The position numbers and the translations under genes were made by a program. Below the pieces are notes generated by a model, which saw only the letters and a program-made list of their open reading frames with translations, was not told the DNA's origin and did not search any database. This document shows positions 1 to 32,525 of a DNA stretch of 32,525 bases, one piece after another. Every line of letters begins with the position of its first letter. Positions within the stretch are counted from its first letter, which is position 1. The stretch lies in the sequence record SRR31156797_506. The stretch is one strand, 5' to 3'.

Positions 1-133
1 TTATTAAGCTTGCTCTGAACTCGTTGATGCTGCTCTGAGTCCTGAATCTTGAGGTCACTTAGGTATAATTCTGGCTGACTCCTAGTAGCGAAACACGTTA
101 GACTACGGCTAACTCGTTCCTATGGAGCCATGA

Positions 134-2479
134 ATGAAACCAATGAAAAACCTCGCCCAGTATTACGTTGACCTGTTGGTTAAGTTGGGCATATTACGTT
201 TCTCTATTTTATTAGCACTGGCGCTGGTGGCGTTAGCTGTTGTTGTGCAGGTTGGTATCACGCTTGCGCTCAATGGGCGCGTTGATGATATTGATATCTT
301 ACGTTCCGTATTCTTCGGTCTGATCATTACCCCTTGGGCGGTCTATTTCCTTTCGGTTGTCGTTGATCAGCTAGAAGAGTCGCGGCAACGTCTTTCCAAA
401 TTGGTTTCTAAACTGAAAGATATGCGCTCGCGTGATCAGGAGTTGAATCATAAGCTTCAGAAGAACATCGTTAAACTTAATCAAGAAATTGAAGAACGTA
501 TTAAAGCCGAAGAAGCGCGTGAAGAAGCGATGGCCGATTTGGAAAATGAGATTTTTCAACGCGAGAAAACTCAGGTTGAATTAGCTGAACGTACCGCACT
601 GTTACGCTCGTTTATCGATGCTTCTCCTGACCTTATCTACTATCGAAACGCGAAAGGCGAGTTTTCTGGTTGTAACCGAGCCATGGAAGAACTGACGGGT
701 AAACGCGAACATGATTTGGTTGGTCTAACCCCATGGGATGTTTACCGTAAAGAGATCGCTCAATCGATTGTTGAGACCGACCAGCGGGTGTTTAAAGATA
801 ACCGTGCCATTACTTATGAGCAGTGGCTGGAATACCCTGACGGTCATAAGAACTACTTTGAATTACGTAAAGTTCCTTTTTACAGCAAAGAGGGCCGACA
901 TCTTGGTCTGGTTGGCTTCGGTCGTGATATTACCGAACGTAAACGCCATGAAGAATCTCTTGAGAAAGCCAGCCGAGATAAAACCACCTTTATTTCTACG
1001 ATTAGCCATGAGCTGCGTACACCGCTCAATGGTATTGTAGGCTTAAGCCGCATGTTGCTCGATACGCCAATGACGCCAGAGCAACGCAAGCATATGCAAA
1101 CCATAAATGTGAGTGCCGTGACGTTAGGTAATATATTCAACGATATTATCGATATGGATAAGTTCGATCGCCGTAAATTAGAGCTTTTCCCTGCGCCTTT
1201 GAATTTCGAAGAGTTCGTGGCTGAGTTAGAAAGTTTATCGGCATTGATGGCAGAGCAAAAAGGCTTACGCTTTGACCTAGAGCGCCTAACGGAACTGCCA
1301 GAATTAGTGGAAGTAGACGCGACGCGTTTACGTCAGGTGTTGTGGAATTTAATCAGCAATGCGATGAAATTCACCAAAGAGGGTGGCGTTGTGATGAACG
1401 TCAGTTCCGATATCGAAGACGGGATGGCGCATATCATTATGGAAGTCGAGGATACGGGGGTTGGTATTCCTGAAGCAGAACTCGATAAAATCTTCGCTAT
1501 GTATTATCAGGTCAAATCGGGACAAGATAATTTACACGCAGTCGGAACAGGCATTGGCCTTGCCGTTTCTCGTCAACTGGTTAATCTCATGGGTGGGGAC
1601 ATTACTGTCACCAGTGAAGAAGGGTTTGGTAGTACTTTTACAGTTTCAATCAGTGTGCCGCTAGCCAAAGCAGTGAAAGCGAAAAAGACAACCAAAGTGG
1701 TGAAAAGAAGTTTGAATATCTTTATGGTTGAAGATATCGAACTCAATGTGACGGTGGCTCGCTCACTGTTAGAAAGTCTTGGACATAAAGTGACGGTTGC
1801 AATGACCGGTCAGGAAGCGAAAGATAAATTTAAACCACAAGAGTACGATTTAGTCTTCTTGGACATCCAGTTACCAGATATGACAGGTTTTGATATCGCT
1901 CAGTATTATCGAGCTGAGTATCAAGCGCTGCCGCCGCTAGTTGCGCTAACTGCTAATGTGATTAAAGACCGTTCTGAGTATATTAGTAAAGGTATGGATG
2001 ATGCGATCAGCAAGCCTTTATCGGTGTCAGCGGTCCAAGATGTCATCAGTAAGGTGGCAGAAAGTCTCCAACAATCAGCAAAAGAGGTGGAACCGGTGGA
2101 AAAAACAATTGAAGGAAAAGATGATCTCTATATTCGTTTATTGGATCTGGAAATGTTGACCTCATATGTTGATATCGTAGGGCCAGATCCTGTGCTTGAG
2201 AGTATTAAAATGTTTGAAGATATGATGCCAAGTTACATCGAAGTGTTGGATTCAAATATGGTGGCAAAAGATCAGGACGGTATTGTATCTGAAGCGCATA
2301 AGATTAAGGGAGCCGCTGGCTCCATCGGTTTAAAACACATTCAGAGTGTGGCGCAAAAAGCGCAATCTCCAGAAGCACCTGCATGGTGGGAAAACATTAC
2401 TGATTGGGTTGAAGAGATTAAAAATGAGTACCGTCATGATATTGAGGTACTGAAACAGTGGTTGGCTCAAAGGAAATAA
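134..2479 (+). CDS. arcB: Aerobic respiration control hybrid sensor kinase ArcB
   Basis: Two N-terminal TM helices, coiled coil, PAS (FSGCNRAME), H-box SHELRTPLNG, HATPase (GTGIGL), receiver (LVFLDIQLPD), HPt (AHKIKGAAG); GGAG upstream; arcA nearby. Confidence 0.97.
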   Translation: MKPMKNLAQYYVDLLVKLGILRFSILLALALVALAVVVQVGITLALNGRVDDIDILRSVFFGLIITPWAVYFLSVVVDQLEESRQRLSKLVSKLKDMRSRDQELNHKLQKNIVKLNQEIEERIKAEEAREEAMADLENEIFQREKTQVELAERTALLRSFIDASPDLIYYRNAKGEFSGCNRAMEELTGKREHDLVGLTPWDVYRKEIAQSIVETDQRVFKDNRAITYEQWLEYPDGHKNYFELRKVPFYSKEGRHLGLVGFGRDITERKRHEESLEKASRDKTTFISTISHELRTPLNGIVGLSRMLLDTPMTPEQRKHMQTINVSAVTLGNIFNDIIDMDKFDRRKLELFPAPLNFEEFVAELESLSALMAEQKGLRFDLERLTELPELVEVDATRLRQVLWNLISNAMKFTKEGGVVMNVSSDIEDGMAHIIMEVEDTGVGIPEAELDKIFAMYYQVKSGQDNLHAVGTGIGLAVSRQLVNLMGGDITVTSEEGFGSTFTVSISVPLAKAVKAKKTTKVVKRSLNIFMVEDIELNVTVARSLLESLGHKVTVAMTGQEAKDKFKPQEYDLVFLDIQLPDMTGFDIAQYYRAEYQALPPLVALTANVIKDRSEYISKGMDDAISKPLSVSAVQDVISKVAESLQQSAKEVEPVEKTIEGKDDLYIRLLDLEMLTSYVDIVGPDPVLESIKMFEDMMPSYIEVLDSNMVAKDQDGIVSEAHKIKGAAGSIGLKHIQSVAQKAQSPEAPAWWENITDWVEEIKNEYRHDIEVLKQWLAQRK

Positions 2480-2480
2480 A

Positions 2481-2945
2481 ATGAAAAAGTTTGCTCTGGC
2501 TCTGTTGGCCGTGATCGTTGTTGGGTGTAGTAACACTCAACCTTTTAATGCCGGTGACGTGAATTGGCAACAAGATAATTTAGCGGCGTTAGCAGATACA
2601 ACACTCCAGCTAAAAAGTAGCTTGTGGACTGATCACATGCCGACAGTCGGTGAAAGTAATCAATCACAAGCTTTGAATGGAACCTTAACGCTTGAAACGT
2701 CGGGTGAGCTTCCGGCAGAGCTGGTGGTTAAGCTGGTTGTGATTAAGCAGGGGACGCAGAGTTGGCCAATTGCCGGTGAAGAAACTGAGCTTCGTACTCA
2801 AAGTGAAAACCGCTGGGAAGTGGTGTTTAAAAGTGAACTCGATATTGATATTGAGAAAGGTGTTGATGTCGCTTTAGAGCTTAATGATGCGAATGGTGAT
2901 GTATGGCTGGTCGAGCGAAATGTGCAAGTCGACAAGGTGTATTGA
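2481..2945 (+). CDS. Putative lipoprotein, co-transcribed with arcB
   Basis: MKK + hydrophobic stretch + lipobox VVGC (Cys16); starts 1 nt after the arcB stop. Confidence 0.85.
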   Translation: MKKFALALLAVIVVGCSNTQPFNAGDVNWQQDNLAALADTTLQLKSSLWTDHMPTVGESNQSQALNGTLTLETSGELPAELVVKLVVIKQGTQSWPIAGEETELRTQSENRWEVVFKSELDIDIEKGVDVALELNDANGDVWLVERNVQVDKVY

Positions 2946-2958
2946 GCTATTGAGAGTC

Positions 2959-2990
2959 ATTAAAAAAGCCCCTGATGGGGCTTTTTTAAT
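2959..2990. terminator. Bidirectional intrinsic terminator between the arcB operon and arcA
   Basis: attaaaaaagcccc-tgat-ggggcttttttaat, perfect inverted repeat with A/T tails between convergent genes. Confidence 0.9.
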
Positions 2991-3008
2991 GTGTTTAGCA
3001 TCGAAGAG

Positions 3009-3725
3009 TTACTCTTCTAAATCACCACAGAAGCGGTAACCTTCACCGTGAATCGTTGCAATGATCTCTGGCGTTCCAGAAACAGATTCAAAATGCTTAC
3101 GAATACGACGAATCGTTACGTCAACGGTACGGTCATGAGGTTTCAACTCACGGCCAGTCATCTTCTTCAGTAGATCCGCACGAGTTTGGATTTTGCCTGG
3201 GTTTTCACAGAAGTGAAGTAGAGCGCGGAACTCTGAACGAGGCAGTTTGTAGCCATCGCCACTTGGGCTAACCAAAGAACGGCTATTGATATCAAGTACC
3301 CAGCCATTGAACTCGTATTTTTCTACAGAGCGTTTTTCATCGGGAGCAACACCTGCGTTCATTGAACGGCTTAATAAGTTGCGAGCACGGATGGTCAGCT
3401 CACGAGGGTTGAATGGCTTGGTGATGTAATCATCAGCACCAATTTCAAGACCAAGGATTTTGTCTACTTCATTATCGCGACCCGTTAAGAACATTAGAGC
3501 GACATCAGCTTGTTCACGAAGTTCACGAGCCAGTAATAGGCCATTTTTACCTGGAAGGTTAATGTCCATAATGACTAGGTTAATGCTGTTATCTGTAAGC
3601 TCGTGGTGCATCTCTTCACCGTTACTAGCTTCAAAAACGGCATATCCCTCTGCTTCAAAAATACTCTTTAGAGTGTTACGAGTAACTTGCTCGTCTTCAA
3701 CGATAAGAATCTGCGGGGTTTGCAT
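3009..3725 (-). CDS. arcA: Two-component response regulator ArcA
   Basis: [40 protein letters not shown], OmpR-type winged-helix C-terminus (IHGEGYRFC), 238 aa. Confidence 0.98.
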
Positions 3726-4067
3726 TGGCGGTACCTAAATTTGTGAAAAATTTGTGCTAATAGAACTTATTCTAGGCAAAAACATAACATAGGGTAATTT
3801 GATGTTAACAATAAAACTTAATTTATTTTAAAAATATACTCTTAAGCTGCCCGCCATCCTTGGATTACTAGCATGCGAGGGAGATCCCACACCTCTATGG
3901 TTCTACTAGTCTATATGGCGGATTCTATAATGTTAACAGCATGCTAACAACGCCCAAATGTTAATACCAATCACTTTGTTGATTTATATCAATTGTTAGA
4001 ATGTAACAGAAATTAAAACTAATAACGAGTTGTAACAATTAGTTAGAGTGAAATGTAACGGTAAAAA

Positions 4068-4467
4068 ATGCGCAGCAAAAATATGAAAATTAATGCAAAT
4101 CTTTGGCGATCTTATTCGAATGTGAAGTTTGCCCTTCAAACTAAGATTGAAGTCATAGAGTACGCCATTATTACCGCATGGAACCCAAATAGTGTTAAGT
4201 TGTCACAATATGAGAATTGCGTAAATAATCAACGTTTACAGAATAACCTAGAAAGTTATTATTGGTATCCTGTGCGTGTTGGTGATCCAGTTTTTAATTG
4301 GTATGAAGAAAGTTTTGTTGTTGAAGTGCCATTGGAAGACGCTTTTAACTCGAACAACATTTAACCTCAAAAGATAAACAGGCTCTCTTCATCATCGACT
4401 TTACTTGCACTCTTGCATTGGACTTCAGCAAGTGTGTTTAGGGGATTTTAGTGAGTACGTCGCTTAA
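4068..4467 (+). pseudogene. DUF3293-like gene, apparently disrupted (premature stop at 4364; probable C-terminal remnant 4399-4467 in another frame)
   Basis: Motifs AIITAWNPNS, NNQRL and WYEESF recalled as typical of DUF3293; ORF is only 98 aa; LYLHSCIGLQQVCLGDFSEYVA* follows in a shifted frame. Confidence 0.55.
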
Positions 4468-4614
4468 CCATTAAGCGAGAGCTGATTCCCTTTTTTGCCA
4501 ATGTAAACAAATCTGAAACCTGTTGCTTCAGGCTCGGTATTACGACCCGTTTGCATTGAGTTAAGCCTAACTTAGAAACCTTAAATATAATTATACGAGA
4601 ATCATGGAGGAACG

Positions 4615-5100
4615 ATGAAAGATATCACACCGGATATTTGTGATCGTTATGAATCACAGGTCACTTTACTTAATTTACCACTGCAAAACTTTGGAATGAG
4701 AAGTTCTTTTTGGGGGCAAATCGTCACAGTACGTTGCTTTCATGACAATTCCAAAGTTCGCGACGTTCTGAGTCAAAACGGTAAAGGTAAGGTACTGATT
4801 GTTGATGGTAACGGCTCTTGCCAAAAAGCTCTGATGGGCGATCAGGTTGCGATGATGGCAATCGACAATGAGTGGGAAGGCGTCATCATTTATGGTGCAG
4901 TGCGTGATGTTGTTGCACTGTCTCAAATGGATTTAGGCGTAAAAGCGTTAGAAGCTTGTCCGTTTAAGACTGAAAAGCGCGGTGCTGGAGAAGTGAATGT
5001 CACCCTGACGATGCAAAATCAAATGGTCCAACCGGGCGATTATGTTTACGCTGACTGGAATGGGATTCTTTTAGCTCAGGAGGCGTTGGATTTAACTTAA
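4615..5100 (+). CDS. RraA-family protein / putative 4-hydroxy-4-methyl-2-oxoglutarate aldolase
   Basis: [46 protein letters not shown] motifs; GGAGG RBS. Confidence 0.92.
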
Positions 5101-5576
5101 AAGCGAAATCCTAATCCCATTTCAACACCTTGCTGCCACTCTCTGTAGTCGAGTGTGGCATGCAAATCTAAATCCTCAGTTAACTGCAAGCGACTTGATA
5201 ACTCAGCACCAACGGTATTGCTCCGATCGTTACTACCCTCATTAGAATAGGAATGAAGCATACTTTTTACCGACACTTTCTCCGTTACTTGATAGCTAAC
5301 GCCACTAAGAAAACCATTTTCGTTCAGTTGATTTTTGCCTAGCTGGTCAGACTGTTTTATGCGAGCACCTACGTAGATATCAATATTGGAAAACAGGTTG
5401 TAAGCATAACCGCCATCGATATATATGCTCCAACTGTCAACACTTTTTGAGCTTTGCTCGCTGGTTAGAAACAGTTGGTGAGGTGAGTTAGGCTGTTCAG
5501 ATAAAAGGCTAGGAAGTTGTTCTGCTTGGGTTGAAAACGTGAATAGGAGGCAGGCAATACTGATCATTACTCGCAT
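5097..5576 (-). CDS. Exported protein, probable small outer-membrane beta-barrel
   Basis: ATG 5576 preceded by GAGGA; signal peptide ending TQA; alternating beta-strand pattern and terminal GLGFRF; stop overlaps the rraA-like stop (TTAA 5097-5100). Confidence 0.75.
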
Positions 5577-5884
5577 GATATCCTCCTTATTCATTTTTGT
5601 TCGTTATAAATGTACGTGCCACTGCTCTAGAAAAACCATGAGAGCAAGATTAATTCTAGGCATAAATTTGTCTAACCGTTGAGTTTACCTTATAGCATTT
5701 TGTTATTTACATATATAGAAAAGCTCGATGTGATTTGTATAGTGAATGATTCATGTGTTTTTAGAGATTTGGGTATACAATCCGAATGAAATACAAAATA
5801 AATAGAGTTTTTGATTGACTAGCTAAAGCAAAATAGGTTAAACGTAGAGTAAGCAAACACACGATTAACAGAAGTAAGATTTCT

Positions 5885-5962
5885 ATGTTTAATACCAGCC
5901 TAGTAATGATGACAACCACCATTATTATTACCGACATTACGCATGTTGGGGCAGGCTGCTAA
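5885..5962 (+). CDS. thrL: thr operon leader peptide MFNTSLVMMTTTIIITDITHVGAGC
   Basis: 25-codon ORF read directly, 6 Thr and 4 Ile codons, immediately before the attenuator hairpin and thrA. Confidence 0.93.
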   Translation: MFNTSLVMMTTTIIITDITHVGAGC

Positions 5963-6014
5963 GCGTAAGTTTTACAAGAAAGGCCTGTATCCCAACCGAT
6001 ACAGGCCTTTTTTT
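5951..6014 (+). promoter_or_regulatory. thr transcriptional attenuator
   Basis: Terminator aaaggcctgtatc(5979-5991)/gatacaggccttt(5998-6010) + T-tract; gcaggc (5951-5956) can pair with gcctgt (5983-5988) as antiterminator. Confidence 0.92.
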
Positions 6015-6045
6015 ATACCTATTTTAAATGACTTGGAGTAAAGGG

Positions 6046-8505
6046 ATGCGAGTTCTAAAGTTTGGAGGTTCATCATTAGCTGATGCTGATCGTTTATTAA
6101 GAGCGGCAGATATCATTGCTAACAACGCTCAACAGGAAGACGTAGCCGTTGTTCTTTCTGCACCGGGTAAAACAACAAATAAACTAGTAGCAATTATTGA
6201 AAATGCAGTTCGCAATGGTGAAGCAGAACTTCAGATAAAAGAGTTGGAAGAGTCATTTCACTCTTTATTTGCAGATATTAAAGAAGTATTGCCAAATATT
6301 GATGGTTCTGGAGTCGAGAACCAAGTTAAGACGTCAATGTCTCAACTGCGTCAGTTTGTCCACGGTATCAGCCTGTTAGGTATGTGTCCGGATAACGTGA
6401 ATGCACGTATTATCAGTAAGGGCGAACGTGTTTCTATTCAGCTAATGAAAGCAGTGATGGAAGCAAAAGGATTAGCTGCAAATCTTATTGATCCAGTTAA
6501 GTATCTATACGCTAAAGGTGAACACCTAGAAGCGATGGTTGATGTTGAAGTTTCAACTCAGAACTTCAAGCAACATCCACTTCCAGAAAATCACGTTCAC
6601 ATCATGCCGGGCTTCACTGCGGGCAATAAAAAAGGTGAGTTGGTTTGTCTTGGTCGCAATGGCTCTGATTATTCTGCCGCGGTTCTTGCTGCATGTTTAC
6701 GCGCAGAGTGTTGCGAGATCTGGACCGACGTTGATGGCGTCTACAACTGTGACCCTCGCTTAGTGGATGATGCTCGATTACTAAAATCCCTAAGTTATCA
6801 AGAAGCGATGGAGCTTTCTTATTTTGGTGCTTCTGTTCTGCACCCGAAAACCATTGCTCCTATCGCTCAGTTCCATATCCCATGTCTAATCAAAAACAGC
6901 TTCAACCCTCAAGGTCCTGGTACTTTAATCGGTCTTGATACCGGTGAAGATAACCTTGCTATCAAAGGTATCACTACGCTAAACAACCTAACCATGGTGA
7001 ACGTTTCAGGTCCGGGGATGAAAGGCATGGTTGGCATGGCTAGCCGTGTATTCGGTGCGATGTCATCGGCTGGTGTTTCGATTGTTCTTATTACTCAGTC
7101 TTCTTCTGAGTACAGCATTAGTTTCTGTATTGAAGCCGAACATAAAATGTTGGCTCAACAAGCGCTATCTGAAACCTTTGAACTTGAATTAAAAGATGGC
7201 TTACTTGAGCCTGTCGATTTCATCGAAGATCTTTCAATCATCACTCTGGTAGGTGATGGTATGCGCACTTCTCGCGGTGTAGCTTCCCAATTCTTTGCAT
7301 CGCTAACTGAAGCGCACGTAAACATTGTTGCTATCGCGCAGGGATCATCAGAGCGCGCTATCTCAGCGGTTATTCCAGAAGACAAAGTTTCTTCAGCAAT
7401 CAAAGCGTGTCATGAGAACTTGTTTAACTCTAAACACTTCCTTGATGTGTTCGTGGTTGGTGTTGGCGGCGTCGGTGGTGAACTGGTGGATCAAATTAAC
7501 CGTCAGCAAGCGAAATTGGCTGAAAAAGGCATCGTTATTCGCGTTTGTGGCCTATCGAACAGTAAAGGGCTATTGCTTGATAGCGAAGGTTTACCATTAG
7601 AAAACTGGCGTGACCGTATGGGGGCAGCTTCAGAAGAGTTCTCTCTCGCGCGTTTGATTGCCTTAGTTCAGCGCAACCACATCATCAACCCAGTACTGGT
7701 TGACTGTACATCAAGCGAAGACATCGCAAATCAATATGCGGATTTCCTTGCAGCGGGTTTCCACGTGGTAACACCGAACAAGAAAGCAAATACAGCGAGT
7801 ATGGCCTACTACCATCAGCTACGCGAAGTGGCTCGTCACTCTCGCCGCAAGTTGATGTATGAAACAACGGTTGGTGCTGGTCTGCCGGTTATTGAAAACT
7901 TACAAAACCTGATTGCAGCAGGTGATGAACTAGAGAAGTTCAATGGTATTCTATCAGGGTCTCTGTCGTTCATTTTTGGTAAATTAGATGAAGGTTTAAC
8001 CTTAAGCGAAGCAACGAAAGTTGCAAAAGAGAAAGGCTTCACTGAGCCAGATCCGCGTGATGATCTATCTGGTATGGATGTGGCGCGTAAGCTACTGATT
8101 CTTGCTCGTGAAGCGGGTATGGCGCTTGAGCTTGAAGACATCAACGTTGAGCAAGCTTTGCCACCGGGTTTTGATGCATCAGGTAGTGTCGAAGATTTCA
8201 TGGCTCGCCTGCCAGAAGCGGATGCGTATTTTAAAGATCTTTCGGCAAAAGCGGCTGAAGAAGGTAAAGTTCTGCGTTATGTGGGCGAAATCGAAGATGG
8301 TAAGTGTCATGTTCGCATCACTACAGTTGATGAAAATGGACCAATGTTCAAAATTAAAGATGGCGAGAACGCGTTGGCATTCTACAGCCGTTACTATCAA
8401 CCAATTCCACTAGTGCTTCGTGGCTACGGTGCCGGCACAGAAGTTACTGCGGCAGGTGTATTCTCAGATGTCATGCGTACGCTTGGCTGGAAATTAGGGG
8501 TTTAA
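6046..8505 (+). CDS. thrA: Bifunctional aspartokinase I / homoserine dehydrogenase I
   Basis: [21 protein letters not shown], two ACT domains, GVGGVG Rossmann motif, [16 protein letters not shown]; start moved to ATG 6046. Confidence 0.98.
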
Positions 8506-8508
8506 TTC

Positions 8509-9480
8509 ATGAGTTCAAGTGACATGGGTGTAGTGGTCTACGCCCCAGCATCTATCGGTAACGTAAGTGTTGGTTTTGACGTTTTGGGGGCAGCGGTTTC
8601 ACCGATTGACGGAACGTTATTAGGTGACCGTGTTGAGGTAAAAGCAGGCACTGAACCGTTTACGTTAAACACGGCTGGCAGTTTTGTTTCTAAATTGCCC
8701 GATAACCCAAAAGAAAACATTGTCTACGACTGTTGGACAGTGTTCGCTCGTGAACTAGAGAAAAAGCAAGTTGAGCTCAAGCCTGTTGAAATGACACTCG
8801 AAAAGAACATGCCTATTGGCTCGGGGTTAGGCTCGAGTGCGTGTTCGATTGTTGCAGCGTTAGACGCACTGAACCGTTTCCACGGTCAGCCATTGAATGA
8901 AACCGAACTACTCGCCCTGATGGGCGAGATGGAAGGTAAAATTTCAGGGGGTATCCACTACGATAACGTTGCGCCTTGTTATCTTGGTGGTGTTCAACTG
9001 ATGCTGGAAGAGCTAGGCGTAATCAGTCAGGAAGTTCCATGCTTTGATGATTGGTACTGGGTCATGGCTTATCCGGGTATCAAAGTTTCTACTGCTGAGG
9101 CTCGCTCAATTCTACCATCCCAATACCGCCGCCAAGACATCATTGCCCACGGTCGATACCTGGCTGGTTTTATTCATGCCTGCCATACTAATCAGCCTGA
9201 ATTAGCGGCAAAAATGATCAAAGACGTGATCGCAGAACCTTATCGTGAGAAACTGCTGCCTGGTTTTGCACAAGCTCGTCAGTATGCGCTTTCTGCTGGT
9301 GCTCTTGCGACTGGTATCTCTGGTAGTGGTCCAACGCTGTTTAGCGTATGTAAAGAAAAAGAAGTTGCCGAGCGTGTTGCTCGTTGGCTTGAACAAAACT
9401 ATGTCCAAAACGAAGAAGGATTCGTTCACGTTTGTCGCCTAGACAAAAACGGTTCAAAAGTTACAGGAAGTGAGCTATGA
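8509..9480 (+). CDS. thrB: Homoserine kinase
   Basis: [16 protein letters not shown] motif [23 protein letters not shown]. Confidence 0.98.
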
Positions 9481-10760
9481 AGCTTTACAACATAAAAGAA
9501 AATGATGAACAAGTATCCTTTGGCCAAGCCGTGCGCCAAGGGTTAGGTCGTAACCAAGGTCTATTTTTCCCATCGGAACTACCAAAGTTTGACGATATTG
9601 ATGCTCTATTAGCAGAAGATTTCGTTTCTCGTAGCACTAAGATTCTTTCTGCATTGATTGGTGATGAACTGCCAAGTGAGAAAGTGAATGAGATGGTGGC
9701 ATCTGCATTCCAATTCCCAGCACCAATCAAGTCAGTGAAAGATGGTGTTTACGCACTTGAGCTTTTCCATGGCCCAACATTAGCGTTTAAAGACTTTGGT
9801 GGCCGTTTTATGGCTCAGTCTCTGGCTGCAGTATCTAATGGCGGTAAAATCACTATTCTTACTGCAACATCAGGCGATACTGGTGCGGCAGTGGCACACG
9901 CTTTCTATGGTATGGAAGACATCAATGTTGTGATTCTTTACCCGAAAGGCAAGATCAGCCCGCTGCAAGAAAAGCTATTCTGTACACTTGGTAAGAACAT
10001 CCATACTGTTGCTATCAACGGCGACTTCGATGCTTGCCAGGCGTTGGTTAAGAACGCATTTGATGATGCGGAATTGCGTGAGAAAGTAGGTCTAAACTCT
10101 GCAAACTCAATTAACATCAGCCGCTTAATGGCTCAGATTTGTTACTACTTTGAAGCTGCAGCTCAAATGAGCAAAGCTGAGCGTGAGAACCTGGTGATTT
10201 CAGTGCCAAGTGGTAACTTCGGTAACCTGACAGCAGGTCTACTGGCTAAAGCGTTAGGCTTGCCAATTAAACGCTTTATCGCAGCAACGAATGCGAATGA
10301 TACGGTTCCACGTTACCTAGAAACAGGCAAGTGGGAGCCGAAACCTACCGTTGCAACGACTTCGAATGCGATGGATGTAAGCCAGCCAAACAACTGGCCA
10401 CGTATCGAAGAGCTATGTCAGATTAAAGACTGGGGCTTAGAGACTCTGGGTAAAGGCGCTGTCATGGATAATGAAAGTGCTGAATCAGTGAAAGCGTTGA
10501 ATGCGTTGGGTTATCTGTGTGAACCACATGGCGCAATCGCTTATCGCGTATTGGATCAGCAACTTCAAGAAGGCGAAACGGGCTTGTTCTTATGTACGGC
10601 ACACCCTGCGAAGTTTAAAGAAGTGGTTGATGACATTCTGGGTTCAGATATCGAACTTCCAGCCCCTCTTGCTAAACATGCTGTGATGGATCTTCTCTCT
10701 GAAGAGATGGATGCAGATTTTGCTTCTCTAAGAGAGCTTCTAATCCGAGTCCGTGGTTAG
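9477..10760 (+). CDS. thrC: Threonine synthase
   Basis: [15 protein letters not shown] (PLP lysine), [26 protein letters not shown] overlap with thrB. Confidence 0.98.
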
Positions 10761-10812
10761 TTAGAAAACATAAATAGTGAGTCGTTACCGGTTCGCTATT
10801 TATTGAGTTAAT

Positions 10813-10848
10813 AAAAAAGCGGTGCTACTCAGTAGCACCGCTTTTTTT
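10813..10848. terminator. Bidirectional intrinsic terminator thrC/grcA
   Basis: aaaaaagcggtgctact-c-agtagcaccgcttttttt between convergent genes. Confidence 0.92.
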
Positions 10849-10865
10849 AATCTTGTTTCAGTGAA

Positions 10866-11243
10866 TTATAGAGATTCAGTGAAAGTACGAGCGATAACGT
10901 CGCGTTGTTGCTCTGGAGTTAGTGAGTTAAAACGCACTGCGTAGCCAGATACACGGATAGTTAGCTGTGGGTATTTCTCAGGGTTTGCCACTGCATCTTC
11001 CAAAGTTTCACGCTTAAGAACGTTCACGTTTAGGTGCTGGCCACCTTCAACTTTTGGAGCAGTTTCGATAGCGACTTCACGGCTTTCGTATTCGCCAAGA
11101 TCACTGACAGGAACAACTTGGTCAGCTTCGTAGTTAGCCGCAGATACAACACAACGAGCTTCATTTGATTCACTGTCGATTAGCCAAATAGAGTTAAGTA
11201 GTTCATCATTAGCTGCTTTAGTGATTTGAATACCTTGGATCAT
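10866..11243 (-). CDS. grcA: Autonomous glycyl radical cofactor GrcA (YfiD)
   Basis: [22 protein letters not shown], glycyl-radical loop [13 protein letters not shown] 11243 with AGGAG RBS. Confidence 0.97.
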
Positions 11244-11343
11244 CAATGTCTCCTAGTCCACTTTAAGTGGCATTTTATTGGTGTTAATTTTCAGAATTTT
11301 GCTGAGCTTCGTTATTATATAGTTTATATCCCTGATTATAGTA

Positions 11344-11410
11344 TTGATATAGGTCAAAAAACAACATAAAACCTTAAATGATTTAAGGTAATAAAATTGA
11401 TTCTAATCAA
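11344..11410. promoter_or_regulatory. Tandem FNR boxes upstream of grcA
   Basis: TTGAT-atag-GTCAA (11344-11357) and perfect TTGAT-tcta-ATCAA (11397-11410), 53 bp apart; TATAAT on the minus strand at 11319-11314. Confidence 0.85.
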
Positions 11411-11573
11411 TAAGTGACTAATAAATATAGTAATTCAATTAAATTTTAACTATTAAAATATTTTTTATGGTTATTTATTGTTTAAAGTGTAGTAATAAAA
11501 CTACATTTTTACGTGCTAGAGAAGGCTGTCCTCAGAAAATCAGCGAGTTAGTAAATAGAGATGAAAGTACAAA

Positions 11574-12449
11574 ATGACAAAAGAAATAAAGCCATTCGGA
11601 AGTAAATTTATTGGTGCTCACGTATCTGCTGCGGGCGGTGTTGATCAGGCACCGATAAGAGCTAAAGAAATCGGGGCAAATGCATTTGCTCTGTTTACTA
11701 AGAATCAAAGACAGTGGGTTGCAAAACCTCTGGAACCCAGTGTGGTGAGAAGCTTTAAAGACCAATGTGTTCGCCTAGGATTTTCAGCTGATCAGATACT
11801 GCCGCATGACTCTTACCTAATTAATTTAGGTGCGCCGGACCCTGAAAAACTTGAGAAGTCTCGTGCTGCTTTTATTGATGAAATGGAACGTTGCAACCAG
11901 TTGGGATTGAAGCTTCTTAACTTTCATCCAGGCAGTCACTTAAAATTGGTGTCAGAGAAGGAGTGCTTAGCCACAATCGCTGAGTCGATTAATTTGGCGC
12001 ATAAAGCTGTACCCGATGTAATTGCTGTGATTGAAAATACAGCGGGGCAGGGAGCCAACCTTGGCTGGCAGTTTGAACATTTGGCGGCAATTATTGATCT
12101 GGTTGAGGATAAGTCACGAGTCGGAATTTGCCTCGATACTTGCCACACCTTTGCCGCAGGTTACGATTTGAGTAGTTTTAAAGCTTGTGAAGAGACGTTT
12201 GCTCAGTTCGATAAGATAGTCGGTATGCACTATTTGAGGGCAATGCATATTAATGATTCAAAAGGGAAATTAGGTAGTCGCTTAGATCGACATCATTCTC
12301 TGGGTCAAGGAGAGATCGGCTGGGATTGTTTTGAATATATCGCCAAAGATAAACGATTTGATTCTATCCCTTTGATTTTAGAGACGATTGATCCGAATGT
12401 TTGGCAAGATGAAATAGAGGCACTCAGACTGCACCATTTGAGCGAGTAA
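11574..12449 (+). CDS. nfo: Endonuclease IV (AP endonuclease)
   Basis: [50 protein letters not shown] zinc-ligand motifs. Confidence 0.97.
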
Positions 12450-12474
12450 TTTTTTTGGTTTAAGTTCACAAAAG

Positions 12475-12491
12475 TGGCATGTTTTATTCAT
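12475..12491 (+). promoter_or_regulatory. Possible sigma54 (-24/-12) promoter
   Basis: TGGCATGTTTTATTCAT: good -24 element; -12 has TC instead of the canonical GC at the GG-N10 position. Confidence 0.4.
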
Positions 12492-12531
12492 AACGTTTTC
12501 ATGAAAATGTTGTATAGAAGGATACCACACT

Positions 12532-12654
12532 ATGTTGTTAACCATTAGCTCCACTCCAATGACTGTTCGTCCAGCCGCTCGTATGCCTGTTCCAAATCGT
12601 CATGTGACGGGACGAGGGCATCACAGATCGCCTCAGCCAAGTAAGGCGCATTAG
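12532..12654 (+). CDS. Small 40-aa basic peptide MLLTISSTPMTVRPAARMPVPNRHVTGRGHHRSPQPSKAH (not in the ORF track)
   Basis: ATG 12532 to TAG 12654 read directly; AAGGA Shine-Dalgarno ~9 nt upstream. Confidence 0.6.
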   Translation: MLLTISSTPMTVRPAARMPVPNRHVTGRGHHRSPQPSKAH

Positions 12655-12819
12655 CTCACTACGTTTTATTGGCGCAGTTATCGTTGTAGCAAAGATGACA
12701 AATTTGGATCCTTGTCGACACAGCATTTTGTCGTTCAGGATCTCGCTTTGTTCATCTAGCTGCAACTTATCCGCACTGAGTATAGAATAACGTGATTGTT
12801 CAGATACTCAGGAGCTGTT

Positions 12820-13506
12820 ATGACTCAGTCTATGACTTGGGATGACATTATCAATGCGGAGAAGCAACAGAAGTACTTTCAGCAAACTCTCAGTTTTGTT
12901 GAACAGGAACGCACTGCTGGAAAAATTATTTACCCTCCTCAGCAAGACGTTTTCAATGCCTTTCAATATACGCCTTTTGGGCAAGTCAAAGTCGTCATTC
13001 TTGGCCAGGATCCGTATCACGGTCCCAATCAAGCTCATGGGTTGTGTTTTTCCGTACTTCCGGGAGTAAAAACACCGCCATCATTGGTTAATATCTATAA
13101 AGAACTTGCTCAAGACATTCCAAATTTTGACACGCCTAATCACGGCTATCTTAAAAGCTGGGCTGAACAAGGTGTCTTATTATTAAACACGGTTCTCACG
13201 GTAGAGCAAGGCAAAGCAAATTCACACGCGAAATCTGGGTGGGAGACTTTTACTAGTCACATTATTGATGCATTGAACCGAAATGGTGAGGATATCGTTT
13301 TCCTGTTGTGGGGCGCACATGCTCAGAAAAAGGGGAAAATGATAGACCGAGAAAGGCATCATGTACTCTCCGGCCCACACCCTTCTCCTTTATCGGCCCA
13401 TCGTGGCTTCTTTGGTTGTCAGCATTTTTCTATGACCAATGAGATACTCGTAGCAAGCGGAAGAGAGCCGATTGACTGGCAGCCTCAACTAGAAGAGCGC
13501 AAGTAA
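12820..13506 (+). CDS. ung: Uracil-DNA glycosylase (family 1)
   Basis: [36 protein letters not shown] 12820 with AGGAG RBS. Confidence 0.98.
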
Positions 13507-13602
13507 ATTATTGTTCAATTGCTGTTTTTTCGACCAAAATCAAAACGTGTTAGCTTTTCCTTATATAGACTTAATGAAGCTAATGTGTAAGGGAGACGCA
13601 CA

Positions 13603-14154
13603 ATGATGATCGAAAGAATCAGACGTGAGCATGGGTACATGACTCGCCTGTTAGCAATTTTGCGCGGCAAGCTACAGCTACTCAAAGAAGAACAACCTAT
13701 AAATTATAGCTTAGTCAAAGAGATAGTAGATTATCTGTCTAGGCACTCTGAGACTATCCATCACCCTAAAGAAGACATACTTTACCGCCATTACATGCAG
13801 CAGTATGGAGAGCATGAAGAGGTCGCTGATTTAGAGAAAGAGCATGTAAAATTATCAGAGTCGACTCATGAATTCTTGGGGACGGTTGAAATGATCTTAA
13901 ATGATGCGGTGGTCCCTCAACATGTATTTATTGAACAGCTCGAAGACTTTGTTGATTCGCAACGTAAGCATTTAGAAATGGAAGAACAGTCTATATTGCC
14001 GATGATTAATCGGACGTTCAGTGTTTCCGATTGGCAACAAGTTGAGTCCCAATGGAACTGTAATGAAGATGATCCTGTGTTTGGATCTACGATTGCAGAT
14101 AGATATGCTCAGCTTGCTAAGCGTGTTCGTAAGAGTGAAGCTGAATACAACTAA
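13603..14154 (+). CDS. Hemerythrin/HHE cation-binding domain protein
   Basis: Motifs REH, HHPKED, EH, HLEMEE..ILP; GGGAG RBS. Confidence 0.88.
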   Translation: MMIERIRREHGYMTRLLAILRGKLQLLKEEQPINYSLVKEIVDYLSRHSETIHHPKEDILYRHYMQQYGEHEEVADLEKEHVKLSESTHEFLGTVEMILNDAVVPQHVFIEQLEDFVDSQRKHLEMEEQSILPMINRTFSVSDWQQVESQWNCNEDDPVFGSTIADRYAQLAKRVRKSEAEYN

Positions 14155-14171
14155 GATTATTGTGTTTGAAA

Positions 14172-14202
14172 TAAAAGAGGCACCAATTTGGTGCCTCTTT
14201 TA
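14172..14202. terminator. Bidirectional intrinsic terminator
   Basis: taaaagaggcacca-att-tggtgcctctttta between convergent genes. Confidence 0.9.
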
Positions 14203-14205
14203 CAT

Positions 14206-14391
14206 TTATAACTCGAGATCGTCCAGTTCCAGACAGACGTCCATCTCCATTAGTTCTCTTTGCAACCTCTTTTTATCACGTATTGCTTCTATTTCACGCC
14301 ACATCCTTTTGGCTGGTTTTGCTCGGCTAGAATTAGAACGAAGTTTAGCTAGCTGCGCGTTTAATAGTTCGTCAAATTGCAAGTCATCCAT
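14206..14391 (-). CDS. Small conserved protein, DUF3545-like
   Basis: KRMWREIEAIRDKKRLQREL recalled as the DUF3545 signature; ATG 14391 with AGAGG RBS. Confidence 0.8.
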   Translation of the reverse strand: MDDLQFDELLNAQLAKLRSNSSRAKPAKRMWREIEAIRDKKRLQRELMEMDVCLELDDLEL

Positions 14392-15037
14392 AAGCAAGCC
14401 TCTTTTGGGTTGTCTCCAATCCTGGAGTTTTCTCTAAGTATCATAATTTCACGAATCATAACTACGATTTATTTCTCATTTGTTTCGTTTGGATGAAGCT
14501 TTTGTGGGAGCTTTTGCATCATTTCACATTTTTTCTCCAACGATCGAATGAAAAATAACCATTTAAGTGAGAAATGTGTCTGTCCTTTTAAATTGATTTT
14601 GTTAATAAACTGTTGAGTTCACCTTCGTGGTTCTGCTTATTAACCATGAAATCTTGAGCAAAATTTATGCCATCAGTTTCTAAATGTAACAAAACTTTTT
14701 TTTACCCACGGTTTTAATTATTAACCCTCGTCTTTTTAACGAGATATGTTGAAACCATGTCGTTTTGATTTCTTGGTTACCAGAGGAAATCGGCTTTACT
14801 GTTTTTATGACTATTTGTTGCTAACTGGTTGTCTCTTTGTGTTTTAACTGTGAACTTTAGAGCGGCGTGAGATGAAATTTTCAGCAATAATATGAACTTA
14901 GGCTATTATTGCTTTTTGAATGGGCTAGCCGCATTATCCCGGCCTTTAAAACAGACGCGCTATAAAACTAATAACTATCGCGTAAGGAAATCAATACCTT
15001 GCTATAGGTTTCCAAATTAAAACTCATAGAGGTTTTT

Positions 15038-16480
15038 GTGACAGACTTAATTAACTTGATGAACGATCTACTTTGGGGATCGATACTGGTCTATTTGCTT
15101 GTTGGTGTTGGCATCTATTTCACTTACCGTTTGGGGTTCATTCAGATTCGCCACTTTGGTCATATGTTTAGTGTGCTGAAAAATAGCCGTAAATCAGATC
15201 AAGCGGGAATTTCTTCTTTTCAGGCTTTGTGTACTAGCCTAGCGGCTCGAGTGGGTACCGGTAATATGGCTGGTGTTGCGGTTGCATTAACAGTCGGTGG
15301 CCCGGGAGCGATTTTTTGGATGTGGATGACAGCAATGTTAGGTATGGCAACGTCATTTGCAGAAAGTACTCTGGCTCAGCTGTATAAAACACGGGATAAA
15401 GATGGAAATTATCGGGGTGGTCCAGCTTATTACATGGAAAAAGGCTTAGGCATGCGCTGGATGGGAATACTGTTTTCGGTATTTCTGATGATTGCCTTCG
15501 GCCTAGTGTTTAATGCCGTTCAAGCGAACTCAATTACCAATGCAATGCATAATGCTTTTGGCTTTGACCCTATGATGGTGGGGATTGGCATTGTTATTTT
15601 GTCATCGTTTGTCATTTTTGGCGGAATAAGAAAAATTGCTCGTACCGCAGAGCTGATTGTTCCTTTTATGGCATTAATGTATCTGGCGATTGCGCTTTTT
15701 GTGGTTGCGATGAACATTGGAAAGTTACCAGCAGTGCTAGAGCTTATCATTAAGAGTGCTTTTGGTCTCCAGCAGGCGGCGGCTGGTGGTTTGGGGTACG
15801 CCATTGCTCAGGCGATGATTAATGGCGTCAAACGTGGCCTGTTCTCAAATGAGGCGGGGATGGGTTCTGCTCCGAATGCAGCAGCTTCTGCGACGCCTTA
15901 TCCTCCGCATCCGGCTTCTCAAGGCTATGTGCAAATGTTAGGTGTATTTGTCGATACTATCGTTATCTGTTCAGCGACAATGGCCATCATTTTGATGTCA
16001 GGTGAGTACGTCCCACATGGTGAGATCACAGGTATTGAACTGACTCAGCGTGCATTAAGTTCGCAAGTTGGCGAATGGGGAGGAATATTTGTGGCATTAG
16101 CTATTTTCTTCTTCGCGTTTACCTCAATCATTGCCAACTATTCTTATGCCGAAACCAACCTGATTTTCTTGGAGCACAACAACAAGAAGGGGCTCGTTGT
16201 ATTCCGTTTGATCTTCCTTTCGATGGTGATGTTTGGCGCTCTGGCTACGTTGCCAACAGTTTGGGCGATGGCAGACGTTTCCATGGGGATGATGGCGATT
16301 GTTAACCTGATTGCAATTCTGTTGCTCTCTGGAACGGTGATAAAGCTTGCTAAAGATTACAACCGCCAGCTAGAGGCGGGTAAAGTACCTACGTTTAATG
16401 TGAATGATTACCCAGAACTCAAATCTCAATTGGAAGAGGGGATCTGGGATAATTCTGCGAATGATGAAACCATGCGCTAA
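15038..16480 (+). CDS. yaaJ: Sodium:alanine/glycine symporter (AGCS family, YaaJ-like)
   Basis: LAARVGTGN, GGPGAIFWMW, YRGGPAYY, RGLFSNEAGMGS; adjacent to yaaA; GTG start with GAGG. Confidence 0.9.
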   Translation: MTDLINLMNDLLWGSILVYLLVGVGIYFTYRLGFIQIRHFGHMFSVLKNSRKSDQAGISSFQALCTSLAARVGTGNMAGVAVALTVGGPGAIFWMWMTAMLGMATSFAESTLAQLYKTRDKDGNYRGGPAYYMEKGLGMRWMGILFSVFLMIAFGLVFNAVQANSITNAMHNAFGFDPMMVGIGIVILSSFVIFGGIRKIARTAELIVPFMALMYLAIALFVVAMNIGKLPAVLELIIKSAFGLQQAAAGGLGYAIAQAMINGVKRGLFSNEAGMGSAPNAAASATPYPPHPASQGYVQMLGVFVDTIVICSATMAIILMSGEYVPHGEITGIELTQRALSSQVGEWGGIFVALAIFFFAFTSIIANYSYAETNLIFLEHNNKKGLVVFRLIFLSMVMFGALATLPTVWAMADVSMGMMAIVNLIAILLLSGTVIKLAKDYNRQLEAGKVPTFNVNDYPELKSQLEEGIWDNSANDETMR

Positions 16481-16506
16481 TAGATAGCACCGATACCAGA
16501 GATTGG

Positions 16507-16538
16507 AAAAGCCATGCAGACACTGTATGGCTTTTTTT
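16507..16538 (+). terminator. Intrinsic terminator after the symporter gene
   Basis: aaaagccatgcag-aca-ctgtatggcttttttt. Confidence 0.85.
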
Positions 16539-16598
16539 GTAAGCTATGGGCAAAGGTAATAAAAAGCCAGCTCAACAGAATTTAGAAAAGGAAACCTT

Positions 16599-17372
16599 AT
16601 GCTTATAGTGGTCTCTCCAGCAAAAACATTAGATTATGAATCCCCGCTTCCGACCGAGCGACATACTCAGCCCGAATTAATTGATCACTCCGCAGAGTTA
16701 ATCAATGCTTGTCGAACACTCACTCCGTCTGATATCTCAGAGTTAATGAAAGTAAGCGATAAAATTGCAGGGTTAAACGCCGCACGATTTGAACAGTGGA
16801 GCGAGACGTTTACCACTGAAAACTCTCGCCAGGCAATTTTCGCTTTTAAAGGCGATGTATACACTGGCTTAGAGGCGGAAACATTATCTGAATCAGATTT
16901 AGAGTTCGCGCAAAATCATTTGCGTATGTTGTCAGGTCTGTATGGTTTACTGAAACCATTAGATTTGATGCAGCCTTATCGCTTGGAGATGGGTACTAAG
17001 CTAGCAAACGATCGTGGTGCAAATCTCTACCAATTCTGGGGCAATATCATCACCGATAAGCTTAACGAAGCGATTAATGCGCAAGGCGATGACGTTCTCA
17101 TTAATCTAGCTTCAAACGAATATTTTAAAGCAGTGAAGCCTAAAACCTTGGATGCCCAGGTTATTACTCCTGTGTTTAAAGATTGCAAGAATGGTCAGTA
17201 CAAGGTGATCAGTTTCTATGCGAAAAAAGCTCGCGGTATGATGGCTCGTTACATCATTGAAAATCGTATTGAGTCGGTAAAACAGCTCGAAAAGTTTGAT
17301 GTCGCTGGTTACTACTTCTGTGCTGCTGAATCGACCGCAACGGAACTGGTATTTAAGCGCGAAGAGCAATAA
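16599..17372 (+). CDS. yaaA: Peroxide stress protein YaaA (UPF0246)
   Basis: [55 protein letters not shown]. Confidence 0.96.
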
Positions 17373-17394
17373 ACCCAAAGAGCAATAAACCCAA
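17362..17394 (+). repeat. 16-bp tandem duplication spanning the yaaA stop codon
   Basis: aagagcaataaaccca x2 (17362-17377, 17378-17393). Confidence 0.95.
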
Positions 17395-17407
17395 TAGGGA
17401 GGTGGTT

Positions 17408-17563
17408 ATGTTCGCTTGGTTTAGAAAATGGTTAGCGCGTTATGACGCCTGGTGTCAAAGTATGGGCCTGACACCTGACCAGAAACGTTGTTGCGTACCA
17501 TACCGTAAAGATCCGGTTCATGAAAAAGAATCGGAACAAGACAAATCCACTCACAAGGTCTAA
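17408..17563 (+). CDS. Small 51-aa protein, DUF5363-like (not in the ORF track)
   Basis: MFAWFRKWLARYDAWCQSMGLTPDQKRCCVPYRKDPVHEKESEQDKSTHKV*; strong GGGAGGT RBS; stop 1 nt before the probable tatD start. Confidence 0.85.
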   Translation: MFAWFRKWLARYDAWCQSMGLTPDQKRCCVPYRKDPVHEKESEQDKSTHKV

Positions 17564-17564
17564 T

Positions 17565-18356
17565 TTGAGGCTGTTCGATACCCATTGTCATTTTGACTTT
17601 GATGAGTTTGCTCACTCATTTTCGGATGAGTTAGAGCAAGCTCAATCAGCCCATGTGAAAAGAATACTGATTCCTTCTATTGGTAAAATGAACTGGCTAC
17701 GTGTGAAATCACTTGCCGATCAATATCCTTCATACATTCTTTACGCCTTGGGATTCCACCCGTATTTCCTATCTTCTTTTGCTGAAACTCAACTATCCGA
17801 GTTGGAGTTACTGCTGTCACACGCTGATTCAGCTTGTGTCGCTATTGGGGAGTGTGGGTTGGATGGAATGATTGATGTAGATTCAGTTCTTCAAGAGCGT
17901 GTTTTTGAAGCACAGTTATTGTTAGCTGAACAAGCAAAGCTCCCTGTTATTTTACATAGCCGAAAAACACATAACCGTTTACTTCAGTTAATAAAACAGC
18001 ACCGTTTTAGCCAAGGCGGTGTTTTACATGCCTTCTCCGGCAGCGAACAACAGGCTAAACAGTTTATTGAGTTGGGCTTTAAGATTGGTGTCGGTGGCGT
18101 GATGACTTACCCCCGAGCGAATAAAACTCGTCAGGCGATAGCAGCCCTGCCGATAGAATCTTTGGTGTTAGAAACTGATGCGCCGGATATGCCGATATGC
18201 GGGCAACAAGGGCAAGCTAACCATCCTAAGTATCTGGCGAAAATTCTGGATGAATTGGCAGAACTCAGACGGGACGATAAAGTTGAGCTGGCCAAACAGC
18301 TGTGGAAAAACAGCCACTCTCTGTTCAGATTGGATGATACAAAAAGGGAGCGATAA
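17565..18356 (+). CDS. TatD-family metal-dependent DNase (YjjV-like)
   Basis: FDTHCH, IGECGLD, ILHSR, VLHAFSG, LETDAP; probable TTG start 17565 (ORF track extends to 17520). Confidence 0.93.
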   Translation: MRLFDTHCHFDFDEFAHSFSDELEQAQSAHVKRILIPSIGKMNWLRVKSLADQYPSYILYALGFHPYFLSSFAETQLSELELLLSHADSACVAIGECGLDGMIDVDSVLQERVFEAQLLLAEQAKLPVILHSRKTHNRLLQLIKQHRFSQGGVLHAFSGSEQQAKQFIELGFKIGVGGVMTYPRANKTRQAIAALPIESLVLETDAPDMPICGQQGQANHPKYLAKILDELAELRRDDKVELAKQLWKNSHSLFRLDDTKRER

Positions 18357-18368
18357 TTCGCTCCCTTT
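18341..18368 (-). terminator. Terminator of the ABC operon, overlapping the tatD 3' end
   Basis: aaagggagcga-taat-tcgctcccttt; the A5 at 18341-18345 gives a U-tract on the minus strand. Confidence 0.8.
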
Positions 18369-18382
18369 GCTCAAGACGAGGA

Positions 18383-19348
18383 TTACTCGCGCTCTTTAGT
18401 ATAAGGAACACCAATTGCTTTCGGAGCTACTGCTTTACCAATAAAGCCAGCCAGTAGGAACACGGTCAGCACATAAGGCAGAGCTTCGATAGCTTGAACT
18501 GGGATTGGGAAGTCACCAATACTCACGCCTTGAAGACGGATCGCCAGTGCATCAAGGAAGCCAAACAGTAGACATGCCCCCATCGCGGTATATGGACGCC
18601 ACTTACCGAAGATCAACGCAGCCAGTGCCATATAGCCTTTACCTGCGCTCATGTTCGGGATGAACTGTGCAGTTTGACCCACAGACAGATAAACCCCGCC
18701 TAAACCAACCAGTAAGCCACAGATGACCATTGCGCTGTAACGCATTCCAGCAACTGAAATACCCGCAGTATCTACTGCAGCTGGTGCATCACCGACCGCA
18801 CGCAGACGCAGACCAAAACGAGTTCTAAATAGAACATACCAAGATAAAGGTACCGCCGCTAAAGCCATATACTCAATGATTGAGTGGCCACTGATCAGCT
18901 CAGAGTAGAGTAAGCCAACCACAGGTACATCTTGCACAGCATCAGCGCCTGGTAGATGAATTGGTGCGAAGCGAGCATCGCCAGATAGTGCAGGCGTTTG
19001 ACCACCTTGATGGAACCAGTAGCGCCCTAGAGTAACGGTTAAACCCGTTGCTAGGATATTGATGGCCATACCACTGACGACTTGGTCACCTCGGTGAGTG
19101 ATCGAAGCAAAGCCGTGAAGTAGAGCAAGTAGAATCGATACCAGTACTCCGGCAAATACACCTAACCAAGCAGAGCCCGTGAGATAAGCGGTCGCAGCGC
19201 CTGAGAACGCCGCGGCGAGTAGCTTACCTTCTAACGCGATGTTTACGACACCTGAACGCTCACTAAACATACCCGCAAGAGCGGCCAGAATAAGCGGTGT
19301 TGCTACACGAATGGTGGCATCCGCCATTAAAATGATGGTTTCAAACAT
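18383..19348 (-). CDS. Nucleoside ABC transporter permease 2 (NupQ/YufQ-like)
   Basis: SERSGVVNIALEG, RTRFGLRLRAVGD, GYMALAALIFGKWRP, APKAIGVPY. Confidence 0.92.
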   Translation of the reverse strand: MFETIILMADATIRVATPLILAALAGMFSERSGVVNIALEGKLLAAAFSGAATAYLTGSAWLGVFAGVLVSILLALLHGFASITHRGDQVVSGMAINILATGLTVTLGRYWFHQGGQTPALSGDARFAPIHLPGADAVQDVPVVGLLYSELISGHSIIEYMALAAVPLSWYVLFRTRFGLRLRAVGDAPAAVDTAGISVAGMRYSAMVICGLLVGLGGVYLSVGQTAQFIPNMSAGKGYMALAALIFGKWRPYTAMGACLLFGFLDALAIRLQGVSIGDFPIPVQAIEALPYVLTVFLLAGFIGKAVAPKAIGVPYTKERE

Positions 19349-19350
19349 GA

Positions 19351-20466
19351 TTAAGCAACTCCATGTTCTTGTTTAGCGCCGAAAAAGCGTAGGTAAGTAC
19401 GTTCAATAGATGGTTTGAACATGTATTCAAGTGCGCCAGAGAATAGAATCACCAGACCTTGCAGTACTACAACAATGTTACGGTCGACACCATATTCAAA
19501 GCTTAGCTCTGCACCTCCTTGATATAGGAAGCCAAACAGTAAACTTGCTAGTAGAACACCTACCGGGTGGTTACGGCCCATGAGGGCAACGGCGATACCT
19601 GTGAAACCAAAACCTTCGACAAAGTTCAGTTTGATCTGGTGTAGCTCACCTTGCAGCACATTGATGCCAAAGAAACCCGCCAGCATACCGGATAGCAGCA
19701 TAGTGATAACGATGGTTTTTAGGTAGTTGATACCCGCGTAAGAAGAGGCTGATGGATTTGCACCGATAGAGCGAATTTCATAACCCCAACGCGAATGCCA
19801 AATAAACAGCCACACAAACACACAGCACAATAACGCAAAGATGAAGCTGATATTAAGCGGGCTTGAAGCCATTTCGATACCAAACAACGCAAAAAACTCA
19901 TGCATTTTTGGTAGCCAGCTACTTACCGCAAAAACTCGGCTTTCGGTCGCCATTGTTGTTTCTGGCTTTAGGATATCCACCAATAGGTAAGCCATCAGTG
20001 ATGACGCGATAAAGTTAAACATGATGGTGGTAATAACAATATGCGAACCACGTTTAGCTTGTAAATAAGCGGGAATAAATGCCCAAGCCGCACCAAAAGC
20101 ACCGCCTGCGATAACCGCTACAGGAAATACAACATACCAAGGTGCATATTCCCCCAGAGTTAGACAGATAATACCAACCCCAAGTCCACCAATGTATGCT
20201 TGACCTTCGACCCCGATGTTAAACAGACCTGCATGGTAAGCAACCGCAACCGCGAGACCAGTGAAGATAAAGCCCGTAGTGTAGTAAAGCGTGTAACCAA
20301 AACCTTCAGCGTAGCCAAAAGCACCAGTCCACATAACTTTAATCGCATCCAACGGGTTAATGTCGATGTAAATAAATAGTAATGCTGAAACAAGAAACGC
20401 GACCAGCACGTTGATTGCAGGTAACAATCCAATCGTTACCCAAGCAGGTACTTTTGCCTGACTCAT
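19351..20466 (-). CDS. Nucleoside ABC transporter permease 1 (NupP/YufP-like)
   Basis: AGLFNIGVEGQ, VITTIMFNFIA, GYEIRSIGANP, GFTGIAVALMGRNHP. Confidence 0.92.
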   Translation of the reverse strand: MSQAKVPAWVTIGLLPAINVLVAFLVSALLFIYIDINPLDAIKVMWTGAFGYAEGFGYTLYYTTGFIFTGLAVAVAYHAGLFNIGVEGQAYIGGLGVGIICLTLGEYAPWYVVFPVAVIAGGAFGAAWAFIPAYLQAKRGSHIVITTIMFNFIASSLMAYLLVDILKPETTMATESRVFAVSSWLPKMHEFFALFGIEMASSPLNISFIFALLCCVFVWLFIWHSRWGYEIRSIGANPSASSYAGINYLKTIVITMLLSGMLAGFFGINVLQGELHQIKLNFVEGFGFTGIAVALMGRNHPVGVLLASLLFGFLYQGGAELSFEYGVDRNIVVVLQGLVILFSGALEYMFKPSIERTYLRFFGAKQEHGVA

Positions 20467-22031
20467 GCCACATCTCCCTGAATAAGGCTCTCTTTAATAT
20501 GATCTGGGACGATGTTCGCCATCATTAGACCCAATGTCTTTTCATCGGCTTGATCTGCTCGCAGTTCACCAACGATAGCCCCGTCAAATACGACCAGAAT
20601 TCGGTCGGCTAAGCTGAGGATTTCGTCAAGCTCTACCGAGACTAACAGTACCGCTTTGCCTGCATCACGGCTGGCAATAATTTGTTTATGTATGTACTCA
20701 ATTGCGCCGATGTCGACACCACGAGTTGGTTGTCCTACTAGTAAGACATCTGGGTTCTCTTCCATTTCACGTGCAATAACCAGTTTTTGTTGGTTACCAC
20801 CGGAGAAGTTTGCCGTTTTCAGATGAATATCGTTCGGGCGTACATCCCACTTATCCATGCTTTCCTGGCAGATTGTTGAGATGGCCTCTTTGTCTTGCAA
20901 CAAGCCTTTGTTGTATTTCGGCAAGTTGTGATAACCCAAGATATACGCTTCTTGAGCTTCAAATTTATTGATCAGACCTTGTTTGTGTCGATCTTCGGGG
21001 ATGTGGCCGACACCCATAGCTCTAACTTGCTGTGGATCGACGGGTGTGTCGACGGTGACCGTGTTTCCGTTCAGTTCAAAACTGCCTGACGTTGGTTTTA
21101 AGATCCCGGAAAGAAGAGATAAAATCTCAGATTGGCCATTACCAGAAACACCTGCAATACCGACCAGTTCACCAGCACGAACAGAGAAGCTGATATCTTT
21201 GACTCGCTTAACGCCACTGCTATCGACATAGCCTAAGTCGTTCACTTTAAGCAGTTCTTTGGTTGGTTTAGCTTCTGATTTATCGACTTTGAGGCGAACC
21301 TTACGACCAACCATCAGTTCAGCTAACTCTTCGCGATTGGTTTCAGCGGTTTTTACATCTGCGACCATTTGACCTTGGCGCATAACAGAAATGTTATCTG
21401 TGATGGCAAGAACTTCGCGCAGTTTGTGAGTGATGATAATGACCGTGGTCCCTTGGCTGCGTAGCTTATCCAGAATCGCGAATAGGTGGTCTGCCTCTTG
21501 AGGAGTGAGTACGCCTGTTGGTTCGTCGAGAATCAGCAGTTTCGCATCACGGTAAAGGGCTTTAAGGATTTCAACCCGTTGTTGTAAGCCTACAGGTAAG
21601 TCTCCAACAAGTGCATCTAAAGGCACATCCAAACCGTAGTCTTTCTCAATTTGAGTCAGTTTTTTTCTTGCGGCTTTTAAGCTGTCTTCTAGTTTCCAGC
21701 CAGTTTCAGCACCGAGCACAACGTTTTCTAATACGGTAAATGTGTCCACTAACATGAAATGTTGGTGCACCATACCAATACCTGAAGAGATGGCTTCTTG
21801 GGAGTTACTAGGACTATACGGTTTACCAGCGACAAACATGTCACCTGAGTTAGGATGATAAAAACCGTAGATGATGCTCATTAGGGTGGATTTGCCCGCA
21901 CCATTTTCACCTATAATGCCGTGAATCGTGCCGGATGGAACTTTTAAATCGATAGCTTTATTCGCGTGAACGGCACCAAAGCGTTTATCGATTTTTTTAA
22001 GTTCGATGGCGTAGTCTTGAGATTGCGTCAC
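20463..22031 (-). CDS. Nucleoside/sugar (CUT2) ABC transporter tandem ATPase
   Basis: GENGAGKST, LILDEPT, second domain GVSGNGQ, FSGGNQQK, QPTRGVDIGA; GTG start. Confidence 0.95.
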   Translation of the reverse strand: MTQSQDYAIELKKIDKRFGAVHANKAIDLKVPSGTIHGIIGENGAGKSTLMSIIYGFYHPNSGDMFVAGKPYSPSNSQEAISSGIGMVHQHFMLVDTFTVLENVVLGAETGWKLEDSLKAARKKLTQIEKDYGLDVPLDALVGDLPVGLQQRVEILKALYRDAKLLILDEPTGVLTPQEADHLFAILDKLRSQGTTVIIITHKLREVLAITDNISVMRQGQMVADVKTAETNREELAELMVGRKVRLKVDKSEAKPTKELLKVNDLGYVDSSGVKRVKDISFSVRAGELVGIAGVSGNGQSEILSLLSGILKPTSGSFELNGNTVTVDTPVDPQQVRAMGVGHIPEDRHKQGLINKFEAQEAYILGYHNLPKYNKGLLQDKEAISTICQESMDKWDVRPNDIHLKTANFSGGNQQKLVIAREMEENPDVLLVGQPTRGVDIGAIEYIHKQIIASRDAGKAVLLVSVELDEILSLADRILVVFDGAIVGELRADQADEKTLGLMMANIVPDHIKESLIQGDVA

Positions 22032-22251
22032 GTAAAAACTTCCTGAACTAGATTCTTATATTCAAATGAGTGCAATTAGAAACACCCAAATAAGTTATAC
22101 GCCGCTGTTGTGCAGCGGCGTATCTTCCCATTCAATTTAATCGAACAGTATTTGGCATGAACCAGGTTATTCCCCCAAGCTAGTTCAGCCAATACATCTA
22201 CTGTTGTTTCAAATTTTCTGGGTATCGTAAAACTAACAAAAAGCGTCTTTA

Positions 22252-23247
22252 TTAGTATTCACATTTGTTGTTTGACATGTAGTCGTGAACTTTGATCTTA
22301 CCCGCGATGATGTCAGCTTTTAGAGTATCCATGTAAGCTTTCATTTCGTCAGTGATCAGAGACTTGTTATTGTCATCGTAAGCCCAGTCAACCGCATTTT
22401 CTTTCAGACCAAGAGCTTTGATACCTGGTTGCCAAGTACCATTCATCTCTTCTTTCCAAGTTTCAACGGATGCAGCACCAACCAGTTTCACCATTGAAGT
22501 CAGCATAGTACCTGGTTGTAGGTGGTTTTGGTTTGAGTCAACACCAATCGCTAGTTTACCCGCATCTTTTGCTGCTTGGTAAACACCCATACCAGTACCG
22601 CCAGCTGCCGCGTAAACAACATCTACGCCTTTAGAAAACTGTGATTTAGCCAGTTCTGAACCTTTCGCTGGGTCAGCAAATGCAGCAGGTGTTGAACCTG
22701 TCATGTTTTGTAGCACAGTGATGCTTGGGTTTGCGTATTTCGCGCCTTGCTCATAGCCACACTGGAACTTACGAATAAGAGGAATATCCATACCGCCAAC
22801 GAAGCCAACAGCAGCAGATTTAGAAGCTTTAGCAGCAAGCGCACCAACAAGGAATGAGCCTTCGTGCTCTTTGAAAACGATAGATTGTACGTTTGGCTTA
22901 TCAACCACAGAGTCAATGATAGTGAAGTGAATATCTGGGAACTCAGTCGCCACTTTCTCTACCGCTGATGCCATGTTGAAACCCACCGCTACGATAGGGC
23001 TGAAACCGCGGCTAGCAAGACGACGCAAACCTTGCTCACGTTGTGCTTCGTTTTGAGGTTCAAATTCACGAACTTTTACACCTTCTTCAGCCATGACTTT
23101 TACGCCATTCTGGTAAACGGCTTCGTTAAATGATTTATCGAATTTACCAGCTGTGTCATAAATTACGGCAGGTTTAGCATCTGCAAAAGCGTTAAATGAA
23201 GAGATCGCTAAAGCAAGTGTGGAGATTTTTAGAATAGTCTTTTTCAC
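22252..23247 (-). CDS. BMP/PnrA-family substrate-binding protein (probably purine nucleosides)
   Basis: DKSFNE, FKEHEGSFLVG, GFVGGM, YAAAGGTGMG, IGVDSNQ, LTSMVK; probable GTG start 23247; SPase I-type signal (AFA-D), no lipobox. Confidence 0.92.
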   Translation of the reverse strand: MKKTILKISTLALAISSFNAFADAKPAVIYDTAGKFDKSFNEAVYQNGVKVMAEEGVKVREFEPQNEAQREQGLRRLASRGFSPIVAVGFNMASAVEKVATEFPDIHFTIIDSVVDKPNVQSIVFKEHEGSFLVGALAAKASKSAAVGFVGGMDIPLIRKFQCGYEQGAKYANPSITVLQNMTGSTPAAFADPAKGSELAKSQFSKGVDVVYAAAGGTGMGVYQAAKDAGKLAIGVDSNQNHLQPGTMLTSMVKLVGAASVETWKEEMNGTWQPGIKALGLKENAVDWAYDDNNKSLITDEMKAYMDTLKADIIAGKIKVHDYMSNNKCEY

Positions 23248-23867
23248 TGTTATATACCTATATTGCAATACCACTGTACTGAAGTTAAATATCCATATAT
23301 TGAATACATTGAAGCTGAACTGGTTTGATCGTGTATAAGTTTATCGTTTGCGCTGCAAAATAAAATCGAATACCTCACACCAAATCACATTTTTTTTCCT
23401 TCCGATAAAATAGCTAATTAGTTATGTTTCAAAAATGTTAATTAATGAGTTCCAATCTTCATCGATCTCACTATTTTTGTGATTTCACTCACCAAGTTAG
23501 TGCAAAAAATATGTCTGAAGTAAATTGTGAACCTCTGTAATTCAAAACCAATGCTTCTAAGCAAATGCCAAGCCAATCTAATTTACTGCGGTAGACAATA
23601 AAGATGTGCTGTGGATCTACATTTGTGTTCAGGATGAATGAAAGATGTAATGTTTTATTGTGATGCAAGGCGCAAATTTTTGTTTAGTATTAAATCAAAT
23701 CTTAGTCGCAAAATTGTAAATAAAGTCGGCTATCGTGCTGTTAAGTTCGTCCAATGTGCCTGTTTCTTTTTGTAGCAAACGGTTGCTGGCTTTTTGCATG
23801 AATGGACTACAATTTGTTGGTGGTATGTTGCCTTTTCTGACAAAAAAGCTGCCAATTGCCTTTTATT

Positions 23868-23962
23868 TGTGAGTTATGTCTTGTTTTTAAATGCAACCTG
23901 TAGGTATTACCTAAAAATGCGTGATGTATGTATTACTTTTTTATTTGGTAGATGCGTATAAT
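23868..23962 (+). promoter_or_regulatory. nupC promoter with two CRP-like sites 52 bp apart flanking a CytR-like half site
   Basis: TGTGA-N6 (23868-23883), CGTGA-N6 (23920-23935), aatgcaac (23890-23897), TATAAT 23957-23962; centres near -93.5 and -41.5. Confidence 0.7.
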
Positions 23963-24025
23963 CCACTCCCGAAAACAACCCAATGTTTAACACGCCAAAT
24001 TAAACTTATAAGGAAGCCATAAACT

Positions 24026-25300
24026 ATGAGCCTGTTTATGAGCCTAGTCGGTATGGTAGTTCTAATTGCAATTGCAGTTTTACTATCTAGCAACCGCAAA
24101 GCTATTAACTTACGAACTGTGGGTGGCGCTTTTGCTATCCAATTTGCACTAGGTGCATTTGTACTATACGTCCCATGGGGCCGCGATCTACTTGCTGGTT
24201 TCTCTAACGGGGTATCTAACGTTATTAACTACGGTAATGACGGCACATCTTTCTTATTCGGTGGTCTTGTTTCTGACAAGATGTTCGAAGTGTTCGGTGG
24301 CGGTGGTTTCATCTTCGCTTTCCGTGTTCTTCCTACACTAATCTTCTTCTCTGCACTTATCTCAGTTCTTTACTACCTAGGCATTATGCAATGGGTAATC
24401 AAGATTCTTGGTGGTGGTCTGCAGAAAGCTCTTGGTACATCTCGCGCGGAATCTATGTCTGCAGCAGCTAACATTTTCGTTGGTCAAACTGAAGCTCCAT
24501 TGGTAGTTCGTCCGTTTGTTCCAAAAATGACCCAATCTGAGCTGTTTGCAGTAATGTGTGGTGGCTTGGCTTCTGTTGCTGGTGGTGTTCTTGCGGGTTA
24601 CGCATCAATGGGTGTACCTCTAGAGTACCTAGTTGCAGCATCATTCATGGCAGCTCCGGGTGGTCTACTATTCGCTAAGATTCTTTTCCCTGAGACGGAC
24701 AAGCCTCACGAAGACTTTGCTGAAGCATTGGACGGTGGTGATGACAAACCAGCTAACGTTATCGACGCAGCGGCTGGCGGTGCGGCAGCAGGTCTACAAC
24801 TAGCGCTAAACGTTGGTGCAATGCTAATCGCATTCATCGGTCTAATCGCTCTTCTAAACGGTGTCCTTGGTGGCGTTGGTGGTTGGTTCGGTATGCCTGA
24901 ACTAACTCTAGAGCTTCTACTAGGTTGGGTTTTTGCTCCTCTAGCATTCGTTATCGGTGTGCCATGGGAAGAAGCAACCATTGCGGGTTCATTCATTGGT
25001 CAGAAGACTATTGTGAACGAGTTCGTAGCTTACCTGAACTTCGTGCCATACGTAGGTGAAAATGCGCAAGTTATTGCGGCAACGGGTCAAGTGATGTCTG
25101 AGAAGACTCAAGCAATCATCTCATTCGCACTATGTGGTTTCGCGAACCTATCTTCTATCGCGATTCTATTAGGTGGCCTAGGTAGCTTAGCTCCAAACCG
25201 CCGTGGTGATATCGCACGTATGGGTATCAAAGCAGTTATTGCTGGTACGCTATCTAACTTGATGGCAGCAACAATTGCTGGCTTCTTCATCTCTTTCTAA
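24026..25300 (+). CDS. nupC: Concentrative Na+/nucleoside transporter (CNT/NupC family)
   Basis: [39 protein letters not shown]; upstream of the deo operon. Confidence 0.95.
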
Positions 25301-25338
25301 TTTGATTTAGAGAACGATTTATAGACGCCATTTAATTT

Positions 25339-25374
25339 CACCCCGTAGCAAGAATATTGCTGCGGGGTGTTTTT
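25339..25374 (+). terminator. nupC intrinsic terminator
   Basis: caccccgtagcaa-gaata-ttgctgcggggtg-ttttt. Confidence 0.9.
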
Positions 25375-25529
25375 GTTTTTCAGAGCATAGAAAACTCGTT
25401 ATTTACGGTATCGTTTGCTTGGAAAGCCTTGTTACTCAAGGGTGTAGGAAACTGTACATTTTTTGAGATACAAACCGTTTGCGCTCCTATTCGGACTACA
25501 GTTTTGTGATAAATATCTATACTGTATTC

Positions 25530-25830
25530 ACTGCCGAGGGAAGTATGCGGAATATGAATACGACGTAGGACGTAAAGTTTCGGATAAACCAGTTTATACG
25601 TCGTAAAATGTGGGGCATTGGTATTGCCCAGAATTTTTGAGACACCGCAATCACAGATTGTTGTGCCATAGGCCCTAATGGGTACTGTGCGGTGACAAGG
25701 ATAGCAATTGGCGACTATTTTAGTCACCGAGTCTTCAGGGAACCAAGTCCGTTCATTTGTAACTATCAATTGAGACGTATGGTCGTCTTTTTGATAGAAA
25801 ACTAATTGAATATACTTATCGGAGTTAGAA
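25530..25830 (+). ncRNA. Candidate structured 5' leader (or sRNA) upstream of deoC
   Basis: TATACT at 25518-25523 followed by at least five stem-loops found by eye (see findings); no known family recognised. Confidence 0.5.
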
Positions 25831-26610
25831 ATGAGCGATTTAAAAGCAGCAGCACTACGTGCACTTAAACTGATGGATTTAACGACACTGAATGACGATG
25901 ATACGGATGCGAAAGTTATCCAACTTTGTCATGATGCAAAGAGCCCAGTAGGCAACACAGCTGCGATTTGTATTTACCCTCGCTTTATTCCTATTGCTAA
26001 GAAGACCCTACGCGAACAAGGTACTCCTGAAGTACGTATCGCAACTGTAACTAACTTCCCTCACGGTAATGATGACGTAGAAATTGCGGTTGCTGAAACA
26101 AAAGCAGCAGTCGCATACGGTGCAGACGAAGTAGACGTAGTTTTCCCTTATCGTGCGCTTATCGCTGGTAATGAGAAAGTAGGTTTTGACTTGGTTAAGC
26201 AATGTAAAGAAGCGTGTGGTTCAGATGTTCTACTGAAAGTCATCATCGAAACGGGTGAACTTAAAGAAGAAGCACTTATCAAGAAAGCTTCACAAATCTG
26301 TATCGAAGCGGGTGCAGACTTCATCAAAACTTCAACAGGTAAAGTGCCAGTAAACGCAACACCTGAATATGCACGTATGATGCTAGAAGTGATTCGCGAT
26401 ATGAACGTTGCAGAAACTGTCGGTTTCAAACCTGCGGGTGGTGTTCGTACAGCAGAAGATGCGCGTGATTACCTAGCAATGGCTGATGAAATCCTAGGTG
26501 ACAACTGGGTTGATAGCCGTCACTACCGTTTCGGTGCGTCAAGCCTGCTAACTAACCTATTAAATACATTAGAAGTAACAGACGAAACAGCTGATCCAGC
26601 AGCTTACTAA
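25831..26610 (+). CDS. deoC: Deoxyribose-phosphate aldolase
   Basis: [27 protein letters not shown], Schiff-base [26 protein letters not shown]. Confidence 0.98.
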
Positions 26611-26710
26611 TTCTCTGTTTTATAAGATGGCGCTAAGCGCCATCTTCATTTCTGAATAGCAAAAACCATAGTGGCTTATTTGATTAGATAAGGTCGCTAG
26701 GGAGGCACTA

Positions 26711-28039
26711 ATGTATTTACCTCAAGAAATTATTCGTAGAAAACGTGATGGTGAAATCCTAACGGCAGAAGAGATTAACTTCTTCATTCAGGGTGTTGCC
26801 AAAAATACGGTTTCTGAAGGACAAATTGCAGCTTTCGCAATGGCTGTATTCTTCCGTGAAATGACGATGCCAGAACGTATCGCACTGACCTGTGCAATGC
26901 GTGATTCAGGTATGGTGATTGACTGGAGTCACATGAACTTCGACGGACCGATTGTTGATAAGCATTCTACTGGTGGGGTGGGTGACGTAACTTCGCTGAT
27001 GCTAGGCGCGATGGTCGCAGCATGCGGTGGTTATGTTCCGATGATCTCTGGTCGTGGACTGGGTCATACAGGCGGCACGCTCGATAAGCTAGAGTCAATC
27101 CCGGGCTACAACATCACGCCAACCAATGAAGTGTTTGGTCAAGTGACTAAGCAGGCGGGTGTAGCAATTATTGGTCAGACAGGTGATTTAGCACCTGCTG
27201 ATAAGCGTGTGTATGCGACTCGTGATATTACAGCAACGGTGGATAACATTTCACTGATCACGGCATCGATCCTATCTAAGAAATTAGCGGCTGGTCTTGA
27301 GTCACTCGTAATGGACGTGAAAGTGGGTTCTGGTGCATTCATGCCAACTTACGAAGCCTCTGAAGAGCTTGCAAAATCTATCGTAGCCGTTGCTAACGGC
27401 GCGGGCACGAAGACAACTGCAATTTTAACTGATATGAATCAGGTTTTGGCTTCATCGGCGGGTAATGCTGTGGAAGTTCGTGAAGCGGTTCGTTTCTTGA
27501 CGGGTGAATACCGTAACCCTCGTTTGCTTGAAGTTACCATGGCTTCGTGCGCAGAAATGTTAGTGCTGGGTAAGCTGGCGAAAGACAGCTCTGAAGCGCG
27601 TCAGAAGCTGCAAGCGGTACTGGATAACGGTCAGGCTGCTGAGCGTTTTGGCAAGATGGTTTCAGGTCTTGGTGGTCCAACGGACTTCGTTGAAAATTAC
27701 GACAACTATCTGGATAAAGCACAAATCATTAAACCCGTGTTCGCACAGCAAAGCGGTATTGTTTCATCCATGGATACACGTGCTATCGGTATGGCTGTTG
27801 TTGGTATGGGTGGCGGTCGCCGTGTAGCAACCGATACTATCGACTATGCTGTTGGTTTTGATGATTTTATTCGCCTTGGTGAAACAGCAGATAACAGCAA
27901 ACCACTTGCGGTTATTCATGCTCGTGATGAACAGCAGTGGCAAGAAGCGGCTAACGCACTACAAAGTGCAATTAAAGTCGGTGGCGAGTATGTAGCAACG
28001 CCTGACGTTTACCGTCAAATTCGTGCAGAAGACGTGTAA
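26711..28039 (+). CDS. deoA: Thymidine phosphorylase
   Basis: [36 protein letters not shown]. Confidence 0.98.
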
Positions 28040-28058
28040 TTCAGGTGAGGAAAAAGTG

Positions 28059-29279
28059 ATGAAAAGAGCATTTATTTTAGTATTAGATTCATTTGGTATT
28101 GGCGAAACTGCAGACGCAAAAGATTTTGGCGATGTGGGTGCGGATACATTAGGTCACATTGCTGATCAATGTGAAAACGGTTTGGCGGATAACGCAGATC
28201 GTAAAGGCCCACTAACACTCCCAAACCTGTCAAAACTCGGTTTGGCGATGGCACATAAAGAGTCTACCGGTCGTTTCGCACCAGGCCTTGATGAAAACGC
28301 AGACATCATTGGTGCATACGGTCACGCCGCTGAGCTTTCTTCTGGTAAAGACACCCCGTCTGGTCACTGGGAAATTGCAGGTGTACCTGTGTTGTTCGAC
28401 TGGGGTTACTTCAGTGACAAGCAAAACAGTTTCCCTAAAGAGCTGACTGATCGCATTCTTGCTCGCGCAGGTCTGGATGATTACTTAGGTAACTGCCATG
28501 CTTCAGGCACTCAAGTTCTTGATGATTTAGGTGAAGAACATATGAAGACAGGTAAGCCTATCTTCTATACTTCAGCTGACTCAGTATTCCAAATTGCTTG
28601 TCACGAAGAGACATTCGGTCTGGACCGTCTATTAGAGCTTTGCCAAATTGCTCGTGAAGAGCTGGCTGATTACAACATCGGTCGTGTGATTGCTCGTCCA
28701 TTTGTTGGCGCTGGTAAAGGTCAGTTTGAGCGTACAGGTAACCGTCGTGATCTTTCTGTTGAGCCACCTTCAGCAACTGTGTTGCAAAAGCTGGTTGAAG
28801 AGAAGCAAGGTAATGTGGTGTCTATTGGTAAGATCGCTGACATCTACGCAAACTGCGGTATCACTCAGAAAGTAAAAGCGACCGGCATTCCGGCTTTGTT
28901 TGAAGCAACACTAGAGCAGATCCAAAAAGCAGGCGATGACACGATTGTCTTCACTAACTTTGTTGATTTTGACTCTGCATACGGTCACCGTCGTGACGTT
29001 GCTGGTTATGCCGCAGCATTAGAATATTTCGATAAGCGTCTGCCTGAAGTTCTAGAATTAATGCAGGAAGATGATGTGTTAATTCTAACGGCTGACCACG
29101 GCTGTGATCCAACATGGCAAGGCACAGACCATACACGTGAGCACATCCCTGTGATTGTTTACGGTAAAAAAGTGGCTCCGGGGTCACTGGGCCGTCGCGA
29201 GACATTTGCCGATATAGGTCAAAGCTTGGCGACTTACTTTGGTATTTCGCCAATGGAATACGGTAAGAACTTTTTGTAA
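28059..29279 (+). CDS. deoB: Phosphopentomutase
   Basis: [53 protein letters not shown]; start moved to ATG 28059. Confidence 0.98.
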
Positions 29280-29363
29280 TTGCTTTTGGGGGTCTATAGA
29301 GCCCCAATAATCATTTTGGTAAAGGCGTTTTGTAAATGCCTAACATCATAAGGAATCAAATAA

Positions 29364-30089
29364 ATGGCAACTCCTCACATTAATGCTGAAATGGGTGATT
29401 TCGCGGACGTAGTACTGATGCCGGGTGATCCACTACGAGCTAAGTACATCGCTGAAAACTTCTTAGAAGATGTAGTTCAAGTGTGTGACGTGCGTAATAT
29501 GTACGGTTTCACTGGTACTTATAAAGGTCGTAAGATCTCAGTGATGGGGCACGGTATGGGGATCCCATCTTGTTCTATTTACGTGACAGAGCTAATCAAA
29601 GATTACGGTGTGAAGAAAATTATCCGTGTGGGTAGTTGTGGTGCTGTAAACGAAGATATTAAAGTGCGTGATGTTGTTATCGGCATGGGTGCTTGTACTG
29701 ACTCTAAAGTTAACCGTATTCGTTTTAAAGATCATGACTTTGCTGCCATTGCAGATTATAAAATGGTGAAAGCGGCTGAAGAAGCAGCGAAAGCTCGCGG
29801 TATCGACGTTAAAGTGGGTAACCTGTTCTCTGCGGAACTGTTTTACACGCCAGATCCATCAATGTTCGATGTTATGGACAAATACGGCATCGTTGGTGTT
29901 GAAATGGAAGCGGCTGGTATCTATGGTGTTGCTGCTGAATATGGTGCAAAAGCGTTAGCGATTTGTACGGTTTCAGACCATATTAAAACCGGTGAAGCGA
30001 CAAGTTCAGAAGAGCGTCAAAACACGTTCAATGAAATGATGCTGATTGCGCTAGATTCAGTGATAATTGGTGACCAAGAGGGTTACTAA
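29364..30089 (+). CDS. deoD: Purine nucleoside phosphorylase
   Basis: [41 protein letters not shown]. Confidence 0.98.
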
Positions 30090-30118
30090 GCTTTTATAAT
30101 CGCTTTAATCATCTAGAA

Positions 30119-30160
30119 ATCCGAGTGTGTTCAAACGATCGCGCTCGGATTTTTTTATTT
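30119..30160 (+). terminator. deoD terminator
   Basis: atccgagtg...cgctcggat followed by a T-tract. Confidence 0.75.
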
Positions 30161-30237
30161 GCTAGAGGCTCAGAAGATTAAGTCCATCATTGATCAGGAT
30201 ATGAACTGGCGGATGGCAGTATTTAGCTTGAGTTAAT

Positions 30238-30615
30238 TTATCCTTCGACACTATCGCCAAGGTCAACCAAATGCTCTAGTTCTCTATGGAGTAGATCGTC
30301 GCTACCCACGTTGAGTTCCACTAAACGGCGTAAATGCCCGACACTTTCAATATCAATATGATCGATTTGAAGGTGTAGGATTCGCTCTATCTGGTTAATT
30401 AAAGTTGCTGATAAGCTGATAGTGACATCGCTGTCTGGGAGAGTGAAACTGACATCGATTAAGCGATCTTTGACTAACTCAGGTTCATCGACAGCCCATA
30501 ATAATAAGCCATGAAGGGATAGATCCTGAATACAAGTTGTGAGCTGATAATCACCTTGTTTTAACGTTGCTGGTGCTTGATAAATGATGCGTGAAAAACG
30601 TCGGCGTTCAATCAT
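30238..30615 (-). CDS. Stand-alone PilZ-domain (c-di-GMP-binding) protein
   Basis: RxxxR (ERRRFSR) and DxSxxG (DLSLHG) motifs; ATG 30615 with GGAG upstream. Confidence 0.9.
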   Translation of the reverse strand: MIERRRFSRIIYQAPATLKQGDYQLTTCIQDLSLHGLLLWAVDEPELVKDRLIDVSFTLPDSDVTISLSATLINQIERILHLQIDHIDIESVGHLRRLVELNVGSDDLLHRELEHLVDLGDSVEG

Positions 30616-30719
30616 AAGTGTATCTCTCCGGAATCCTATTCCAAAAGCATAGCAAAGGATAGGGTATTGAACAGAAACTTGATTCACGAATCTTTGCCCG
30701 TGTCTTGTTTTAAGGATAT

Positions 30720-30744
30720 AAAAAGGCCGCTGTAACAGCGGCCT
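30720..30744 (-). terminator. ettA terminator
   Basis: aggccgctg-taa-cagcggcct with the A-run giving a minus-strand U-tract. Confidence 0.85.
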
Positions 30745-30759
30745 GAAAGGTATCTAGAA

Positions 30760-32427
30760 TTACTTAGAAATACGCTTGTATTTGATGCGGTGTGGCTCAG
30801 CCGCTTGTGCACCAATCGTTTGTTTCAACCATTCCATGTATTCTGTGTAGTTACCTTCGTAGAAGTTAACCTGACCTTCATCACGGTAGTCAAGAATGTG
30901 TGTTGCGATACGGTCTAAGAACCAGCGGTCGTGCGAGATAACCATGGCACAGCCCGGGAACTCGAGTAGTGCTTCTTCAAGCGCACGCAAGGTTTCAACG
31001 TCAAGGTCGTTGGTCGGTTCATCGAGCAACAGTACGTTACCGCCAGCTTTTAGCAGTTTTGCTAGGTGAACACGGTTACGCTCACCACCAGACAGTTCGC
31101 CAATCACTTTTTGCTGATCAACACCTTTGAAGTTAAAGCGAGAACAGTATGCACGAGCAGGAATTTCAAAGTTGTTGATCTTGATGATATCAGCACCTTC
31201 AGAGATTTCCTGGAATACGGTGTTCTTGTCGTTCATGCTGTCACGGAACTGATCAACAGACGCAAGTTTCACTGTGCTACCCAGTTCGATTTCACCAGAA
31301 TCTGGCTGTTCTACACCGCTTAACATCTTGAATAGCGTTGATTTACCTGCACCGTTAGCACCGATAATGCCGACGATGGCGCCTTTAGGCATGCTGAAAG
31401 ACAGGTCATCAATCAGAACACGATCATCAAATGATTTAGTTAGGTTACGAACTTCAAGAACTTTGTCACCTAAACGCTCACCTGGCGGGATGAATAGTTC
31501 ATTCGTTTCGTTACGTTTCTGGTGATCGCCACTTTGTAGCTCTTCAAAGCGCGCCATACGAGCTTTAGATTTCGCCTGACGACCTTTAGGGTTCTTACGT
31601 ACCCATTCAAGTTCTTTCTCGATGGTTTTCTGACGCGCACTTTCCTGAGAGGATTCCTGCTTCAAACGCTCATCTTTTTGCTCTAGCCAAGAGGTATAAT
31701 TACCTTCCCATGGAATACCTTCACCACGGTCAAGTTCCAGAATCCATCCCGCAGCGTTATCAAGGAAGTAACGGTCGTGGGTAATTGCCACAACAGTACC
31801 AGTGTAATCAACAAGGAAGCGTTCTAGCCATGCAACAGACTCAGCATCCAGGTGGTTGGTTGGTTCGTCCAGAAGCAACATATCTGGCTTGTCTAGCAGT
31901 AGACGGCAGATAGCAACCCGGCGACGCTCACCACCTGACAGTACAGAAACTTTCGCGTCCCAATCGGGTAGGCGAAGTGCGTTAGCAGCGCGCTCTAGGG
32001 CATTTTCTAAGTTATGACCATCTTTAGCTTGGATTAAAGCTTCAAGTTCACCTTGTTCTTTTGCCAGAGCGTCAAAGTCAGCATCTTCTTCAGCGTACGC
32101 AGCATATACTTCATCAAGACGAGTTAGCGCGCCAGCAACGTCAGCAACCGCTTCTTCAACCACTTCACGTACCGTCTTTGATTCATCAAGAACCGGCTCC
32201 TGTGGAAGGTAACCCACTTTTAGCCCAGCTTGTGGACGAGCTTCGCCATCGATATCGGTATCGATACCCGCCATGATACGTAGTAGGGTTGATTTACCTG
32301 CACCGTTTAAACCTAGAACACCAATTTTGGCGCCTGGGAAAAAGCTTAGTGAGATGTCTTTTAGAATTTGGCGCTTAGGTGGAACAATCTTGCTCACCCG
32401 CGACATGGTATATACGTATTCAGCCAT
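30760..32427 (-). CDS. ettA: Energy-dependent translational throttle ABC-F protein EttA
   Basis: 555 aa, ISLSFFPGAKIGVLGLNGAGKST, two ABC domains, linker ELEWVRKNPKGRQAKSKARMARF. Confidence 0.97.
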   Translation of the reverse strand: MAEYVYTMSRVSKIVPPKRQILKDISLSFFPGAKIGVLGLNGAGKSTLLRIMAGIDTDIDGEARPQAGLKVGYLPQEPVLDESKTVREVVEEAVADVAGALTRLDEVYAAYAEEDADFDALAKEQGELEALIQAKDGHNLENALERAANALRLPDWDAKVSVLSGGERRRVAICRLLLDKPDMLLLDEPTNHLDAESVAWLERFLVDYTGTVVAITHDRYFLDNAAGWILELDRGEGIPWEGNYTSWLEQKDERLKQESSQESARQKTIEKELEWVRKNPKGRQAKSKARMARFEELQSGDHQKRNETNELFIPPGERLGDKVLEVRNLTKSFDDRVLIDDLSFSMPKGAIVGIIGANGAGKSTLFKMLSGVEQPDSGEIELGSTVKLASVDQFRDSMNDKNTVFQEISEGADIIKINNFEIPARAYCSRFNFKGVDQQKVIGELSGGERNRVHLAKLLKAGGNVLLLDEPTNDLDVETLRALEEALLEFPGCAMVISHDRWFLDRIATHILDYRDEGQVNFYEGNYTEYMEWLKQTIGAQAAEPHRIKYKRISK

Positions 32428-32525
32428 TGCCGAGTATTCCTAATCTATCTTTCAACATAAAGTCATTATTCTATACCAAAGTGGCGGTATTTGTTACTAG
32501 GGTCTGTTGACCTTTTGCGATGATT

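Follow-up and report, generated by a model that had tools for sequence, protein, structure and literature searches.

Nucleoside scavenging in Escherichia coli is a textbook case in which control is exerted by proteins, namely DeoR and CytR. These two repressors act on the deo operon, nupG and tsx, and the inducer of DeoR is deoxyribose 5-phosphate. The deo promoters of E. coli use multiple distant operators. Control by leader RNAs is also well described. The purine riboswitch family includes 2'-deoxyguanosine variants as well as an adenine switch of a Vibrio add gene, which turns translation on. Other leaders are bound by CsrA/RsmA proteins, whose sites read A(N)GGA, lie preferably in hairpin loops and are bound two per dimer, tens of nucleotides apart. 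For vibrios and the marine bacteria related to them, scavenging of nucleosides and extracellular DNA is a central way of feeding. If a conserved RNA sensor took the same position as the E. coli repressors, a large bacterial group would control scavenging at the mRNA level.

Here, we describe the leader of deoC in the window SRR31156797_506, a stretch of 32,525 nt read on one strand from 5' to 3'. The leader under study spans positions 25530-25830. It had been proposed, from the letters of the window, to be an undescribed cis-regulatory RNA tied to nucleoside catabolism. This general proposal holds by virtue of conservation, covariation and the lack of an Rfam match, and the leader very likely contains a functional cis-regulatory RNA. 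Most of the anatomy that had been proposed for it turned out to be wrong.

Results

Promoter region and placement of the element in the leader

The gene deoC (deoxyribose-phosphate aldolase; 25831..26610, + strand; Pfam DeoC, E 4.2e-44) is the first of an operon with the order deoC-deoA-deoB-deoD. The genes 3' of it encode thymidine phosphorylase, phosphopentomutase and purine nucleoside phosphorylase. The deoC ATG at 25831 and a TATACT at 25518-25523 are both found where the sequence-only reading had placed them. The latter (+ strand) is a -10 hexamer with conserved columns T.ATA.T, it reads TATAAT in most relatives, and it keeps a fixed distance from a promoter-region box, TTTTGAGATACAAACCGTTTGC (25461..25482, + strand). 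This box is near-invariant when the window is aligned with 69 of 80 loci, and it contains the palindrome CAAAC-C-GTTTG (25471-25481, + strand, read from the sequence). It is a presumed operator, to which a transcription factor would bind. A second exact copy of the box palindrome CAAACNGTTTG was not found anywhere in the window, and hence no regulon can be read from it. Judging from the hexamer, the deoC mRNA should start near 25530. Since the conserved box and the -10 hexamer sit 5' of the element described below in 69/80 loci, we place the element in the leader.

RNA runs from the window's own species were not found, the shares among the RNA rows being at most 0.16. The conserved core and deoC are bridged by RNA-library contigs from relatives only, and these contigs show no starts. 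One metatranscriptome contig from a relative covers 25640-26180, with DNA carry-over being possible. The 301-nt leader folds better than its shuffles on both strands (z -4.54 on the + strand and -4.05 on the - strand), so stability alone does not give the strand.

A conserved multi-helix element with an invariant junction

The conserved element is located at 25658..25759 on the + strand and is matched by our covariance model R1 with 95.9 bits (cmsearch, E 5.6e-21). It is about 100 nt long and comprises the hairpin PA, a short helix P1 (GCGG/CCGU), a small P2 with an N-GGA loop, a variable P3, the invariant junction GUCUUCANGGAACCAAGU and the start of a tail. In a plain MAFFT alignment with 32 sequences from Vibrio, six of the ten pairs of a further hairpin, P0 (CACCGCAAUC/GAUUGUUGUG; 25643..25665, + strand), show two-sided changes; its paired cells amount to 85.6%, compared to 24-54% when slid. 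PA (GUGCC.../...GGGUAC; 25663..25685, + strand) overlaps the 3' arm of P0 with its outer GUG. It is predicted independently by RNAalifold and all six pairs have changed on both sides.

The 5' strand of P1 (UGUGCGG, 25686..25692, + strand, core GCGG at 25689-25692) pairs with 25749-25755, again in agreement with RNAalifold. Double changes in P1 occur in single lineages (GC to AU, CG to UA), and G-U to G-C changes in 12-30 sequences. Compensatory events are few in this helix of only 4-7 bp, which carries a C-A mismatch in one lineage (L107, L109, L110). P2 is a mini-hairpin (UGACAAGGAUAGCA; 25693..25706, + strand) that presents the loop A-N-GGA-U, with the GGA at 25699-25701. Its closing pairs covary (UA/CG/GC/UG and GC/UA/AU/CG), and other lineages have a clean stem of 4-5 bp that closes the NGGA loop. 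P3 (UUGGCGAC ... GUCACCGA; 25708..25730, + strand) is a variable hairpin on a conserved base AUU/RA. Six to seven of its seven pairs have changed on both sides, with up to six pair types per position, and its columns form the pairs with the highest mutual information. P3 is followed by the 18-nt junction J3/1 (GUCUUCAGGGAACCAAGU; 25731..25748, + strand), whose columns are invariant in 73 sequences except for the N (G25738) of a second A-N-GGA. The 3' strand of P1, CCGUUCA, continues into the tail UUUGUAACU (together 25749..25764, + strand). Within it lies the anti-start-codon strand 25750-25764.

Covariation was found for PA, P2, P3 and partly P1. In the plain MAFFT alignment A1, 92.4% of the cells are paired compared to 30-45% when slid, and 15/22 pairs have changed on both sides. 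The covariation score of A1 is 0.336 against at most 0.086, and none of 500 shuffles scored as high. Alignments fitted to the model have two-sided changes in 17/22 and 18/22 pairs. RNAalifold recovers PA, P1 and P3 unaided, and the top mutual-information pairs are those of the proposed helices; the same mutual-information scan found no additional helix or pseudoknot. RNAalifold also proposes a contact between GA of the P2 loop and UC of J3/1, for which there is support in neither direction because only invariant columns are involved. G-U pairs dominate three positions on the + strand (59, 48 and 39 sequences). A G-U pair on this strand is an A-C mismatch on the other, and therefore the element belongs to the + strand. 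The helices of the sensor are kept by compensatory change and the junction nucleotides are invariant, as expected for a riboswitch.

These helices differ from the stems H1 to H4 of the sequence-only reading. H1 (25559-25567/25597-25605) is indeed a 9-nt, 100% complementary inverted repeat, and H2 (GGGCA/TGCCC, 25613-25629) is also present in the sequence. Both are window-specific hairpins of a variable, unalignable spacer (25559..25629, + strand), and the BLAST alignments to 80 related loci all leave 25531-25634 uncovered. H2 followed by AGAATTTTTG was flagged as terminator-like, though it lies within this non-conserved spacer. H3 (CACCGCA 25643-25649/TGCGGTG 25688-25694) can be read directly from the letters and lacks covariation: no pair has changed on both sides, which equals the shuffle control (500/500). 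The arms of H4 (25690-25704/25715-25729) are 80% complementary over 15 nt; this stem is peculiar to the window, with 7/7 complementarity in only 2/79 distinct sequences. The competition of H3 with H4 had been put forward as a two-state switch. Since H4 is window-specific and H3 shows no covariation, we reject this pair as the conserved switch. The idea of mutually exclusive pairing finds its comparative support elsewhere, in P1 against a helix of the tail with the deoC start. The fifth stem, H5 (25763-25797), is part of the minimum-energy fold and is conserved as a structure of variable sequence. We term it PC (25763..25797, + strand). The PC-equivalent segments of 73 distinct relatives have a median z of -2.67, 84% of them being below -2.

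Predicted pairing of the tail with the deoC start region

The translation initiation region of deoC (25821..25837, + strand) contains GGAG at 25821-25824 and the AUG at 25831-25833. Its part 25823-25837 forms an inverted repeat with 25750-25764 (87% over 15 nt). The resulting duplex between tail and deoC start has -15.6 kcal/mol, compared to -5.6 ± 2.0 when the target is shuffled. This helix encloses PC, and its pair probability is about 0.99 when 25640-25860 is folded. Pairing of the tail with the AUG region is at or below the 6.7% shuffle quantile in 6/6 Vibrionaceae representatives. In a second lineage the tail CUCGCCAAC pairs with the Shine-Dalgarno sequence GUUGGAGAG at 8/9 positions (3/4 at or below 6%). 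A third lineage has a tail that pairs with CAGAAUARCUACCG just 5' of a terminator-like hairpin in 8/10 copies, and in a fourth lineage a hairpin and a U7 run are found directly 3' of the element. In several other lineages the tail-to-start complementarity is not significant compared to shuffles. The predicted output is different between lineages and the core is fixed. As in riboswitches, the expression platform shares nucleotides with the sensor, namely the P1 3' strand and the tail, which would alternate between two partners in vivo.

For the sequence of the window itself, a fold that contains H4 and the tail helix is favoured over the consensus fold by 17 kcal/mol (-61.7 vs -44.5), and the pair probabilities of P1, P2 and P3 are about zero in the fold of 25640-25860. 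The sensor fold would need either kinetic trapping or a strong stabilization by the effector.

Distribution and gene context

The R1 model finds one + strand copy 5' of deoC in 81/81 Vibrionaceae sources, with an additional weak match in one of them (L062), and a single copy in each of five whole genomes of relatives. The order that bears the element is a large one within the gamma-proteobacteria, with Vibrio, Aliivibrio and Photobacterium among its members. R1 matches were obtained in 33/151 genomes of this order. A J3/1 pattern was found in 87/401 sampled genomes of the order, compared to 2/401 for the reversed-pattern control. When the R1, J3/1-pattern and DeoC searches are tallied, the element is present in 41/78 genomes with a DeoC homologue and in 0/73 without one. 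A DeoC homologue lies 3' of 29/30 pattern loci. The orientation of the element is that of deoC or nupC in all 81 Vibrionaceae sources, in 30/30 model matches from 29 further loci and in 29/30 pattern loci.

In some lineages the element lies before a nupC-family transporter gene as well. Ten of the 401 genomes contain two copies. One locus (L115) has a copy before a nupC-family gene and another before deoC, and in a second (L117) a fragment of nupC lies between the two copies. Duplicated leaders are near-identical within a genome, and hence the nupC association may result from few duplication events. A blastn search with the core 25640-25765 against all complete E. coli genomes gave no match. 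Outside the order we found no spread in the genomes searched: in a class-level sample of 150 other genomes, model R2 gave only two weak matches (E 0.002 and 0.006). The element is conserved across many marine bacterial families. It is tied to the genes of one pathway across distant taxa, which is again a riboswitch-like property.

The Rfam scan that the sequence-only reading had suggested returned no known family on the element (Rfam 15, 4227 families). With cmscan at E<=10, every match in the region 25250-25900 falls on the nupC terminator at 25287-25459 and stays below the gathering score, and a scan of seven diverse loci at E<=1 gave none on the element. No description of a deoC or nupC leader RNA was found in the literature searched, and 'VC2350' is absent from its main texts.

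Discussion

A model for a deoC leader switch

The element is probably an on-off switch for translation of the nucleoside-breakdown operon. Our best reading, at about even odds, is that it is a new, metabolite-binding ON switch of the riboswitch type for deoxynucleoside catabolism. In our model the deoC mRNA would begin near 25530 and carry a folded sensor domain at 25658-25759. P1 would close a junction that holds P2 with its loop A-N-GGA-U, P3 and the 18-nt single strand J3/1. The P1 3' strand and the tail would pair either with the start-codon region of deoC or with the P1 5' strand. Without effector, the helix of tail and start codon would close around PC and block translation of deoC. An effector in the junction would hold P1 shut, the start region would be free and deoC would be translated; this would be an ON switch. 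Most likely, the effector would be a small metabolite from the breakdown of deoxynucleosides, deoxyribose 5-phosphate being the first candidate. We tentatively suggest a new riboswitch class that binds a deoxyribose-derived metabolite, occurs in about half of the deoC-bearing genomes of the order and turns on translation, elsewhere transcription, of the deo operon and a nucleoside transporter. Under this reading, candidate ligands are deoxyribose 5-phosphate, deoxyribose 1-phosphate or a deoxynucleoside. The RNA sensor would be an orphan motif for which the list of candidate ligands is short, and it would offer an ON switch of compact size, about 100 nt, that uses a start-codon mask.

A possible protein effector

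The main rival is a CsrA-type site, because both GGA motifs read A-N-GGA. Here a CsrA dimer, or another, pathway-specific RNA-binding protein, would grip the GGA of the P2 loop and of J3/1. This would stabilize the junction and free the start codon, giving activation, or alter mRNA decay; the switch in the RNA would work as in our model, with the global carbon status as its signal. We consider this possible, although doubtful. The second GGA (25739-25741) follows the first (25699-25701) at 40 nt, within reach of a dimer. The N is free in both motifs (A, G, U and C all occur), P3 lies between them, and the predicted site in P2 is the loop of a covarying hairpin. This layout, with a hairpin as spacer, is shared with CsrA/RsmA leaders and sponge RNAs, and one lineage has a third motif, UUCAUGGAUA, just 3' of the element. 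Most of the invariant nucleotides outside P1 lie within or beside the GGA motifs. Given these A-N-GGA motifs with their free N, one of them in a hairpin loop, much of the invariant sequence could be explained by a protein effector.

There is also genetic evidence that may point to CsrA. In a V. cholerae csrA mutant, in stationary phase only, RNA of the deo operon was lowered, deoC by 2.7-fold (FDR 0.035) and VC2348 by 4.6-fold (FDR 0.018), and the neighbouring nupC, which has no element there, was unchanged (PMC7858070). However, this is weak evidence, since 712 genes change in stationary phase, rpoS itself is among the targets and deoC was not one of the RNAs tested for CsrA binding (PMC7858070).

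Several features of the element fit a global regulator less well. Its restriction to one pathway (0/73 genomes without DeoC) and its single copy in 5/5 genomes are unusual for a site of such a regulator. The GGA motifs are 75-150 nt or more away from the Shine-Dalgarno sequence; in 74 loci they end 55-151 nt 5' of the start codon, rather than overlapping the Shine-Dalgarno sequence as in classical CsrA repression. The covarying P1-P2-P3 scaffold with an invariant junction of 18 nt exceeds the needs of known CsrA sites, and E. coli has CsrA, yet no detectable element. The two motifs are a candidate CsrA site. If CsrA were the effector, the element would provide it with an unusually well-defined, structure-embedded activation site.

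A leader possibly without a dedicated effector

A structured leader might also act without a dedicated effector. It could set translation or mRNA stability at a fixed level, as a ribosome standby platform, a target of RNase E/III or a folding chaperone of the start helix, or it could be a docking site for a small RNA. J3/1 is a long conserved single strand, like the docking sites of small RNAs and ribosomes, and the window has a very stable helix of tail and start. In 29/73 relatives, PC is followed by a U-run (none is found there in the window), and therefore short leader transcripts could arise at this point. A passive element would not, however, need an 18-nt junction that stays invariant across families while the helices drift, and a continuous base-pairing seed agrees poorly with a free N midway through the junction. 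Different lineages have their own outputs built on one and the same 3' strand of P1, which speaks for an alternation under regulation. We regard a leader of this kind as unlikely. That the conserved block acts as DNA, as a transcription-factor operator 3' of the promoter with incidental RNA helices, is highly improbable: in the window, the two strands of the region fold equally well, J3/1 contains an imperfect inverted repeat GTCTT-N9-AAGTC and the E. coli deo promoters offer a precedent for several operators, but compensatory changes maintain three hairpins of unrelated sequence, frequent G-U pairs occur on the + strand only and the orientation relative to deoC or nupC is fixed (81/81, 30/30, 29/30).

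Comparison with known systems

The metabolite-binding ON switch proposed here is close in design to the purine riboswitches. Like these, it would have a three-helix junction and a P1 3' strand that pairs alternately with the translation start, and it precedes a nucleoside gene in gamma-proteobacteria. Unlike these, it matches no Rfam purine or 2'-dG model, in line with the sequence-only reading, and its J3/1 is an invariant strand of 18 nt. Since P2 is a mini-hairpin of 3-5 bp with an NGGA loop, the long loop-loop pairing of P2 and P3 is absent. Orphan riboswitch candidates from comparative genomics resemble the element in the kind of evidence behind them: helices that covary, conserved nucleotides in the junction, a gene context that is coherent and expression platforms that vary. 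The present motif differs in that it was found neither among the Rfam 15 families nor in the literature searched.

The functional counterpart would be DeoR. The target set, the deoC operon and a nucleoside transporter, is the same as that of DeoR and CytR, and the signal proposed for the element is the DeoR inducer. A DeoR homologue (E <=1e-60) is found in 11/151 genomes, and its overlap with the 41 element-positive genomes is zero; as only about three would be expected by chance, this exclusivity is suggestive at best and, with shared ancestry uncorrected, not significant. DeoR and CytR are proteins that act on DNA, whereas the element would be an RNA that acts on mRNA and would play, at the level of RNA, the part that DeoR has in E. 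coli. A riboswitch for a deoxyribose metabolite in this position would be the RNA counterpart of DeoR, and it would be the first of its kind to sense a sugar phosphate from DNA breakdown.

A conserved structured RNA upstream of deoC

The DNA upstream of deoC very probably encodes a functional leader RNA. The gene (ATG at 25831) is preceded by a 530-nt gap and followed by deoA, deoB and deoD. Upstream lies nupC (24026-25300, with Pfam nucleoside transporter domains) and, divergent from it on the minus strand across a promoter region of 750 nt (23275-24025), a substrate-binding protein of the Bmp/PnrA type together with an ABC ATPase (20463-23274), which likely form a nucleoside ABC importer. 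This gene set marks the neighbourhood as a nucleoside-use island. DeoC is 83-95% identical to the DeoC of 80 Vibrionaceae species (Vibrio, Aliivibrio, Photobacterium), and BLAST against these 80 loci, our comparison set, revealed as conserved blocks in the gap a strong terminator after nupC (25339-25369), 70 nt at 25459-25527, 120 nt at 25640-25757 and the ribosome-binding region. The stretch 25531-25634 aligned to none of the 80 loci. A weak match to the Rfam trpB motif at 25294-25379 (30.4 bits, gathering threshold 59, E 0.034) covers only the hairpin and U-run of the nupC terminator and is hence read as a plain terminator.

The block at 25459-25527 can be aligned in 69 of the 80 Vibrionaceae loci and contains an almost invariant box, TTTTGAGATACAAACCGTTTGC, with the odd-spaced palindrome CAAAC-C-GTTTG at 25471-25481, and, at a fixed distance from it, the TATAAT-like -10 hexamer TATACT (25518-25523). 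The box is probably the operator of some transcription factor for the deo operon; the window holds no second exact copy of the palindrome. Conserved box and hexamer together would place the transcription start near 25530, about 50 nt downstream of the box, so that the element would lie inside the leader. RNA-library contigs of relatives span the core and deoC and lend weak support to its transcription.

The exact pattern of a 22-nt motif with the 3' end GTCCGTTCA is found upstream of deoC in 74 of the 80 loci, and with one change in the other six. Invariant blocks alternate in the alignments with hairpins that differ in sequence while their arms stay complementary, and from this pattern we have drawn four helices. 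PA is a hairpin immediately 5' of the core, P1 pairs UGxGCGG with CCGyxCA, P2 is a mini-hairpin whose loop reads A-N-GGA-U, and P3 is a hairpin of variable sequence whose base, AUU / RA, is conserved. An invariant 18-nt single strand, J3/1 (GUCUUCANGGAACCAAGU), connects P3 to the 3' strand of P1. The covariance model of the element matches the window at 25658-25759 with 95.9 bits, and gives one match on the deoC strand in each of 81 out of 81 sources, plus one additional weak match in Vibrio sp. UCD-FRSSP16_30 (L062). In this locus (2172-2413) the element is split in two, with PA, the P1 5' strand, P2 and P3 at about 2172-2245 and J3/1 and the P1 3' strand at about 2386-2413. The halves are separated by about 140 nt of unrelated sequence with the same five bases (ACCAA) on either flank, an arrangement that resembles a small insertion with target duplication; the element is intact in the sister species (L063).

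Covariation and the competing stems

When 73 distinct sequences are aligned by plain MAFFT, 92.4% of the cells are paired, and sliding the partners by 1-3 columns leaves 30-45%. The paired-cell figure is favoured by the structure having been drawn from the same sequences. The double-change counts are not favoured in this way: both partners change at 15 of 22 pairs, rising to 17 of 22 (82 Vibrionaceae matches) and 18 of 22 (67 matches drawn from the order) in model-fitted alignments. The covariation score of the plain alignment is 0.336 against at most 0.086, and none of 500 shuffles was as high. RNAalifold independently recovered PA, P1 and P3, and the top mutual-information column pairs are exactly pairs of P3, P2 and PA, the signal coming mostly from P3 and PA. 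The closing pairs of P2 alternate (UA/CG/GC/UG and GC/AU/UA), and P2 of other lineages is a clean stem of 4-5 bp with an NGGA loop, such as GAGA-UGGA-UCUC or CGAGA-AGGA-UCUCG. P1, whose core measures 4 bp, is the weakest helix: by double change GC turns into AU once and CG into UA once, G-U becomes G-C many times, and a single lineage shows a C-A mismatch. Since G-U pairs are frequent (59, 48 and 39 sequences at three positions), we assign the RNA to the plus strand.

The sequence-only reading had listed five stems, H1 to H5, and proposed that H3 and H4 compete as a two-state switch in a regulatory leader. All five stems are present at the coordinates given, and the observation is confirmed in part; the idea of a functional leader RNA is supported, and the H3/H4 switch finds no comparative support. 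The 301-nt stretch is more stable than shuffles (z -4.54), as is its reverse strand (z -4.05). H4 (CGGUGAC / GUCACCG) is fully complementary in just 2 of 79 distinct sequences, and it exists in the window because the 3' arm of P3 in this species matches the conserved CGGUGAC by chance. H3 (CACCGCA / UGCGGUG) was followed in a MAFFT alignment of 32 of the 57 distinct Vibrio sequences, leaving aside the 25 that diverge most and that MAFFT is unable to align in this part; 87.1% of cells are paired with no double change, the same as in shuffles. The 5' arm of H3 also pairs locally in the hairpin P0 (CACCGCAAUC / GAUUGUUGUG), where both partners change at 6 of 10 pairs. A perfect fit of this arm to UGCGGUG, along with a C-U mismatch in P0, is seen in 20 of the 32 sequences, including the window; H3 is thus left as a possible clade-specific alternative that finds no comparative support.

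H5, a hairpin between the element and the ribosome-binding site that we term PC, is real as a structure: among 73 distinct relatives the segment has a median z of -2.67 against shuffles, with 84% below -2. A U-run follows PC in 29 of the 73 and is absent in the window. H1 and H2 fall within the unaligned stretch 25531-25634. H2 (GGGCA...UGCCC) followed by AGAAUUUUUG (25613-25639), between the inferred transcription start and the element, scored as terminator-like and is either a window-specific attenuator or a product of chance. Several relatives carry a GGGC...GCCC hairpin at this place without a U-run.

Distribution and gene association

The element is single-copy in five of five whole genomes searched. 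The covariance model matches 33 of 151 sampled genomes of the same order, and the J3/1 pattern occurs in 87 of 401 genomes versus 2 of 401 for the reversed pattern. A class-wide sample gave just two marginal matches among 150 other genomes, and blastn found no match in complete E. coli genomes. By our own tally, the element is present in 41 of 78 genomes that have a DeoC homologue, in each case adjoining deoC, and in none of 73 without one. Among 30 further pattern loci, 29 lie just upstream of a DeoC homologue (68-78% identity); the remaining one matches by chance at another place. DeoC is present as two paralogues in some genomes; in G006 and G125 the paralogue that has the element before it is the one 72% identical to the window's DeoC, not the 79-80% one.

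Ten genomes contain two copies of the element. In L115 a transporter gene of the nupC family follows one copy, and deoC follows the other. Paired leaders within one genome are near-identical over about 350 nt, and hence these cases may represent few evolutionary events. In L117 (genome G140, 1529-2137) two copies lie 520 nt apart upstream of deoC, and the 56-residue stretch between them, 64% identical to NupC residues 131-177, is the relic of a transporter gene that the first copy once controlled. A gene of the MarR family is found upstream.

Pairing of the tail with the translation start

The tail, which continues past the P1 3' strand, is complementary to the translation start: 25750-25764 (CGUUCAUUUGUAACU) can pair with 25823-25837 (AGUUAGAAAUGAGCG), spanning part of the Shine-Dalgarno sequence and the AUG. 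The duplex reaches -15.6 kcal/mol versus -5.6 ± 2.0 for shuffled targets, 0.3% of which are as good, and the predicted fold of 25640-25860 gives the helix a probability of ~0.99, with PC enclosed. Because the tail strand begins with the P1 3' strand, P1 and this helix are mutually exclusive. A closed P1 would leave the start free, a polarity that would fit induction of a catabolic operon.

The complementarity is found in six of six Vibrionaceae representatives (quantiles 0.3-6.7%). In a second lineage the tail (CUCGCCAAC) pairs at 8 of 9 positions with the Shine-Dalgarno region (GUUGGAGAG), three of four cases lying at or below the 6% quantile. In a third it pairs with CAGAAUARCUACCG just before a terminator-like hairpin (8 of 10 copies), and in a fourth a hairpin and U7 directly follow the element. 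Tail complementarity is not significant in several other lineages. Such a pattern, in which the sensor stays constant and the outputs built on the P1 3' strand differ by lineage, is the usual signature of a riboswitch. One lineage (L115, L116, L118, L095-L102) has leaders extended by a further 230-280 nt before the deoC or nupC start, with a third UUCAUGGAUA motif, three direct AUAGUUA repeats, a terminator-like hairpin and, just before the ribosome-binding site, two or three TTGGTTTATAA repeats. The repeats may be operator boxes or a second promoter.

Effector and relation to known systems

We regard the element as a new cis-regulatory leader RNA and a candidate riboswitch. That it senses a metabolite has about an even chance: the pathway-bound distribution, the covarying scaffold with its invariant junction and the varied expression platforms all speak for a small molecule. 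The competing reading, a site for a CsrA-type protein, is less likely. Both GGA motifs of the element read A-N-GGA with N free, one of them in a hairpin loop, which is a hallmark of CsrA sites, and one lineage has a third such motif. In a V. cholerae csrA mutant, deo RNA is 2.7- to 4.6-fold lower, in stationary phase only (PMC7858070, Table S1); however, 712 genes change in that phase, and the RNAs whose binding that study tested did not include deoC. One caution applies to the small-molecule and the CsrA readings alike: in the window's sequence the consensus fold is 17 kcal/mol less stable than the fold with H4 and the tail helix. The sensor fold requires either trapping in the course of transcription or strong stabilisation.

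Rfam 15 contains no family matching the element, at E up to 10 for the copy in the window and at E up to 1 for those of seven diverse loci. The full-text literature searched, a scope outside which most subscription journals fall, holds no description of a deoC or nupC leader RNA, and none of its main texts mentions 'VC2350'. A DeoR homologue occurs in 11 of 151 genomes, none of which has the element; with about three overlaps expected by chance, this exclusion is just suggestive. The targets of the element, the deo operon and a nucleoside transporter, resemble the target set of E. coli DeoR, whose inducer is deoxyribose 5-phosphate, and this likeness too speaks for a small molecule.
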